64,000 nucleotides of DNA from Candidatus Hadarchaeales archaeon. GTDB taxonomy: Archaea > Hadarchaeota > Hadarchaeia > Hadarchaeales > Hadarchaeaceae. The DNA lies in contig JAVZGN010000003.1 of the NCBI GenBank assembly GCA_038872135.1, positions 31,407-95,406 of the forward strand. The letters are read 5' to 3'. The position numbers and the translations under genes were made by a program. Of the stretch, positions 1 to 64,000 are shown piece by piece (position 1 is the stretch's first letter; the number at the start of each line of letters is the position of its first letter). The notes below the pieces were generated by a model, which was given only the letters and a program-made list of their open reading frames with translations, ran no database searches and was not told the DNA's origin.

Positions 1-150
1 GAGCAGTACCTGAAATTGGCGAGGAAGTATGGTCTTCTGGTCACCGGAGGGAGCGACAGCCATGGAGAGGAAGATCCAATAGGGTGCGTGAGGGTTCCCT
101 ACTCGCATGTAGCCGAGCTCAAAAAGGCTAAACTGAGTCTCCTGGGTTGA
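1..150 (+). CDS. PHP-domain phosphoesterase, 3' end (partial)
   Basis: Manual translation of frame 1: EQYLKLARKYGLLVTGGSDSHGEED...LLG*; TGGSDxH is the C-terminal PHP motif. Confidence 0.8.
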   Translation, partial: EQYLKLARKYGLLVTGGSDSHGEEDPIGCVRVPYSHVAELKKAKLSLLG

Positions 151-155
151 TGTAA

Positions 156-845
156 ATGAAAAGGCTAAAAGTTAAGGCTGTGATTTCTGATCTCGACTGC
201 ACCCTCGTGTATACTCTCAAAAGATTTTTTGATGTTTTCAACGATGGGCTGGTAAAGCGCGGGATGAAGCCACTTCCACTGGAATTATTTTTCAAGCACT
301 TTGTGGACGATACGCTGGACAACATCATAGCCCCTCCCTCTGAGCCGGGGAGAGAGGAGAAGCTTCACGAGTTCTGGATGGAGTTCCTCTGGAAATACAG
401 GGAAGAGGACCCAGGAGCTGTGGTGATTCCCGGGGTTCTGGAAGCCCTTGAAGAAATCAATAGAGCAGGAATTCCAATTGCCGTGATGACGAGCTGTATA
501 GTCCCGGTGGGGCGGCTAAAGAGGGAGCTGGAGCGCCTCGGAATTGGGAAATATGTGAAGGCCACGGCTACCGCCCACGATGTCCTGGAGAGACTTGAGA
601 AAGGGAACCACTTCTGTAAGGTTGACATCATAAGGCTGGCGGCCGAGAGGCTAGGCATCCAGCCAAAAGATTGCGTGGTTGTGGGAGATTACTGGAATGA
701 CATCAGAGATGGAAAAAAAGCCGGGTGCAAAACAGTAGCCGTTCTTACAGGACTCATGAGGAAAAAGCTCCTTCAGAAGTATGGTCCAGATGCAGTTATT
801 GAAGGCTTTGCCGACCTTCCAGGGCTCCTGGGGTTAAGAAGATGA
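156..845 (+). CDS. HAD-superfamily hydrolase (phosphoglycolate phosphatase-like)
   Basis: DLDCTL motif I and VVVGDYWNDI motif IV. Confidence 0.85.
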   Translation: MKRLKVKAVISDLDCTLVYTLKRFFDVFNDGLVKRGMKPLPLELFFKHFVDDTLDNIIAPPSEPGREEKLHEFWMEFLWKYREEDPGAVVIPGVLEALEEINRAGIPIAVMTSCIVPVGRLKRELERLGIGKYVKATATAHDVLERLEKGNHFCKVDIIRLAAERLGIQPKDCVVVGDYWNDIRDGKKAGCKTVAVLTGLMRKKLLQKYGPDAVIEGFADLPGLLGLRR

Positions 846-1183
846 GAACGATCAACGGGACAACATTTGGTAGCATAACTGTGGACGGCAGAACATATAA
901 CCACGATGTGTGGCTTTTTGTCACCGGAGAGTTGAGGAAACGCGACAGAAATCATGAATTCACCATCGATGAATTTGTGATGCTTCTCGAAGGCGGGCCT
1001 GAGGTAGTCGTTGTCGGAACAGGGCAGGCCGGATGCGTTAGGGTGGAGGACGAAGTAAGGGAGGAGGCCAAGAGAAGAAAAGTAGAACTCTTATGCTTAG
1101 AAACGCCAGAGGCCCTTAAAGTTTACAACAGGGTAGCGGTAGCGAAGAGAAAGGTTGCGGGAGCATTCCACGTGACCTGCTGA
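842..1183 (+). CDS. Mth938/DUF498-like protein
   Basis: FGSITVDGRTY, VVVGTG and C-terminal HVTC; ATGA overlap with upstream gene. Confidence 0.85.
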   Translation: MRTINGTTFGSITVDGRTYNHDVWLFVTGELRKRDRNHEFTIDEFVMLLEGGPEVVVVGTGQAGCVRVEDEVREEAKRRKVELLCLETPEALKVYNRVAVAKRKVAGAFHVTC

Positions 1184-1191
1184 GGTGAAGG

Positions 1192-1758
1192 ATGGTAAGA
1201 GCATTTGTGGCGGTAAAAATCAGCGATGAGGTAAGGCGGAAGCTGGTGGAGGTCCAGGGGGCGCTGGCAAAGGCGGGGGCGGAGCAGAAGCTGGTAGAAC
1301 CGGAAAATCTACATCTCACGCTGAAATTTCTCGGGGAGGTGCAGCAGGAAAAAATTAGGAGGATTGCAGAGAAGGTGAGCGAGGCTGTGGCTGGGACGGA
1401 ACCCTTTGACATTCACGTGGCTGGGATAGGAGCTTTTCCCAGCATCGGCTATGCGAGGGTCGTCTGGGCCGGGATGGCTGAGGGAAGCGAAAAGGTGGCG
1501 GAGGTACAGAAGAAGATAGATTCCGCTCTCACCTCCGTTGGGTTTTCGCCAGAAAGGGATTTTCACCCCCACATCACCCTCTCCCGCGTAAAGTTCGTGA
1601 GAGAAAAGGCGAAGTTTGTCGAATTTTTGAAGGAAATGGCAAAAGCTGATTTTGGGGTTACCAGAGTCGACTCGGTGAGTTTGGAGCAGAGCACATTGAC
1701 TTCAAAGGGACCCATTTATTCAACCCTTGCCAAAGTTGAGTTACAGAGCTTGCGATGA
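1192..1758 (+). CDS. thpR: RNA 2',3'-cyclic phosphodiesterase (2H family, LigT-like)
   Basis: Two HxT motifs (HLTLKFLG, HITLSR); N-terminal RAFVAV. Confidence 0.9.
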   Translation: MVRAFVAVKISDEVRRKLVEVQGALAKAGAEQKLVEPENLHLTLKFLGEVQQEKIRRIAEKVSEAVAGTEPFDIHVAGIGAFPSIGYARVVWAGMAEGSEKVAEVQKKIDSALTSVGFSPERDFHPHITLSRVKFVREKAKFVEFLKEMAKADFGVTRVDSVSLEQSTLTSKGPIYSTLAKVELQSLR

Positions 1759-1799
1759 TCTTATCGAAGAAATTTTGACATGTTCAAATTTTGAGAAAA

Positions 1800-1958
1800 T
1801 GGCGCCGGGGGGAGGACTCGAACCTCCGACCGCTCGGTTGCTGCATCCGGAATGGTCAGCCTTCAGAGATGGAGGCTCGCTCTTCATCCGCTCCCGGTTT
1901 TAACAGCCGAGCACTCTACCTACTGAGCTGTCGGGCCACCCAAAGGTGGAACCCCGGC
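1800..1958 (-). tRNA. tRNA-Asn(GTT) with two introns (8/9: 1930-1950; 37/38: 1839-1900), encoded CCA
   Basis: Removing both introns gives GCCGGGGTAGCTCAGTAGGTAGAGTGCTCGGCTGTTAACCGAGCGGTCGGAGGTTCGAGTCCTCCCCCCGGCGCCA, a complete cloverleaf; both junctions form BHB motifs. Confidence 0.93.
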
Positions 1959-1991
1959 ATCCCGGCACCAATTGTTTCTCAATCAAACTTC

Positions 1992-1997
1992 TATAAA
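1992..1997 (-). promoter_or_regulatory. Putative TATA box of tRNA-Asn
   Basis: TTTATA on the minus strand about 22-25 nt upstream of the leader at about 1970. Confidence 0.55.
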
Positions 1998-1998
1998 C

Positions 1999-2760
1999 CT
2001 ATTTCCGAGCCAGCCGCTTTAGCCCTCTAGCCATCAAGGAGAAGGAGCTCCTGAGGTTTTCCCTGTTGGAAAAATTTTTCACGATTCTTTTCAGGACCCC
2101 TTTTGGAAGTTTTCTGAGTTTCTCAGCCTCCTTGACCATCAGAGGCATCGCCCTCACAATGTTATCAACAATGGTTATGTCGGCCGCCCTGGACGTCCTT
2201 GACATCGGGTTTAGATCAACTGCGATCACACTCTTTCCAAGCCTCTTCAGCGCCTCCGTCCTGTCCCCATCCTCTAGAGGCACAAGAACAACATCGGCCG
2301 CAAGAATCCCTCTCCTGTCGACTTTCCTCCTGTGGCTCTGGATTTCGGGGATTCTGGCGGAAAACTTATGGTCAGCCCCAAGCACATCTCCCGCTCCATG
2401 CCTTTTCAACCAGCCAACGATTTTCTTCTCCCTCTCAGCAGAGCCATGGAAGAGGTTGACCTCAAGGGGTGCCCCAGTGATTTTTGAAAGTTTAACGAGT
2501 TCTCTTGGGACGAGAGCCGCAGCATTACCGTTAACGGAGATCACCGGCCGTCTGGCGAGAAGGAGCTGTGCAACCGCTGCTTTCACCGCTTTCCTGGCAA
2601 GGGGAGTTGTTTTTTCCCCCAAAAGATAGTCGAATGCTTCACCTCTCCCGTGGGCGGCGAGCCCTTCTGGCACAACCAGCCCCCTCCTGAACCCCTCTGC
2701 AAGCCTTTCCCTTATCCTCAGAGATTCTGCCCTTGGATGGTCGGGAGAAACCCAGCTCAT
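1999..2760 (-). CDS. 4-phosphopantoate--beta-alanine ligase (archaeal phosphopantothenate synthetase)
   Basis: HPRAESL, AHGRGEAFDYLLGE, VPLEDGDR, DLNPMSRT. Confidence 0.93.
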   Translation of the reverse strand: MSWVSPDHPRAESLRIRERLAEGFRRGLVVPEGLAAHGRGEAFDYLLGEKTTPLARKAVKAAVAQLLLARRPVISVNGNAAALVPRELVKLSKITGAPLEVNLFHGSAEREKKIVGWLKRHGAGDVLGADHKFSARIPEIQSHRRKVDRRGILAADVVLVPLEDGDRTEALKRLGKSVIAVDLNPMSRTSRAADITIVDNIVRAMPLMVKEAEKLRKLPKGVLKRIVKNFSNRENLRSSFSLMARGLKRLARK

Positions 2761-2818
2761 CGAAGAACCCATTGGCAGCCACCCAAAAAGCTTTTTGAAT
2801 ACTCCGAGTGACTAAGAG

Positions 2819-3484
2819 ATGGATGGGATGAAGGAATTGGTGCTCCCGGGGATTGCGCTGGTGATAGCAATTGTGGCGGTTGGGCTGGCGATTGCGATGG
2901 GTCCTTTGGGTATCGCTCTGGCCTTGGCGACATTGGGGGTTGCAACTGCTGTAGTCTACCAGTACACCTCAGTCCCCCCTCCAAGGAAGGAAGAGATAAT
3001 CCTCGAGGATTTCTCATGGTGGGCCGACATCGGAGAGCCAGGAGCATCTCTGAGAGCCCTAGACCCGCCAGACCCATACATAGCATCCCAGATAGTTTCC
3101 TCAGATATGGGGATTCTGGCGAAAAACTCAGATCTTCTCTCGAAGAGGCTCTCGCTTCTTGAGGACAGAATTGAGTTTCAGGGCCTTTATGCGGGAGTCC
3201 TCTCCAAAGATGTAGAAAATGTGACAAACGCTCTCTCTGGGATGATTGCAACCCTCGCAAAGACAAGAGCCATTCCAGCAGACATGACAAAAAAGATGGA
3301 TGAACAGGCCGCCATCCTCGACAGGATCGCCAACAAGCTTTTTGAGTTTGAGAAGGGGAAGTCTGAGGTTGTGAAGATTTACATCGATCCCCTGAGGAGG
3401 GCCGCGGAAAAACTTTCTAGCGACCTGAGGAGCGGCGCCGCGAATATCCTGAAGTTTGAAAAGCGATCGGCTCCACCGGGGTAA
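2819..3484 (+). CDS. Hypothetical membrane protein (N-terminal TM hairpin plus helical soluble domain)
   Basis: 221-aa ORF with about 45 hydrophobic N-terminal residues; ends 2 nt before the EF-1alpha-like gene. Confidence 0.7.
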   Translation: MDGMKELVLPGIALVIAIVAVGLAIAMGPLGIALALATLGVATAVVYQYTSVPPPRKEEIILEDFSWWADIGEPGASLRALDPPDPYIASQIVSSDMGILAKNSDLLSKRLSLLEDRIEFQGLYAGVLSKDVENVTNALSGMIATLAKTRAIPADMTKKMDEQAAILDRIANKLFEFEKGKSEVVKIYIDPLRRAAEKLSSDLRSGAANILKFEKRSAPPG

Positions 3485-3486
3485 AC

Positions 3487-4749
3487 ATGGAAAAACCCCA
3501 CATCAACCTAGTTTTCATCGGGCATGTGGATCACGGGAAGTCGACGCTCGTTGGCAGGCTACTTGTTGACATGGGAGTTGTGAAAGAGGAGGATGTGAAA
3601 AAGTTCGAGGCGATGGGTGACAAGGGGAAGTCCTTCAAGTTTGCGTGGGTGATGGACAGGGAGAAGGAGGAGAGGGAAAGAGGATTGACAATAGACATCG
3701 CCTACCAGAAGCTTGAAACCTCGAAAAATTTCATCACAATCATAGATGCTCCAGGCCACAGGGATTTCGTCAAGAACATGATCACCGGGGCAAGCCAAGC
3801 CGATGCCGCAGTCTTGGTTGTTGCGGCCGACGACGGGATAATGCCGCAGACTAGGGAGCATGCGGCCCTCGCTTTCACCCTCGGGGTAAACCAGTTGATC
3901 GTGGCGATAAACAAGATGGACCTGGTTGGTTTTGCGCAGAATGTGTATGAAAAGATAAGGGGAGAGACCCTCACGCTTCTCTCCAGCATAGGGTATAAAA
4001 ATGCTGAGGAGTTTCCGATCGTTCCTATTTCGGCCTTTCATGGGGATGGTGTTACCACACCAAGCAGAAATCTCACCTGGTATAAAGGGCCAACTCTTCT
4101 TCAGGCACTTGAAACTCTCGTTGAGCCCGAGAAGCCAATTGATAAACCCCTAAGAATCCCCATCCAAGATGTCTATTCGATAACCGGAGTTGGAACGGTG
4201 CCCATCGGGAGAGTTGAGACTGGGGTTTTGAAGGTTGGAGATACAGTAGTTTTTGAGCCGGCCGGCGTGCGGGGGGATGTGAGGTCCATAGAAATGCACC
4301 ACCAGCCGATTCAAAAGGCCGTGCCCGGGGACAACATAGGGTTCAATGTGAGGGGTGTTTCAAGAGAGCAGATTTCTAGAGGGGATGTTGCAGGACATCC
4401 TGAGAATCCCCCCAGGGTCGCAAGAGAATTTACTGCTAAGGTTGTAATCCTCTCCGCCCCGACGGAGATTTCCCCGGGATTTACACCCCAGTTTCACTGT
4501 CATGCCGCCAACCGCCCTGGAACAATAACACAAATCCTTCAGAAAATCGACCCTAGAACCGGAGCAGTTGTGGAGGAAAATCCAAAAAGCCTTAGAAAGG
4601 GAGATGCTGGAGTTATCAAGGTGATGCTGGCAAAGCCCATGGTGATAGAGAAGGCCAGTGAGCTCTCAGAGCTAAGCAGATTTGCGGTGAGGCATGGTGG
4701 GCAGACGATAGCCGCCGGCCTTTGCGTCGATCTTGTACCGGCAAAGTGA
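3487..4749 (+). CDS. tuf: Elongation factor 1-alpha family GTPase (possible paralog)
   Basis: GHVDHGKS, ERERGLTI, DAPGH, NKMD, SAFHG, LRIPIQDVY, PGDNIGFNV. Confidence 0.9.
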   Translation: MEKPHINLVFIGHVDHGKSTLVGRLLVDMGVVKEEDVKKFEAMGDKGKSFKFAWVMDREKEERERGLTIDIAYQKLETSKNFITIIDAPGHRDFVKNMITGASQADAAVLVVAADDGIMPQTREHAALAFTLGVNQLIVAINKMDLVGFAQNVYEKIRGETLTLLSSIGYKNAEEFPIVPISAFHGDGVTTPSRNLTWYKGPTLLQALETLVEPEKPIDKPLRIPIQDVYSITGVGTVPIGRVETGVLKVGDTVVFEPAGVRGDVRSIEMHHQPIQKAVPGDNIGFNVRGVSREQISRGDVAGHPENPPRVAREFTAKVVILSAPTEISPGFTPQFHCHAANRPGTITQILQKIDPRTGAVVEENPKSLRKGDAGVIKVMLAKPMVIEKASELSELSRFAVRHGGQTIAAGLCVDLVPAK

Positions 4750-4861
4750 AAATTCAAAGCGAACATCTCATGAAAGGACAAATTTCACGGTTTCAGAAAC
4801 CCAACAGCATCTCCTAAATATTTATACACTTCAACCCCTCACTTTCTGTGGAGGTAATTAA

Positions 4862-5686
4862 ATGGTAGACAAACTTCTGGAGCTGTTTGACACAAAGAAA
4901 GTGAAAATCTATGACCTTTCGCAGCCGCTCGGAATCCACACCCCATTCTGGCCCTACTACCCGCCATTTGAGATGAAGTACTTCAAGAGGAAACCAGAGC
5001 ATGGGGTGAACGCCCAGTACATCCAGACATCCCTCCACATAGGCACCCACTTGGACGGCCCGAGACACTTCTTGACGAGAGGGAAGACCATCGACCAGGT
5101 ACCGATCGAGTGGGCGTGCGGTCCAGGGGTAATCGTAGACCTCACAGACGAGATGGATGACCTCGCCATCTACACCCCAGAGATGATTGAAAAGCGCGTG
5201 GATGTTAAGGATGGAGATATCCTCATTCTCCACACTGGCTGGCACAAGTATGGCTACGGTGGTTCGGAACCTGACGAGGAGCGCTACATTCACTACCACC
5301 CGGGAGCTGACAGAAGGATGGTTGATTGGCTGATAAAGAAGAAGATCAAAATCTGGGGAGTAGATGCAGTTTCCACCGACCACCCAATGAACCTTCCAAT
5401 TGGCCGCTTTTTGGGCAAGGGGACCTTCGGCCACTGTGAGAGGGTGAGAGCACTTGCTGAGAAAAAGTTTGGCAAGGAAAATGTGGACAAGCTGTTCCCG
5501 CCAGAGGACTACCAGCTCACCCACAATGCACTCTTCCCGAAGGACTGCATCCACCTCGAGAACCTTGGAGGGCAGATCTCAGCCCCAGAACTCCAGAACC
5601 GCAGATGCGTGATCAGCTGCCTGCCGGTGAAGTTTGAGGGTGGGGAGTCTGCCTGGGCGAGAGTAGTTGCAATGATCTCAAAGTGA
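4862..5686 (+). CDS. Cyclase family metal hydrolase (kynurenine formamidase-like)
   Basis: HIGTHLDGPRHF motif; GVDAVSTD; HLENL. Confidence 0.88.
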   Translation: MVDKLLELFDTKKVKIYDLSQPLGIHTPFWPYYPPFEMKYFKRKPEHGVNAQYIQTSLHIGTHLDGPRHFLTRGKTIDQVPIEWACGPGVIVDLTDEMDDLAIYTPEMIEKRVDVKDGDILILHTGWHKYGYGGSEPDEERYIHYHPGADRRMVDWLIKKKIKIWGVDAVSTDHPMNLPIGRFLGKGTFGHCERVRALAEKKFGKENVDKLFPPEDYQLTHNALFPKDCIHLENLGGQISAPELQNRRCVISCLPVKFEGGESAWARVVAMISK

Positions 5687-5702
5687 TTGCTCAAAGCAAA
5701 AT

Positions 5703-7487
5703 TTATTTTTCTTTTTTTGCTTCTTCAACCCAGGCAAACTTCTTTTGCAGGGTTTTGGGGTAAATCTTTTTCCAGTCGTAACCGATTTCTCCGGCCCAGA
5801 TGGCGTAAACTCTCGGGTCTATGTAGCTCTTCAGGGATGTCCCTAGGTTATAATCTCTGGTTTCCCTGGCTAGTTTTAATTTCAATTTTGCGCTTTCTAT
5901 CTTTTTCTCCATCGATTCAATTCTTCTTTTCATCTGCTCTTTCAGCTTGGTTTTTCTTTCGGAAAACTCCTTCCTGGAATTATCTATTCGCTTTTTTTCC
6001 TCTTTCATTCTCTTGAGCAGCTTCGAAACCATCTTTCTGTTCTTCCGCCTTCTTGCCTCCTCCAGCTTCTTCTCAATGATATTCAATTTCTCCCGTCTCT
6101 GGGCGATTTTTGTGTCAAACTTTTTCTCAAGCTCCTTCTCAGCCACGACAAACTTCTCCTTCAGAGCCTCCAGCTTCTCTCTCATCCCCCTCAATTTCTC
6201 CTCCTTCTTTTCCATCGACTCCCTCCAGTTCTTTGGCAGCTTTCTCTTGTGGTGGCATTCAATTGCGGCCTGAAGGTTGGCCATCGTCGCCACATACTTC
6301 TTCATCTCCTCTGGGCTACTTTTCTCAATCCCGCTGCGGGAAAGAAAGTCAGAGACGACTTTTGTCGCATGGTAAGTTCGGAAGACCTTGGCGGTCAATC
6401 CCGGCATGGCCTCATTCAAAAATTCATTCACAAGTTCAGATCTCACCCCGTCAAAAATTTGCTCCCGCGGCCCCTTCATAAAACTTCTAATGTTCTCGAT
6501 CACTTGAGCCGGGAGTTCCACCTCTTTCACCCATCTCACAGAATCCTTCCCAAGAAAGTCGAATGTTACTCTTCCATCACCGCCAATCTTCACATGAGAA
6601 CCTCTCAGGGTAGTCGCTCCAACTGTGTCCGCCTCATCCTTGTCCTTCTCATCCCCCACCCTGAACTTTAATGTGTCAATGAGATACGCTACTGTGGCTA
6701 TTTTTCTTCTCAGGGGGTCCTCAGCCGTCAGCCCCTTCCAGATGTGCTCCCTGACTTTAGGCAGATACTCCTCAAGCTTTCTTGCAGTGTCAAACTTCTC
6801 TCTTTCCCTTATCTGTCTGAGGGCTGCACTTTCAGCTATCCATACATATTTCATCTTCCCTGTCAGCTTGTCCCTCCATTTTGCGACCCAGAGAGCGTTT
6901 GGATCAAATTCTACTCCTCCCCAGGGTTCTCCCGTCGGCGTCGGAGGGGGATCGCATGAAAGATTCAAAATGATATCGGAATATTTGACCCTTGGCTTCC
7001 ATCTTCCCCTGAGAGGATGTTTTCCCCGTCCCATGAAGATGCAGGGCGGCTCAACCATATAATTTCCTATTTCGACTTTTTCCCCGTTAATTATCGCATA
7101 CCCATACTTCTCCTTTTTCTCTTCCCTCGCCCTCTTCCTCTCCTCGGCCAGCCTCTTTTTCTCTTCCTTTGTCATTTTTTCCTTGGCGATTTTTTGCTCA
7201 TCAACCCATCTGATGATTTCTGAAAAATCGAAGTCCTCGGGAGACACCTCCTCCTGAATCCCAAGAGCTTTGGAAAAATCGCTGAAAAAATTCCTGACGA
7301 AAACAGGATCTTTAACATAGTCGGTTCCAAGCTTCTTCACCCATGCCACGGCCATCTCCTCCTGCTCGGGGGTAAGGGCTATCCGTTTACCGCGGTACCT
7401 TATTTTGAAGCCGATTGGCTCATACTCCGGGATGAGAACACCATTGTGCTTTATCTCCCAAATTCTCGCAGGCCACAGCTTCTTCAT
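5703..7487 (-). CDS. DNA topoisomerase IB (eukaryote-like, long form)
   Basis: EPPCIFMGRGKHPLRG, LKFRVGDEK, FDFLGKDS, AKVFRTYHA, CHHKR, coiled-coil linker, catalytic GTSLKSYIDPR. Confidence 0.95.
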   Translation of the reverse strand: MKKLWPARIWEIKHNGVLIPEYEPIGFKIRYRGKRIALTPEQEEMAVAWVKKLGTDYVKDPVFVRNFFSDFSKALGIQEEVSPEDFDFSEIIRWVDEQKIAKEKMTKEEKKRLAEERKRAREEKKEKYGYAIINGEKVEIGNYMVEPPCIFMGRGKHPLRGRWKPRVKYSDIILNLSCDPPPTPTGEPWGGVEFDPNALWVAKWRDKLTGKMKYVWIAESAALRQIREREKFDTARKLEEYLPKVREHIWKGLTAEDPLRRKIATVAYLIDTLKFRVGDEKDKDEADTVGATTLRGSHVKIGGDGRVTFDFLGKDSVRWVKEVELPAQVIENIRSFMKGPREQIFDGVRSELVNEFLNEAMPGLTAKVFRTYHATKVVSDFLSRSGIEKSSPEEMKKYVATMANLQAAIECHHKRKLPKNWRESMEKKEEKLRGMREKLEALKEKFVVAEKELEKKFDTKIAQRREKLNIIEKKLEEARRRKNRKMVSKLLKRMKEEKKRIDNSRKEFSERKTKLKEQMKRRIESMEKKIESAKLKLKLARETRDYNLGTSLKSYIDPRVYAIWAGEIGYDWKKIYPKTLQKKFAWVEEAKKEK

Positions 7488-7564
7488 ACTCCCATTCAGA
7501 AAAGACCTCGGCTTCTTATACTCTTTTGCCGGCGTGCGTGTCTATAGATCCTCTCAAACTGTGC

Positions 7565-8041
7565 TCATTTTCTAATTTCCCTTGCTGCATCCAAAATTGC
7601 ATCGATTATCTGCCTGTAGCCTGTGCACCTGCAGAGAATTCCTCCTATCGCTTCCTTCACCTCTTCTTCAGTCGGGGCGGGATTTTCTCTCAAGAAAGCT
7701 TCGGCCGCAAGTATAAAGGCAGGCGCGCAGAACCCACACTGGACCGCCCCATGCTCGATGAACTTCCTCTGAACGGGAGTAAGCTGACCATCCTTTGCAA
7801 GGCCTTCTACCGTTGTCACCTCTTTTCCATCGGCTTCTACCGCCAGCACTAGGCAGGACTTCACCGGGACTCCATCAACCAAAACTGTGCAAAGACCGCA
7901 GTCCCCCCTCTCGCACGCGCATTTCGGCCCAGTTATCCCAAGGTCCTCCCTCAGAAATCGCAGAAGGGTGCGGTTGGCCTCTACCTCGGCCACAAATGGC
8001 TCGCCGTTGACTTTCAGAGAAATCCTGTGCCTAGACATCAC
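7565..8041 (-). CDS. Mo-hydroxylase [2Fe-2S] small subunit (CoxS/XdhC-like)
   Basis: CERGDCGLC, QCGFC, CRCTGY. Confidence 0.93.
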   Translation of the reverse strand: MMSRHRISLKVNGEPFVAEVEANRTLLRFLREDLGITGPKCACERGDCGLCTVLVDGVPVKSCLVLAVEADGKEVTTVEGLAKDGQLTPVQRKFIEHGAVQCGFCAPAFILAAEAFLRENPAPTEEEVKEAIGGILCRCTGYRQIIDAILDAAREIRK

Positions 8042-8892
8042 TTCACCCCAAGAAGCTCCTTCAGCCCCCTCTCCACCAAGACTCCTGCCATGTGGAGTCT
8101 ATACTCTCTGCTCGCCCGCACATCAGAGATCGGGGAAATCTTTGCACGAACAGTCTCCACAGTCTTCTTGATTTTCTCTTCCACCGAGCCCTCCTCCCTA
8201 AAAATCTTTCCAACCTCCTCGATTAAAATCGGGGTTTTGTAAACCGATGAAAGGGCTATTCGAACATCTCTCCCGCCGTCGGCCACCAGCAGTGCAACCC
8301 CAACAACAGCGAGATCCTCACCCCTCGTCCTTCCCCACTTCAGATATCTCCCAACGCTTTCTTTTGGCGGCTCTGGAATGATAACGGCTGTGACCAGCTC
8401 ATTTGGTCCAACGATCGTGCGCTTTACCCCCACAAAAAACTGCCTGATGGGAACTCGGCGCACCCCGGCTTTCCCCGCAACCTCCACCTCAGCGTTGAGG
8501 ACAAGAAGAGCTGGAGCCGTGTCTGCCGCTGGCGAGGCGTTGCAGATATTCCCCACCAGCGTTGCCCTTTGCCTGAGGATGGGATCTGCAAGGACCCTGG
8601 CGGCGTCCCAAAGAACATGAAACTTTTCTCTCACGATCTCGCTCTTGAGAAGCTGGGCAAGAGTAGCTGTTGCACCGATTCTGAGCCCCGCCCTCTCAGA
8701 GTAGGAAATCTCACCGAGCTCTTCCACCCCTTTTAAATCTATAACGTGTTTCGGCCTGAGAATTCTATCTCTCATCAGGACGAAAAGATCTGTGCCACCG
8801 GCAAAAACCTTTGCTTTCTCCCCATACATTTCCAGCAGCCCAACTGCCTCTTCAACAGTGCTGGGCCTGTGGTAATCGAATTTCGTCATCAT
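8038..8892 (-). CDS. Mo-hydroxylase FAD-binding medium subunit (CoxM-like)
   Basis: AGGTDL, ATLVGNICNASPAAD, DVRASREYR. Confidence 0.93.
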   Translation of the reverse strand: MMTKFDYHRPSTVEEAVGLLEMYGEKAKVFAGGTDLFVLMRDRILRPKHVIDLKGVEELGEISYSERAGLRIGATATLAQLLKSEIVREKFHVLWDAARVLADPILRQRATLVGNICNASPAADTAPALLVLNAEVEVAGKAGVRRVPIRQFFVGVKRTIVGPNELVTAVIIPEPPKESVGRYLKWGRTRGEDLAVVGVALLVADGGRDVRIALSSVYKTPILIEEVGKIFREEGSVEEKIKKTVETVRAKISPISDVRASREYRLHMAGVLVERGLKELLGVK

Positions 8893-11204
8893 CTTCTTTC
8901 CCTACTCAACTTTTTCCAGATCCTCTCCCTCGACAGCGGGAGGTCAAAGAAATCTACGCCCACAGCATCGTAAATGGCGTTTGCCACTGCCGCTGCAACT
9001 CCTATGGTCGGGTGCTCGCCTATCCCCCTCGCCCCATAGGGAGCGTTACGCTGGGGATTTTCTATCAAGATCGGGACAAATTTTTCCGGGATGTCTTGGC
9101 TCCTGAAAATTTTATAATCGGTGAGGTTGTTGTTCAAGAGCTTTCCTTTTTCATCAAAGATAAACTCCTCCATCATTGTTGTCCCGAGACCCTGAACAAC
9201 CCCTCCGTAAATCTGCCCCTTCACAAGCAGCGGGTTCAGGGCCTTCCCGAGGTCCAGCGCCGTTACTATTTTCAGAATTCTCAAATCCCCAGTTTCAGGA
9301 TCAACCTCCACTTCAGCTCCCTGAGCACCGAAGGTCCACATCAGGGCTGGTCTCCCCTGCCCAGTCTCGGAATCTAGAAATGTCAGGCCTTCTGCGGTAT
9401 AGTATCCATATCCAAGGAGCGGCCCCTTTATTCCTCTCCCATCTGGCAGGATCCCGGCGGTTGCGATGGTGGCAAAAGAAACGCTCTTCTCAGGCTCCCT
9501 CTTCACATAGACTTTCCCACCGCCAACCTCAAGCCCCGTCACCGGTACTCCAAGGAGAATGCTAGCGGTTTCCTTCATCTTGTTCTTTAGATCTTCGATT
9601 GCCATCAGGACAGCATTTCCATCCATGAAGCTTCCCCGGCTCGCGACAGTCTGCCAGGAGTAGGGGGAAGTGTCTGTGTTTCTTTCCCTCACAACGTCAA
9701 CTTGCTCCAAGGGGATTCCAAGACCTTCCGCGACCATCTGGGCAAAAGCCGTTTCAGTTCCCTGTCCCATCTCAGTGAGTCCTAGGGAAAGGACTACTGT
9801 CCCATCTTCGTTCACCTTCACGATAGCGGAGGAAGAAGTGTAAGAGGGCATGGCCGGACACTTCCACAGAGCCGCTATCCCGATTCCCCTGAATTTCCCT
9901 TTTTTTTCACCCCACCCAAGCTCCTTTGCAACTGCAATGAGACACTGATCAACCCGCCCACAGTCTTCCGCGAGCTTTTCTCCCGTCGGGGTTATCTTCC
10001 CCGGAAGTGCAGCATTCTTCAACCTGAATTCCAGTGGATCCATTCCAATTTCCCTAGCTACTATATCCATCTGGCGCTCTGTTGCCCAGTGAAACTCCAC
10101 ATGACCGAAGCCTCTGTAAGCCGTCCCATATGGATGATTTGTGTAAACAGTGATGCTGTCGCACTTCACATTTGGAATATCATATGGCCCAGTGCATGCG
10201 TACCCTCCAGCCCTTCCAACATTTACAGCATAATCCGCATATGCTCCAGAGTCCCAGATGTAGAGAATTTCTTCAGCAGTGATCCTTCCATCTCTTTTAA
10301 CGCCAGTTTTTATCTTTGCATACATCCCCTGTCTTACTGCTGCTGTGTTAAACTCCTCTTCCCTCGTCATCGTTAATTTCACCGGGCGGCCGCCGGCTTT
10401 CTTTGAGAGGAGGACCACGAGAGGCTCCCAGTGGAGACCTGCTTTTCCCCCAAAACCCCCACCGATGAATGGAACCCTGACTGTGATTCTGCTGGTGGGG
10501 ATATTCAGACCAGCGCTCAGAAGATGCCTCACCGCGAAGGGCGACTGGGCGCTCGTCCAGACAGTTATGTGGCCATCGGGACCCCACTGCCCAATGCTTA
10601 TATGAGGCTCCATCTGGACATTCTGGACCATCGGCTGGCTGAACTCATTCTCCACAACAACATCTGCCTCTTTAAAACCCTTCTCAACGTCCCCTTTCCT
10701 CAGCTTAAAGTGGTTGGCTATGTTTGTTCCAGGTTTTGGATAGATGAATGGGGCGTGGAAGTATTCGCCGAGATCCTCGTGAACAAGCGGAGCTCCTTCT
10801 TTTAAGGCTTCCCTAGGATCAAAAACCGCCGGGAGCTCCTCATATTCGACCTCGACGAGTTCAACCGCATCCTCAGCAATTTCCTCTGTATCCGCCGCTA
10901 TCGCAACAACTGGTTCTCCAAGATATCTCGCCTTTTTTCTCGCCAGCACATATTTGTCAGACATATAAATTCCAAATCTGTAAGGAAGTTCTGCCCCTGT
11001 GAGGACGGCCCTGACCCCCGGCAGGCGCTCCGCCCTGGAGGTATCGATCTTAACTATTCTCGCATGGGCGTATGGGCTTTTGAGAAGGCGTGCATAGAGC
11101 ATCCCGGGGAGCTTTATATCAGCGGTGTAGATTGCGCTCCCAGTAACTTTTTCAACGGCATCTATGCGGGGAACTTCCTTGCCCACATACCTCGGTCCTT
11201 CCAT
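8889..11204 (-). CDS. Xanthine dehydrogenase-family molybdopterin-binding large subunit
   Basis: GGGFGGK, AYRGFG, EMGQG, catalytic GIGE; ATG at 11204 (MEGPRYVGK) preferred over TTG at 11279. Confidence 0.92.
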   Translation of the reverse strand: MEGPRYVGKEVPRIDAVEKVTGSAIYTADIKLPGMLYARLLKSPYAHARIVKIDTSRAERLPGVRAVLTGAELPYRFGIYMSDKYVLARKKARYLGEPVVAIAADTEEIAEDAVELVEVEYEELPAVFDPREALKEGAPLVHEDLGEYFHAPFIYPKPGTNIANHFKLRKGDVEKGFKEADVVVENEFSQPMVQNVQMEPHISIGQWGPDGHITVWTSAQSPFAVRHLLSAGLNIPTSRITVRVPFIGGGFGGKAGLHWEPLVVLLSKKAGGRPVKLTMTREEEFNTAAVRQGMYAKIKTGVKRDGRITAEEILYIWDSGAYADYAVNVGRAGGYACTGPYDIPNVKCDSITVYTNHPYGTAYRGFGHVEFHWATERQMDIVAREIGMDPLEFRLKNAALPGKITPTGEKLAEDCGRVDQCLIAVAKELGWGEKKGKFRGIGIAALWKCPAMPSYTSSSAIVKVNEDGTVVLSLGLTEMGQGTETAFAQMVAEGLGIPLEQVDVVRERNTDTSPYSWQTVASRGSFMDGNAVLMAIEDLKNKMKETASILLGVPVTGLEVGGGKVYVKREPEKSVSFATIATAGILPDGRGIKGPLLGYGYYTAEGLTFLDSETGQGRPALMWTFGAQGAEVEVDPETGDLRILKIVTALDLGKALNPLLVKGQIYGGVVQGLGTTMMEEFIFDEKGKLLNNNLTDYKIFRSQDIPEKFVPILIENPQRNAPYGARGIGEHPTIGVAAAVANAIYDAVGVDFFDLPLSRERIWKKLSRERR

Positions 11205-11285
11205 CCTTCCACTCACACTTTTCTCCAATCGTTTAAAGTCTTTACCGAGCGCCGAGATTTCCACAGAGCGTGCCAGCAATGTTTT

Positions 11286-11525
11286 CTAAAGCATCCGGGC
11301 AGGATTTCTCCCCGTGCCTCCATCAACGGTCGGCACCAGCACTATTTCATCCCCGCTTTTCAGAACAGTTTCTGCGGTGGCCGGGACTCCATTTACATTT
11401 ATGAGAGCTATGGAGGCCGGATGGTACTTCAACTTCTCCATGAGATCTCTCACCATAGCTCCATCTCCAATTTCCACTTCTTCCCATCCCTTGCTAGCGG
11501 CCAGCCGCACCCTGACTTTCATCAC
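11286..11525 (-). CDS. MoaD/ThiS/SAMP-like ubiquitin-fold protein with extension after GG
   Basis: INVNG...LKSGDEIVLVPTVDGG followed by TGRNPARML. Confidence 0.85.
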   Translation of the reverse strand: MMKVRVRLAASKGWEEVEIGDGAMVRDLMEKLKYHPASIALINVNGVPATAETVLKSGDEIVLVPTVDGGTGRNPARML

Positions 11526-11589
11526 TAAAACTTCTCCAAGGATTAATAAGTTAGTTTTTTAAATGTCTCGGCGGATTTCAAGTGAGAGC

Positions 11590-12060
11590 ATGAAAATCGC
11601 CATCCAAGGGCTCGGTGAAGTCCCAGTTCCGATTGTCCTGGTGATGGAGAATGAGAAGCCCGATATTTCCCACATAATCTGCTCCCAGTATCAGCTGAGG
11701 CATGTGGCCACTGAAGCCGGATATTCAAAACCGAACAAAGAGGTAATCGATGAAGCTGCGGGAAGGCTTGGGATAAATGTTCAGTATCACGTCTGCGATG
11801 TTTTCAGCCCTCAAGAAGTTGGAAGGGTTATCGGAGATATCTTGGAAAAAATTGATACAAAAAATGATGAATTGATCATAAACTACACCGGTGGGAGCGC
11901 CGTGGTGAGACTCCTCCTTGGGACAGCAGGGATCATTTCCTCCACCCTGATGAAGGCGAAAGTGGTTTATGCAATAAGGTATCCCTCCGGAATTGTAAAG
12001 ACAGAGGATCACACGGAAGCCCTCAGGGACATCTTCAGGCGTCTTTCGATAATTCCATGA
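11590..12060 (+). CDS. Stand-alone CARF-like (Rossmann-fold) protein
   Basis: GLGEVPVP...KPD.SHIICS, and IINYTGGS resembling the CARF NxTGG motif; no effector domain. Confidence 0.6.
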   Translation: MKIAIQGLGEVPVPIVLVMENEKPDISHIICSQYQLRHVATEAGYSKPNKEVIDEAAGRLGINVQYHVCDVFSPQEVGRVIGDILEKIDTKNDELIINYTGGSAVVRLLLGTAGIISSTLMKAKVVYAIRYPSGIVKTEDHTEALRDIFRRLSIIP

Positions 12061-13301
12061 GGCCGATGGCTTTGCTTCTGCGCGAGTTCAAATGTCTGAA
12101 ATGCGGAAGAGTTTTGAAACCTGAAAGGAACCTTTATGTCTGCACAGCCTGCGGTGGGAAGATAGAAGCAGTTTACGATTATGAGAAAATCAAGCTGGAG
12201 AAAAAACATCTAGAGAAGCGCGCGCCAGGTGTCTGGAAGTACAAAGAACTCCTGCCGGCAGAAAAAAGGGTGACGCTTGGGGAGGGAGGAACCCCCCTTC
12301 TAAAGAGCGGGAAGCTTGCCGAAGAACTAGGATTGAAGAACCTCTACCTGAAAGATGAAACGAGAAATCCCACCGGCTCCTTCAAAGACAGGATGATGGC
12401 CGTCGGAGTCTCAAAGGCGGTTGAGTTTGGGGCGGAGGCTGTCGTGACTGCTTCCAGCGGCAACGCTGCGATTTCGCTGGCCGCTTATGCAGCAAACGCC
12501 GGCCTCACCTGCTATGCATTCGTCCCAGCGACGGCTCCAGAAAGCAAGATTGCACAGCTTTCAATGCACGGGGCGAAAGTCGTGAAGGTCGCCGGGAGAA
12601 GGAGAGGGGATCCAACCTATGAGATGATGATCGAGGGATGGAAGAGGTTTGGGTGGCACCCGATTCCCAGCGCGGGAGCATTCAATCCCTACCACTGGGA
12701 GGGAATAAAAACACTTTCCTATGAGGTCTGTGAGTCCCTCGGATGGAATTCTCCAGACTGGATTTTTGTGCCGACGGGAGCCGGGACCCTCCTTTCCGGT
12801 ACCGCAAAAGGATTCTTTGAATTCCAGCACCTCGGTCTCATAAAAGATCTCCCGAGGATCGTATGCGTTCAAGCAGCTGGCTGTGCTCCTTTAGTTAATG
12901 CTTTCAAGAAAAATATTCCTCCAGAAAAGATAGAGACCTGGCCAAGCCCAAAGACAGTTGCGGGGGGATTGATCGATCCATATCCATGGGACGCCAACAC
13001 AGCGTTGCCGGCGCTGAAAAAAACGGGAGGAACTGCTGTTGCGGTCACTGACAGAGAAATTCTGGAAGCAGAAAAATCGCTTGCAAGAAAAGAGGGAATT
13101 TTCGCTGAGCCATCTGGAGCAGCCGGAATTGCTGGGTTAAAAAAGCTTCTTGAGGAAGGCCTGATAGAAAAATCTGACATTGTCGTTGTCGAGATAACTG
13201 GAGCGGGCCTGAAAGACATAAAAACTGCGATGAAAATTTCCGAGCCCCCAACAACCATCAAGGGCAATCTTAAAGATCTGGAAAATATTCTTACGGCCTA
13301 A
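12057..13301 (+). CDS. thrC: Threonine synthase (PLP fold II)
   Basis: N-terminal CxxC...CxxC, LGEGGTPL, NPTGSFKDR, ASSGN, EPSGA. Confidence 0.88.
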   Translation: MRPMALLLREFKCLKCGRVLKPERNLYVCTACGGKIEAVYDYEKIKLEKKHLEKRAPGVWKYKELLPAEKRVTLGEGGTPLLKSGKLAEELGLKNLYLKDETRNPTGSFKDRMMAVGVSKAVEFGAEAVVTASSGNAAISLAAYAANAGLTCYAFVPATAPESKIAQLSMHGAKVVKVAGRRRGDPTYEMMIEGWKRFGWHPIPSAGAFNPYHWEGIKTLSYEVCESLGWNSPDWIFVPTGAGTLLSGTAKGFFEFQHLGLIKDLPRIVCVQAAGCAPLVNAFKKNIPPEKIETWPSPKTVAGGLIDPYPWDANTALPALKKTGGTAVAVTDREILEAEKSLARKEGIFAEPSGAAGIAGLKKLLEEGLIEKSDIVVVEITGAGLKDIKTAMKISEPPTTIKGNLKDLENILTA

Positions 13302-13302
13302 A

Positions 13303-13422
13303 TCACCCGAGTCTCCCCAGCTTTCGCTGCTTTATCCTGCGCATTTTTCTCCTCATCCTCTTCCTGACCCATTTCCACCTCATCCGCCTTCTCTTCTTCC
13401 ATTTCCTAGGCCGCTTTCCCAT
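13303..13422 (-). CDS. rpl41e: Ribosomal protein eL41 (L41e/eS32), 39 aa
   Basis: Manual translation MGKRPRKWKKRRRMRWKWVRKRMRRKMRRIKQRKLGRLG; contains the MRWKW..KR.RR signature; below the ORF track cut-off. Confidence 0.88.
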   Translation of the reverse strand: MGKRPRKWKKRRRMRWKWVRKRMRRKMRRIKQRKLGRLG

Positions 13423-13484
13423 AAAGCACCAACATCCAATCTGAGAGCTGTATTAAAACCTCTATGGAAGCTCGATGTTGAGTG

Positions 13485-14081
13485 TTACTTTGCGCAGCGG
13501 AAGAGGAAGAGCTCTTCAAATGGAAGCTTCTTCTGCAGAAAGTTGAATTTCAGCCCAGAGAGTTTTAGCATTTGGATGGTTTTCGGGATGTCTGACAAAG
13601 AGGATTGCACAAAAACCGCGCGCCCTCCTAGCTCCAAGTGCTCTGGGAATTCTTGGAGAAATCTCTCGATGACCCTCCTTCCATCGACGCCGCCATCCCA
13701 AGCCTTTTCCAGCCATCCTCCCTTTGCTTCCTCGGGATCGGTGGGCAGATAGGGAGGATTGAAAATTATCTGGTTAAAGCGTTCCCCCTTCACAGGTTTG
13801 AAGAGATCCCCGATCCTGAAATCAATTTTTCCGTCAACTCCATTCGCCGCGGCATTTCTTCTTGCACACTCTATGGCTACTGGGTTTATATCTGTGGCAA
13901 CTACATTTCCCCCTGCTTTTGCTGCGATAACCGCTAGCATCCCACACCCAGTTCCCAGCTCAAGTACTTTCTCTCCAGCCCTGACCTCAAGATTCTCCGC
14001 GAGAAAAAATGTGTCCTCCGCTGGCTCATAGACATCTGGAAGAACTGAGAACCGTAGCTCCCTCCAATAAACAATCTTCAC
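13485..14081 (-). CDS. HemK2/MTQ2-family methyltransferase
   Basis: VYEPAEDT, LELGTGCG, NPPYLP, WDGG; GTG start at 14081 inferred. Confidence 0.9.
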   Translation of the reverse strand: MKIVYWRELRFSVLPDVYEPAEDTFFLAENLEVRAGEKVLELGTGCGMLAVIAAKAGGNVVATDINPVAIECARRNAAANGVDGKIDFRIGDLFKPVKGERFNQIIFNPPYLPTDPEEAKGGWLEKAWDGGVDGRRVIERFLQEFPEHLELGGRAVFVQSSLSDIPKTIQMLKLSGLKFNFLQKKLPFEELFLFRCAK

Positions 14082-14103
14082 TTCTGGGGCAGGAGCTGGA
14101 GGT

Positions 14104-14622
14104 TCACATGAACTTCCTGTAAATTCTTTTGAGTTCTTCCTCAGCACTTTCATGAACGGCCACGAGCGAGATGGCAGTTTTTTCCACACTTTCATTAAAG
14201 ATGAAGGGGGTTGTTGCTTTCTTCTCAAGCTCCTTGAACTCTCTTATCAGACGGATCGACTCCATTACCTCCCTCTCGATTATATTGAAATATTTCGCGC
14301 CATTGAACTGCTTCTGGGGAGGAGCCTCTGCAGCGGGAGTTTCTTTCACCATCGGCCTTCCGAGTACCCTTTCAACAAGGGGTCTGATATTCTCGGTTTC
14401 TTCTTTCATCTTTTCCCTCGTTGCTTCAAGCTGGGTCGCCCACTCAGTCAGGCTTGTTTTTCTCGTCCTCATGTATCTTTCATATGCTCTACTGAACTTC
14501 TCCATTGCCACCAAATAGTCGTAAAGTCTACGTATGTATTTGGAGGCAACGGCCTCCATGGGTGCTGGTTTCTCCGCTTTTTTTGCCCCCGCCTTTGGCT
14601 GAGTCTTGGCGGCTTTTGCCAT
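14104..14622 (-). CDS. Hypothetical helical protein
   Basis: 172-aa ORF with a charged, helical composition; co-oriented with the hemK2-like gene. Confidence 0.65.
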   Translation of the reverse strand: MAKAAKTQPKAGAKKAEKPAPMEAVASKYIRRLYDYLVAMEKFSRAYERYMRTRKTSLTEWATQLEATREKMKEETENIRPLVERVLGRPMVKETPAAEAPPQKQFNGAKYFNIIEREVMESIRLIREFKELEKKATTPFIFNESVEKTAISLVAVHESAEEELKRIYRKFM

Positions 14623-14704
14623 CGATAAAACTGTTTCCCCGGCTTTAAATCCATTTCCGGAAAAGAGTGAAAACCCTTTTTTGACCGGAGCGAATGTATT
14701 GTTG

Positions 14705-14782
14705 GCGGCAGTAGTCTAGCTTGGTCTAGGACACGTGCCTGCCACGCACGTGACGCGGGTTCAAATCCCGCCTGCCGCACCA
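14705..14782 (+). tRNA. tRNA-Gly(GCC), no intron, encoded CCA
   Basis: GCGGCAG/CTGCCGC acceptor stem; CGTGC-CTGCCAC-GCACG anticodon arm; GGTTCAAATC T-loop. Confidence 0.96.
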
Positions 14783-14889
14783 CAAAAGATCATGAGAAAT
14801 CTCCGCCTATTATTCCTAACAGTTATATTAAAAGCAAAAATATAAATAATGGGATTATCATCAGTATTGTTGATCATGGAGGAGAAAAA

Positions 14890-16395
14890 ATGGCCGAAAT
14901 TCAAAGGTCTGTGGAGGAGATAAATGAGAAGATCCGGCGCGGTGATGCCGTCGTAGTGACTGCAGAAGAAATGGCAGCGTTAGTCAAAGAAAGAGGCGTC
15001 ACAAAGGCTGCAGAAGAGGTTGATGTTGTGACGACTGGGACATTTGGACCGATGTGCAGCTCTGGTGCATTTCTCAACTTCGGCCATGCAGATCCTCCCA
15101 TCAAGCTGGGGGGAGGCGAGATATATCTAAACGATGTGCCGGCATACGCCGGGCTCGCCGCCGTCGATACCTATATCGGTGCCACATCCATCTCCAGAAC
15201 CAAAGGCTTGGAGTATGGTGGAGGGCATGTGATAGAAGATTTGGTTCGCGGTAAAGAGATAGAGCTACGAGGCACCGGCTACGGGACAGACTGCTACCCG
15301 AGAAGAGAAATAGAAACCACGATCACGATCCACGATCTCAACCAGGCAATTTTCTGCTCCCCCAGAAACGCCTACCAGCGTTACAATGCAGCGACAAACT
15401 CACGCAATGAAATAATCTACACCTACATGGGGACCCTTTTGCCAAATTTTGGTAATGTAACATTTTCTGGGTCTGGTGTGTTGAGCCCGCTAGGAAAGGA
15501 TCCCGACTATAAGACGATTGGAATTGGAACTAGGATTTTCGTGGGCGGTGGTCAGGGCTACATTGCTTGGGAGGGAACCCAGCACAATCCCCAGGAAGCT
15601 TTTGGGACGATTACGGCGATTGGCGACTTAAAGCAAATGAACCCCAGATATCTGCGTGGTTGCACCATCCACAAATATGGGACATCCCTTTTTGTTGGAA
15701 TAGGAATTCCGATTCCTGTGCTGAATGAAGAAATCGCTAGAAAAGCTGGCACAGATGAATCCGAAATAAAAACACGCATCCTGGACTATGGGGTTTCCAG
15801 AAGGGTTAGGCCAGTCGTCCGAGAGGTTTCATATGCAGAGCTGAGAAGTGGGAAAGTTGAAATAGGTGGAAAGGAAGTGCCGGTGAGCCCTTTGAGCAGC
15901 TTCAAGATGGCCAGGGAGATTGCAAATATTCTGAAGCGGTGGATAGAGAAAGGAGAATTCTTCTTGACAGTCCCAGTTCAGAGGCTACCAATGGAAAGAG
16001 CATTTAAACCGATGAAGCAGACGGCTCCCGTAAAATTTGCAAAAGAGGCAATGACTCAGGAAATCGTGACGGCCAGACCAGAAGACCCCATAACTCTCGC
16101 CGCCAAGATTTTCGCGGAGCGAGGGTTCGATCATCTTCCAATCACAGATCACTCGGGAAAGCTTGTGGGAATAGTGACTTCATGGGATGTTGCCGTATCT
16201 GTTGGAACTGGCAAGAAAAAATTGGCCGAAATAATGACTACTAAAGTCATCACAGTAAATGAGAACGAAACGTTAGACGCTGCTATAAGGAAACTTGAAA
16301 AATTCAAAATCTCTGGAATGCCTGTGGTAGACGAAAGTGGGAGGCTTAAGGGGATCATAACCGCGGAGGACATAGCCAAGCTATTGGGGAGGTGA
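14890..16395 (+). CDS. L-aspartate semialdehyde sulfurtransferase (DUF39 plus CBS pair), homocysteine biosynthesis
   Basis: VDVVTTGTFGPMCSSGA, GLAAVD, GTDCYPR; C-terminal CBS domains. Confidence 0.9.
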   Translation: MAEIQRSVEEINEKIRRGDAVVVTAEEMAALVKERGVTKAAEEVDVVTTGTFGPMCSSGAFLNFGHADPPIKLGGGEIYLNDVPAYAGLAAVDTYIGATSISRTKGLEYGGGHVIEDLVRGKEIELRGTGYGTDCYPRREIETTITIHDLNQAIFCSPRNAYQRYNAATNSRNEIIYTYMGTLLPNFGNVTFSGSGVLSPLGKDPDYKTIGIGTRIFVGGGQGYIAWEGTQHNPQEAFGTITAIGDLKQMNPRYLRGCTIHKYGTSLFVGIGIPIPVLNEEIARKAGTDESEIKTRILDYGVSRRVRPVVREVSYAELRSGKVEIGGKEVPVSPLSSFKMAREIANILKRWIEKGEFFLTVPVQRLPMERAFKPMKQTAPVKFAKEAMTQEIVTARPEDPITLAAKIFAERGFDHLPITDHSGKLVGIVTSWDVAVSVGTGKKKLAEIMTTKVITVNENETLDAAIRKLEKFKISGMPVVDESGRLKGIITAEDIAKLLGR

Positions 16396-16399
16396 AACG

Positions 16400-16804
16400 A
16401 TGAAAAAAAGATTTCTTTTGCGGTATTCTCCAGCGAGAGCCGCGGAGCCTATTCTCTCCTGGGTGATAAAGGAAACCGGGGTGCTTTTGAACATCTTGTA
16501 CGCAGAGTTCCGCACGCAGGGAGGGGAAATACTGATTGCAACAGACGCTCAACCCGAGGAGATACAGAGAGTCGTGGATCTTTTCCGGCAAAAGGGTGTG
16601 GAGATTCTCGAGATAAAAGAAGCAATCCGACTAGACCGGGAGTCCTGTGTGGACTGTGGTGCCTGTCTCTCCCTCTGCCCCACAAGAGCCCTCTACATGG
16701 ATGATGAGAAATCCGTCTGCCTCGATGAAGAGAAATGCATCTACTGCAAGCTCTGCGTGCCGGCCTGTCCTGTGCGGGCGCTTGCAGCTCCAAAGTTTGA
16801 GTGA
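16400..16804 (+). CDS. NIL-domain 2x[4Fe-4S] ferredoxin (partner of DUF39)
   Basis: NILYA; CVDCGACLSLCP and CIYCKLCVPACP. Confidence 0.9.
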   Translation: MKKRFLLRYSPARAAEPILSWVIKETGVLLNILYAEFRTQGGEILIATDAQPEEIQRVVDLFRQKGVEILEIKEAIRLDRESCVDCGACLSLCPTRALYMDDEKSVCLDEEKCIYCKLCVPACPVRALAAPKFE

Positions 16805-16809
16805 TCTCC

Positions 16810-17592
16810 ATGCATGAAAAGACTTGGATGTTTAAAGAAACAAGATTGAGGATAAAATGCGACATGAAAGAAGCGATAGATGTAGCAATAGACGCCGCAT
16901 TTAGAGCTAGGTGGGAAATAGAAAAAACCATCGCCCGATATCCTGAGTTTAGATGGTCGTTAATGCCGATTGAAATTCCAGGAAACCATCACAGAGTTGT
17001 AGAGCTCATGTTAAAAGCTGGAAAAATTGCTGATGTTGGGCCTTTTGCAGCGGTGGCTGGTGCAATCTCGCAAGTAGCCATGGAAGCAGCCCTTGAAGCT
17101 GGGGCAACCGACATCATCGTGGAAAATGGGGGAGACATTGCGCTAGCCGGTAGCCGAGAGTTTCGAGTGGGAATTTTTGCCGGCGAAAGCACAAGCTCTC
17201 TCGGCTTCCTCGTCAGACCTGAGGAGTTGCCCTTGGGTATATGCACGAGTTCTGGAACAGTGGGACATTCCATAAGCTTTGGGGATTCAGACGCCGTGGT
17301 AGTTGTGGCTAGAGAAGCTTCCATCGCAGATGCGGCGGCAACTTCTATTGGCAACGCCGTCAGAGGAGAAAATTTGTCTCAGTCTATCCATCTCGGGCTT
17401 GAGAGGGCGAAAAAAATCCCAGAGATCTTTGGATGCTTGGTGATAAGAAAAAATCAGATTGGAGTGTGGGGGAAATTGCCAGAGCTGATCACAAGTTCTG
17501 AATCAAAAGAGATTTCCCACACAATTTCAATGTATCAGAAGTATGCTCCGCCGGCCTTCTTATTTTCGGCACCCAAATCACTATATTTATAG
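16810..17592 (+). CDS. UPF0280/ApbE-like protein
   Basis: GPFAAVAGAI, ENGGDIA, CTSSGTVGHSISFG, ADAAAT. Confidence 0.88.
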   Translation: MHEKTWMFKETRLRIKCDMKEAIDVAIDAAFRARWEIEKTIARYPEFRWSLMPIEIPGNHHRVVELMLKAGKIADVGPFAAVAGAISQVAMEAALEAGATDIIVENGGDIALAGSREFRVGIFAGESTSSLGFLVRPEELPLGICTSSGTVGHSISFGDSDAVVVVAREASIADAAATSIGNAVRGENLSQSIHLGLERAKKIPEIFGCLVIRKNQIGVWGKLPELITSSESKEISHTISMYQKYAPPAFLFSAPKSLYL

Positions 17593-17757
17593 AATTTGTA
17601 GATGTTACCGGTGAGTTTCTTGCCCAGGAGAAAATACGGCCACATGGTTCACGCCTTGCCACAACCACCGCCGCCCGAGAAATGCAGATTTTGTAAGCTC
17701 GGCCGGTTTTGTCCATACCACTCGAAAGGCTACCAAAAACCAGCCAAGTGAAATGGG

Positions 17758-18729
17758 CTATTTTTTAAGTGCACAGAAGTGGGCGAGCATCGCTTCAAGC
17801 TGGATGCGCTCGTTCGCCCCCATTGCTATCCTGAATGAGAAATCTCCAACCTTTTCGATGAGCTCCAGCTTTTTCTCCTCCGGCACCTGAAGAGCAAAAA
17901 TTTCCCTGTGCACTTGAGCGAGAATGTCTTCCCCCGCCAGCCCCTGCTCTAGGAGAAGAGAGTAAAGCTTCTCCCTCGCCTGCTCAAACTTTCCATCCAG
18001 AGCCAGCGTGAGCATTTGCCTCACATCCTCCGGCCTCGCCATCGCAACCACCTCATAGATGGTTTTTTCATCAATTTTTTTCTTCACCGTTGCAGCTGCC
18101 TGTAGAATGTTTATTGCCCTCCTCATGTCACCCTCAGAGAGCTCGGCAATTGCCTTGTATGCCTTTGGATCAATTGTCAGGCCCTCCTCCTTCGCTATCC
18201 TCTTTAGCATCTTTTGTATGTCCTCTTCACCAAGTTTTTTAAACCTGAAAACCGCGCATCTCGATTGGATAGGTTCTATAATTCTGCTCGAGAAGTTGCA
18301 GTCTAAGATGAACCTGCAGATGTTAGAATACATCTCCATCGTCCTCCTCAAAGCATGCTGGGCATCCGCTGTGAGGGCATCTGCCTCGTCAAGGAGGATG
18401 AGTTTGAATGGGACATCTCCCATCGCAAGCCTCCTCGCGTAATCCTTCACCTTGGTCCTGATGGTATCTATCCCCCGCTCATCTGAGGCGTTGAGCTCGA
18501 GGAAGTTCTGCCGCCACCCCTCTCCAAAAAGCTCGCGGGCTATGCAGAGAGCAGCAGTTGTTTTCCCCGTCCCGGCTGGTCCCGCAAAGAGAAGGTGGGG
18601 GAGCGATTTCTTTGTCACAAAATTCTGTAGCCTAGAAACAATTTCTGTCTGCCCGACCATCTCCGAAAGCTTTTGTGGTCTATATTTCTCGACCCAGACG
18701 TCCTCCTCTCCTACCACCATATCCCCCAA
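17758..18729 (-). CDS. rfcS: Replication factor C small subunit
   Basis: WVEKYRP, GPAGTGKT, ELNASDERG, DEAD, SRC. Confidence 0.96.
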   Translation of the reverse strand: MGDMVVGEEDVWVEKYRPQKLSEMVGQTEIVSRLQNFVTKKSLPHLLFAGPAGTGKTTAALCIARELFGEGWRQNFLELNASDERGIDTIRTKVKDYARRLAMGDVPFKLILLDEADALTADAQHALRRTMEMYSNICRFILDCNFSSRIIEPIQSRCAVFRFKKLGEEDIQKMLKRIAKEEGLTIDPKAYKAIAELSEGDMRRAINILQAAATVKKKIDEKTIYEVVAMARPEDVRQMLTLALDGKFEQAREKLYSLLLEQGLAGEDILAQVHREIFALQVPEEKKLELIEKVGDFSFRIAMGANERIQLEAMLAHFCALKK

Positions 18730-18855
18730 ATTTCTCGCATCACGCTTAAAAATGGATTTTGGATGTGAGTGGCGCCGGTTTCGAACATTTGAGATTGGAG
18801 TCCGAAAGCTTCCTGGACTGATATTTTAAAGGAAGAGTTCAGATTAAGTTGTGCT

Positions 18856-21822
18856 ATGATAAAACCTGCAGAGAAATCTTACAATGCCCCAAAGACGGAG
18901 AAAGAGATCCAAAGCTGGTGGGAAAGGGAAAGAATCTACGAAAAGGTGAAAGAGTTGCGCAAAGATGGGCAGCCCTGGTACTTCCTGGATGGCCCCCCCT
19001 ACGCTAGTGGAGCCATTCATCTCGGAACCGCATGGAACAAGATAATTAAAGATGTTATTCTCAGATACAAGAGCGCCCGGGGCTTTAACATTAGGCGACA
19101 GCCTGGCTGGGACTGTCATGGATTGCCAATAGAGGTCAAAGTCGAGGAGAAGCTGGGCATTACCTCAAAGAAGGAGATAGAGGGAAGGATAGGGATAGCT
19201 GAGTTCATCAACAAGTGTAAGGAGTGGGCAATGGAGCATGTTAGCGTCATGACTTCTCAATTCAAGCGGTTGGGCGTCTGGATGGACTGGGACTCCCCCT
19301 ACATCACCTTCAGGAATGACTACATCGAGGCTGCTTGGTGGACGCTGAAAAAGGCCTATGAAAAAGGGCTGATGAAAAAATTCATGAGGGTCATTCACTG
19401 GTGCCCCAGGTGTGAAACGGCATTGGCTGAGCACGAGGTGAGAGGGGAGTACTATGATGTTCGGGACCCGTCCATCTATGTGCGGTTCAAGATAAGAGGA
19501 AAGGAAAATGAATATCTCCTCGTGTGGACGACCACTCCATGGACCCTCCCCGCGGACATGGCTGTCTGCGTTCACCCAGCCTATGAATATGCGAAGGTGA
19601 AGGTTGGTGAACAGACATACATCTTGGCGTGGGGGCTTGTGGACAGGGTGATGGCCGAGCTAGGAATTTCTGACTATCACGTCGTTGAAGTTATCCTTGG
19701 GAAGGAGCTGGAAGGGATCCAGTATGAGCATCCGCTCCTTGAAGAGGTTCCAAAACAGCAGGAATTCATTCAGCATCATAGGGTGATTCTCGGAGAGCAT
19801 GTGACGTTGGAAGAGGGAACGGGGTGCGTCCACACGGCTCCTGGCCATGGTGAAGAGGACTTTGAGGTTGGCCAGAAATACAATCTCCCTGTTTTTTCAC
19901 CCGTGGCCCCCAACGGAACTTTCACCCAGGATGCAGGGAAGTATGCGGGAATTTTTGTGAAAGAAGCAGATCCCACAATAATTCAGGACCTCGCAAAGAA
20001 AGGGGTTCTAATGAAGGGCGGAACAATAGTTCACTCCTATCCCCACTGCTGGAGGTGCAAGACGGCCCTCCTCTTCAGAGCAACCGAGCAGTGGTTCATT
20101 GTTGTGAAGGATATGAAAAAGGAAATCTTGGAGAAGAACGCAAGAGGAGTGAGGTGGATTCCCCAATGGGTTGCCACGAGATATGAGAATGGAGTAGCAT
20201 CGGTTGGAGACTGGTGTATCTCCAGGCAGAGGTACTGGGGAATTCCTCTTCCCATCTGGGTGTGCGAGAAGTGTGGGGAAATCACAGTGGTGGGTGGAAT
20301 GGAGGAGCTAAAAGCCCTTGCGCCGGGGACTCCATCCGACCTTGATCTTCACCGCCCTGCTGTCGATGAAATAACTTTCCCCTGCAACTGCGGTGGAAAG
20401 AAGCGGAGGGTTCCAGATGTCCTCGATGTGTGGTTTGACTCCGGGGTAGCCTCCTGGGCGAGTTTGGATTATCCAAAGAAGGAGATGGAAAGATGGCCCG
20501 CAGACTTCATAACTGAGGGAGAGGACCAGGTCACAAAGTGGTTCTACAGCCAGCAGGTTCTCTCGGTGGTCGCTTTTGGAGATGTCCCCTACAGAACTGC
20601 TCTCATGCATGGATTCGCCCTGGATGAGAAGGGACGAAAGATGTCGAAATCCCTTGGAAATGTTGTCGAGCCTGAGGAGGTTGCTGAAAAGCTTGGTGCT
20701 GATGTCCTGAGGTTCTACATGCTCTCAGCGACCCCAGTGTGGGAGGATCTAAAGTTCAGTTGGGAGGGCGCTAGGACGGTTGAGAGGCTTCTGGGCATTC
20801 TGTGGAACATCCATGTCTTCGCCACAACCTATATGGCCCTCGATGGATTTGATCCCGGGAAAGTCGATCCAGAAGAGATCCAAGGATATTTCTCCCCCGA
20901 GGACAGATGGCTGCTTTCGAGAATCAACACGGTTGTTAGAGATGTAACAGCGGCACTAGAAAATTTTGAGCTTCAGGAGGCCACAAGGGTCCTCGCTAAC
21001 TTCATCGTCGAGGACCTCAGCCGCTGGTACATAAAGCTCATTAGAAACAGGGTGTGGATAGAAAAAGAGGATCCAAGGAAGATTGCCGCATATGTTGTGC
21101 TTTATCAGACAATGCATGTTCTCATGAGACTTCTTTCACCATTCATGCCCCACATTACCGAAGTCATCTATAGGGATCTCGTGAGGTCGGTGGCACCATC
21201 CGCCCCGGAAAGCGTCCACATGCTACCATGGCCGGAGCCCGATGAAACTGTGATTGACAAGGAGATTGAGCGGGGGATGGAGATGGTGAAGAGATTTGTG
21301 GAAACTGGAGCGAGGCTGAGGCAAGAATCTGGTCTGAAGCTCCGATGGCCTGTGAGAAGGGTTATTCTGAGGGCTTCTAACAAGGACGACAAAAGGCTTC
21401 TGCTGAGGCTAGAAGATCTTCTCAAAACACAGCTCAACTGCAAGGAGCTAACAATTCTCGGTCCTGGAGATGCCCTTCTATCGCTGGCTGGAGGAAAGTT
21501 CAAGTCATCGGAAATTGAGGGAGGGAAGATAACAATTGACCTAGAAAGAGATGAGGCGCTGCTCGCCGAAGCCATGGCAAGGGAAGTTGTGAGGAGATTT
21601 CAGGTGATGAGGAAGGAGATGGGGCTCGAGATGGAGGAGAGGGTGGATGCGGGGATTGTCGGGGAGGAGGATGATATGCGGCTCCTATCCACCCAGCAAG
21701 ACTATATCAAGAGAGAAGTGAGAATAAACAATTTAGATTTTGGCAAAGAGCTTCCAGCTTCATTTAAGAAAAAGTGGAAGATCGATGAAAAGGAATTTCT
21801 CTTATGTCTGAAGAAGCTCTAA
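18856..21822 (+). CDS. ileS: Isoleucyl-tRNA synthetase
   Basis: DGPPYA..IHLGT, GWDCHGLP, WTTTPWTLP, DWCISRQRYWG, KMSKS. Confidence 0.96.
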   Translation: MIKPAEKSYNAPKTEKEIQSWWERERIYEKVKELRKDGQPWYFLDGPPYASGAIHLGTAWNKIIKDVILRYKSARGFNIRRQPGWDCHGLPIEVKVEEKLGITSKKEIEGRIGIAEFINKCKEWAMEHVSVMTSQFKRLGVWMDWDSPYITFRNDYIEAAWWTLKKAYEKGLMKKFMRVIHWCPRCETALAEHEVRGEYYDVRDPSIYVRFKIRGKENEYLLVWTTTPWTLPADMAVCVHPAYEYAKVKVGEQTYILAWGLVDRVMAELGISDYHVVEVILGKELEGIQYEHPLLEEVPKQQEFIQHHRVILGEHVTLEEGTGCVHTAPGHGEEDFEVGQKYNLPVFSPVAPNGTFTQDAGKYAGIFVKEADPTIIQDLAKKGVLMKGGTIVHSYPHCWRCKTALLFRATEQWFIVVKDMKKEILEKNARGVRWIPQWVATRYENGVASVGDWCISRQRYWGIPLPIWVCEKCGEITVVGGMEELKALAPGTPSDLDLHRPAVDEITFPCNCGGKKRRVPDVLDVWFDSGVASWASLDYPKKEMERWPADFITEGEDQVTKWFYSQQVLSVVAFGDVPYRTALMHGFALDEKGRKMSKSLGNVVEPEEVAEKLGADVLRFYMLSATPVWEDLKFSWEGARTVERLLGILWNIHVFATTYMALDGFDPGKVDPEEIQGYFSPEDRWLLSRINTVVRDVTAALENFELQEATRVLANFIVEDLSRWYIKLIRNRVWIEKEDPRKIAAYVVLYQTMHVLMRLLSPFMPHITEVIYRDLVRSVAPSAPESVHMLPWPEPDETVIDKEIERGMEMVKRFVETGARLRQESGLKLRWPVRRVILRASNKDDKRLLLRLEDLLKTQLNCKELTILGPGDALLSLAGGKFKSSEIEGGKITIDLERDEALLAEAMAREVVRRFQVMRKEMGLEMEERVDAGIVGEEDDMRLLSTQQDYIKREVRINNLDFGKELPASFKKKWKIDEKEFLLCLKKL

Positions 21823-21825
21823 GCC

Positions 21826-23172
21826 TCAAATGTATTTCTTCACTCCTTCAAGCAAGACAACTTTGAGTTCCTCGAGCTCCTCCTGGCTCCTAGCTTCTGC
21901 CATTACTCTGGCCTTGGGCTCTGTCCCCGAGACCCTTGCAAGAACCCAGCTTCCATCCCTTCTGTGAATCCTCAGCCCATCAACCTCCAGGATATCTTTT
22001 ACATCCGTTATTTTTTCCAGAAGATATTTTTTCATTCCGACCATGAACTCCCGCTTACGATCGTCCGGACACCTCAGATCCTGATGAAACATTGGGTAAT
22101 CTGGGACTCTTTCTCTGAAAATTTCAGATATCGGCTTTCCGGCTTTGGTTACTAGTTCCACAAGTTTTGCGGCACCGAGGATTCCGTCCGCCCAGTCTCC
22201 AAACTCTCGAAAGACGAGTTTTCCCGGCTCCCCCGCAAAACATGCCCCATGTTTGAACATCTCTTCTGTGAACCTCCCAAGCCCCGTCCTCACAGTTTTC
22301 CCCCCTGCCCTGGCCACCACTTCCTCAATTGCCACCGAGGTATTCACGCTGGTGACGACCACTCCACCACGACTTTTCCTCACAGCCTCCTCAGCAAAAA
22401 TTGCTATCAGAGCATCATGCTTAATGAAGTTTCCCTTTTCATCTACCGCAGCAACTCTGTCTGCATCTCCGTCGTGTGCGATCCCGAGATCCGCCCCGAC
22501 ATCTTTCACAACCCGCATGAGATCTGTGAGGTTCCAGGGCTGGGGCTCAGGTGGCCTTCCGGGAAAGTGGCCATCGTGGTGAGAATTTATCGTCACAACT
22601 TTGCACCCCAGCTCCCTCAGGAGAACTGGAGTGACCTGCGATGCCGCCCCATTCGCACAATCAACCACTACTTTGATCTCCCGCTCCACCTTCACTTGAT
22701 TCTTGATTGCTTCGATGTACGGAGGAATTGCACTATGAAAGTGAAGGTTACCAATGGAATCCCATGAAGCTGGCTGTGGCTGCTCATCCAAAACCAGTCT
22801 TTCCATTTCAATCTCATCCTCTGAGGTGAATTCTCTCCCATCTCCATGATAAAATGCGATTCCATTATCGGGGGGAGGATTGTGAGATGCTGTAATCATC
22901 GCCCCAGCGCTGGCTCCCAACCTTCTGGTCGTGAAGGCCAAGCAAGGTGAAGGAACAATTCCAATTTCTACAACATCTGAACCCCCAGAAAGGGCTCCAG
23001 CGGTAAATGCTCTGAGAAGCATCTCCCCAGATGTTCTTGCATCTCTTCCAACAACAATTTTTCCACGATTGGTTTTTCTTGAAATCGCGAGCCCCAGCCT
23101 AAGCATAAGCTCCGGAGTTACCTTAGTTGAAATTGGCCCCCTTATCCCCCGCGTTCCAAAAAGCCGCTTCAT
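21826..23172 (-). CDS. Phosphohexomutase (phosphoglucosamine/phosphomannomutase family)
   Basis: LFGT.GIRG, TASHNP, DGDADR, RVSGTEP. Confidence 0.9.
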   Translation of the reverse strand: MKRLFGTRGIRGPISTKVTPELMLRLGLAISRKTNRGKIVVGRDARTSGEMLLRAFTAGALSGGSDVVEIGIVPSPCLAFTTRRLGASAGAMITASHNPPPDNGIAFYHGDGREFTSEDEIEMERLVLDEQPQPASWDSIGNLHFHSAIPPYIEAIKNQVKVEREIKVVVDCANGAASQVTPVLLRELGCKVVTINSHHDGHFPGRPPEPQPWNLTDLMRVVKDVGADLGIAHDGDADRVAAVDEKGNFIKHDALIAIFAEEAVRKSRGGVVVTSVNTSVAIEEVVARAGGKTVRTGLGRFTEEMFKHGACFAGEPGKLVFREFGDWADGILGAAKLVELVTKAGKPISEIFRERVPDYPMFHQDLRCPDDRKREFMVGMKKYLLEKITDVKDILEVDGLRIHRRDGSWVLARVSGTEPKARVMAEARSQEELEELKVVLLEGVKKYI

Positions 23173-25011
23173 TCATTCACCTAGCAACTCTGGGATCTGG
23201 AGTTCAATTAATTTTTCTTTTTTCGGCACCCCATTCTCACCCCATCCTCTTACTTGGTAATAGTCATCCAGCATTTTTCCGAGATTTTCTCTTCCGATGT
23301 TTTTTCCTGGCAACTCGGGCGTAGATTCTTCCAACAGCCTTGGAGGAAGCGTATCATCTTTCCTAGAGATTCCATCTCTCACGGCTATCAACCTCTCAAC
23401 ATTGTATATCCTTTCCCCAGTCCTTACAAGCTCTTGAGCGCTGAAATTCCATCCCGTCACGAGGGCCAGAATTCTCCGCATTTCTTCTACCCCTATGCAT
23501 CTGGTAGCGAAGACGCATACTCCCATGGAATCCACAACAGCTCTGACATTCTGAAGTTCTGCCACCAGCTGTCCCTTCCCCTCCGTGGAAAATCTATCAT
23601 ATTTTGGTGTTAGAATTTCAACTCCAATCGTCCAAGCTTTCAGATGACATCCTCCTCTGCAGGAAGTGGCATATGCCAGAGCCATTCCCCAGGCGCCTCT
23701 CGGGTCGTATGCAGGGATTTCCAGCCCTTTCACGTGTATTGCAAATCTCTCAGCGCCTCTTCCGATCTTTTCTGCTGCTCTCTTTACTCCCTCCGCGAGC
23801 AGATCTCCCACCCCATCTCTTCGGGCTATTTTCTCAATCATCGGCACTAGCGCTTCATGATTTCCAAATTTCAGATCCAGCCCCACTTCCTCTTTTTTCA
23901 AAAGTCCTCTTTCAAAGCACTCCATTGCAAACCCAATGACATTTCCGGTGGAAATAGTATCCAATCCATAAACATCGCACCAGAAGTTGGCGGCGGCAAT
24001 TGCGTCGAGCCTCCCAACCCCGCACTGCGCCCCAAAGCTCCAAATCGTCTCATATTCTGGCCCATCGATCGTAATTCCTTTATATGGGCCATTGTCAATT
24101 GTGCTATATTTTCCACTTGCGATTGAGCATGCATAACATGCGGTATCCCTTTTGACTATCGTTTCCCTCATCTTCTCCGCCCTTAGCTCATCTGCAAATT
24201 CAAATGCCCCCCGCTGAAAATTCTTGGTGGGCCACATCTTTGCTTCATTTATAGGTCCGACAAACTGCGGGGTTCCCCATCTCGAGAAATTTTTCACCAG
24301 CTCATTTGTCTGGATATTCCTCGTGAGCTCTTTCGCGAATTCCACCAACCCTTCTTCATCTGCAACTTCTATCTTTCCATGTCCCCTCACAGCAACTGCC
24401 TTGAGATTTTTTGAACCCATTACTGCTCCAATTCCTCCTCTCCCAAGAGATCCTCCCCTTCCGCCGTGAGCCACATCCACTTGGATTGATGCAAACCTTA
24501 CGAGGTTTTCCCCTGCAGGACCGATGCTGGCGATAGATGTCTTTTTATCCCCGAGTTCTCTCCTTATCTCCCTTTCAGCTTCATCAACATTTTTTCCCCA
24601 AATGCCGCTCGCATCCTCGATCTTCACCTCTCCGTCGGCAACAAAAATCCAAGCGGGGTTTTTCGCCCGGCCGGTAATGATAATCCCATCAAAACCTGCA
24701 AACTTTAGCTCCGATCCAAAGAAGCTTCCGGCCGACGAGCAGAGGTATGTACCTGTTAACGGTGATTTCGTCACGGCTTCCCACCTCGCACACCCCGAGA
24801 GTGGCGTTCCAGTCGCAGGCCCGGTAAGAAATATCAGCGGATTTGAGGGCGAAAATGGATCGATGCGCGCGCCGGTTTTCATGTAAAGGATCGCCGCCCC
24901 GAGACCTCTCCCTCCAAGAAATGCCCGTGCAAGTTTTTCTGGAGTCTTTCTCTCCAATACCTCTCTATCAGAGAGATCTACCTCGAGAATTTTTCCCGCA
25001 TAGCCAAACAT
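23173..25011 (-). CDS. Aldehyde:ferredoxin oxidoreductase family (tungsten enzyme)
   Basis: GYAGKILEVDL, GRGGIGAVMGSKNLKA, CxxCxxxS, EYET, DVYGLDTIS, RGGCH. Confidence 0.92.
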   Translation of the reverse strand: MFGYAGKILEVDLSDREVLERKTPEKLARAFLGGRGLGAAILYMKTGARIDPFSPSNPLIFLTGPATGTPLSGCARWEAVTKSPLTGTYLCSSAGSFFGSELKFAGFDGIIITGRAKNPAWIFVADGEVKIEDASGIWGKNVDEAEREIRRELGDKKTSIASIGPAGENLVRFASIQVDVAHGGRGGSLGRGGIGAVMGSKNLKAVAVRGHGKIEVADEEGLVEFAKELTRNIQTNELVKNFSRWGTPQFVGPINEAKMWPTKNFQRGAFEFADELRAEKMRETIVKRDTACYACSIASGKYSTIDNGPYKGITIDGPEYETIWSFGAQCGVGRLDAIAAANFWCDVYGLDTISTGNVIGFAMECFERGLLKKEEVGLDLKFGNHEALVPMIEKIARRDGVGDLLAEGVKRAAEKIGRGAERFAIHVKGLEIPAYDPRGAWGMALAYATSCRGGCHLKAWTIGVEILTPKYDRFSTEGKGQLVAELQNVRAVVDSMGVCVFATRCIGVEEMRRILALVTGWNFSAQELVRTGERIYNVERLIAVRDGISRKDDTLPPRLLEESTPELPGKNIGRENLGKMLDDYYQVRGWGENGVPKKEKLIELQIPELLGE

Positions 25012-25044
25012 GCTATCACCCATCACCTACATCAAAAATAAAGC

Positions 25045-26745
25045 TTACTTGTGGGCATATATCCCAATTACTTCCGGGGTGATTTTTTCTATCCTAACAA
25101 ATCCAAATCTTTCCAGTTGTACAACTGCCCCTGGCTCAAGCCCAGCTATGGCTGGCTCGGCAAGCCCGCGAGAGGAACTCCCATCCGGGAAAAGCACCTC
25201 CATTGGGAGGGCGGCTTTCGACACCCACTGAAACTTCGGCACGTCGATCACACCAAGTCCAAAGAACTCGCCCTCAAGGATTTCGCCCTTTTTTGTGAGC
25301 CTCACATTCATAAGATCCTTCAGCCTGAAGATATCTCCCTCTTTCAGCCCCTTGAGATCGTCCCATGAAACATGAAAGACCATTCTACCATCATCGATCT
25401 CTAGCGGGATCACCCTCTCCCCCGCCTCCGGATCGCTTGGATGAAGACGTAGCTTCACTTCTTTTATCACTGGAAATCCGGAGACGACGAGCTTTCTTGG
25501 ATTAGCAACAAAGAAGTAGCGCCCGGCTTTTTTGTCCAAGATCTTCCTATTGTAGGAGTAGAGGTTCTCCCAGCTTATTGAGGAGTCTACTAGGGTTATC
25601 CCTACATCTAAAATCAGTTGCCTTATGGCCTCTGGGGATATTCCCCTTCTCCTCAACGCCGCAATAGTGGCAAGCCGGATGTCATCGTAGCCGAAAATTT
25701 TCCCCTCTTTTATTTCCCTGACTATTTGGGATTTGCTGAGGGGCGCCCCGGGAACATTGAGCCTCCCATATTGAATTGCAATCGGATATTCCCAGCCAAA
25801 ATGTGCGTAGAGAGTGCGTTGTCTTTCCTCATTCACCTCATGCTCTTTCCCGCGCAGGATGTGTGTTATCCCCATTAAATGGTCGTCAATGGAAACGGAA
25901 AAATTGTAAAGGGGCCACACCAAAAATTTTTTGCCCACCCTTGGATGCGGCGTTTTGACCACCCTTAAAGCTGGCCATTCTCTAACAGCGGGATTTGGAT
26001 GGCTCAAATCTGTTTTGATTCTCACCACAGCCTCCCCCTCGTTGTAGTCCCCGGCGATCATCCTCCTCCACCTTTCAAGGTTTGTTGATGGCGAAAGATC
26101 GCGGCAGGGACATGGTTCTCCCCGATCCCTGTGAAATTTGAAATCTTCAGCGGGGCATGTACAAACATATGCCTTCCCCTCTTTCAGAAGCAGCTCTGCA
26201 TGGTCATAGTAAATCTGAATCCTATCCGACTGAACATGCTCCTCATCCCAACTCAGTCCCAGCCACCTCAGATCTCGCTTTATCAGCTCATACATCTCCG
26301 GAAGAACATTTTCAGGGTTTGTGTCCTCAAATCTCAGGATGAACTTTCCCCCATACTTCCTCGCGTACTCATGGCTCAGGATTGCGGCCCGAGTGTTCCC
26401 GAGATGAATGGGGCCGTTTGGGTTGGGAGCAAATCTCGTCACGACCATCTTGCCCTTTTCTACCCCGGGGAGCTCTGGAAGTCCTCTCATCTTTTCTTTT
26501 TTAATGAGCTCGACCTTTCCGACCTCCTCCATCCTCCTCTCTTGCTCTTCCGGAGGGAGAGAGTTCACCTCATTGACGATTTCGTCGATCATCGCCTTCA
26601 GCTCAGAGATTTTGGCTTTCCAGCTTGGGAATTCAGCGATTATCTTTCCCATAACTGCTCCTACATCTGCCATGCCACCATGAGCAACCGCATTGGCCAG
26701 CGCCCACCTCAGAATCTCCACGCGAATGTCTTCCATTAACTCCAC
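25045..26745 (-). CDS. gltX: Glutamyl-tRNA synthetase (archaeal type)
   Basis: RFAPNPNGPIHLGN, RFEDTNP, THILRGKEH, LSKS. Confidence 0.95.
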   Translation of the reverse strand: MELMEDIRVEILRWALANAVAHGGMADVGAVMGKIIAEFPSWKAKISELKAMIDEIVNEVNSLPPEEQERRMEEVGKVELIKKEKMRGLPELPGVEKGKMVVTRFAPNPNGPIHLGNTRAAILSHEYARKYGGKFILRFEDTNPENVLPEMYELIKRDLRWLGLSWDEEHVQSDRIQIYYDHAELLLKEGKAYVCTCPAEDFKFHRDRGEPCPCRDLSPSTNLERWRRMIAGDYNEGEAVVRIKTDLSHPNPAVREWPALRVVKTPHPRVGKKFLVWPLYNFSVSIDDHLMGITHILRGKEHEVNEERQRTLYAHFGWEYPIAIQYGRLNVPGAPLSKSQIVREIKEGKIFGYDDIRLATIAALRRRGISPEAIRQLILDVGITLVDSSISWENLYSYNRKILDKKAGRYFFVANPRKLVVSGFPVIKEVKLRLHPSDPEAGERVIPLEIDDGRMVFHVSWDDLKGLKEGDIFRLKDLMNVRLTKKGEILEGEFFGLGVIDVPKFQWVSKAALPMEVLFPDGSSSRGLAEPAIAGLEPGAVVQLERFGFVRIEKITPEVIGIYAHK

Positions 26746-27007
26746 CCGAGTTCTGAGTTCATTTCCTCCTGGATAAAAAAGTCTTTTTGAAAGGGTGAGG
26801 GATTTCGTGCATGAAGTTGACGCAATTCTTTAAGGCGGAGCCTCGGGTTTTGAGCAATACTTTTGTGACTGCCTTCAACCTGAAACTCAGGGCATTAAAG
26901 CTGTGAAATGCTTGTTTTTGTCATCTGAGCTTTCGATGCCCTGCGCGCATAAGCGTAAGGTTTTTAAGACATACTATTATACTAATCCAGAATATTGGTG
27001 ATGTGAT

Positions 27008-28648
27008 ATGAGCGCTCAGCTTGGTGGTACTCCAGTCCTGATATTGCCGGAAAATGTACAGAGATACATTGGAAGAGATGCCCAGAGAATGAACATCATG
27101 GCAGCGAGGGTCATCGCCGAAGCCATAAGGACTACCCTCGGGCCGCGGGGCATGGACAAAATGCTTGTGGACAACCTTGGCGACATCACGATAACGAATG
27201 ACGGCGTCACGATTCTGGATGAGATGGATGTTGAGCATCCCGCTGCTAAGATGATGGTCGAGATTTCTAAAGCTCAAGAGGATGAGGTCGGCGACGGGAC
27301 AACGACGGCGGTGATAATTGCTGGAGAACTACTGAAAAAGGCCGAAGAACTCTTAGATCAGGACATCCATCCAACAGTTATAACCGCAGGGTACAGGAAG
27401 GCTGCAGAACACGCTTTTAAGATTTTGGAAAAGATGGCCACAAAGATTTCTCCCACGGATGAAAAACTGCTGAAGCAGATAGCGCTAACGGCGATGAGCA
27501 GCAAGGGTTCGGAGGCGAGGGGAGAAAAGCTTGCAGAACTTTGCGTGAAAGCCGTGAAGCAAATCGTGGAGGAATCCAACGGCAGATTCGAGGCCGATGT
27601 GGACAACATAAAGATTGAGAAGAAAACCGGAGGTGGCTCAGCAGACTCTCAGCTTGTCCAGGGGATAGTTCTTGACAAGGAAGTCGTCCACCCGGGAATG
27701 CCGAAGCGGGTTGAAAATGCGAAAATAGCTCTCCTGAACCTAGCACTAGAGGTAAAGGAAACCGAAACGGATGCGAAAATCAACATAACTTCCCCAGACC
27801 AGCTGAAGAGCTTCTTGGAAGAGGAGAGGAGGATGCTCCAAGACATGGTTGAAAAGATAAAAGCTGTCGGAGCTAATGTGGTTTTCTGCCAGAAGGGTGT
27901 TGACGATATCGCTCAGTACTATCTCGCAAAGGCAAAAATCCTCACAGCCAGAAGGGTGAAAGAATCAGACATGGATAAGCTCGCAAAAGCAACGGGAGCA
28001 AAAATAGTGACAAATCTCAAGGATCTTGATGAGAAGGATCTCGGAACTGCAGCCCTCGTGGAGGAGAGGAAGATAGCTGGGGAAGAGATGATATTTGTTG
28101 AGGGCTGCAAGGATCCAAAGGCCGTCAGCATCCTCGTCCGCGGAGGAACCGAGCATGTGGTTGATGAGGTTGAGCGGGCCGTTCACGATAGCATCTGCGT
28201 CATTTCTGCTGCCATCGAGGACGGAAAAATTGTGGGCGGAGGTGGGGCGCCAGAGATAGAGGTCGCCAAAGGTCTCCGGGAATATGCTGACACGATTGGT
28301 GGGAGAGAGGCTCTCGCGATCAACGCCTTTGCTGATGCGATAGAATGTGTTCCTAGAACCCTCGCGGAGAATGCAGGTCTGGACCAGATAGACATTCTAG
28401 TTCAGCTTCGGTCGGCTCATGAAAAATCCGGCGGAGAAAACATAGGAATAGATGTGATAAGCGGGAAAGTATTGAACACTCTTGAAAAAGGGATTGTTGA
28501 ACCGCTGCGGGTCAAAATTCAGGCAATCAAGTCTGCAAGCGAAGTGGCTGAGATGATTTTGAGGATAGATGATGTCATCGCCGCAATAAAGCTCGAAAAG
28601 GAAGAAAAAGAGGAAAAGAAAACACAAAGCCCTGAAATGGAATATTAG
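27008..28648 (+). CDS. Thermosome (group II chaperonin) subunit
   Basis: [32 protein letters not shown]. Confidence 0.97.
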
Positions 28649-28685
28649 TTTCTTTGGGGGTCATTGTATATTTCCTCCTAAAAAA

Positions 28686-28880
28686 TTGACAAAATATGAA
28701 AAGGCTAGAATCATTGGCGCGCGTGCTCTTCAGATATCGATGGGAGCGCCTGTGTTGATAGATCTGCCCGATGGATTGACGGATTCGATAAAGATCGCTC
28801 TTTATGAGCTGGAGAAAAATGCCATCCCGATTACTGTCGTCAGAAAATTACCTGGCGAGCGTGCGGGAGAAGCTGCTTAG
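28686..28880 (+). CDS. rpoK: DNA-directed RNA polymerase subunit K (Rpo6); true start may be upstream
   Basis: [21 protein letters not shown]. Confidence 0.93.
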
Positions 28881-28950
28881 TGCTCCCATTTATTTGCGGG
28901 TTAAATCGGTGCATTTAATTTGAGACGCGAGAATAATTTCTTGGTGAACT

Positions 28951-29979
28951 GTGGGAGTCCAGCTGGGAGATATTGTCTCCCGCGAAAAAATTGAACTCGA
29001 GCAGCTGAGGGGGCAGGTCGTATCAGTAGACGCAATGAATTTTCTATACCAGTTCCTCTCCATCATCAGGCAGAAGGATGGAGAACTTTTGAAGGACACC
29101 AGGGGCAGGATAACCTCCCATCTCTCGGGCCTTTTCTATAGGACTGCAAATTTCATTGAAGCTGGAATTCGCCCGATCTACGTTTTTGACGGGACCCCCC
29201 CGATGTTTAAGAGAAAGACAATCGAGCAGAGAAAAATGATAAGGGAAGAAGCCGCGAGGGAGTGGAAAAAAGCTCTGGAAGAGGGGAGGATAGAGGATGC
29301 GAGAAAATTCGCGCAGAGGGCGGGAAGAGTAGACGAGGAGATGGTTAACCAATCTAAAGAGCTTCTTTCGCTGATGGGGGTTCCGTGGATTCAGGCACCC
29401 GGAGAAGGGGAAGCCCAGGCCGCCCACCTTGTAAAAAAGGGAGATGCGGGAGGGGTTTCAAGCCAGGATTTCGACAGCCTTCTGTTTGGGGCGCCGGTTC
29501 TCATAAGAAATCTCGCAATAACCGGAAGAAGAAAGCTGCCAAGAAAGGACGCCTACATTGAAATCACCCCGGAAATCATCAGGCTTGAAGATGTCCTGAA
29601 ATCTTTGGAGATCACCAGGGAGCAGCTTATCGACATAGGGATTCTCATCGGGACGGATTACAACGAAGGGGTGAAGGGAATTGGACCAAAAAAAGCTCTC
29701 GAACTTGTGAAGAAGGAGGGAAGCCTAGAAAAAATTCTAAAAACAGAGATTGGGGAAAAGTTTGAGGTTGATCCCCTTGAGATAAAATCCCTCTTCCTCA
29801 ATCCCCCAGTCACCGAAGAATACAAAATTGAGTGGGGCGAACCCGACCAGGAGGGAATAAAAAGATTCCTTTGCGACGAGCATGATTTTTCAGAAGAGAG
29901 AGTTCAGACGGGGATAGAAAAGCTGATAAAGGGGAGACAAAAACTGCATCAGCAATCGTTGGAAAGGTGGCTAGTCTGA
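28951..29979 (+). CDS. fen: Flap endonuclease 1
   Basis: YQFLSIIRQ, EGEAQAA, GTDYN.GVKGIG, C-terminal PIP box QQSLERW. Confidence 0.96.
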   Translation: MGVQLGDIVSREKIELEQLRGQVVSVDAMNFLYQFLSIIRQKDGELLKDTRGRITSHLSGLFYRTANFIEAGIRPIYVFDGTPPMFKRKTIEQRKMIREEAAREWKKALEEGRIEDARKFAQRAGRVDEEMVNQSKELLSLMGVPWIQAPGEGEAQAAHLVKKGDAGGVSSQDFDSLLFGAPVLIRNLAITGRRKLPRKDAYIEITPEIIRLEDVLKSLEITREQLIDIGILIGTDYNEGVKGIGPKKALELVKKEGSLEKILKTEIGEKFEVDPLEIKSLFLNPPVTEEYKIEWGEPDQEGIKRFLCDEHDFSEERVQTGIEKLIKGRQKLHQQSLERWLV

Positions 29980-30621
29980 TTCCTTCCACCCGTGGGCTCC
30001 TATCACGGGCACAAATGAGCACCCTCCATGCTCTGTGATTTTTGTTCCAGTTTCGGTCTTTTCCACCACCGCCCAAGTTTGAAAGAGATGATGCTGGCCT
30101 AGGGGGAGGCCAATTTTTCCACCGACCTTTAGTTGGTCTATAAGAGGTGGAGGGATTTTTGGGGAACACGCCGTGACGAGGATTCTGTCCCATGGAGCCT
30201 CTTCTGGATATCCGAGCGTTCCGTCACCGACCACAACCTTCACATGAGAATATCCTGCGTCTCTCAGATTTTTTCGACCAAAAGCCGCGAGTTCTGGGAT
30301 TCTCTCTACTGTCACGACTTTTCCACTGTTTCCCACAATTTCTGCCAGAAGCGCGGCGTTGTATCCAGAGCCCGCGCCTATTTCCAGCACCTTCTGCCCG
30401 CTCTTCAAATCCAATGTTTCCAGCATTATCGCGATCATGCTTGGTGCAGAAATGGTCTGCCCAAATCCTATCGGGAGGGGGTGGTCCTCATAGGCTTGTG
30501 AGATATATCTTTCGGGGAGAAATTTTTCCCGTGGGACTGTTAGAAAAGCCCGAATGATCTCCGGGGTTCTGAGGTAGCCCCATTGAACTAGGCTCCTCAC
30601 GAGCATTTCTCTGTCCATCAC
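29971..30621 (-). CDS. pcm: Protein-L-isoaspartate O-methyltransferase
   Basis: GQTISAP, VLEIGAGSGYNAA, GDGTLG, FVPVIG. Confidence 0.94.
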   Translation of the reverse strand: MMDREMLVRSLVQWGYLRTPEIIRAFLTVPREKFLPERYISQAYEDHPLPIGFGQTISAPSMIAIMLETLDLKSGQKVLEIGAGSGYNAALLAEIVGNSGKVVTVERIPELAAFGRKNLRDAGYSHVKVVVGDGTLGYPEEAPWDRILVTACSPKIPPPLIDQLKVGGKIGLPLGQHHLFQTWAVVEKTETGTKITEHGGCSFVPVIGAHGWKESD

Positions 30622-30655
30622 AATAATTTTGAGTCGTCCAAATGTAAATAATTTG

Positions 30656-31069
30656 ATGAAGTGGAAAATAGAGGCGAGAGGTCATCCAAGGATCACGGCA
30701 ACTCATCCCACCACATTTATGTTTACTAAGGAAAAAGAGATTTTTGGAAGGGGGAATTGTATAGTTGGTGTTGAGGCTAGTGCCTCGGCGGCGGAACTGC
30801 CAAAAAAACTCAAGCAGTTGCTCCAGCAGGGTAGAAAAATAAACATCATTTTATCTACAGGAAGCTTCTCGGAAAAAGTTGTTGCAGAGGGCGCAACGAC
30901 TCTCACTTTCACAAACACCCTAGACGTTGTGGTCAGGAAAAGCGATTATGTGTGCGGTCGGACTGTTGCTATTAAGGCAAATAAAGCGGCGGCAGATTTT
31001 TCCAGAGATTTTGTCGAATATTTGCGAAATCCATCAGTGCGGGTGAGAATGGAAATAGAGGCGATTTAG
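30656..31069 (+). CDS. DUF371 family protein
   Basis: ARGHPRITATHPTT, GNCIVGV, VVRKSDY. Confidence 0.88.
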   Translation: MKWKIEARGHPRITATHPTTFMFTKEKEIFGRGNCIVGVEASASAAELPKKLKQLLQQGRKINIILSTGSFSEKVVAEGATTLTFTNTLDVVVRKSDYVCGRTVAIKANKAAADFSRDFVEYLRNPSVRVRMEIEAI

Positions 31070-31071
31070 CT

Positions 31072-31521
31072 TCACCATCTTGAGATAAGCAGAATGCACG
31101 AGATGAAAAATAGAGTGGTTTCGAGCGCAAATATTTTCCTGTTGGTCACATATGTCCAAAAATCATAGGTGAAAATCCCTGGCCCATAAAACTTCCTGCT
31201 AATGGGGTAGAAGAGCATCCTCCCTTTTTCATCCAGAGCGTCCAGAAATATGTGCGTAAAGCCGCCAATCATGAATGAAACAGCAGCCATCGCCCCAAAG
31301 ACCGGAAAGATCGCCAGGCCAGTAACGAGGAAGAAAAACAGTGTGTGAAGGATTGTGGCTGCATGAGTTTCCTCAATGGGATTTTCCGGTGGAACCTTCC
31401 TCAGCAGGATCGGGAGGGCATCGAGGCTGGAAATGTTTGCCCCAATCAAAAGCGCTAGGAGATTGAATTGTGGAAATATCCCGTAGATTATGAGTGGTAC
31501 CGTCACATGAGCCAAAATCAT
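31072..31521 (-). CDS. Membrane-bound metal-dependent hydrolase-like protein
   Basis: AH, LHT and THIFLD motifs in a hydrophobic protein. Confidence 0.6.
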   Translation of the reverse strand: MILAHVTVPLIIYGIFPQFNLLALLIGANISSLDALPILLRKVPPENPIEETHAATILHTLFFFLVTGLAIFPVFGAMAAVSFMIGGFTHIFLDALDEKGRMLFYPISRKFYGPGIFTYDFWTYVTNRKIFALETTLFFISCILLISRW

Positions 31522-31712
31522 TCTTTCATCTCCCTCCTCAGCTTCGCCAGAACCAGCCACAGATAGGGGAGAAATGGCCCGATTAATAAAAGGGTGTATA
31601 TCCCGAGTTCCTTAATCACCAATACTAGGAGAACAAGTCCCATCGTCACCCATGCTGCAATGTAGTGACGGTTCTTCTTTCCCCATTTCTTTACATCTAC
31701 CCGAACTGTCAT
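31518..31712 (-). CDS. Small two-TM membrane protein
   Basis: 64 aa, two hydrophobic segments, ATGA overlap with the downstream gene. Confidence 0.6.
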   Translation of the reverse strand: MTVRVDVKKWGKKNRHYIAAWVTMGLVLLVLVIKELGIYTLLLIGPFLPYLWLVLAKLRREMKE

Positions 31713-31817
31713 CCGTGAAATCTTTACAGCCCATGTTTAAAGGGTATGTTAATCTTCTTACGCGAATGTTGGGATGAAGGATATAGAAGGATTTTTATCT
31801 CCCAGATGAGGGTTATT

Positions 31818-32090
31818 ATGGAGATTATGGAAGCGCAACCTGAGAAGAAGCTTGTGGGAAAGGTGACACACTACTTCACGAAAATAGGTGTTGGGGTGAT
31901 AGAGCTTTCAGACAAACTGAAAATTGGAGACAGGATTTCGATAGAGGGCAGGACAAGCAATTTCCAGCAGACGGTTGAGTCGATGCAGATAGAGCATAAG
32001 AATGTTCAAGAGGCTGGCCCCGGACAAGCGATTGGACTGAAGCTCATCAACAGAGCTAGAGAAGGAGACTTGGTCTTCAAGATTGGCTGA
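31818..32090 (+). CDS. Small EF-Tu domain II-like beta-barrel protein
   Basis: VGKVTHYFTKIGV, LKIGD, VESMQIEH, GQAIGLK. Confidence 0.8.
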   Translation: MEIMEAQPEKKLVGKVTHYFTKIGVGVIELSDKLKIGDRISIEGRTSNFQQTVESMQIEHKNVQEAGPGQAIGLKLINRAREGDLVFKIG

Positions 32091-32886
32091 GCTCCCCAAA
32101 AAGCTTCTCGTGAATCCGCTCGGCGAGTTCGGAGAAAGCTCTTGCCGCAGATGATTTTGGAGCATACTTGACCACGGGAGTTCCCGCCGTCAAACTTTCT
32201 CTGACTTTATCGTCTTCTGGAACTGTTGAAAGAATCGGCCAGCCGAGAGATTTCTTCACCTCGGAAATCGGTACCTCGTACTTCTTCCCGCTCACCTTGT
32301 TTAGAACTGCCCCGAGAACCGGCACTCTATATCTCTCAGCCGCCCGAAAAGCGCGGAGGGTGCTGGCAATAGTCGGGATTTCTGGATTAGTCACGATAAG
32401 CATCATGTTGCTGGCCTTTATGGCGGAAATTGCTTCCGTCCCAAGGCCCGGGGCCGAATCTATGATGATCAGCCGATATTTGGATCTCAGGGGCTCTATG
32501 CTTTCCTTGAAATCTATCAGCGGGATATCCCCCTCATATCCAAGTGAGCCGGGTATCACATGGATTTTTTCAACAACATGGATTGCCTTTTCAACTGGAA
32601 CTGCTCCAACGAGAACATCATGGATTGTCGGCTCCGGGTCCACGAGGCCTAGGTGAAGCCCGAGATTGGGGGCCGAGAGATTTGCCTCAACGACCAAGAC
32701 TCCTTCACCCAGTTTATCCGCCAGCAGCGACCCGATATTGGCCACGGTCGTTGTTTTCCCAACTCCCCCCTTGCAAGAAAACACTCCCAAGACACGTGCA
32801 ATTCTCGGTTTGATGGTGGGCCTTCTTCCACGCTCAAACCCGCGGACGATCTTTCCAAGCGAGTGGGGGGTCGGCGTACCGCTCAC
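32077..32886 (-). CDS. MinD/ParA-family ATPase
   Basis: Deviant Walker A KGGVGKTT, IIDSAPGLG, VPEDDKVRES. Confidence 0.9.
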   Translation of the reverse strand: MSGTPTPHSLGKIVRGFERGRRPTIKPRIARVLGVFSCKGGVGKTTTVANIGSLLADKLGEGVLVVEANLSAPNLGLHLGLVDPEPTIHDVLVGAVPVEKAIHVVEKIHVIPGSLGYEGDIPLIDFKESIEPLRSKYRLIIIDSAPGLGTEAISAIKASNMMLIVTNPEIPTIASTLRAFRAAERYRVPVLGAVLNKVSGKKYEVPISEVKKSLGWPILSTVPEDDKVRESLTAGTPVVKYAPKSSAARAFSELAERIHEKLFGELSQS

Positions 32887-33182
32887 TGAACCACATTACT
32901 CGATTTTTTTTGATTCAGCAACAGTTCTCCCTGCTCAGTTATACAGTAGACTGAAACAAGTCCTTCGTTTTTCTTTTCCACTGCCCCGCTATCTAAAAAT
33001 TCATTCAGGGCCTTCCTCACTTTTTCACTGGGCGGGGAAAAACCGTGAACATGAAGAATTTCTTGAGCAATCTGAAATTCACTCAGCGGTCCTCTTGTTC
33101 TAAGTATCCACAAAACAATTTTGTCCAGCTCCTTCCTCTTTTCTTCGACGACTTGAAGATTAAGTTCTCTGAATGGTTCCAT
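32883..33182 (-). CDS. Small winged-helix protein
   Basis: LWILRTRGPLS..QIA...VY.ITEQG pattern; overlaps the MinD start. Confidence 0.6.
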   Translation of the reverse strand: MEPFRELNLQVVEEKRKELDKIVLWILRTRGPLSEFQIAQEILHVHGFSPPSEKVRKALNEFLDSGAVEKKNEGLVSVYCITEQGELLLNQKKSSNVVQ

Positions 33183-33184
33183 TG

Positions 33185-33889
33185 TCAGCTCCTCTCCTTC
33201 TTTTGTTTCATGCGATATAACTCCTCTGTTCTTTTCTTTAAATGCGCTATCGTCAACGAGACTTCTTTTTTCGGTGGCGGTTCTTCAGCCCCCTTCACCG
33301 TCTTTTTCAACCTTCTCAGCGAGACAAAGAGCTTTTTCGGCCTGACCAGGAACCAGTATATTGCCCCAACTACCAGAATTCCTACGATCAAAATGGCAAA
33401 ATGGATTTCCCCTCTGCTCTCTTCTTCTGGAAGGCCCACGATGGCGAAAATGGAGAAGCCGAATAGATCCGAGGTGTAGTAGATATACCTCTCAGCGATA
33501 TTTTCAAGAGTTATCGGAATTTCAATCCAGTTCTCGGCAAACTTTAGCAACTTTACCCCATTCTCGCGAATGTTGTGAAGTGCCAGCCACTCCCTATCGA
33601 CCCTGAACTCAACTTTTGCGCGAGAAATATTCTCTTTCACGTCAATTTCAAAATACTCAAATACCAGATGGGGCGGTGAGGGGATTGCCCCCGGCTTTTC
33701 CCTTCCATAAGAGATGTAGTTGTTAAAAACATTTTCCACAGGTCTGTCGAACCAAATTGTCGTCACGGTGTGGCCGATGAAATCATGAGGATAAAGATTT
33801 TCTGTTGCAGTGACCTGTCCGGGGGAGAGAGCCAGGGCATAGCACAGGAACACTGTTATGCAGAGCCGCCAAGCAGTTTTTGGCATCAA
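33185..33889 (-). CDS. PGF-pre-PGF-like surface protein with signal peptide and C-terminal TM
   Basis: Signal peptide; VFEYFEI, VEFRVDREWL, FGFSIFAIVG; TM anchor and basic tail. Confidence 0.75.
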   Translation of the reverse strand: MMPKTAWRLCITVFLCYALALSPGQVTATENLYPHDFIGHTVTTIWFDRPVENVFNNYISYGREKPGAIPSPPHLVFEYFEIDVKENISRAKVEFRVDREWLALHNIRENGVKLLKFAENWIEIPITLENIAERYIYYTSDLFGFSIFAIVGLPEEESRGEIHFAILIVGILVVGAIYWFLVRPKKLFVSLRRLKKTVKGAEEPPPKKEVSLTIAHLKKRTEELYRMKQKKERS

Positions 33890-33975
33890 TAAACCCTTCC
33901 ACCCTCGATTTATATTGCCCTATCCCTTTCGAAATTTTTTGAAACACTTAAATCTCCTTACTCCTAATCATCTCC

Positions 33976-35794
<1,819 letters not shown>

Positions 35795-35803
35795 TCGGGC
35801 ACC

Positions 35804-36241
35804 TTATGGATTAAGAAAGCTTTCTTTATAGGTCTCCATAGCGATCAGCGTGGTCGTGTTTTTAACCGAATCATGAGATGAGATGTACTCGTCCAAAAAC
35901 CTGTTCAGGGAATCGAGATCCCTAGCCCTGAGCTTTATTATAAGAGCATCACCGCCGCTTGTTCTGTGGATTTCGCACACCTCATGCTTCCTCGACAGCA
36001 TGTGGGCAAGCTCTTTTATTGATTTGGGATCCGTTTGAAGTGTGACGAATGCGGTCACCGCATAACCATACTTCTTTGGGTTAACCAGAACACTGTATTT
36101 TATTACCTCATCTTCCTCCAGCTGCTTGATTCTCCGCCTCACCCCCGAGATGCTGAGTCCCACTTCTCTAGCCATTTTCCGGAGCGGCATTTTTGGATCT
36201 TTTACCAAGGACCTCATCAGCTTTAGATCTACGCTGTCCAA
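35804..36241 (-). CDS. Lrp/AsnC transcriptional regulator
   Basis: DSVDLKL, MAREVGLS..GVRRRIKQLE, C-terminal RAM domain. Confidence 0.92.
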   Translation of the reverse strand: MDSVDLKLMRSLVKDPKMPLRKMAREVGLSISGVRRRIKQLEEDEVIKYSVLVNPKKYGYAVTAFVTLQTDPKSIKELAHMLSRKHEVCEIHRTSGGDALIIKLRARDLDSLNRFLDEYISSHDSVKNTTTLIAMETYKESFLNP

Positions 36242-36348
36242 ACCCCCACCGTCCTCCCTCTAAACTTTCACTTCCCCTTTTTATCTTTTGCACGTGAGAA
36301 AAACTTCGAACATTCATGATTTTAAGCGCGAAAATGGAATCACATCTG

Positions 36349-36438
36349 GGGCCGGTAGTTCAGCGGCATGAACGCCCGCTTCGCATGGTTGTCCGAAAAA
36401 GCGGGAGGTCGCGGGTTCAAATCCCGCCCGGTCCACCA
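36349..36438 (+). tRNA. tRNA-Ala(CGC) with 14-nt intron at 37/38 (36386-36399), encoded CCA
   Basis: G3-U70 in GGGCCGG/CCGGTCC; BHB central helix TTCG/CGAA with bulges CAT and AAA. Confidence 0.93.
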
Positions 36439-36507
36439 TGCTCTCGCTCACCTAACACCGACAATCACTATTTATATAACTTCTACGTGGATGGAAACTC
36501 GAGAAAG

Positions 36508-37449
36508 ATGGAGCCAATATATGTCGAGGGAGTTTCAAAGAGTTTTGGAAAACTACAAGCACTGAACAATGTGAGCCTCCGAATAAAAAGGGGAAACTGC
36601 GTCGGTCTTCTCGGCCCAAACGGAGCAGGAAAGTCAACTCTTCTGAAGATGATCTGTGGACTCATCCGCCCGTCGACGGGAATAGTGCGTCTTCAAGGGC
36701 ATGACCCATTCTATAGAAGAAAAGAAGCGCTGCAGGGGGTTGGCTGTGTGATAGAAGAGCCAATTGTCTACACTTCCCTAGATCCCATTACATACCTCAG
36801 CTATCTTGGCGAACTGCGGGGAATGAAGAATCCCGATCTCTCCAAGCGGATTGAAGAGGTCCTGGAATTCACCAATCTCACCCGTTGGAGCAGGACTAAG
36901 ATAGGAAAATTTTCCCGAGGGATGCGGCAGAAACTTGTGCTTGCGCAGGCCATACTCCCCGATCCAGAAATTCTCCTTCTCGACGAGCCGGGCCTAGGCC
37001 TTGATCCAGAAACTATAACGAATATACGAGATTATCTCAGGCATGCGAGGAAAGAGGGAAAAACGATCTTCATGGCTTCTCACATGCTCGAAGAAGTGAA
37101 GGAGACCTGCAATCAGGTGGCGCTGCTAAATGCAGGGCACCTCATAAGGTTTGGAGACATCTCGATGCTGGAAAAGCTCTTCGCAAAGAGCCTCTTGATA
37201 GTAACCTTGGAATCACCCACTCCAAGCCAGATAAAAAGAATAGAAAGAATACCCTGGATAGAAGCGATTTCTATCACCGGAAAAAAGATCAACGTTAAGC
37301 TGGCGGGGGGAGAGAAGAAAAGAGCGGAGCTTCTGAGAATCCTCGTGAAAGACATTGGACTGAAAGTAGTTTCATATTACACCTCCATCCCGCCAATAGA
37401 AGAAGTGTATCTCAGGCTAGTGAGGGAGGCGCGTGAGAAGGGATATTGA
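36508..37449 (+). CDS. ABC transporter ATP-binding protein (ABC-2 exporter type)
   Basis: GPNGAGKS, FSRGMRQ, LLDEP, ASH. Confidence 0.92.
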   Translation: MEPIYVEGVSKSFGKLQALNNVSLRIKRGNCVGLLGPNGAGKSTLLKMICGLIRPSTGIVRLQGHDPFYRRKEALQGVGCVIEEPIVYTSLDPITYLSYLGELRGMKNPDLSKRIEEVLEFTNLTRWSRTKIGKFSRGMRQKLVLAQAILPDPEILLLDEPGLGLDPETITNIRDYLRHARKEGKTIFMASHMLEEVKETCNQVALLNAGHLIRFGDISMLEKLFAKSLLIVTLESPTPSQIKRIERIPWIEAISITGKKINVKLAGGEKKRAELLRILVKDIGLKVVSYYTSIPPIEEVYLRLVREAREKGY

Positions 37450-38212
37450 GCAAATGCTCACAGTGGCAAAATATGAAATAAAGAAATATGTGAAAGGCAG
37501 GCGCGTCCTCGCCACAGTGATTTTGATAATTCCAATATCCCTTCTGGCGATATATTTTGTGGCAAACACAAAGCTCACCCAGTATGATTTCATCGACGAC
37601 TACTTCATGATATTGACGCTGATCTCCGCCGTCATAGGCATTCTTTACGGCAGTGATGCGATTTCTTCCGAGTTTGCGCAAAAGACAGGTTATGTGACGC
37701 TCGCCATGCCTGTTGGGCGGGTGTGGATGGGGATGGGAAAATTCCTAGCTGCAGCAGCCCTTGCATCGGTCAGCATTGTCATCCCATTTGCCATGGGAGT
37801 TGTGTACATGGTAGCGGTGTACGGGAGCCTTCCATCGGGACTACTGCTCTCGCTGGGGCACCTGATTCTTTATGGACTGGCAACAATGTCCGCAGCGTTT
37901 GCCATAAGTGCAGCTTTCAGCGGGGAGGTTCTCCCTGTAATCATCTCCTATTTTGTTTTCATAATCATAATGCCGTACATTGAAGCGCTTATCCTGGCTT
38001 GGGCAATTGAGCCATGGTTCTTCCTGACATTTGCAAGAAAACTTGTGCCATACTTTTCAATGAGTCCTCCACCACCCCGGAGAGTCTTCACTACCGCCGG
38101 CGTGACGTATTCCTATCCTCGTCCTTCTGTGGGAGTGGCCGTGACAATTGTGTATTTGGTGGTGGGTCTCGCCATAGCTGTTTACCTTTTCTGGCGAAAG
38201 GAAATGAAATAG
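37433..38212 (+). CDS. ABC-2 type permease
   Basis: Six TM segments; DAISSEF..KTG...L.MPV. Confidence 0.85.
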   Translation: MRRDIEQMLTVAKYEIKKYVKGRRVLATVILIIPISLLAIYFVANTKLTQYDFIDDYFMILTLISAVIGILYGSDAISSEFAQKTGYVTLAMPVGRVWMGMGKFLAAAALASVSIVIPFAMGVVYMVAVYGSLPSGLLLSLGHLILYGLATMSAAFAISAAFSGEVLPVIISYFVFIIIMPYIEALILAWAIEPWFFLTFARKLVPYFSMSPPPPRRVFTTAGVTYSYPRPSVGVAVTIVYLVVGLAIAVYLFWRKEMK

Positions 38213-38833
38213 CTATTTTCTTCCCATGCACATTTTGAGAAAGAACTCATGGACTCCTGTGTCGCCGGCTAGCTCGGGGTGGAATGAGAGAGCGAGAATG
38301 TTGTTCTGAATCGCTCCAACCGTCCTTCCCTGAAAAAATGCCACTGGCTTTGCCCCTCCCCACAGGCTCCTGATGGCCGGTGCTCTTATGAAAACCCCTC
38401 TAAATCTTGGAATTCCTATGCTTGAGAGATCAAGATCTGCTTCAAATGATTCCCTCTGCCTCCCAAAAGCATTTCTCTGAACCTCGATGTCCATGAGGCC
38501 GAGGAGAGGCTGCTTTGTCCTCTCGACTTGGATGTCGCCCTTCTTCGCGAGCAGAATGAGTCCAGCGCATGTGCCGAGGATTGGAACCCCCTCCTTCCCC
38601 ATCTCCTTCACTATGTCGAAAAGACCGGTTCTAACCATGAGCTTACCTATTGTCGTGCTTTCTCCTCCAGGGATGATTATCCCGTCGCAATCTTTCAGAG
38701 TTTTTGGGGAATCTATCCAGAGGGCTTCTCCAGAGATTCCTAAAGATTTCATTGCTTGGGCCGTTGCTTCAAGATGCTCGGTGACTGCTCCCTGCAATCC
38801 TATGACCCCTACTCTCATTTGCATGTCTTTCAA
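38213..38833 (-). CDS. pdxT: PLP synthase glutaminase subunit
   Basis: LQGAVTEH, PGGESTT, GTCAG, RNAFGRQRESFE, FHPEL. Confidence 0.95.
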   Translation of the reverse strand: MKDMQMRVGVIGLQGAVTEHLEATAQAMKSLGISGEALWIDSPKTLKDCDGIIIPGGESTTIGKLMVRTGLFDIVKEMGKEGVPILGTCAGLILLAKKGDIQVERTKQPLLGLMDIEVQRNAFGRQRESFEADLDLSSIGIPRFRGVFIRAPAIRSLWGGAKPVAFFQGRTVGAIQNNILALSFHPELAGDTGVHEFFLKMCMGRK

Positions 38834-38962
38834 GAACTGTAAAAAACCAGAATTTTAACGCTTTTGCTGACCCCACGCTGTCCATCCTGTGTTTAATTTT
38901 GAAATGTCTAGGAGAAATATCAGATTTTTATACATCAGAGGTGCTGTTAGAGTGAGAGTTCA

Positions 38963-40018
38963 ATGAAAGCACTTGTGCTGAGTGGAGGAAAGGGGACAAG
39001 ACTGAGACCATTGACTTTTACATTGGCCAAGCAACTCATTCCCGTCGCCAACAAGCCCGTTTTGGGATATGTCCTAGACCAAGTAGCCAAAACAGGAATA
39101 AAAGAGGTAGGTGTTGTGATCGCCCCCGAAACCGGCGAATATGTGAAAAAGTATGTCGGAGATGGTTCCCAATGGGGCATAAATGTTACTTATATCCTTC
39201 AAGAGCCACTGGGGCTTGCCCACGCCGTAACAGTTGCAAAGGATTTCTTAGGTGACGATGATTTTGTAATGTGTTTAGGCGACAATCTTTTAGAGTCTGA
39301 TATAACAGATTTCATAAACACTTTCAAGCGGGAAAATCTAGACGCATTAATTTTTGTGAAGGAAGTCGAAGATCCAACCAAGTATGGGGTGGTGATTTTC
39401 GACGAGAAAGGGAATATCGTTAAATTGATAGAAAAACCAAAAGTTCCTCCCACTAACTTAGCACTGGTTGGTCTCTACATTTTTTCAAACAAGATTCATC
39501 ATGCGATTAAGAGGATTAGGCCCTCATGGAGGGGGGAGCTTGAGATAACCGACACCATTCAAGAAATGATAAATTTGGGTTTTAGGGTGAAGGCTACACA
39601 CCTTCAGGGATGGTGGCTAGACACAGGTAAAAAGGACGATGTGTTGACCGCAAACGCAAAAATTTTAGACAAGTATGGGGAAAGAGATATCAAGGGGGAG
39701 ATAAAAAATTGCAAGATTGAGGGAAGAGTAAAAATATCTCCGGGCAGCGTTTTAACAGATTGTACTGTAAGGGGACCAGTTCTGATAGGGAAGGATTGCC
39801 GTATAGAAAACTCTTTCATTGGCCCATATACAAGCATTGGAGATGGGGCGAGAATAATAAACAGCTCAATTGAATATTGTGTGATTCTCGAAAATGCGCA
39901 GATACAAGATGTAAGGGGACTTGAGGAGAGTCTCATAGGTAGAAATGCTAAGGTAACAAAAACCCAACGAGGAAATGTGCGACTACATGTGGGAGACTAC
40001 TCAGAGGTCGAGATATGA
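38963..40018 (+). CDS. Glucose-1-phosphate thymidylyltransferase (long form)
   Basis: LSGGKGTRLRP, KQLIPVANKP, RGELEITD, C-terminal beta-helix. Confidence 0.92.
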   Translation: MKALVLSGGKGTRLRPLTFTLAKQLIPVANKPVLGYVLDQVAKTGIKEVGVVIAPETGEYVKKYVGDGSQWGINVTYILQEPLGLAHAVTVAKDFLGDDDFVMCLGDNLLESDITDFINTFKRENLDALIFVKEVEDPTKYGVVIFDEKGNIVKLIEKPKVPPTNLALVGLYIFSNKIHHAIKRIRPSWRGELEITDTIQEMINLGFRVKATHLQGWWLDTGKKDDVLTANAKILDKYGERDIKGEIKNCKIEGRVKISPGSVLTDCTVRGPVLIGKDCRIENSFIGPYTSIGDGARIINSSIEYCVILENAQIQDVRGLEESLIGRNAKVTKTQRGNVRLHVGDYSEVEI

Positions 40019-40896
40019 GGATTTTGGTAACCGGAGACACGGGATTCATAGGAAGTCACATGAAAGAGTTCCTTCTTCGAAAAGGCATTGAAGTCAAGGG
40101 ATACTCTAGAAGAGGGGGTTTCGATGTTTTGAATCGGAAACAACTACAAGACGCTGCAAAAGGTTGCGATTTTATATATCACTTCGCTGCGGAAGCGAAA
40201 CCAGGTCCCAGCGTCTTAAGGCCCGTTCATACCATCATGGTTAATCTCAGGGGATCGCTAAATGTTCTAGAGGTGTGCAAAGAGCATGGCATCTCCTTAG
40301 TTTATCCAAGCAGTTGTGAGATTTATGGAGACTCGAAGCAACCGATAACAGAAGATCATCCACTTTTTCCACCTAACCCTTATGCGGCATCTAAGGCAGC
40401 GATTGACCGTTTATGCTACATGTATTACAAATGCTATGGCGTTGACGTTAAAATTGTTAGGCTGTTTAATCCGTATGGTCCCAGACAACAGTTAAACAAA
40501 ATAATTCCAACTTTTTACTTTTCTGCCATAAAAAACAAGCCCCTTACCGTTTATGGGGATGGGACGGACATGAGAGACTTTGTTTACGTGGGGGATATCA
40601 TTAGAGGATTGTGGAAGGCCAGAAAGCTGCCCCCTGGTGAGGCAGTGAATATCGCTACAGGAAAAGGGACCACAAATTTGGAGGTAGCAAAGTTGATTTT
40701 GAAAATGGTGAAGAGCGACGCTGAAATCCGATTTGTAGACTATCCAAAGGCCTTTGGAGGTATTAGGTGGCAGATCGGATCCAATAAAAAAGCGAGGGAA
40801 TTGATTGGCTGGAAGCCGCGTGTAAAACTGGAAGATGGAATAAAATTAACGATTAAGTGGCTTGAAACCCTCTCTGGAGGTAGGGAGGTTGGATGA
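40015..40896 (+). CDS. NAD-dependent epimerase/dehydratase (extended SDR)
   Basis: TGDTGFIG, YAASK, RLFNPYGP. Confidence 0.9.
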   Translation: MRILVTGDTGFIGSHMKEFLLRKGIEVKGYSRRGGFDVLNRKQLQDAAKGCDFIYHFAAEAKPGPSVLRPVHTIMVNLRGSLNVLEVCKEHGISLVYPSSCEIYGDSKQPITEDHPLFPPNPYAASKAAIDRLCYMYYKCYGVDVKIVRLFNPYGPRQQLNKIIPTFYFSAIKNKPLTVYGDGTDMRDFVYVGDIIRGLWKARKLPPGEAVNIATGKGTTNLEVAKLILKMVKSDAEIRFVDYPKAFGGIRWQIGSNKKARELIGWKPRVKLEDGIKLTIKWLETLSGGREVG

Positions 40897-42196
40897 AAGG
40901 TCTGGAAACGAACAGAAGTTTCATAAGCTTGAAGAAGAACTCCATAAGCTAGCTCAAGAGTTTTTGAAAGAAGAAAAGTTCGTACCCGGCAAAACCGTTA
41001 TTCATTACGCATGGGCAGTATATAATTTGAAAGAAGTCTTGGCGGTTCTTAAGTCGCTTGCTTCAAGGCGTCTTGGCCTCGGAAAATCAGGATTGGAATT
41101 TGAACGGAGATTTTCTAAATTTCTAAATATCCGGCACGCGGTGTTGACTAACAGTGGATCTTCGGCCAATTTACTTGCTGTCGAAGCGCTTAAACTTCCA
41201 AAGGGATGCGAGGCAATAACCCCGGCAGTAACTTTCCCAACCACATTGAATCCGTTGATTCTAAAGGGTATACGTCCAGTCTTTGTCGATGTGCATCTCC
41301 CAACTTACAATGTTAATCCAGAAGACATAGAGGCGGCAGTCTCGAAAAAAACCAAATTAATTATGCTCCCCCACACATTGGGAAATCCAAATGAAATGGA
41401 CGCGATAATGGACATAGCAGAAGCGTATGAGCTTTATGTGATTGAAGATGCATGCGACGCGCTAGGCTCAAAATACAAGGGAAAATACCTTTCGACTTTC
41501 GGGGACCTTGGAACTTTCAGTTTTTACGCAGCCCATCATATGACGATGGGCGAGGGCGGGGCAGTTGTAACAGACAACGAAGAACTGAGTTTAACCGTGA
41601 GATCTCTTAGAGACTGGGGAAGAGCGTGTGTGTGCCCTGTGTGTGTCATCGCACTAGATCCCGATGCCTACTGTCCTCTCAGATTCACTAAAAGTCCTAT
41701 CCCCGATTATGACAAGAGATACACCTACATCACAATTGGCTATAATTTGAAGCCATTAGAGCTACAAGCGGCATTTGGCTTAGAACAACTGAAAAAGCTT
41801 CCACGGTTTATTAAATGTAGAAAAAAGAATTTCAAAGTAATGTATGAGGCAATGCAGGATTACGAAAATTATTTCATTTTACCAGAATCCCCTCCGAAAG
41901 CCGACCCTTGCTGGTTCGCGTTTCCGATAACGGTAAGAGAAGAGGCACCATTTGGGAGAAAGGAAATAGTAGAATTTTTGGAGAAACACAAGGTGATGAC
42001 GAGGCCATTATTTGCTGGTAATATTCTAAAACAGCCAGCTTATTCCAACATCGATTGTAGAATTTCGGGAAAGCTTGAAAACAGTGACAGGATAATGAAA
42101 TCGTCGTTTTTTGTAGGAATTCATCCTGGCATAAAAGAACCTCAACTAAATTACATGCTTGAGACTTTTGAAAAGTTTATTCGGGAGTATGGGTAA
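40889..42196 (+). CDS. rfbH: RfbH/DdhC(E1)-like NDP-4-keto-6-deoxyhexose 3-dehydrase
   Basis: NSGSSANL, EDACDALG, SFYAAHHMTMGEGG (His in place of Lys), DWGRACVC. Confidence 0.82.
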   Translation: MDERSGNEQKFHKLEEELHKLAQEFLKEEKFVPGKTVIHYAWAVYNLKEVLAVLKSLASRRLGLGKSGLEFERRFSKFLNIRHAVLTNSGSSANLLAVEALKLPKGCEAITPAVTFPTTLNPLILKGIRPVFVDVHLPTYNVNPEDIEAAVSKKTKLIMLPHTLGNPNEMDAIMDIAEAYELYVIEDACDALGSKYKGKYLSTFGDLGTFSFYAAHHMTMGEGGAVVTDNEELSLTVRSLRDWGRACVCPVCVIALDPDAYCPLRFTKSPIPDYDKRYTYITIGYNLKPLELQAAFGLEQLKKLPRFIKCRKKNFKVMYEAMQDYENYFILPESPPKADPCWFAFPITVREEAPFGRKEIVEFLEKHKVMTRPLFAGNILKQPAYSNIDCRISGKLENSDRIMKSSFFVGIHPGIKEPQLNYMLETFEKFIREYG

Positions 42197-42217
42197 GAGT
42201 GTACAGGAGGATTGTGG

Positions 42218-43216
42218 ATGAGAGTAATGGTCACTGGAGGCGCTGGATTTATCGGCAGTAATCTCGTGAGATTTCTGATTTCAAAGCATGCAGATTGGGA
42301 GATCCTGACTGTTGATAAACTGGGAGTAGGTTCTAGTCTCGCTAGTTTGAAAGATTTGGACGAAAAAAGGCATAGATTCGTTAGAGGAGATCTTTCCGAC
42401 TTTAAATTTGTAAACGAAGTTGTCAGAGATGTAGACGCAATTCTACACTTAGCAGCAGAATCCCATGTTGATAGAAGCATTTCTAATCCATCTCCTTTCG
42501 TTTATAGCAACACGGTAGGCACTTTCAATCTATTGGAAGCTGTGAGAAGAAGGGGAGAGAATACAAAGATCATTCATGTTTCCACAGATGAAGTTTATGG
42601 AGAGAAGAACACCGGCTCATCAAGTGAAGAGGATCCGCTTAAACCATCAAGCATGTATGCTGCATCTAAAGCCGCAGCAGACCTCTTCTGCGAAGCTTAT
42701 CACAGAACTTACGGGCTAAAAATAATTATAACTAGGTCCACAAACAATTTTGGACCATATCAATTCCCAGAAAAGCTCATACCAAAGACGATAATTCGGG
42801 CTTTAATGAATCTACAAATACCAATTTACGGCTCAGGAGAGAATATAAGAGACTGGATTTATGTGCAGGACCACTGCGAAGCTTTAGACCTCATACTTCA
42901 AAGGGGAAAATGTGGAGAAATCTACAACATCTCCACTGGAGAGGAGCACGAGAATTTAGAAGTTGTCAAAAAAGTGCTTCACATCTTGAACAAGCCTGGG
43001 GAGTTGATCACATTCGTTGAGGACAGGCCGGGTCACGATAGTCGCTATAGCCTTAATTCATCCAAATTGAGAAATGAACTCGGATGGTCTCCAAAATACA
43101 ATTTTGATGAGGCCCTTGAGATCACCGTCAGATGGTATCAAGAAAACAAATGGTGGTGGGGCCCTCTAGTCAGCGAAGAAGTGATTCATCCCACTCCTTG
43201 GAAAATTAAGTGGTGA
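42218..43216 (+). CDS. rfbB: dTDP-glucose 4,6-dehydratase
   Basis: TGGAGFIG, AAESHVDRS, STDEVYG, YAASK, DRPGHD. Confidence 0.94.
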   Translation: MRVMVTGGAGFIGSNLVRFLISKHADWEILTVDKLGVGSSLASLKDLDEKRHRFVRGDLSDFKFVNEVVRDVDAILHLAAESHVDRSISNPSPFVYSNTVGTFNLLEAVRRRGENTKIIHVSTDEVYGEKNTGSSSEEDPLKPSSMYAASKAAADLFCEAYHRTYGLKIIITRSTNNFGPYQFPEKLIPKTIIRALMNLQIPIYGSGENIRDWIYVQDHCEALDLILQRGKCGEIYNISTGEEHENLEVVKKVLHILNKPGELITFVEDRPGHDSRYSLNSSKLRNELGWSPKYNFDEALEITVRWYQENKWWWGPLVSEEVIHPTPWKIKW

Positions 43217-43550
43217 CTGCGCACTCCTGTGGAATTGGGTAAAGTGGCTAACAGTCCTCATCAATTTGCAGCACACTCCAAGAGAACATCAGAAGAATCA
43301 TTTGTACATGCGCACACATGTCGATGGCTCATGTAGAGGATGAAAGATGCGAGAAACACTATTTAATGCACCAATTGAGAAAATCGATCGCACGAGCACC
43401 TAGGGCGAAAAACATATCTCAAGGGATTCATATGGTGATTAAAAAGATTACAGAACTCACGAGGATTGACATGCCTTCAGGGGGGATGTGGAAAGTGCAC
43501 GGGCGGAAAGTAATAAATGGCGGATAATCTAAAGGTATGTTGGTGATGCC

Positions 43551-44297
43551 TTGAAAAAGCGACAAAAGAGGATTTTCGTGGTGATCCCACTTTACAAGGG
43601 AGGAAAGACCCTCCCAAATGTTGTTGAGAGAATTCCAAAGGAGATTCCAACGAAGATATTAATTGTGGATGACGGAAGCCCCGACAACAGCTATGAAGTT
43701 GCGAAAAGCATTGCTTCGAAAAATCCCAAAATCATTGTTTTCAAACATGAAAAGAACAGGGGGTATGGGGGAGCGCAAAAGACTCTTTTCAATGAAGCGC
43801 TGAAAAGAGGCGCGGACATCGTAGTATTGCTCCACCAAGATGGGCAGTATGCACCTGAGGATATGCCCCGGCTCATTTCCCCCGTGCTTGAAGATGAGAC
43901 AATAGATATCGTGCTAGGATCAAGAACGAAAATGCTAGAGGGTGGGATGCCTCCAATAAAGTTCATTGGAAATAAAATAATTACATTTTTGCAGAATTTG
44001 GCGTTAAACACTAGATTTAAGGAGTTTCACACTGGTTACAGAGTTTACACCGCTAACGCCTTGAGACGTCTCGACTATGAGGCGTGCACAAACGATCTTC
44101 ACTTCGATACAGAGATACTGGTAGATGCCGTGCGCAAAAAGCTCAGAGTTGTAGAAGTTCCCATAAAAACTTATTACGGAAAGGAAGTCACCCAAACGCA
44201 AAAGATAGTGACTTATGGACTAAACTGTCTAAAGGCAACATGGATGTATCGGCTGGAAATCTTACTCTCCAAATTTAGTTTTCGCGATTTCCTCTGA
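43551..44297 (+). CDS. Glycosyltransferase family 2
   Basis: VDDGSPD, NRGYGGAQK, HQDGQY, FDTE. Confidence 0.9.
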   Translation: MKKRQKRIFVVIPLYKGGKTLPNVVERIPKEIPTKILIVDDGSPDNSYEVAKSIASKNPKIIVFKHEKNRGYGGAQKTLFNEALKRGADIVVLLHQDGQYAPEDMPRLISPVLEDETIDIVLGSRTKMLEGGMPPIKFIGNKIITFLQNLALNTRFKEFHTGYRVYTANALRRLDYEACTNDLHFDTEILVDAVRKKLRVVEVPIKTYYGKEVTQTQKIVTYGLNCLKATWMYRLEILLSKFSFRDFL

Positions 44298-44386
44298 AGT
44301 CCTGGCCAAGCACCAAGAACATCACAATTTTCATCGCCATTTACGGGAGACTACACATTATTAACAACATTTCTCACAGGAACCAG

Positions 44387-45580
44387 CTATGTGACGATAG
44401 ATTCATACCGCTCCATAATGGGAAAATCTAGGTAGCTCAGCCATATGGCGGCGAGTGAAAAGAGCAGCGCCAAACCCAACATTGTGAATCTAAGTTTTTT
44501 GTTTTTTATCTGCAACAATCCAATTGACATGATTGTGATATACGCTGGATAAACTACTGAGAAATACCTAGGAAGGAAGTATGCTACACTCAAAAAGTTC
44601 CCTATCGTAAGCATGAACACATACCCGAAGAAGGACCCAAGCAAGATAAAAAGATCTCTGTTTTCTGGTTTTTTTAGCCTGAAAATGAATTTGTGTTTTT
44701 TTAGTCCCATCAGAAGTTTGGCTAGCATTATCGTGTAAAGAAAGTAGAGAGAAATTGCAACATACAACACTCCTGGACCCCTCTCGGTAACTTTGCCCAT
44801 CCCGTGAGAAGGGTAGAACATTCCGGCAGTCCAAACGATGCGGAGTGGTTCAACACGGGGCCGTGCGAGGGCCCACGAGTACTCTTGATTTTCGGTACGT
44901 GAAAGTGCGTTCATGAATTGTTGAATGGCTAAGTTTAACGTCGGTAGGAAAATAATAAAAGCAACAAGAGAGGGCACGAGAACACAACGCATTTTTTGCT
45001 TCCCTTCTGTTAAGTACAAGATAAGCAGGAGCTGTGGGATGATTATCAAAAGAGTATAATAGTGGATGTTCATTCCTATTCCCCACACCGCTCCGAGTAA
45101 AACTAAACTAAGTGTGTCCTTCTTCTCATAGAATCTCATCAAAAAAAGAATAGAGCCGGTGGTCGCTGCAGAAACCATTGTGTAGGGACTAATTCGGACA
45201 GAAAAGCTTATAAAATAAAAGCTGGTTGAGGCGAGAAGTAGCGCGATCTTCTCCGATTTAAATCTCTTTGCCAGTTTGTAGGTTAAAAACAAGTTGAGGA
45301 GTCCGATCGGTATGAAGACCAAGCGCGTGCGTGCTACCGAATCTCCCACCAAGTGATAGACCCAGTTGGAAAACTTGTATATAAAGGGCGGGTGGACGTC
45401 TGCCAACATTATTTTCGCGAACTCTTCTTCATTTTCCGCCCAGAAGAGGCGGTATGGTTCGTCGTGAAGAATCGGAGCATCAAAAAGGAACAGAAGCTGA
45501 AGCAAGAAGGCGAAAACTAGCATCGACAAAAGAAACATGTTCTGATTCAAAAGCTTTTTAGTGAGGATTTTTTTCGACAT
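44387..45580 (-). CDS. GT-C fold membrane glycosyltransferase (PMT/ArnT-like)
   Basis: HDE, DVHPPF, about 10 TM segments, PRYF. Confidence 0.75.
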   Translation of the reverse strand: MSKKILTKKLLNQNMFLLSMLVFAFLLQLLFLFDAPILHDEPYRLFWAENEEEFAKIMLADVHPPFIYKFSNWVYHLVGDSVARTRLVFIPIGLLNLFLTYKLAKRFKSEKIALLLASTSFYFISFSVRISPYTMVSAATTGSILFLMRFYEKKDTLSLVLLGAVWGIGMNIHYYTLLIIIPQLLLILYLTEGKQKMRCVLVPSLVAFIIFLPTLNLAIQQFMNALSRTENQEYSWALARPRVEPLRIVWTAGMFYPSHGMGKVTERGPGVLYVAISLYFLYTIMLAKLLMGLKKHKFIFRLKKPENRDLFILLGSFFGYVFMLTIGNFLSVAYFLPRYFSVVYPAYITIMSIGLLQIKNKKLRFTMLGLALLFSLAAIWLSYLDFPIMERYESIVT

Positions 45581-45815
45581 CTAAAACTACTTGAAAAGTC
45601 TGTTTTTAATACATTCTCAGCTTCCGGCCGCACGAACGAAAGGCCAGATAGCCCACTCATTTGGAGCGCATGCCAATTACGATTCTCCCTGCCGGTGAAG
45701 CAGCTGGGAACAAACAGGTCGTCTGCCCATTAAGCCCGCAAACACGGCTAGGGACCACCCAATGTCGGCGAGATCATGAACACCCATATCTCTGAGAATT
45801 TCAGAGTAGTCCATC

Positions 45816-46946
45816 TCAAGATTTGAAGTTTGTGCCTTCATACTTCCACACGATCTCCTCGCTGAATAGATAGTTGACTATGAAGCCCGGAAATACACCG
45901 ATGAATGTTGCTAGGAGGTAATGTACACCGAAAAAGTAGCTCAACACCAGCGATGTGATGTAAATCGTTAGCGTACCGAGCGCTACCACACCATGAAACT
46001 TCAAACACCTGGAAACTATACCTTTTATCCTCCTCTCTTTAAAGGTCCAAATATCGTTCCAGATGAAGTTATTTAATATCGAGGCTTCAATGGCTAAAGC
46101 GGAAGCGATGAAAAGGGGTACTCCGCGGGCGACAAGTAGGTAAAGTAGCACCTCAAGGATCGCCACGCCACTCAACCCCACGGCCACAAACTTTACTGGT
46201 CTATATTTTGATAGCTTCAGACAAAACAGCGCATGGCTAAGGAGGTAAGAAATACCAAGCTTCGATTTCGACTTGCCACGATGTGTGAAAGTGCACGGCA
46301 TCTCTACGACTTTTAATCCTGGTTTTTTTGCCAAGAGTTCTATCAGAAACCTGCTGTGGGTAACTTTTTCAAACTTTACGCCCTTTGGCTTTCCCTTAAG
46401 GAGCATGAAGTTGGATTCAACATCCATTACCTTTCGGGTCTGGGGGAGGAGAAAGTGGGAGAATCCTATCGCCAACCTCGATACAAGTCGCTTCAATGGA
46501 CTCCACCCCACGATTTTTCCACCCGGGACATACCTTGAAGCAACAACGAGCTGGGCATTTTCATTCTCCATGATTTTCACCATTTTCGGTAGAAGTTCCA
46601 GCGAGTACTGCATATCTGGATTCGTCACGGCGATCATCTTGTTGTTGGCCGCGTTTATGCCGTCTACTACAGCGGAAGATAGGCCGAGTCTTCTGGGCCT
46701 CCGTATGACCTTGATGTTGTCATACTTTTGGCTCAGGGATTCTGCAACATCGGCCGTGCCATCCGAACTGTTATCATCGATAACGATGATTTCACACTTC
46801 TGTTTCATGAATTTCTCTATTCGTTCGATCACTTTTTTGATGTTTTCACGCTCGTTATAGGTTGGCAGGACAATGCTAATCGCGGAGCCGCCTCCTCTAA
46901 GAGTTGGCCGCCGTTTGGATATATCTCCATGCTTCGCTTTAAACAT
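45816..46946 (-). CDS. Dolichol-phosphate glycosyltransferase-like GT2 fused to GtrA domain
   Basis: LPTYNERENI, DDNSSDGT, ASRYVPGG; C-terminal NNFIWNDIWTF GtrA region. Confidence 0.85.
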   Translation of the reverse strand: MFKAKHGDISKRRPTLRGGGSAISIVLPTYNERENIKKVIERIEKFMKQKCEIIVIDDNSSDGTADVAESLSQKYDNIKVIRRPRRLGLSSAVVDGINAANNKMIAVTNPDMQYSLELLPKMVKIMENENAQLVVASRYVPGGKIVGWSPLKRLVSRLAIGFSHFLLPQTRKVMDVESNFMLLKGKPKGVKFEKVTHSRFLIELLAKKPGLKVVEMPCTFTHRGKSKSKLGISYLLSHALFCLKLSKYRPVKFVAVGLSGVAILEVLLYLLVARGVPLFIASALAIEASILNNFIWNDIWTFKERRIKGIVSRCLKFHGVVALGTLTIYITSLVLSYFFGVHYLLATFIGVFPGFIVNYLFSEEIVWKYEGTNFKS

Positions 46947-47111
46947 GGAACCAAATGAAGTTTTTTGCTGAGCTTAAATATGTGCGCAACTTCCATCCCT
47001 GTCGTGAAGTATGTTATTTGTTGCCTAAGCATAAGTATTACTTTGCGCAACACCAAACAAATACCAGAACATATATAAATTAAATAGAAAAATTCTAAGA
47101 GGCGACCAAAA

Positions 47112-48596
47112 TTGGCATCTGAGATGGAGGAAAAAGCAGCCAGTGGGCGAGAAGAGGCGGTAATTGGGTCGGTACAGAGATGGCTTAGCAACCCGGTTTC
47201 TAAAGCGATGCTCCGCTTCGTCTGTGGGCGGAGCACTCGTGGCGGAAATAGGTTAGACATCGCCCTGCGGAAGTATGTGGGTGAAGATGTCTCATGCGAT
47301 CTCCAAGACAGGCTCGCGGCTTTGATAGTCAAGCTTATCATCGATCGAAGTAGCAGCATCTTTGGTTACTCCGGTCAGGAGTTGAAGAAGTACCTGAAAG
47401 ATCCGGTAATCAGGCGCGGGATGGTGAATGTGCTTGAGGGAATTGCACGATATGGTGCTCGTAGGCCTTTCACTTCTATTGCCCCATTTTTGGTCGTTTG
47501 GAACTATACAAAGCTATGTAATTTGCGGTGCGAGCACTGTTACGAGAATGCAGGAGCTAAGGCAGCGGAGGATGAACTTACCACCGATGAGGCGAAGCGG
47601 GTCATAGACGAGTTTGAGGACGCAGGAGTGGTAGCGATAGCGTTTTCAGGCGGCGAGCCGCTGCTGAGGAAAGATATCTTCGAGGTGGCGGGATATGCCA
47701 AGGGCAAGGGATTTTTCATCTCGATCGCAACCAATGGCACAATTATCACGAGAGAAACTGCGAGGAAGATGAAAGATGTTTTCGATTATGCAGAAATCTC
47801 CCTCGACGGCTTCGAGGAGGTGCATGACAGATTTAGGGGCATCCAGGGGGCTTGGAAGCGCACATGCGAGGGCATTAAAAATTGCGTGGCAGAGGGTATA
47901 GACACTTGCGTCGCTTTGACGGCGACCCACTACAATCTTCAAGAGATACCAAAACTCGTGGACTTTGTGGAGCGGGAACTCGGGGCCAAACGCGTCATAG
48001 TGTTCAACTATGTGCCAGTCGGGCGTGGCAAGGACATCGTTAGTCAAGATTTGTCTCCGCAAGAAAGGCAGGAGCTGCTCAGATATCTCTACTCGAGGAT
48101 GATGGATAGTAATGGTAAGTTGATTTGTTACACTACGGCCCCCCAGTACTCTATGGTGTCTTGGGAGTTTGCCTACGGTACAACAGGAGCCACCGGATTG
48201 GTCTCAACCCACTTCACAACTGAGGGGGCTATGCGGGCACTGCAGGGGCGAACGAAGAGTCTCGCGGATTTTCTCGGTGGGTGCGGGGCGGGGAGGCTCT
48301 ACTGCGGCCTCGAGCCCAATGGAGATATCATCCCCTGCGTCTTCATGCCAATCAAGCTGGGTAACATAAGGAAAGATCGCCTGCGCGACATCTGGCACTC
48401 CTCCGAGCTCCTCTGGAAGCTCCGCATTCGAGAAGCGCTGAGGGGTTGCGGCACGTGCGAGTACCGCTACATCTGCGGCGGGTGCAGAGCAAGGGCCTAT
48501 GGATATTACGGCGATGTACAGGCTCCTGACCCAGGATGTATCCACAACCTTAGATACTGGGAAGAATTGAAAAATAGTGGAAAACTAGCAAGCTGA
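47112..48596 (+). CDS. Radical SAM/SPASM protein (candidate GMGT-synthase-like)
   Basis: CNLRCEHC, SGGEPL, SPASM CGAG...PC...CxxCxxxxxCGGCRARA. Confidence 0.88.
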   Translation: MASEMEEKAASGREEAVIGSVQRWLSNPVSKAMLRFVCGRSTRGGNRLDIALRKYVGEDVSCDLQDRLAALIVKLIIDRSSSIFGYSGQELKKYLKDPVIRRGMVNVLEGIARYGARRPFTSIAPFLVVWNYTKLCNLRCEHCYENAGAKAAEDELTTDEAKRVIDEFEDAGVVAIAFSGGEPLLRKDIFEVAGYAKGKGFFISIATNGTIITRETARKMKDVFDYAEISLDGFEEVHDRFRGIQGAWKRTCEGIKNCVAEGIDTCVALTATHYNLQEIPKLVDFVERELGAKRVIVFNYVPVGRGKDIVSQDLSPQERQELLRYLYSRMMDSNGKLICYTTAPQYSMVSWEFAYGTTGATGLVSTHFTTEGAMRALQGRTKSLADFLGGCGAGRLYCGLEPNGDIIPCVFMPIKLGNIRKDRLRDIWHSSELLWKLRIREALRGCGTCEYRYICGGCRARAYGYYGDVQAPDPGCIHNLRYWEELKNSGKLAS

Positions 48597-48599
48597 AGG

Positions 48600-48773
48600 T
48601 TATTTCGCTTTTTTGAACTCAGTGTATCCACATTTCCCACAGGAAATCCTTCCTTCATGTTCTGCGAGAAAAACTCCGCCACCGCACCTCGGGCACTCCT
48701 TCTTCAGCCTTTGGAGCTTCCCCTCCTTGACCGAGTAGAGCCTAGCCTTTCGCGCCTTCACCTTTTTTGACAT
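48600..48773 (-). CDS. rps27ae: 30S ribosomal protein S27ae (eS31)
   Basis: [13 protein letters not shown]...CGKCGYT. Confidence 0.95.
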
Positions 48774-49092
48774 CCTTCTCCTCCTTTGGCTTTTCACCCG
48801 CCTCGGCCTTTTCCTTCGGCATTCCGCGGCTCAGGAGATGCTTGAGCTCAGTGGCTTCCATCTTTTCCTTTGAAGCATAAATGCGGGCAACGCCGATTGT
48901 CTCGCATCTTTTCGGTAACCCAGCCAGCTTTTCAATCACTATCACGTCCTCCGGCACATTGAGGATAGCCGCAAGCCCCTTCCTCACATCCATCCTTTTT
49001 GGAGTTGGAGAACCATCATGAAGGATCTTCAGTCTTAGCTCGCTCCTCTCCAGCAGGGGATTTTCCCTCTTTTCAACTATCTGAATGTTCAT
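48742..49092 (-). CDS. rps24e: 30S ribosomal protein S24e
   Basis: ENPLLER, HDGSPTP, ARIY. Confidence 0.92.
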
Positions 49093-49094
49093 CC

Positions 49095-49484
49095 TCACAC
49101 CCGCCTCCCCCTTCTGCCACCAGGTTTTCTCGTCCCGTCGTGGGGGATCGGGGTAACATCCTCTATCCTTCCTATCTTCAGTCCGGCCCGTGCTAGAGCC
49201 CTTATGGCGGCTTGTGCCCCAGGACCCGGGATTCTCGAGCCGCTCCCCCCCGGAGCCCTCACCTTTATGTGAACTCCACTAATCCCTTTCTCAATAGCTT
49301 CTTCCGCAGCCTTGGCCGCAGCCTGCATGGCAGCATATGGCGATGATTCCTCCCTGTCGGCTTTCACTATCATCCCCCCCGAAGCCCTCGCTATCGTCTC
49401 CGCCCCCGTGAGATCAGTTATGTGAATGATGGTGTTGTTGAAAGATGAGTAAATGTATGCAATGCCCCATCTTTCCTCAGACAT
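49095..49484 (-). CDS. rps11: 30S ribosomal protein S11
   Basis: [30 protein letters not shown]. Confidence 0.97.
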
Positions 49485-49989
49485 TCTCTTTCTCACCTCC
49501 GGCGCTTGGAGGAGTTGGCTCCTCGGTTTTCTGGAGGACCTTAATCAGCGGCTCCTCATCAATCGGCACCATGTAGCTTGGAACGCTAATTTTTTTCTCA
49601 CCGATCATCACCTTCCCATGGAGAATCATCTGCCTCGCCTGCAGCGGAGATTTCGCCAGCCCCTTCCTGTATACTACCGTCTGAAGATATCTTTCAAAGA
49701 TTTTCTCAACCGTGAGTCCAAGAGCATCGTCAAGAGTTGCATCCTTTTCCACTAGACCAAGCCGGTGGAGACGGGAAATCAGCTGTTTGGTTTCCTTCTC
49801 TGCTTGGGGACCGCTCTCCGCTAGGAGCCTTCTGGCCTGCCTCCGGAAACCCCTCAAAATAGTCTGGGCCCGCCATATTTCTCTCTTTCTCCTCAAACCA
49901 AACTGGGAGCGAAGTTTATCTTCGCGGTCCATCCTTTCCTTTTCCCAAGGATGCGCGGGCTTTACGTATTTCCTCCTCTGCCTCCTCAA
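49477..49989 (-). CDS. rps4: 30S ribosomal protein S4
   Basis: [29 protein letters not shown]. Confidence 0.95.
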
Positions 49990-49999
49990 GTCTTCACCC

Positions 50000-50608
50000 T
50001 CACTCCTTCTTTTCCTCTTTCTTCGGTGCCTCGGTTTTGGCCGCCTTTTCCTTAGCGGCAGTCGGTTTTTCAGCCTTTGCTACCTCTTCCTTCTCGGCTT
50101 TCGGCTTTCCTTCCTTAGCTGCTTTTGGCTTCTCCTCTTTGGCCGCCTCCAACTTCGCTCTCGTCTCTTTTCTCATCACACCGACGGTCAGCCCTCTCCT
50201 CCCCGTGGTCCTAGTTCGCTGGCCCCTCACCGGAAGGCCAAGCTCGTGCCTGATACCCCTCCTGCTCCTTATCTTCCGCTCCCTCCCGATGTCTCCCTTC
50301 ACCGCCAAGGTAACGCCTGTTTCCACCAGCTGAATGTCTTCACCGCTTTCAACATCTTTCGGCCGGTTGAGCATCCATGAGGGGATTCCACTTTTTATCG
50401 GATCTTCGAGGACATTCTCTATTTTCTTGACATCTTCCGGGGCAAGTTCCCCGAGCTTCTTAAATGGATCAATACCCGCAGCATAAGCAACGGCCCGCCC
50501 GAGCATGACCCCCACTCCCTTCAGGTCTGCAAGAGCGAGGTAAGTGGGCTTCTCTCCCGACAGGTCTTTTCCCGCTATCCTAACTATATGCCTAAACTCT
50601 TCTGGCAT
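50000..50608 (-). CDS. rps13: 30S ribosomal protein S13 with K/E/A-rich C-terminal tail
   Basis: FRHIVRIAG, WMLNR, RGIRHELGLPVRGQRTRT. Confidence 0.95.
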   Translation of the reverse strand: MPEEFRHIVRIAGKDLSGEKPTYLALADLKGVGVMLGRAVAYAAGIDPFKKLGELAPEDVKKIENVLEDPIKSGIPSWMLNRPKDVESGEDIQLVETGVTLAVKGDIGRERKIRSRRGIRHELGLPVRGQRTRTTGRRGLTVGVMRKETRAKLEAAKEEKPKAAKEGKPKAEKEEVAKAEKPTAAKEKAAKTEAPKKEEKKE

Positions 50609-50773
50609 TCTAACCTTACCTATTTTCTCCTTTTGGGTTTTAAGCCTATTTTGCTTCGATAATTTCCATTTCTTCAGTAGCAGAACCGCACGAGTTTTCG
50701 CCAACCACTCCTATGAGTTTTTGGGTGCCAAAATTTTTAGAGAAGTGATATATGCGAGTTCATAGATTTTATC

Positions 50774-51679
50774 GTGATGATTATCTCCGGAAAACTAGGT
50801 AAAATTAAGGTGGGGGATGGGCAACCCGTTGTGCTGATGGGAGTCATAAATCTGAGCCCTGATTCCTTCTTTAGGGGCTCGATTTTTTTCCCCTCTCGCG
50901 CTGTGGAGAGGGCCTTAAAGCTGGTGGATGGTGGAGCTAAAATAATCGATATCGGGGCGATGGCTACTGGACCGAAGTCTGCGCCGGTCGATGAAAAGGT
51001 CGAGATAAGAAGGCTCATCCCGGCCATCAGGGCAATTTCGAGAAGGCTCGACGCGCCAATCTCCGTGGACACCCAGAGGTCAAGGGTGGCAGAGGAAGCC
51101 GTCGCGGCGGGAGCCGAGATAATCAACGATGTGAGCGGGATGAAAAATGACCTAGGGATGGCCGCAGTAGTGAAAAAATATGGGTGCTCAACCGTCCTGA
51201 TGGCCGCAGATAAATTCCCAGGCGATGTCTATACGATTCCGGCGATAAAGGAATCATTGATGAAGAGTTTGAAGATATGCGGGGAGGCTGGCGTTGACAT
51301 GAGGAGGGTTGTGGTCGATCCCGGGATTGGATTTTGGCCCGGAAGGCTGAAGAAGCTGGGGAAAAAAGTGGCGGCCCACATTGGTCGCTATTCCTATCCA
51401 GCTTTTCTGGATCTCGCCATCATTGCCAGATTGAAGGAGCTTCGCGAGCTAGGCAGGCCCATATGCGTTGGAATATCTAGAAAGTCCTTCATAGGCGAGA
51501 TCTGTGGTGAAAGAGATCCAGCGAAAAGACTCGCGGGTTCTCTGGCCGCCACCGCCATCGCCGTCGTGAACGGGGCGCACATGATAAGAACCCACGACCC
51601 TGCAGAAACTTCTCAGGCCGTGAAGGTGGCGGAAGCCCTGAAGACGGTGAGCGAAATGCCGGTGAAAAGTTTGAGATGA
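50774..51679 (+). CDS. folP: Dihydropteroate synthase
   Basis: MGVINLSPDSF, ISVDT, INDVSG, DPGIGF, SRKSF, RTHD. Confidence 0.9.
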   Translation: MMIISGKLGKIKVGDGQPVVLMGVINLSPDSFFRGSIFFPSRAVERALKLVDGGAKIIDIGAMATGPKSAPVDEKVEIRRLIPAIRAISRRLDAPISVDTQRSRVAEEAVAAGAEIINDVSGMKNDLGMAAVVKKYGCSTVLMAADKFPGDVYTIPAIKESLMKSLKICGEAGVDMRRVVVDPGIGFWPGRLKKLGKKVAAHIGRYSYPAFLDLAIIARLKELRELGRPICVGISRKSFIGEICGERDPAKRLAGSLAATAIAVVNGAHMIRTHDPAETSQAVKVAEALKTVSEMPVKSLR

Positions 51680-51714
51680 TTATTAAAATCCCCCTTCCAT
51701 TTAGATTGGAGCGG

Positions 51715-53505
51715 ATGTGTGGAATAATTGGATACATTGGCGCCAGAAATGCTGCTCCCATTCTCTTCGATGGGCTCAGGAGAATAGAGTACAGAGGGTA
51801 TGACTCTGCCGGCATAGCAACGGTTGAAGGGAAAATCTACGTGAAAAAGGATAAGGGAAAAATAGACGAAATTCACGCTAGGGTCAACTTCCTGGAACTT
51901 CCCGGAAAAATTGGAATCGGCCATACAAGATGGGCCACCCATGGCGAGCCCTCTCAAAAAAACGCCCACCCACATCTAGACTCCAGTGAAAGGGTGGCGG
52001 TAGTCCACAACGGCGTGATCGAAAACTACCTTGAGCTGAAACGCCGACTTGAGAAAGCCGGGTGTAGATTCTCATCGGAAACTGACACAGAGGTCATCCC
52101 AAATCTCATTGCCTACTTTATGAAGAAGGGAAGGACCCTCGAGGATGCCGTGAGGAGAGCTGCCCTTAAGCTCAGGGGGAGTTTTGCAATTGCTGTTGTG
52201 AGTGTGGCTGAGCCAGAAAAGATCATCTGCGTTAGAAAGGAGAGTCCCCTGATCATCGGAATTGGAAAGGGGGAGATGTTTCTTGCCTCAGACATCCCTG
52301 CTGTTCTTCCCTGGACGAAAAAAGTGATTGTTTTGGAGGACGGAGATATGGCAACGGTGAAAAGCGATGGCGTCGCGATAAAAAGCTACATCACCGGCAG
52401 GGTCGTGAGAAGGAGGCCGATGAAGGTCACCTGGACCATAGAGATGGCGGAAAAGGGGGGCTATCCCCATTTCACCCTAAAGGAGATATTTCAACAGCCG
52501 GATGCTGTGCGAGAGACGCTGCGGGCCGGAGAAAGGGAGATGAGCAGGTTGATCGACATGATGATGAAGGCAAAGAGGATTTATTTTGTTGCTTGCGGCA
52601 CCTCCTACCATGCGGCGCTCGTCGGGAAATATGCTTTGAAAAAACTCGCTAAGATCCCAGTAGAGGCGGTTATCTCTTCTGAGTTCCCGGAGAGCTGCCA
52701 TGTAGATGGAAAAACTCTTGTCTTAGCAATCACCCAATCGGGGGAGACTGCTGATACCTTGAGAGCTGCTAGGGTTGCAAAGGCTGGTGGGGCAAAACTC
52801 ACCTGTCTCACAAATGTCCTAGGGAGTTCAATAACGAGGGAGAGTGATCTCTCCCTTTACACATTCGCGGGCCCAGAAGTCAGTGTCGTGGCAACAAAAA
52901 CATTCGCGGCGCAAGTAGCATTTCTCCTCCTCCTCTCTGTCCGTGCTGCTCTGAGAAAAGGGATAAAGGCAAAAAAGCTTGAAAGAGAACTTTTCGAACT
53001 TCCAGAACTCATCAAAAAAGCCTTGAAGGATGTGGCTCCTTGGGCAAAGAAATTTGCAGAAAAACTCTGGAGGGCAAAAGATATTTACCTCATCGGGAGG
53101 GGGATAGGCCTTCCCGTGGTGCTCGAAGGTGCTCTAAAACTGAAGGAAATCACATACATTCATGCCGAAGGCATGCCTGCAGGAGAACTCAAACACGGAA
53201 CGCTCGCTCTGATAGAAGAGGGGACTCCTCTCCTTGCTGTTGTTCCTCCGGGCGAAACCAGAGAAAAGATGATAGGAAACATTGAGGAAGTGAGGGCAAG
53301 AGGGGCCGAAGTGGTAATCTTCTGTAGCGATGAGGAGATGAGAGAGCATGCTCGAGAAGTAGTGATCCTGCCAAAAACCGATGAACTTTTATCTCCTCTT
53401 CTATATATCCTACCCTTCCAGCTCCTTGCTTACTACATTTGTGTTAAGAGAGGGCAGGACCCAGACAAGCCGCGCTCTCTCGCAAAATCCGTCACAGTTC
53501 TCTAG
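51715..53505 (+). CDS. glmS: Glutamine--fructose-6-phosphate aminotransferase
   Basis: MCGIIG, GHTRWATHG, TQSGETAD, ELKHG, PRSLAKSVT. Confidence 0.96.
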   Translation: MCGIIGYIGARNAAPILFDGLRRIEYRGYDSAGIATVEGKIYVKKDKGKIDEIHARVNFLELPGKIGIGHTRWATHGEPSQKNAHPHLDSSERVAVVHNGVIENYLELKRRLEKAGCRFSSETDTEVIPNLIAYFMKKGRTLEDAVRRAALKLRGSFAIAVVSVAEPEKIICVRKESPLIIGIGKGEMFLASDIPAVLPWTKKVIVLEDGDMATVKSDGVAIKSYITGRVVRRRPMKVTWTIEMAEKGGYPHFTLKEIFQQPDAVRETLRAGEREMSRLIDMMMKAKRIYFVACGTSYHAALVGKYALKKLAKIPVEAVISSEFPESCHVDGKTLVLAITQSGETADTLRAARVAKAGGAKLTCLTNVLGSSITRESDLSLYTFAGPEVSVVATKTFAAQVAFLLLLSVRAALRKGIKAKKLERELFELPELIKKALKDVAPWAKKFAEKLWRAKDIYLIGRGIGLPVVLEGALKLKEITYIHAEGMPAGELKHGTLALIEEGTPLLAVVPPGETREKMIGNIEEVRARGAEVVIFCSDEEMREHAREVVILPKTDELLSPLLYILPFQLLAYYICVKRGQDPDKPRSLAKSVTVL

Positions 53506-54098
53506 CCCAGAAGTTCTCCGGCTAGTTTTCCCGCCTTTATCCTGTCCCACTGCTGCTTTGTCATTATCTGAAGCTGCGTTCCAAAGTGGCTCTTGTACTG
53601 TGGGTATGGCATTACTGTGAAGCCGTAGGTCACGAAAAGTTTTCTGCTCCCAATTGGGCTTTCGGCACTCGCTTCAACCTTTTCAACTCCAAGAACATCA
53701 AAGTAGTGCTCGAGCTTGCATGGCCAGAGATAGGCTCCAATCTGAAGGCCGCGCTTTAATGTGGTGGTGTGAAGGCTGCATCCAGTCTTTGGGTCTCTAA
53801 GTACACCGTTAGTGACTCCCACGATTTCACCATTCACCTCTCCGACAAGGTTGAAGTGGCTTTCGGGTGGACATCCCCAGATGGGCCTGTTTTCACGCCA
53901 GAGATAAAGCTCCGTGATTATTTCTGATGTAACTAGGTCGAAAAGATCCTGGTGGTATGTCACATTCTTTATCAGGGCATCGGCGACCCTCTCGACTTCA
54001 TCTTTTCTCTGCGAGCGCACGATCATCTCGTCTCCGTTTGGCAAGGTTATTCTCCTTCCCGGATAGGGCTTCATCACTTTGCTCCAGTCAACCTCCAT
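53502..54098 (-). CDS. GNAT-fold-like protein of unknown function
   Basis: LVGEVNGEIVG, RGLQIG, and LF..YGF resemble GNAT elements. Confidence 0.55.
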   Translation of the reverse strand: MEVDWSKVMKPYPGRRITLPNGDEMIVRSQRKDEVERVADALIKNVTYHQDLFDLVTSEIITELYLWRENRPIWGCPPESHFNLVGEVNGEIVGVTNGVLRDPKTGCSLHTTTLKRGLQIGAYLWPCKLEHYFDVLGVEKVEASAESPIGSRKLFVTYGFTVMPYPQYKSHFGTQLQIMTKQQWDRIKAGKLAGELLG

Positions 54099-54137
54099 TT
54101 TTATCCCCTTTACTTTCTCTCCACGTATTTTTATGTG

Positions 54138-54473
54138 TTACTTGGGCTCAAACCTGAAACCGTAGATTTCCTTTCCCCTGAGCATTCTGAGCCGGCCCCA
54201 CACAGGCTTGACCTTCATCCCCGTTTTTGGGTTATCAGAGAGAATTTGTCCGAGGACTTTCACCCCCCCGAAATCTGCAATTCCAAGGGTTAGGGGAGGC
54301 ATCTCTATTCCTTCAGGAGGGGCGTAAAGCTTTGTCCATGTCACAACAGTTCCCTCTTCAGGCAATGGAACTTCCTCTATTTCTGTCCCCTTACAGGAGA
54401 GACATCTGTCGTGTTTTGGAAACATTCTCCTCCCGCATGATTTGCACCTGTAAGCTATCCATTTCTGCTCCAT
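54138..54473 (-). CDS. DUF35 Zn-ribbon/OB-fold protein
   Basis: CKSCG...CLSC, GTVVTWT, GMKV. Confidence 0.9.
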   Translation of the reverse strand: MEQKWIAYRCKSCGRRMFPKHDRCLSCKGTEIEEVPLPEEGTVVTWTKLYAPPEGIEMPPLTLGIADFGGVKVLGQILSDNPKTGMKVKPVWGRLRMLRGKEIYGFRFEPK

Positions 54474-54474
54474 T

Positions 54475-55635
54475 TCACCAACCTCTCTCCAGAATATGAA
54501 TCACAGTGTTATTCCCAAAGCCTCCAAAGTTACACGCCAGCGCTCTCTTTGGATCCTTCACCTGCCTTTCCCCGCATTCCCCCCTCAGTTGCCACACCAG
54601 TTCCACCACTTGGGCGAGGCCGGTGGCTCCGACGGCATGCCCCCTAGCTTTCAGCCCTCCCGATGGATTTATCGGCAGCCTCCCGGTTAGAGTGGTTTCG
54701 CCTCTCTCCACGGCGAGGTGGGCCTTCCCCTTCTCAAAGAAGCCTATGTCCTCGCTCTCGACCAGTTCAAGAATCTCAAAAGCATCGTGAACTTCAGCAA
54801 CATTTATCTGCTCTGGAGTCGTTCCGGCCATCTTAAATGCCTGTTGGGCAGCTATCCTAACCGACTTCAAAACTGCAGGATCCTCCCTTTCCTGCACAGC
54901 CTGGACATCGGTTGCATGGCCAAAGCCGGCGATTCTAACTGGTTTGTCCGTGAACTTCTTGGCTTTCTCCAGTGGGCATAGAACCACCGCTGCAGCACCA
55001 TCGCTTATCGGGCAGACATAATAGAGGCGGAGCGGGTCTGAAACCATCCCAGAACTCATCGCCCCCTCAACCGTGCATGCCCTCTGGATGTGGGCATATG
55101 GGTTCTTCAGGGCGTTTGCATGGTTTTTCACGGCGACCATTGCCAGATGTCGTTCAGTGAGTCCATAGCGCTCCATGTAGATTCTCGTGAGCATGGCCCC
55201 CATCGCGGGGAGGGTCGTGCCGTGGATGTACTCTGCCGTGGGATGGAGCATCGTTGCAACATAGTCTGTGATGATGTCGGTGTCAACAGAAGTCATCTTG
55301 TCCCCGCCGGCCACAAGAACCATGTCGTAAAAGCCAGATGCCACTGCCATGAATGCATTTTTAAGGGCAGAGCCTCCTGCCGCTGGACCATTCTCTAGGC
55401 GTTCGGCCGCCGCCGGGATCAGATTTATCCTGTCAACGAGGGAACTCGCCACGGCCGTCTGCATCGCGGTTTCTCCGGCGAACATGCTTGAAACATAAAC
55501 TGCGTCGAAATCTTCCTTCTCCGCTTTCGCATCTTTTATCGCTGAAAGGGAGGCCTCAGCCAGCATCGTGATCAGGTCCTCTGGCCTCCTCCCGAACTTG
55601 ATCATCCCGGCTCCAATTATTGCTACATCTCTCAT
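54475..55635 (-). CDS. Thiolase-fold (SCP2-type) protein lacking the N-terminal nucleophilic Cys
   Basis: VAIIGAG, NPYA, SDGAAA, EVHDAF, NPSGGL..GH..GATG; ENGPAAG where ExACASG is expected. Confidence 0.85.
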   Translation of the reverse strand: MRDVAIIGAGMIKFGRRPEDLITMLAEASLSAIKDAKAEKEDFDAVYVSSMFAGETAMQTAVASSLVDRINLIPAAAERLENGPAAGGSALKNAFMAVASGFYDMVLVAGGDKMTSVDTDIITDYVATMLHPTAEYIHGTTLPAMGAMLTRIYMERYGLTERHLAMVAVKNHANALKNPYAHIQRACTVEGAMSSGMVSDPLRLYYVCPISDGAAAVVLCPLEKAKKFTDKPVRIAGFGHATDVQAVQEREDPAVLKSVRIAAQQAFKMAGTTPEQINVAEVHDAFEILELVESEDIGFFEKGKAHLAVERGETTLTGRLPINPSGGLKARGHAVGATGLAQVVELVWQLRGECGERQVKDPKRALACNFGGFGNNTVIHILERGW

Positions 55636-55719
55636 CTGCTCCACAATTTTTCGGTTGCCCTCCATAAAAACATGGTGCAGCAAATTTTTACCCTAGATTG
55701 AAGAGAGAAGCTTGATGAA

Positions 55720-56088
55720 ATGGAAATCCTCCAACAGCTCTCCATCATTGTTCTTGGGGCAATATTCCTGAGTGTGATTGGAGTGCTTTTCATCCAGTAC
55801 CAGGAGGCAACGGCCGAGCACAGATTTTTTTCCCAGCTAAATGATTTGGCGGGGGTCATATCGGGGATGGGGAGCAGGGACATCGGCTCGGTGGAGTTCT
55901 TCAACATCGATGTGCCCAGCGGCTGGAGGGTTAGCTTTCAAACAAACTCGATATTCGTGAGAAGAAATGGTGAAACAGAAAATATTTTTGTAGGAATTGA
56001 GGTTGCTGGGGATGAGATTTTTGGCGGAAGCTTTGGGCTGAAAGTCACCAGAACGGAGAATGGAGTTGAGGTGAGGATCTATGGATAG
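55720..56088 (+). CDS. Pilin-like/membrane-anchored hypothetical protein
   Basis: N-terminal hydrophobic helix followed by a beta-rich domain. Confidence 0.55.
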   Translation: MEILQQLSIIVLGAIFLSVIGVLFIQYQEATAEHRFFSQLNDLAGVISGMGSRDIGSVEFFNIDVPSGWRVSFQTNSIFVRRNGETENIFVGIEVAGDEIFGGSFGLKVTRTENGVEVRIYG

Positions 56089-57097
56089 GCTTGGCGCTCA
56101 CACCTTCCCTCTTCTCGTCGTCTTTGGAGTTTTCCTCGCTTTCCTCCTTACAACCGTCTTCATTTCCATCTACAATCAGCAGCTCTATGCTAGGATGGAG
56201 GACGAGGCCAACCACCTCGCAGAGACCCTTTCAAAAACTGCATTCCAGGCGCTCGCTTCTTCAAGTCTCGCGTCTGTCGATTTACCAGCCACGCTCGGAG
56301 GGAGTGAGTACACTCTGGAGGTGGAGGAAAACGCGATGTTTGTCTTGAGGATAATCTCTGGGAGGGGAGCTGGCAACGTCTACTCCACTAGGACAAACAT
56401 ACTCCTTGACGTTGAAAACAAGGAATTCAGGCCGGGGGGAAAAATTTTCTTCTATGGAGGTGGAGACAAGGTGATAGTCAGCGCCTCTCCAATTCAAGGC
56501 GTTATTGCCCCATTATCTCCAGCGACCAGCCAAACTCCGCCGCAATTCTACTTCTTTGCAAAGAAAAATCCAAAGGAAGCGGCAGGGATATCTGCGGTTT
56601 TCTTCGCGAAGGCTGGTGGGGAAAATACAGACATCGTGGGATACTCCTGGGAAAATGGAAAGCTCATTGTCCGCGGAATGGTAGACAACGACTATTTCCT
56701 GGCTGGCGTCGACTTCGAGGAAAATCTCCTTAAGGTCGGAAAGGTCGATAGAGCATGGGTTGTCGTTAGGGTTGAAAATACCTTCGGTGCTGCCGAGAAC
56801 TCCTACCCCTCAATAGAAAATGCATATGAGGAAGGGTGGGTATACTCCCCAGCAGATGTCCTGCAGCACCTGAGATCCAGAACCTGGAGGAGAGCTTCGG
56901 ACGAGCAAATAATTTCAGTTCCTGGGGATGCTGAAATCCGCGCAGCCGCCGTTGCCACAAATGTTTCGACGTATCCTGCCTGGAGGATAACATTTGAAAA
57001 TCAGATAATTTACTACCGGCTGATGCCCTGGTGGGAAAAGGAGAATGAAGCTGGTTTTCTTTTCCAGTCACTCCCTGAGCTCTATCCTGTGATCTAA
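56081..57097 (+). CDS. Putative class III signal peptide (pilin-like) protein
   Basis: MDRLG|AHTF followed by a hydrophobic stretch. Confidence 0.55.
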   Translation: MDRLGAHTFPLLVVFGVFLAFLLTTVFISIYNQQLYARMEDEANHLAETLSKTAFQALASSSLASVDLPATLGGSEYTLEVEENAMFVLRIISGRGAGNVYSTRTNILLDVENKEFRPGGKIFFYGGGDKVIVSASPIQGVIAPLSPATSQTPPQFYFFAKKNPKEAAGISAVFFAKAGGENTDIVGYSWENGKLIVRGMVDNDYFLAGVDFEENLLKVGKVDRAWVVVRVENTFGAAENSYPSIENAYEEGWVYSPADVLQHLRSRTWRRASDEQIISVPGDAEIRAAAVATNVSTYPAWRITFENQIIYYRLMPWWEKENEAGFLFQSLPELYPVI

Positions 57098-58317
57098 AAG
57101 AGTTCTACTTTCACCACTTCACCTTTTTTCACTCCCTCCTTCCGCTCATCAATGATGAAAAATCCATCCGCAGAGGTCATTGAAGTCAAAATTCCTGAAC
57201 CACCGCTCATGATGGGCTCAGCTTCACCCTTCTCGCTTATTTTTACCCTGACAACATCTGCCCTTCCAAGGGATGATGCAACATCTCTCGTCACTCTGGC
57301 CCTAACTGTGATCTTCCCATATTCCGGATTGCGGCCTTGCATCAGATTCAACGCTGGCTGGACGAGAACTCTGAAAGAGATCAGGGCCGCCACTGGAAAT
57401 CCAGGGAGGGAGAAAACGGGCTTTCCTCTCACCAGGCCAAAGCCGGCAGGGCCTCCAGGCCTCAGCGATACTCCATGGAAGAGAAGTTTGCCTATCTCAG
57501 AAATAGCCCTTGGAACAAAATCCCGCTCGCCGACAGAAGTCCCCCCAGAAATTACCACCGCATCATTGCGAATTGCTCGCTCTATAGACTCCTTTATCTC
57601 CTCCACATCATCTCCGACTCTGGCGGTAATCTCCGGAATTCCTCCAGCCTCTTTCACGGCTGCAAGGAGGGAGAAGGAGTCGATGTCAGGAAGCTCTCCA
57701 GACCTCAGTTCAGCCAACGGATCGACTATCTCTTTGCCAGTGGAGATTATAGCAACCCTAGGTTTCCTGACGACCAAAATCTTAGAACAACCGACCGCGG
57801 CCAAAAGCCCCACATCTTGGGGTCGCAGAGTTCTTCCCTTCTCAAGGATCCTTTCACCGGCCTTCACATCCTCTCCCCTTTTCGAAACATTTTTTCCGGG
57901 GGTTACTGGGGCATAAATCTCGACCATCTCCCCGACTGCTTTTGCTTGCTCTAGTGGGATCACGGAGTCTGCTCCCGGCGGAAGAGGGGCTCCGGTGGCT
58001 ATCTTCACAGCCTTCCCCTTAGAGACCTCGCATCTTGGTCTGGAACCCGGTAGAATTTTTCCAATTACCCTCAGCTTTACTGGTCTCGCTGGTGATGCTC
58101 TGAAGGTGTCAGAGGCTACCACAGCAAAGCCATCGACGGCAGAGCGGTTGAATGGTGGAACGTCTCTTTTAGCAACAACATCTTCAGCCAGAACCCTTCC
58201 CACAGCATCCCTCAGAGAAACACTCTCAGATGAAAGCGATCGCACATTTGATAGGACAATTTTTAGTGCCTGCTTCCATGGAAGATACTCTTTAAAACCG
58301 CGCCCTCTGACGGACAT
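57094..58317 (-). CDS. moeA: Molybdopterin molybdotransferase
   Basis: PPFNRSAVDGFA, TGAPLP, STGKE, SGGTSVG, LPGFP. Confidence 0.94.
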   Translation of the reverse strand: MSVRGRGFKEYLPWKQALKIVLSNVRSLSSESVSLRDAVGRVLAEDVVAKRDVPPFNRSAVDGFAVVASDTFRASPARPVKLRVIGKILPGSRPRCEVSKGKAVKIATGAPLPPGADSVIPLEQAKAVGEMVEIYAPVTPGKNVSKRGEDVKAGERILEKGRTLRPQDVGLLAAVGCSKILVVRKPRVAIISTGKEIVDPLAELRSGELPDIDSFSLLAAVKEAGGIPEITARVGDDVEEIKESIERAIRNDAVVISGGTSVGERDFVPRAISEIGKLLFHGVSLRPGGPAGFGLVRGKPVFSLPGFPVAALISFRVLVQPALNLMQGRNPEYGKITVRARVTRDVASSLGRADVVRVKISEKGEAEPIMSGGSGILTSMTSADGFFIIDERKEGVKKGEVVKVELF

Positions 58318-58833
58318 TCACTCACTCGCATGCATCACTAGGTGAGGAAGATCTGGAAGGATAAGCTTCAGAGCTTCCTTAACGGCATTGGGGGCTCCCG
58401 GAAGACAAAAGACCGGCTTGCATTTTATCGTCCCCGCAGAAGCTCTGGTGAGAAGGGCTGGTGTTCCAACCTTCTCATAGCCGATTCTTCTGAGAATTTC
58501 CCCGAAGCCGGGAAGGGACTTTTCATACATTGGCTCCACAGTTTCAATTGTAACATCCCTCCTCGCAACCCCTGTCCCCCCGGAGATGATGATTGCGTGG
58601 ATGTCTTTCCTCTTCAGAAACTCCCGAAGCTTTTTCACTATCTCCCTTCTCTCATCTGGAACTATCGCCCGGACGGTAAAATGTCCGGCTTTTCTAGCTC
58701 TCGCCTCAATCAACTTACCGGAGACATCGATGTCCCTCCCTTCTTTAAGAGCCTTCGCTCTCGTATCGCTCACGACTAGAACAGCGATTCCAAGCTTTTT
58801 CTGTGCCCTCTTTCTGTGCTCCTCGAAGCTCAT
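58318..58833 (-). CDS. moaB: MoaB/MogA molybdopterin adenylyltransferase
   Basis: VSD, SGGTG...RDVTIE, LPGFGE, LPGAPNA. Confidence 0.92.
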   Translation of the reverse strand: MSFEEHRKRAQKKLGIAVLVVSDTRAKALKEGRDIDVSGKLIEARARKAGHFTVRAIVPDERREIVKKLREFLKRKDIHAIIISGGTGVARRDVTIETVEPMYEKSLPGFGEILRRIGYEKVGTPALLTRASAGTIKCKPVFCLPGAPNAVKEALKLILPDLPHLVMHASE

Positions 58834-59264
58834 CCTTTCACCTTTTCCAATACTCTGATCTCTTCGATTCTTGTTTCCGGATATTGCCCTCGCTCATCTT
58901 TCTCAAGCCCCTTCACCATGTCCCAGATCGTGAGAAGGGCGCATGCCACCCCAGTAAGCGCTTCCATCTCCACCCCCGTCTTCCCTGTGCTCCTCACCTC
59001 CACAACTCCTCTGATCCCATCCTTTTCCAGGGTTAGCTCAACCTCCGCGCCGGTAATTGGGATGGGGTGGGTGAGGGGGATGATCTCTGGAACCTTTTTG
59101 ATTGCGAGAATTGCAGCAGTCTTAGCAACCTCTAGAACATCCCCCTTTTCTATTTTCCCCCGCCTGATTTTTTCTATAGTTTCTTTTTTCAGCTTGATGT
59201 AGCCGCTCGCCCTTGCCACCCTCACCACCTCGGGCTTGGGTGTGATGTCAACCATCTTTGCCAT
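58830..59264 (-). CDS. moaC: Cyclic pyranopterin monophosphate synthase
   Basis: MVDIT.K, KGDVL, IPLTHP, TGVEMEALTG, IWDMVK. Confidence 0.95.
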   Translation of the reverse strand: MAKMVDITPKPEVVRVARASGYIKLKKETIEKIRRGKIEKGDVLEVAKTAAILAIKKVPEIIPLTHPIPITGAEVELTLEKDGIRGVVEVRSTGKTGVEMEALTGVACALLTIWDMVKGLEKDERGQYPETRIEEIRVLEKVKG

Positions 59265-59282
59265 CAGTTCACCGGAAAAAGC

Positions 59283-59561
59283 CTAGTAATACATGGGGTT
59301 GTGAACGTGCGCGTCTATGTGCGTCCAGGCGAGGGTTTTTCCAAGCCTCATCCTTTTTATCTTGCCAAAACTTTCAAGCCGTTTCAAAACAAAATTAACG
59401 TCCTTGACCTTCCAGTTCAGGATCCTAGCTATGTCTCTGGCGCTCAGCATGCCGAATTTTCTCAAGATATATTCAACTACCTCGTATCTCGCATTCTCTA
59501 GCCAGTCCTCTTCGAATTCTTCCTCTTCTTCTTCCTCGATCGAGTAGGGGAATTCCTGGAT
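59283..59561 (-). CDS. Small wHTH protein with acidic N-terminus; start uncertain (ATC at 59561 or TTG at 59465)
   Basis: LSARDIARIL...VNFVLKRLE..GKI HTH pattern; the frame stays open upstream through a poly-Glu tract. Confidence 0.55.
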   Translation of the reverse strand: MQEFPYSIEEEEEEEFEEDWLENARYEVVEYILRKFGMLSARDIARILNWKVKDVNFVLKRLESFGKIKRMRLGKTLAWTHIDAHVHNPMYY

Positions 59562-59656
59562 GCAAACACCTAGATATCAATAGACTTCTTGGATAAAAAA
59601 GGTTTCTACTAAGGCGAGGATGTCACATTAGAATCTTCCCCTGAACGAAGGTGTGC

Positions 59657-59956
59657 TCAAAACATCTTCAAAATCGCTTCTCTTCCACTCATCCCTTTTT
59701 TCACGCCCATTCCCATCGCCCGCGGGGTGACTGCAACAACTTTTGCCTCCAGCATTTCATCAAAGCTATGGATCCCCTTCACGGTTGCAGCGGCCTGGTT
59801 CAGCTTTGCCGCCGTTTCGATGTTCAGATATCCACACATCAGGTATCCCTTTGGAGCAACGGCGAGGAGAAGGGGTGCCCCAGGAAGTTCCACTCTCACC
59901 ACCAGTATTTTTCCGCTACCTATCTCCATTTCCTTTATCTCCGCCCGCGTCATCAT
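59657..59956 (-). CDS. YunC/DUF1805 family protein
   Basis: APLLL...KGYLMCGYLN, GMSGREA. Confidence 0.88.
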   Translation of the reverse strand: MMTRAEIKEMEIGSGKILVVRVELPGAPLLLAVAPKGYLMCGYLNIETAAKLNQAAATVKGIHSFDEMLEAKVVAVTPRAMGMGVKKGMSGREAILKMF

Positions 59957-60008
59957 TCAACAAACATCTGCACAATGATTAATAACCTACACTGGCTATG
60001 ATTTTTCG

Positions 60009-61538
60009 ATGAAGTCGATAACTCTCAAGCTCAAACCTCTGGACATGGAAACGGGAAAACCTGTAGCGGTGCTTCACGAAGATGATGCGGAAGAACTCGG
60101 CCATGTACCAGGAGACAGGATAAAGGTTTCTACGCCCACGAAAACCTTCACGCTCATCGCAAACACCACCAGGAGGCTGGTCAGAAGTGGAGAGCTTGGC
60201 ACTTTCATCGAGGCCACGCAGCTTCTCAACCTGCCGGGAGAAAGCGAGGTGAAAGTTACCATTGCCCCCCGACCTCTCTCAGCAACGGCGATAAAAAAGA
60301 AGCTTTCCGGGGGGACGCTAACAGACGAAGAGATCGGTAGCATTGTCAGAGACATAGTTTCAGAGGACCTAACCAGCACAGAATTGACGGCATTCGTCAC
60401 TGGCTGCTACATCAGGGGAATGACATTGGAAGAGACTGTTTCTATGGTCAAACACATGGTCGAAACCGGTGACAGAATAGAATTCGAGACCGGCCCTGTT
60501 CTTGATGTCCACAGCATCGGCGGCGTTCCAGGAAACAAATATGCCCTAATAACGGTCCCGATTGCAGCTGCAGCAGGCCTGATGGTTCCAAAAACAAGCA
60601 GCAGGGCGATAACCAGTGCCGCTGGAACTGCAGACGTTGTGGAGGTCCTTGCAAATGTGAAACTTGATCTAAGCGAAATAAAGAGAATAGTCATGAAAGT
60701 GGGCGGAGTTCTGGCGTGGGGGGGAGCGGTCAAACTGGCCCCCGCCGATGATATCATCATCAGAACTGAAAGAATGCTTGGCATAGACCCCCGGTGCCAG
60801 CTTCTTGCCAGCGTCATGTCGAAGAAGATAGCGGTTGGGGCGGAAAGGGTTGTGATTGACATCCCAGTCGGCGCTGGCACAAAAATTGAAAATCTCGAAG
60901 AGGCCAGAGATCTCGCCCACGACTTCATGGAGCTTGGCCACAGGCTTGGCGTTCAGGTTGAAACTGCAATTACCTATGGAGAACAACCGATTGGCCACGC
61001 CGTGGGCCCAGCTCTTGAAGCTAGGGAGGCCCTCGCAGCTCTAATGGGAAATGGGCCCGGGAGTCTCATTGAAAAGGCTACAAGCCTAGCGGGGGCCATG
61101 CTTGAGCTCGGGGGAGTGGTACCGGGAGGCCTTGGGAAGGAGAGGGCAATGGAAATCCTGACATCTGGAAAAGCCTATCAGAAGATGAAAGAAATCATCG
61201 AAGCTCAGGGGGGAAATCCAGAGATAAAACCTGAAGATATTCCAGTAGGCGATAAGAAGGAGGTTCTCCTGGCGCCAACTTCTGGCTATATCACAAGGAT
61301 CTATAACGACAGGATAAATGAGATCGCTAGGACGGCTGGTGCCCCTCACGACAAGGGGGCGGGAATAAAACTTCTCCTTAAAAAAGGCAGCAAGGTGAAT
61401 GCCGGTGACCCAATCATGGAGATCTATGCTGAACATGAGAGCCGACTTGACGAAGCACTCGCAGTTGTTAAGAAAAGATTTCCAGTGAAGATAGAAGGCA
61501 TGCTCCTAGAGAAGCTCTCTTATAGACCGAGAATTTGA
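60009..61538 (+). CDS. AMP phosphorylase
   Basis: N-terminal extra domain, HSIGGVPGNK, KTSSRAITSAAGTAD, ASVMSKK. Confidence 0.94.
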   Translation: MKSITLKLKPLDMETGKPVAVLHEDDAEELGHVPGDRIKVSTPTKTFTLIANTTRRLVRSGELGTFIEATQLLNLPGESEVKVTIAPRPLSATAIKKKLSGGTLTDEEIGSIVRDIVSEDLTSTELTAFVTGCYIRGMTLEETVSMVKHMVETGDRIEFETGPVLDVHSIGGVPGNKYALITVPIAAAAGLMVPKTSSRAITSAAGTADVVEVLANVKLDLSEIKRIVMKVGGVLAWGGAVKLAPADDIIIRTERMLGIDPRCQLLASVMSKKIAVGAERVVIDIPVGAGTKIENLEEARDLAHDFMELGHRLGVQVETAITYGEQPIGHAVGPALEAREALAALMGNGPGSLIEKATSLAGAMLELGGVVPGGLGKERAMEILTSGKAYQKMKEIIEAQGGNPEIKPEDIPVGDKKEVLLAPTSGYITRIYNDRINEIARTAGAPHDKGAGIKLLLKKGSKVNAGDPIMEIYAEHESRLDEALAVVKKRFPVKIEGMLLEKLSYRPRI

Positions 61539-61540
61539 CC

Positions 61541-62086
61541 CTAGAGGATAAACACGGCTGCAGCGAGAACTGTTGACCACTTTCCTTCCTTGACAAACGC
61601 CGTCTGCGTGATATTTGTTGTCCTCACAATTTTGCCGGAAATTTTCCATATCTGCTTCCTCTCGTCCCAGCTTTTGGTTGGGTCAAATGGCAGACCAAGG
61701 GCGCTGGCGAGCATCGATGCCGCAAGATCTTCCGCATATTCCCCGGCCTCTTCAGCCGTCTGCCCAAACGCATGGTGCTCGCTTATGTAGCCGTAGGTGG
61801 TTTTATCGGCCGGCAGCGCACAACCTATGCTCGCAGAGATCAGCCTTCTCCTCTCGTTGCTACTACATCTCGCGAAGACGCCGAAAATTATCTGCCCATC
61901 TCTGAGATATGTCAATCCTTTATTCTTCGGGATGATCTTACATCCCGGGGGGACGATGCTTGAAACTGACACCAGGTTGAACTTCGCTATTCCTGCATTC
62001 TCAAGCGCATACTCAAATGAGCGCAACATTTCTTTATCGTGCCCGACACCTTTTGTGAAAAAGATATACCTCGGAAGAAGATTCAT
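61541..62086 (-). CDS. pdaD: Pyruvoyl-dependent arginine decarboxylase
   Basis: SFEYAL..AGI..FNLVSVSSIVPP, GYISEHH. Confidence 0.92.
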   Translation of the reverse strand: MNLLPRYIFFTKGVGHDKEMLRSFEYALENAGIAKFNLVSVSSIVPPGCKIIPKNKGLTYLRDGQIIFGVFARCSSNERRRLISASIGCALPADKTTYGYISEHHAFGQTAEEAGEYAEDLAASMLASALGLPFDPTKSWDERKQIWKISGKIVRTTNITQTAFVKEGKWSTVLAAAVFIL

Positions 62087-62099
62087 CCCATCCCACTTG

Positions 62100-63743
62100 T
62101 TACTCTTCCTCGCTACCGCCTTCTTCTGACGGAGGTGTCTTTGGTGGAGAAACCTCCTTTTTGCTGGCGGCAATCACATCATCGATTCTTAGTATCATTA
62201 TCGCCGCTTCGGTCGCCGACTTTATCGCCTGCGTCGTCACCCTCAGGGGTTCTATTACACCCAGCTTTGACATGTCCTCAACTTTTCCGTTGAAGACATC
62301 CACTCCCATGTGCTTCCCCTCTGGTTTCTCATGCTTGGCCCTCAGCTCCACAAGTATATCTATGCTGTCAAGCCCAGCATTTTCGGCGAGGGTCCTGGGG
62401 ATGGATTCGAGGGCGTTGGCGAAGGCGTTGATCGCAAGAGCCTCTCTCCCACCGGCACTCTGAGCATATTCCCGAAGTTCTCTGCTGAGTTCCATCATGG
62501 TTGCCCCCCCACCATACACGATTTTCCCGTCTTCTATGGCGGCCGCCACGACGCAGAGACCATCATGAACAGCCCGCTCAACTTCATCAACAACATGCTC
62601 GCTTCCTCCCCTAACAAGTATTCCAACGGCTCGTGGATTCTTGCATTCCTTAACAAATGTCATTTTATCGTCACCAAACTTCACTTCTTCTACAAGCCCT
62701 GCCTCTCCAAGATCCTGAGGGCTAAGGTCATCGAGGTTTGTTACTATCGTCGCCCCCGTGGCTCTCGCAAGCTTTTCCATGTCCGACTTTTTCGCCCGCC
62801 TTACAGCATAAATCTTGGCCTTTGCGAGATAATGCTGCGCAAGATCGTCTATTCCCTTCTGACAAACAACAACGTTGGCTCCAACAGAAACTATCTTTTC
62901 AACCATTTTCTTCAGGATTGCCTCCTCCTCATCAATGAATGCCCTCAGCTGTTCTGGTGAAGATATTCTTATCTCAGCATCTGTCTCTGTTTTCTTTATT
63001 TCAAGGGCTGCATCCAAAAGGGCGATCTTTGCATTTCTTACTCTCTTTGGCATCTCTGGATGAACTCTCTCCTTGTCGAGAATTACCCCGTGGATGAGCT
63101 GGGTATCGGCCGTGCTTTCTCCTGGTTTTTTCTCAACGCCAATGTAGTCGATATCTACTTTGTAACCGCCATCGGCTTTATCCACTATCTGTTTCACCGC
63201 CTTCACAATCAAGTCGGCCAGAGCATCTCTAGCGCTTTCCGCCTTTTTTCCGGTTATGGATGTGGTCGCGATTTTTTTCAACGTAGCATCGTCATCAAAA
63301 GCCACAGGCACTGCCAAACGATTCAGAATCTCCAGAGCTTTTTCGGCAGCGAGACGGTAACCGCTGACAATGACTGTGGGATGAATTTCCTGATCAAGAA
63401 GCTTTTCTGCTTCGCGAAGGAGTTCGCCCGCAAGCACGACTGCGGTGGTCGTTCCATCGCCGACCAGATCATCTTGAGTTTTTGCTACTTCCACAAGCAT
63501 CTTGGCGGCCGGGTGCTCCACCTCCATCTCCTTCAGAATCGTGACCCCGTCGTTTGTGATCACGACGTCTCCAAGGGTGTCCACGAGCATCTTGTCCATT
63601 CCCCGAGGGCCGAGGGTTGTGCGGACCGACTCACTTATTACTCTTGCGGCCATTATGTTCATCCTCTGGGCATCTCTTCCGATGAGCCTTCTTGTCCCCT
63701 CTTGCAGCACCAACACTGGTCTTCCGCCTAACGCCGCAGCCAT
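62100..63743 (-). CDS. Thermosome (group II chaperonin) subunit, second paralog
   Basis: [24 protein letters not shown]. Confidence 0.97.
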
Positions 63744-63822
63744 AGATATCAATACGCCATATATAATGAGGATTTAAACTTTACGGAAGCTGTGCTGTGT
63801 TGCATAATTCGACATCAAAACC

Positions 63823-63849
63823 TTTATAAGTAGCTACATTGTAGCTACT
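63823..63849 (+). promoter_or_regulatory. TATA box followed by a perfect inverted repeat (putative operator)
   Basis: TTTATAA (63823-63829), then AGTAGCTACA-T-TGTAGCTACT (63829-63849) abutting the ATG. Confidence 0.7.
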
Positions 63850-64000
63850 ATGATGACGAGAAAGAAAATCGCCGAACAGCCCATGAAAATTCAGATGCTT
63901 GGGTATGAAGTGGTGGAAAAAGTGGCCACGCGGAGCGGAAATTCGAGCAGAGTATATCTTCCAGTCGACTGGACTGGAAAGCGCGTGAGAGCTGTGAAAC
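63850..64000 (+). CDS. DUF2080-family (AbrB-like) small protein, partial
   Basis: Manual translation MMTRKK...GYEVVEKVATRSGNSSRVYLPVDWTGKRVRAVK. Confidence 0.75.
   Translation, partial: MMTRKKIAEQPMKIQMLGYEVVEKVATRSGNSSRVYLPVDWTGKRVRAVK

Follow-up and report, generated by a model that had tools for sequence, protein, structure and literature searches.

The window analysed here is a stretch of 64,000 nucleotides from a Candidatus Hadarchaeales archaeon (GenBank assembly GCA_038872135.1, contig JAVZGN010000003.1, positions 31,407 to 95,406 of the forward strand). Its minus strand carries, at positions 1958-1800, a tRNA-Asn(GTT) gene that we delineated from the sequence itself and from intron-less orthologs. 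A TATA-like box, TTTATA (1992-1997), lies 31 nt 5' of the first G (1966) of a spare copy of nucleotides 1-6 of the tRNA, GCCGGG, which stands behind the usual TGGT in the leader element TGGTGCCGGG (1970-1961); the element as a whole is complementary to nucleotides 67-76. It is separated from G1 (1958) by an AT (1960-1959), whose A can be taken as the seventh position of the copy in degenerate form, leaving its T as a spacer of 1 nt. Exon 1, GCCGGGGT (nucleotides 1-8, 1958-1951), is followed by a first intron of 21 nt between nucleotides 8 and 9 (1950-1930), made up of a CCACC/GGTGG hairpin, the exon-binding tetramer CCCG and a final AC. Exon 2 (nucleotides 9-37, 1929-1901) supplies the D arm, the 5' side of the anticodon stem and the anticodon GTT, and is followed by a second intron of 62 nt at the canonical position 37/38 (1900-1839), which contains C/D-box-like motifs and has a boundary that is ambiguous by one A (the Rfam alignment has an insertion of 63). 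Exon 3 (nucleotides 38-76 with an encoded CCA, 1838-1800) ends in CCCGGCGCCA (1809-1800), the stretch with which the leader can pair, and a run of four T right after the CCA (1799-1796) is a likely transcription stop.

Removal of the 8/9 intron restores a canonical tRNA: in the intron-less orthologs GCCGGGGT is followed at once by AGCTCAG, nucleotide 9 thus directly succeeding nucleotide 8, and Rfam aligns model positions 9-63. That partial match (30.8 bits) is all that Rfam reports for the gene, and ARAGORN makes no prediction at it. As none of ARAGORN's 46 predictions is a tRNA-Asn and Rfam adds no tRNA locus except that of the window, this is the only tRNA-Asn gene found in the 1.08-Mb, 91%-complete assembly. 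An essential single-copy gene missed by one program and partly matched by the other implies that genes of this kind are likely to be annotated as missing or with a wrong 5' end. The stretch also has matches in hot-spring metagenomes (6 DNA rows from 2 studies).

In its sequence geometry, the 8/9 intron of the window gene is a full hBHBh' motif by the definition of Marck and Grosjean (2003), as quoted in section 4.8 of bioRxiv 10.64898/2026.10.13.758758. The central helix joins C3-G6 of the tRNA to the intron tetramer CCCG (1936-1933) and is present in the minimum-energy fold. It is flanked by two 3-nt bulges, G7-U8-U and A-C-A9, and the predicted cut after the second base of each would yield the 8/9 junction. 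The inner helix h' consists of the 5 bp of CCACC/GGUGG, while an outer helix h is possible through the pairs G1-C11 and C2-G10 and is absent from the minimum-energy fold. Since the central and outer helices are both built from the first strand, the splice signal requires the entire first strand of the acceptor stem. The genome contains RNase P RNA (162 bits) and, on contig 14, one gene with an EndA catalytic domain, the candidate enzyme for cutting this motif. According to PMC5829648, many tRNA genes of Hadesarchaea are disrupted, and their EndA is of the alpha4 type and bears an extra loop. The single EndA gene, together with the complete motifs found in 35 Hadarchaeota genes (see below), fits this report.

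The first-pass annotation of this DNA had pointed out that the leader repeats GCCGGG and can form a 10-bp helix with the 3' end of the tRNA, including the CCA, and this is confirmed on the sequence, with one U.G among the ten pairs. It had further held that the fold of the precursor should depend on the leader. In line with this, the minimum-energy structure that RNAfold gives for the precursor with its leader (-81.6 kcal/mol, z -2.83) contains the helix between leader and 3' end, the helix between C3-G6 and CCCG, the GUU bulge and the CCACC/GGUGG hairpin; without the leader, RNAfold returns an ordinary acceptor stem and no CGGG/CCCG helix. In other words, the helix of the splice motif is predicted in the window gene only when the leader is there.

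We then examined how the spare copy is distributed among relatives. Among 41 genomes of the order, a DNA search that did not use the copy as a criterion located the Asn gene in 38, and all 38 genes were read. As the first-pass annotation had expected of orthologs carrying the 8/9 intron, the spare copy is present in 17/17 of these, versus 2/21 of those without it (L023 and L033, both from one Hadarchaeota genus, g16). It reads GCCGGGG in 13 genes and GCCGGGA, GCTGGGA, GCCGGAT and GCTGGGG in one each, and is placed 1-4 nt before G1. Five genera (g1, g8, g9, g10 and g11) each include some species with both intron and copy and others with neither. When all species genomes were scanned with a pattern that demanded intron and copy together, matches came from Hadarchaeota and, outside them, from three thaumarchaeal MAGs and one Geothermarchaeales MAG, all of these latter being tRNA-Met genes. 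Two further sets were gathered with patterns that describe the intron only. The first covered 401 genomes of the order of one thaumarchaeal match (the reversed control pattern gave 1 match), and here the copy stands 2-17 nt upstream in 15/15 Nitrososphaerales-type Met genes with the intron; copies without the intron occur in 3 genes among the 401 genomes (L157-L159), which are close relatives of two intron-bearing genes. The second, for tRNAs that start with GGGCCCG, covered 66 Hadarchaeota genomes (0 control matches) and yielded 18 genes in 16 of them, Lys(CTT) and CAT tRNAs, with a copy in 18/18. It takes the form GGGCCC adjoining G1 in 11 of these, GGGCCCG followed by A in 3, GGGTCCG in 3 and GGGCTTG in 1.

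Taken over the genes that were gathered without requiring a copy, all 50 intron-bearing ones (17 Asn, 15 Met and 18 of the GGGCCCG type) possess it, a count that includes kin and thus genes that are not independent of one another. By comparison, a repeat of nucleotides 1-6 within 28 nt upstream was found in 0/40 other tRNAs of the genome (those of ARAGORN's 46 in which the script located the acceptor stem), and the difference between 0/40 ordinary tRNAs and 50/50 intron-bearing genes excludes chance. Nine more genes with both intron and copy lie outside the 50, having been found by patterns that require the copy: five Asn genes (G051, G054, G056, G057 and G060), a Hadarchaeota Met gene (L052), a Geothermarchaeales Met gene (L132) and two Lys genes (L181 and L182). 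Three other matches (L054, L063 and L183) were set aside as chance pattern matches that are not tRNAs, and of the 38 bacterial pattern matches 4 were looked at, none being a tRNA (0/4). For the mirror case, in which an intron would separate the T stem from the 3' acceptor strand and might call for a copy in the trailer, one pattern had 0 matches in the 66 Hadarchaeota genomes, a result too narrow in scope to speak for absence.

The splice motif recurs along with the copy. Among the 50 intron-bearing genes, the central helix has 4/4 pairs in 49 and 3/4 in one, and the outer helix, formed from nucleotides 1-2 or 1-3, has at least 2 bp in every one (50/50). The inner helix has at least 2 bp in 38/50, the other 12 being Met genes with 1; complete hBHBh' motifs are found in 35/35 Hadarchaeota genes. 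In the Asn and Met types, nucleotides 3-6 pair with the intron tetramer and nucleotides 1-2 with nucleotides 10-11, while the corresponding motif positions in the GGGCCCG type are nucleotides 4-7 and 1-3. This permits a comparison between families: where the acceptor strand reads GGGCCCG, the spare strand reads GGGCCC(G) and the intron tetramer is CGGG, pairing with C4-G7, and not CCCG. Covariation of leader and acceptor stem among relatives, which the first-pass annotation had named as a check, is thus seen in that the GGGCCCG family has changed copy and tetramer together, and the arrangement recurs in two other tRNA families and in a second phylum. Inside each family the real first strand is invariant, so within-family compensatory change is absent.

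The spare strand can pair with the 3' strand at 7/7 positions in 43 of 49 genes, at 6/7 in 5 and at 5/7 in 1 (L021), where the helix has 9 contiguous pairs once G73-CCA (73-76) is counted; control windows farther upstream reach 3-6 pairs, mostly 4. The number here is 49 rather than 50 as L147, whose 3' part reads N, was left out, and the register of L021 was read by eye, the automatic register search having picked a wrong one.

The position of the promoter bears on whether the copy is part of the transcript. Each of the 17 intron-bearing Asn genes (17/17) has a TATA-like motif whose start precedes the spare strand by 27-34 nt, in agreement with the earlier suggestion that TTTATA at 1992-1997 would put the transcription start near the beginning of the leader. 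A motif of this kind is found in 13 of the 19 Asn genes with neither intron nor copy, its start preceding G1 by 29-36 nt in those 13, while in the two Asn genes that have only the copy it lies 28-29 nt from that copy. Because the promoter stands at its ordinary distance from the copy, the copy is probably transcribed, and judging from this spacing it should form the extreme 5' terminus of the primary transcript, which would start at or just before it.

Folds were predicted for all three families. With the leader, all 17 Asn genes form the spare helix (P at least 0.8 in 17/17) and have an acceptor-stem P of about 0, and for the central helix the mean P is 0.41 at 37 °C, rising to 0.45 at 70 °C; with the leader removed, the acceptor stem has a P of at least 0.94 and the central helix one of about 0 in 17/17. 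For the 18 GGGCCCG genes at 70 °C, the mean P with the leader is 0.92 for the spare helix, 0.60 for the central helix and 0.07 for the acceptor stem, and without the leader 0.00 for the central helix and 0.97 for the acceptor stem. For 14 Met genes with the leader at 37 °C, the corresponding means are 0.96 for the spare helix, 0.04 for the central helix and 0.02 for the acceptor stem. That the two folds are mutually exclusive, as first proposed for the window gene, holds in silico for 49/49 genes folded. The central helix itself is less uniformly predicted. Its P stays below 0.25 at 37 °C in 7/17 Asn genes despite the leader; among the Met genes only L145 reaches 0.51, and since the inner helix is nearly absent from the Met motif, it would fall to the enzyme to hold this motif together. 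In L172, whose spare strand contains two wobble pairs, the true stem is predicted to persist. Shuffled leaders gave a mean central-helix P of 0.14, but G+C-rich shuffles often stay partly complementary, and the comparison therefore rests on the folds with the leader removed.

Our preferred reading, to which we assign a probability of roughly 0.7, is that a surrogate acceptor strand in the leader occupies the 3' strand while the real first strand builds the splice motif, and that strand exchange and RNase P cleavage follow. The leader of the pre-tRNA would then contain a decoy that stands in for the 5' acceptor strand. Cutting of the 8/9 intron would require that the bulge-helix-bulge (BHB) motif form from the tRNA's own first strand, and the 7-bp, G+C-rich acceptor stem would be expected to outcompete that motif. 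Being transcribed first, the spare strand would pair with the 3' acceptor strand, in the window gene also with G73-CCA, and the 3' strand so held would be unable to invade the motif, which could form locally during transcription. The endonuclease and the ligase would take out the 8/9 intron, the real first strand would take over the 3' strand, and RNase P, cutting at G1, would remove the spare strand. That the element is transcribed and pairs in vivo, that the strands are then exchanged and that the enzymes act in this order, we infer from sequence comparison and predicted folds.

The exchange of strands is the step at which the predictions depart from the original proposal. The first-pass annotation had described a cis-acting switch; its first half, in which the copy pairs with the 3' strand to free the 5' strand, is supported, but in its second half, by which the true acceptor stem would re-form after ligation, RNase P would next take off the leader and splicing would thereby precede 5' processing, the re-forming of the stem is not predicted energetically. 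For a precursor that has lost the 8/9 intron and retains the leader, RNAfold favours the spare helix in 16/17 Asn genes, only L013 preferring the true stem, and the advantage of the spare helix ranges from 2.1 to 11.7 kcal/mol at 37 °C and from 1.6 to 5.9 kcal/mol at 70 °C. As the spare helix is still favoured after splicing, the switch back needs something beyond secondary-structure energetics. The hand-over to the real strand may be brought about by the tertiary fold, by the pull of an enzyme, by RNase P irreversibly cutting a minor conformer at high temperature, or by RNase P first trimming off the TGGT extension.

The intron and the spare strand are only about 10 nt apart, and they would thus be inherited or transferred jointly whatever their function. 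We considered whether the duplicate could be an insertion scar, that is, a functionless by-product of acquiring the intron or an intron-bearing 5' segment that has not yet decayed, left, for example, by an imprecise recombination in which the recipient's first strand stayed ahead of the incoming copy. Such a scar would account for two features that are co-inherited within about 30 nt, for a promoter that retains its old distance to the upstream copy, and for a copy that, by the two-dimensional energetics just given, hinders final folding. It would also account for copies that exist without the intron and for the seeming loss of the copy by repeat collapse in one genus, where the third genome besides L023 and L033 (L028) has no copy and a leader that aligns with that of L023 as if one repeat unit had been lost. 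The copy-only genes (L023, L033 and L157-L159) imply that a copy is tolerated, or lingers, without its proposed job, and they could be relics of a lost intron or, equally, a pre-adapted state that preceded its gain. Other features speak against a scar. Positions 1-6 form an island with a pairwise identity of 0.91-0.97, against 0.30-0.48 for the adjacent upstream hexamers, and the six genomes of family f2, from two genera, have all kept the copy intact, with a single spacer type among them and differing upstream leaders. Leaving L021 aside, deviations from the real strand at positions 1-6 are C-to-T only, which keep a G.U pair (seven changes in six lineages: L018, L036, L145, L164, L167/168 and, twice, L172), and G-to-A or G-to-T changes are confined to the innermost position 7, none of the disruptive G-to-A kind occurring at positions 1-6. 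Finally, intron-bearing genes without a copy number 0/50. A scar is for these reasons an unlikely explanation of the element as it stands now; it may be how the element originated, only scar-bearing insertions having survived.

A role at the 3' end deserves consideration as well. While the first strand is engaged, the spare helix could protect the otherwise unpaired 3' strand and the CCA from exonucleases, offer a minihelix to the enzymes of the 3' end or of the CCA, or keep aminoacylation or RNase P cleavage from coming too early. It extends over G73-CCA in the window gene, L009, L018, L021 and L036; in 17/17 Asn genes the nucleotide preceding the copy is able to pair with the discriminator, and in 13/14 Met genes it is a T opposite A73, the splice motif of the Met family not being predicted to form even with the copy. 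Yet in the GGGCCCG family such pairing with the discriminator is seen in only 10/18 genes, and once the copy is absent, the real first strand is predicted to be taken by the 3' strand in 49/49 genes, so that the 3' strand would not be left unpaired. Such a role agrees with most of the data and is not exclusive of a surrogate strand that assists splicing, and as the explanation in place of it we think it quite improbable. Least probable is a wrong gene model, in which the upstream copy would be the real nucleotides 1-7, the spacer and the second copy an extra intron at 7/8, and there would be no long leader to remove: its promoter distance and the TGGT before the upstream copy are those of an ordinary tRNA start, and the mature sequence would be identical where both copies match, but the downstream copy is perfect in 17/17 homology-found Asn genes and the upstream one degenerate in 4, position 7 of the window's upstream copy is an A that would mispair with C66, the copy in 11/18 GGGCCCG genes has only 6 nt and adjoins G1, and the piece to be removed (6-23 nt) is identical, not complementary, to the exon and so cannot form a motif.

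The surrogate strand can be set against several known systems. An intron at position 3/4 was reportedly described in Thermoproteales by Sugahara et al. in 2008. Non-canonical BHB introns, multiple introns, alternative precursor folds and position 3/4 are already on record in the portion of PMC4090602 that treats them, and position 8/9 is absent from the intron positions listed there. The genes described here share with non-canonical archaeal BHB introns the motif, the use of EndA and ligase, the presence of multiple introns and a precursor fold unlike the cloverleaf; the leader copy of the acceptor strand is a feature of the genes here and not of the accounts compared (sections of PMC4090602 and PMC4033280). 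tRNAscan-SE 2.0, according to part of its description, adds 60 nt of flanking sequence to candidates to catch introns near the ends. Full-text literature searches, including parts of PMC4090602, PMC4033280, PMC3218864, PMC5829648, PMC8450103, PMC12397907 and bioRxiv 10.64898/2026.10.13.758758, returned no description of a leader copy of the acceptor strand; their scope ends short of the older primary papers (2003-2010) and supplements, which could show one.

Split and tri-split tRNAs, as in Nanoarchaeum equitans and Caldivirga maquilingensis, resemble the present case in that extra sequence from outside the tRNA supplies pairing that enables splicing. There, the leader and the trailer of separate transcripts pair, form the BHB and are cut off by EndA (PMC4090602, in the section on these genes). 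The Asn gene, in contrast, would give one transcript, as a single TATA-like box precedes all its exons, which form one contiguous series on the same strand, and its extra strand pairs with mature nucleotides 67-76, outside the motif, and would presumably be removed by RNase P; it has neither the separate gene pieces nor the BHB-forming extra sequences by which split tRNAs are defined. With ordinary pre-tRNA leaders that pair with N73-CCA or the 3' trailer, the leader here has the TGGT complementarity in common. Such pairing extends the true acceptor stem, however, whereas the leader here replaces the true 5' strand over 6-7 further bp. Attenuators and riboswitch platforms are alike in principle only, in having exclusive helices that compete for one strand, with the order of transcription deciding between them. 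They differ in that no ligand or ribosome takes part in the present case, and in that the output would be the order of RNA processing, not transcription or translation.

Archaeal tRNA splicing has been thought to need only the BHB motif. If the surrogate-strand reading is true, it adds a new cis-acting part, a helper strand that lies outside both the mature tRNA and the intron. It would also provide a testable case of an enforced order between splicing and RNase P cleavage in archaea, and a candidate rule for which tRNA positions are open to introns. We hold it to be slightly better than an even guess that the elements form a general class, in which leader stand-ins would be obligatory for any BHB intron that borrows acceptor nucleotides, would be born with the intron by duplication of the gene start and inherited with it as one unit, and would enforce splicing before 5' maturation across Hadarchaeota and Nitrososphaeria. 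Such a class, if real, would explain how introns colonised the most constrained end of the tRNA. The Met form of the element occurs in ammonia-oxidising archaea, and RNA work should be feasible if a cultured relative has it.

Several further observations were made on the tRNA genes of the window and its relatives. An 8-bp inverted repeat in the window, TTGAGAAA (1982-1975) versus TTTCTCAA (1798-1791) in the minus reading, has its upstream arm between the TATA box and the predicted start and its downstream arm just past the CCA. It would lengthen the helix between leader and 3' end, and was dropped as a candidate on finding, by eye, that it is not kept in orthologs. Positions -4 to -1 of the leader often read TGGT, TGGC or CGGT, complementary to N73-CCA, in many tRNAs of genome G000, the one from which the window comes, and in Asn orthologs (L011, L030, L034, L037, L040 and others). 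By a strict count, complementarity to 73-76 is found in 4/25 CCA-encoding G000 tRNAs, versus 0/25 for a control window. These bases could reflect an extended acceptor helix in the precursor or a preference of the initiator region. The initiator tRNA-Met of G000 (contig C11, about 29290-29400, minus strand) has an intron of about 40 nt right after nucleotide 7, the usual TGGT leader and no spare strand. For its precursor, RNAfold leaves the acceptor stem intact beside an intron hairpin, and the splice motif could not be placed with confidence, so that the gene makes a weak contrast. Between the TATA box of this gene and its start there is a C-rich stretch similar to the 3' strand.

The 37/38 intron of the window gene contains, at 1891-1855 on the minus strand, the C/D-box-like motifs GGATGAAGA, CTGA and CTGA, and scores 12.8 bits (E 0.67) against the Rfam family sR41, an archaeal C/D sRNA, which is far under the gathering score. 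By eye, a GGATGAAGA/GAATGAAGA block is seen in the 37/38 introns of most orthologs, several of them having variants. Intron-encoded methylation guides are known for archaeal tRNA-Trp, and the 37/38 intron may likewise encode a candidate guide. The interruptions of the Hadarchaeota Asn gene are otherwise very variable. In L036 (G024) there are up to four introns (8/9, D arm, 37/38 and T loop), several Asn genes without the 8/9 intron have one in the D arm and others one in the T loop (noted for loci L024/L026 and L025/L027/L029). Elsewhere in the window, at 36349-36438 on the plus strand, lies a tRNA-Arg(TCG) gene that ARAGORN in its intron mode mislabels as Phe(aaa), and whose length of 90 nt indicates that it, too, contains an intron.

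Follow-up and report, generated by a model that had tools for sequence, protein, structure and literature searches.

A leader copy of the acceptor strand accompanies a predicted intron at position 8/9 of tRNA-Asn genes in Hadarchaeota

Introduction

How can an intron reside between the acceptor and D stems of a tRNA when the splice signal that it needs is built from the same nucleotides as the acceptor stem? The question is raised by a tRNA-Asn(GTT) gene on the minus strand of the window, by which we mean the whole 64,000-nucleotide stretch of DNA that was analysed. The gene runs from position 1958 to position 1800 and, as read from its sequence, carries two introns, of 21 nt and 62 nt. The longer one occupies the canonical 37/38 site. 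The shorter one was placed by a first-pass annotation at position 8/9, which that annotation did not count among the common archaeal intron sites. This agrees with a review whose text list of non-canonical sites names 3/4, 20/21, 22/23, 25/26, 29/30, 30/31, 45/46, 53/54, 56/57 and 59/60, followed by 'etc.', and does not name 8/9 (PMC4090602). Here we describe the gene, its counterparts throughout the phylum, and a short duplicated element in its leader that may bear on how the 8/9 intron is spliced.

Results

A tRNA-Asn gene with two introns

All features given here lie on the minus strand. Exon 1 (GCCGGGGT, 1951–1958) supplies tRNA positions 1–8, as judged from the sequence and from comparison with relatives. 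It is followed by the 21-nt 8/9 intron (1930–1950), placed on the same grounds and composed of a T, the hairpin CCACC-TTTG-GGTGG, CCCG and AC. Exon 2 (AGCTCAGTAGGTAGAGTGCTCGGCTGTTA, 1901–1929) covers tRNA positions 9–37, with the D arm, the anticodon stem and, at 1904–1902, the anticodon GTT; the Rfam alignment enters the gene here, at model position 9. The 62-nt canonical intron (1839–1900) was delimited with the bulge-helix-bulge rule and the Rfam alignment. Its splice helix pairs C32–T35 with GCAG (1844–1841), and the bulges are T36-A37|A and CA|A38. Exon 3 (1800–1838, tRNA positions 38–76), assigned from the sequence and the Rfam alignment, contains the 3′ strand of the anticodon stem, the variable loop, the T arm, CCCCGGC, G73 and an encoded CCA. 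The CCCCGGC segment (1810–1804) is the 3′ strand of the acceptor stem and is complementary to the 7-bp acceptor 5′ strand in exon 1.

Upstream of exon 1, and separated from it by a two-nucleotide linker (AT, 1959–1960), lies a ten-nucleotide element, TGGTGCCGGG (1961–1970), that repeats acceptor nucleotides 1–6 and has 4 further nt able to pair with G73-CCA. We refer to it as the leader copy; it was absent from the observations of the first-pass annotation. Farther upstream is a TATA-like hexamer, TTTATA (1992–1997), which is presumed from the sequence to belong to the archaeal promoter. The exons are collinear, span 159 nt in all and have one TATA-like motif upstream of them, an arrangement unlike that of a split or permuted tRNA gene.

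The genome that contains the window comprises 1.08 Mb in 34 contigs and is 91% complete. ARAGORN did not report the gene in the window and, when run on the whole genome with the intron search on, returned 46 genes, none of them for Asn. The Rfam tRNA model gave a local match only, from 1811 to 1929 (model positions 9–63), scoring 30.8 bits where the cut-off is 29, the weakest among the 45 tRNA matches in the genome. The expectation that standard scanners would overlook the gene or find only part of it was thus borne out for ARAGORN, which missed it, and for Rfam/Infernal, which matched it locally. The first-pass annotation had also asked whether this is the sole tRNA-Asn gene, and neither ARAGORN nor Rfam found another candidate in the 91% complete genome. 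With intact and conserved exons and no other Asn gene found, the locus does not have the features of a tRNA pseudogene.

The splice signal falls exactly between U8 and A9

The minus-strand string that the first-pass annotation had read from 1958, GC-CGGG-GTT-CCACC-TTTG-GGTGG-CCCG-ACA-GC, proved correct letter for letter, as did the structure drawn from it: a strict 3-4-3 bulge-helix-bulge with a CGGG/CCCG central helix, bulges GTT and ACA, and a 5-bp inner hairpin (CCACC/GGTGG), flanked outside by GC/GC. The outer helix has 2 bp only (G1–C11 and C2–G10), and with flanking helices on both sides the motif has the strict hBHBh′ form. In tRNA numbering, the central helix pairs exon nucleotides C3–G6 with the CCCG of the intron, and the 3-nt bulges are G7-U8-T and A-C-A9, the last intron nucleotides, AC, being the first two of the 3′ bulge.

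Excision of exactly 1950–1930 (21 nt) restores U8-A9, as had been claimed, by joining GCCGGGGT to AGCTCAG. After in-silico excision the tRNA has U8, A9, a normal D arm, GTT, the T arm, G73 and CCA, and forms a canonical cloverleaf. The bulge-helix-bulge cut is the sole register that gives U8-A9, because a shift by one base yields C8. The rule applied, by which each bulge is cut behind its second nucleotide, also fits the canonical intron of this gene and is described in the literature (PMC4090602). In addition, the spliced product is identical to the uninterrupted genes of relatives, which read GCCGGGGT-AGCTCAG at the syntenic locus.

How often such a motif arises by chance was gauged by counting 2-4-3 configurations whose inner helix has 3–5 pairs over the whole window and in five block shuffles of the plus strand. 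There were 138 configurations on the plus strand and 187 on the minus strand of the window, and 112–144 in the shuffles. The frequency of the motif is at chance level, and a bulge-helix-bulge by itself is therefore no evidence. What is beyond chance is its exact register within a tRNA gene together with its conservation in relatives. A second bulge-helix-bulge-like configuration, starting at 1971, was attributed to chance, since it needs G–U pairs and a hairpin specific to the window.

The 8/9 intron varies in presence at one orthologous locus

The gene was used to search 66 genomes of the phylum, with one match each in 57; all 57 were parsed, and because these genes come from related genomes the counts that follow are not independent samples. 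An insert of 15–21 nt between U8 and R9 is found in 23 of the 57 tRNA-Asn genes, while the other 34 are uninterrupted at 8/9 and read GCCGGGGT-RGC. All 57 related genes have an intron at 37/38, with a parsed length of 43–65 nt, A38 included, and tRNA-Asn genes in the phylum carry one to four introns each. The exons are perfectly conserved across the phylum. Between the window gene and members of its family with or without the insert the upstream flank is homologous, so that we are dealing with one orthologous locus at which the intron is present or absent. Intron-bearing and intronless genes coexist in five genera (g1, g8, g9, g10 and g11) and in family f4.

The splice signal is kept wherever the insert occurs. 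The outer two pairs, and bulges of the form GU|N and AN|R, are present in 23/23 intron-bearing genes. Four pairs make up the central helix in 22 of them (in four of these, one pair is G–U) and three in the remaining gene, G024. The bulge is directly followed by an inner helix of 2 or more pairs in 22/23; in G067 the first pair is C.A. Among the versions of the inner helix, which differ by paired substitutions, are CCGC/GCGG, CTGC/GCAG, CCACC/GGTGG and CC/GG. In a covariation alignment of the 20 distinct sequences from the 23 genes, standard pairs fill 96.0% of cells, compared with 22–34% when the partners are slid by 1–3 columns. Three of the four inner-helix pairs have changed on both sides (8 cells), and the covariation score was reached by 0 of 500 shuffles. 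This covariation implies that selection acts on the structure. Taken together, the comparative data make it very probable that the 21-nt insert is a spliced 8/9 intron, and that it is the second intron of a two-intron tRNA-Asn gene.

Most of the matches listed for a loose pattern in a genome collection came from bacteria (Streptomyces and relatives), had a spacer of 24 nt and are not tRNA genes. Three archaeal tRNA-Asn loci (L049, L064 and L090) were among the matches listed, and they point to the lineage. L049, labelled Candidatus Hadarchaeum, has the same sequence, over the part compared, as the tRNA-Asn locus of G013, a genome from the family of the window genome, and L090, labelled Candidatus Hadarchaeota, agrees with that of G032; this places the lineage in Hadarchaeota.

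Intron-bearing genes have a second acceptor 5′ strand in the leader

Each of the 23 intron-bearing genes has a second acceptor 5′ strand located 1–4 nt upstream of G1. The same element occurs in 2 of the 34 intronless genes (G040 and G043, both of genus g16), so the copy can exist outside any role as a decoy. Since both states are found inside five genera and family f4, the association of copy and intron does not reflect one inherited event. As a falsification test, metagenomes were scanned with a pattern comprising exon 1, the intron and the D arm, with the leader left unconstrained. The scan returned 26 contigs, 21 of them sequence combinations absent from the genomes, and the copy was present in 26/26. 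The 7-nt core of the copy has an identity of 0.92 among 39 distinct leaders, compared with 0.38 for the 10 nt further upstream. Within the window genome the element appears to be particular to this gene: a search for other tRNAs with a duplicated acceptor strand gave 7 raw hits, of which only the one at tRNA-Asn is real.

In the 23 intron-bearing relatives, a YTTATR motif precedes the first GCCGGGG copy by 21–28 nt; in 32 intronless genes it precedes G1 by 18–41 nt, and in 2 none was found. With the copy beginning 21–28 nt past the TATA-like hexamer, its 5′ part may escape full transcription.

Folding models place the leader copy on the 3′ acceptor strand

The central helix of the 8/9 splice signal and the 7-bp, G+C-rich acceptor stem are mutually exclusive, because both use C3–G6. 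The leader copy can pair with the 3′ acceptor strand, and in many genes this complementarity extends to G73-CCA. For the window gene, 10 pairs with 1809–1800 are predicted, in a duplex of −22.7 kcal/mol compared with −14.9 for the true acceptor stem. The corresponding duplex in the 23 intron-bearing genes ranges from −17.5 to −27.7 kcal/mol (median −20.8), whereas the 34 intronless genes have a median of −6.9; the two carriers of the copy among them reach −24.7 and −24.4, and the next best −13.5. The 3′ acceptor strand is invariant, and for this reason the helix between leader and 3′ end can show compatibility only, never covariation.

In the ViennaRNA minimum of the window precursor with its leader (−81.8 kcal/mol), the copy is placed on the 3′ end and both the central and inner helices are formed. 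When the precursor starts at G1 or at −2 (−70.5 and −70.3 kcal/mol), the acceptor stem is formed instead and the central helix is gone. Across the 23 intron-bearing genes, the leader holds the 3′ strand at a probability above 0.5 in all models, and the central helix exceeds 0.5 in 9/23. Without the leader, the central helix exceeds 0.5 in 0/23 (its probability is about 0 in 23/23) and the probability of the acceptor stem is near 1. In five of the low cases, which were examined further, enforcing the central helix placed the structure 2.2–3.6 kcal/mol above the optimum. With the window leader trimmed to the copy, the central helix has a probability of 0.79 before splicing and the true acceptor stem one of 0.96 after in-silico splicing; for the window gene, the trimmed-leader model is a clean switch.

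Other models are less favorable. When the 5′ segment was folded alone, as a proxy for co-transcriptional folding, the central helix was favored in 1/23 genes only; the competing folds pair the copy with exon 1 through CCGG, or pair the copy with the intron. Within the limits of such modeling, this result counts against the copy acting as a decoy. In addition, the leader still keeps the 3′ strand after in-silico splicing (median probability 0.99, 22 genes), and when it is trimmed to the copy the true stem wins after splicing in 6/20 genes only. Judging from these predictions, release of the leader would need some factor beyond the models.

The tRNA endonuclease resembles the strict-motif alpha4 type

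The genome has one EndA gene, encoding a protein of 178 aa with PF02778 and PF01974 domains, and a search for a second EndA returned this single PF01974 match at E-values up to 1 in the 91% complete assembly. Among enzymes of solved structure, its best relatives are those of Methanopyrus kandleri and of M. jannaschii, the latter of alpha4 type. The protein is collinear with M. jannaschii EndA (1a79; residues 15–177 versus 10–170), and the alignment is gapless in the C-terminal half (residues 119–177). It has neither the 9-aa insert of the crenarchaeal alpha subunit (3p1z_B) nor the 5-aa insert of the ARMAN-2 enzyme (4fz2). By sequence, the enzyme resembles the alpha4-size, M. jannaschii-like type that acts on strict motifs, and its alignment gives no sign of the loops L1, L2 or L3 of broad-specificity EndA. 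The genome also encodes the ligase RtcB (595.7 bits), and an RNase P RNA was found (162 bits).

A possible role for the leader copy in splicing

These observations suggest a scheme in which the leader copy would pair with the 3′ acceptor strand, and with G73-CCA where those complementary nucleotides are transcribed. The true 5′ strand would thereby be left free to build the splice signal for an alpha4 EndA. After cleavage the copy could also tether the 8-nt 5′ exon to the body of the tRNA until ligation by RtcB. Once the intron had been removed, the true strand would regain the 3′ strand, and the leader would be removed by RNase P. We lean towards the view that the copy is a cis-acting decoy and tether serving the 8/9 intron. 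The stronger version, in which it is an obligatory cis RNA helper that parks the 3′ strand for a strict-motif alpha4 enzyme, tethers the exon and is then discarded by RNase P, has in our estimation slightly better than an even chance of being right.

Alternative explanations for the copy and the insert

The main rival for the conserved look of the copy is tandem duplication combined with gene conversion. Here the intron would be real and its splicing unaided, and the copy would be a by-product: a slippage duplication of exon 1 on a G+C-rich 8-mer, kept by gene conversion. Several features fit. The linkers between copy and exon 1, which vary in sequence among relatives, are just 1–4 nt long, and most end in T, as a duplicated GCCGGGGT unit predicts; in one genome (G019) the two copies are identical, an exact 8-nt duplicate. 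The first copy is also about as far from the TATA-like motif as exon 1 is in intronless genes, two genomes have the copy without the intron, and conversion from the adjacent exon could likewise keep the copy alike. However, repeat slippage should also delete the copy easily, and the presence of the intron flips within five genera, yet the copy is missing from 0/23 genomes and 0/26 metagenome contigs with the intron. This lack of loss in intron-bearing genes is unexplained by duplication and conversion. In all 23 models, moreover, exon 1 is locked in the acceptor stem without the leader, the EndA resembles the type that acts on strict motifs, and the variants of the copy all hold the duplex at −16.8 kcal/mol or below. 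We therefore consider a passive by-product unlikely, and retain a role of the copy in splicing as the preferred reading.

A role at the level of DNA was considered as well, with the copy acting as a promoter initiator or initially transcribed element and transcription starting inside or after it. The copy begins 21–28 nt past the TATA-like hexamer, near the point at which archaeal transcripts usually start. By the same geometry, however, the copy should be included in the transcript: G1 of the intronless genes, which is necessarily transcribed, is located 18–41 nt from the same motif. Nor is a promoter element expected to track the 8/9 intron (23/23 versus 2/34) or to keep complementarity to the 3′ end of the tRNA. 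A purely DNA-level function thus appears improbable.

Two further possibilities concern the insert and the identity of the 5′ exon. The insert might be retained, either in a decaying pseudogene or in a mature tRNA in which an additional hairpin separates the acceptor stem from the D stem, as the poor scores from standard scanners could suggest. This is very improbable given that the gene is the sole tRNA-Asn candidate and has perfectly conserved exons, and that its inner helix covaries under selection on structure; a hairpin alone would need no CCCG complement, fixed 3-nt bulges or leader copy, yet all are conserved. Finally, the notion that the copy is itself the real or an alternative 5′ exon, joined to A9 by removal of a larger intron with the CGGG of the copy as central strand, draws on the shared CGGG, on the AT after the window copy (which would give xxxxxxAU-A9) and on the identical copies in G019, but is hardly credible: most genes have A or G after the copy and would acquire A8 or G8, the window copy would set A7 against C66, and it is the bulge following exon 1, rather than that following the copy, that the conserved and covarying inner helix adjoins.

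Discussion

Our analysis indicates that the 1958–1800 locus is probably a functional single-copy tRNA-Asn(GTT) gene whose primary transcript contains two EndA-type introns, with the leader copy as a splicing aid. With the 8/9 intron, an element of a known kind is found at a new site, in a lineage whose richness in introns has been noted before; what looks new is the leader copy that strictly co-occurs with it. A literature search gave no account of an 8/9 intron, although sites written with a slash cannot be searched for, so that an earlier listing is possible; the phrase 'positions 8 and 9' led only to modification and structure papers. Nor did the search turn up any account of an acceptor-strand duplicate in a leader that serves an intron.

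The closest precedent by lineage is the study of Kaneta et al. (2018), in which tRNAs were predicted for one Hadesarchaea genome, of the same lineage and enzyme class as the window genome (PMC5829648). There the alpha4 EndA of Hadesarchaea was tied to increased tRNA gene disruption and to multi-intron tRNA genes, so multi-intron tRNAs in this lineage are not new. The first-pass annotation had thought them out of place in what it took for a euryarchaeal-type genome; the genome in fact belongs to Hadarchaeota. For comparison, the tRNAscan-SE 2.0 paper mentions up to three introns per archaeal tRNA gene (PMC8450103). The text of PMC5829648 mentions neither intron positions nor a leader element, and its tRNA tables may already list the 8/9 intron. 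It also describes an 'L3' insert in EndA, whereas no such insert is visible in the enzyme studied here, going by a sequence alignment that is gapless against 1a79 over residues 119–177.

Non-canonical introns of the Crenarchaeota, and of the Thermoproteales in particular, are likewise short, spliced by protein and located outside 37/38, the acceptor-stem site 3/4 included (PMC4090602). Their bulge-helix-bulge likewise borrows exon nucleotides, and they often sit beside a canonical intron (PMC4090602). The genes described here differ from them, as portrayed in that review, in the 8/9 site, in the conserved leader copy and in a single alpha4-size EndA in place of the (alpha-beta)2 enzyme. A parallel of another kind is provided by the split tRNAs of Nanoarchaeum equitans and Caldivirga, in which extra complementary sequence likewise holds the pieces for bulge-helix-bulge formation and ligation (PMC4090602, PMC3218864). 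In that case two transcripts are paired by leader and trailer, according to the same sources, whereas here there is one transcript, and the proposed helper is a duplicate acceptor strand that would pair with its own 3′ end and compete with the mature fold instead of prolonging it.

Pairing between flanks also has a counterpart outside tRNA. In archaeal rRNA precursors, the pairing of flanking sequences forms the bulge-helix-bulge processing stems, so that there, too, an EndA site is created or protected by long-range pairing of a flank. The motif of the rRNA precursors is formed by the flanks, whereas the flank of the tRNA-Asn gene would merely sequester a competitor strand.

Prevailing accounts link non-canonical tRNA introns to a broadened endonuclease specificity. 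Here the enzyme is, by its sequence, a plain alpha4-size EndA, and the strict motif is kept at a place where the acceptor stem is its competitor. What seems to resolve the conflict is in the RNA: a duplicated acceptor strand in the leader. A decoy role would account for the joint gain and loss of copy and intron and, if confirmed, would provide a simple rule for intron residence at the junction of acceptor and D stems. It would also mean that introns can enter tRNA helices by recruiting a duplicated strand while the enzyme stays unchanged, an RNA–RNA co-evolution route of intron spread distinct from the accepted co-evolution of enzyme and intron. On a practical level, tRNA scanners report too few of the essential tRNAs in lineages of this kind, with the result that genomes seem to be without a tRNA-Asn. 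The phylum offers a natural series at one orthologous locus, with no intron, with the copy only, and with intron and copy, for the study of intron gain and loss.

The canonical intron of the same gene has a feature of its own. A conserved K-turn or box C/D-like element is located inside the 37/38 intron. A search of the genome for Watson-Crick targets of the potential guide gave none better than the T arm of the tRNA itself. Because the genome encodes aTrm56, a Pyrobaculum-like replacement of this enzyme by a guide is unlikely.

Intron number across the phylum

The number of inserts in tRNA-Asn varies among the 57 Hadarchaeota genes parsed, one from each genome. The tRNA-Asn gene of genome G024 (locus L175) is interrupted four times, once within the D arm and once each at the 8/9, 37/38 and 59/60 sites, and eight other genes of the set carry three inserts. 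According to the tRNAscan-SE 2.0 paper (PMC8450103), tRNA genes of archaea are known to contain at most three introns. D-arm inserts were found in 18 of the 57 genes and belong to two unrelated sequence types, while inserts at 59/60 are present in nine.

The canonical intron

The canonical intron at 37/38 (window 1839-1900, minus strand) is conserved phylum-wide, and its terminal stem covaries across the 57 genes. One element in it, GATGAAGA, resembles a C box, and another is a D-like YGAC that reads CTGA in the window; the two elements together look like a K-turn. Rfam returned only weak matches to the intron, sR41 (E 1.2) and sR47 (E 3.6). Its best-conserved stretch, ATGAAGARCGARCCTCMA, is complementary over 8-9 nt to the T arm of the same tRNA (GAGGTTCG), and a search of the genome for a better target of this stretch than the tRNA's own T arm found none. 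The window's genome also encodes aTrm56.

Leaders and the 5' end of tRNA-Asn

Two relatives of genus g16 lack the 8/9 intron and nevertheless carry the leader copy, the duplicate of the acceptor 5' strand that lies upstream of the first tRNA nucleotide, G1 (L157 in genome G043 and L169 in G040). The canonical intron of both genes is also shorter, at 43 nt, and these loci may represent an intermediate stage in losing or gaining the intron. Common to many relatives without the 8/9 intron is a conserved palindromic motif, GGGATATTATCC, situated about 5-8 nt upstream of G1 (leaders of L166, L172-L174, L176, L177, L179 and others). In the window itself, a second bulge-helix-bulge-like configuration (1940-1971, minus strand) begins at 1971 and runs through the leader copy and exon 1 to take in half of the intron's hairpin. 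This configuration, which also needs G-U pairs, was judged to be a chance occurrence because it depends on hairpin sequence specific to the window.

Other tRNA genes of the genome

Reading by eye identified two further non-canonical inserts in the same genome, both outside the window and both 19 nt long: one in tRNA-Lys(CTT) (G000:C1:83139-83232) that fits position 30/31, and one between the D arm and anticodon stem of tRNA-Val(TAC) (G000:C11:14334-14425). ARAGORN, run on the whole genome, left Pro(TGG), Pro(CGG), Arg(TCT) and the CAT-anticodon Ile without a tRNA call. The genes for these four may belong to the 9% of the genome that is absent from the assembly; alternatively, they may carry several introns each and be overlooked by scanners, as tRNA-Asn is. 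The second interrupted tRNA in the window, tRNA-Arg(TCG) (36349-36438, plus strand; 87-90 nt), has its insert near the anticodon loop and was miscalled as Phe(aaa) by ARAGORN with intron search.
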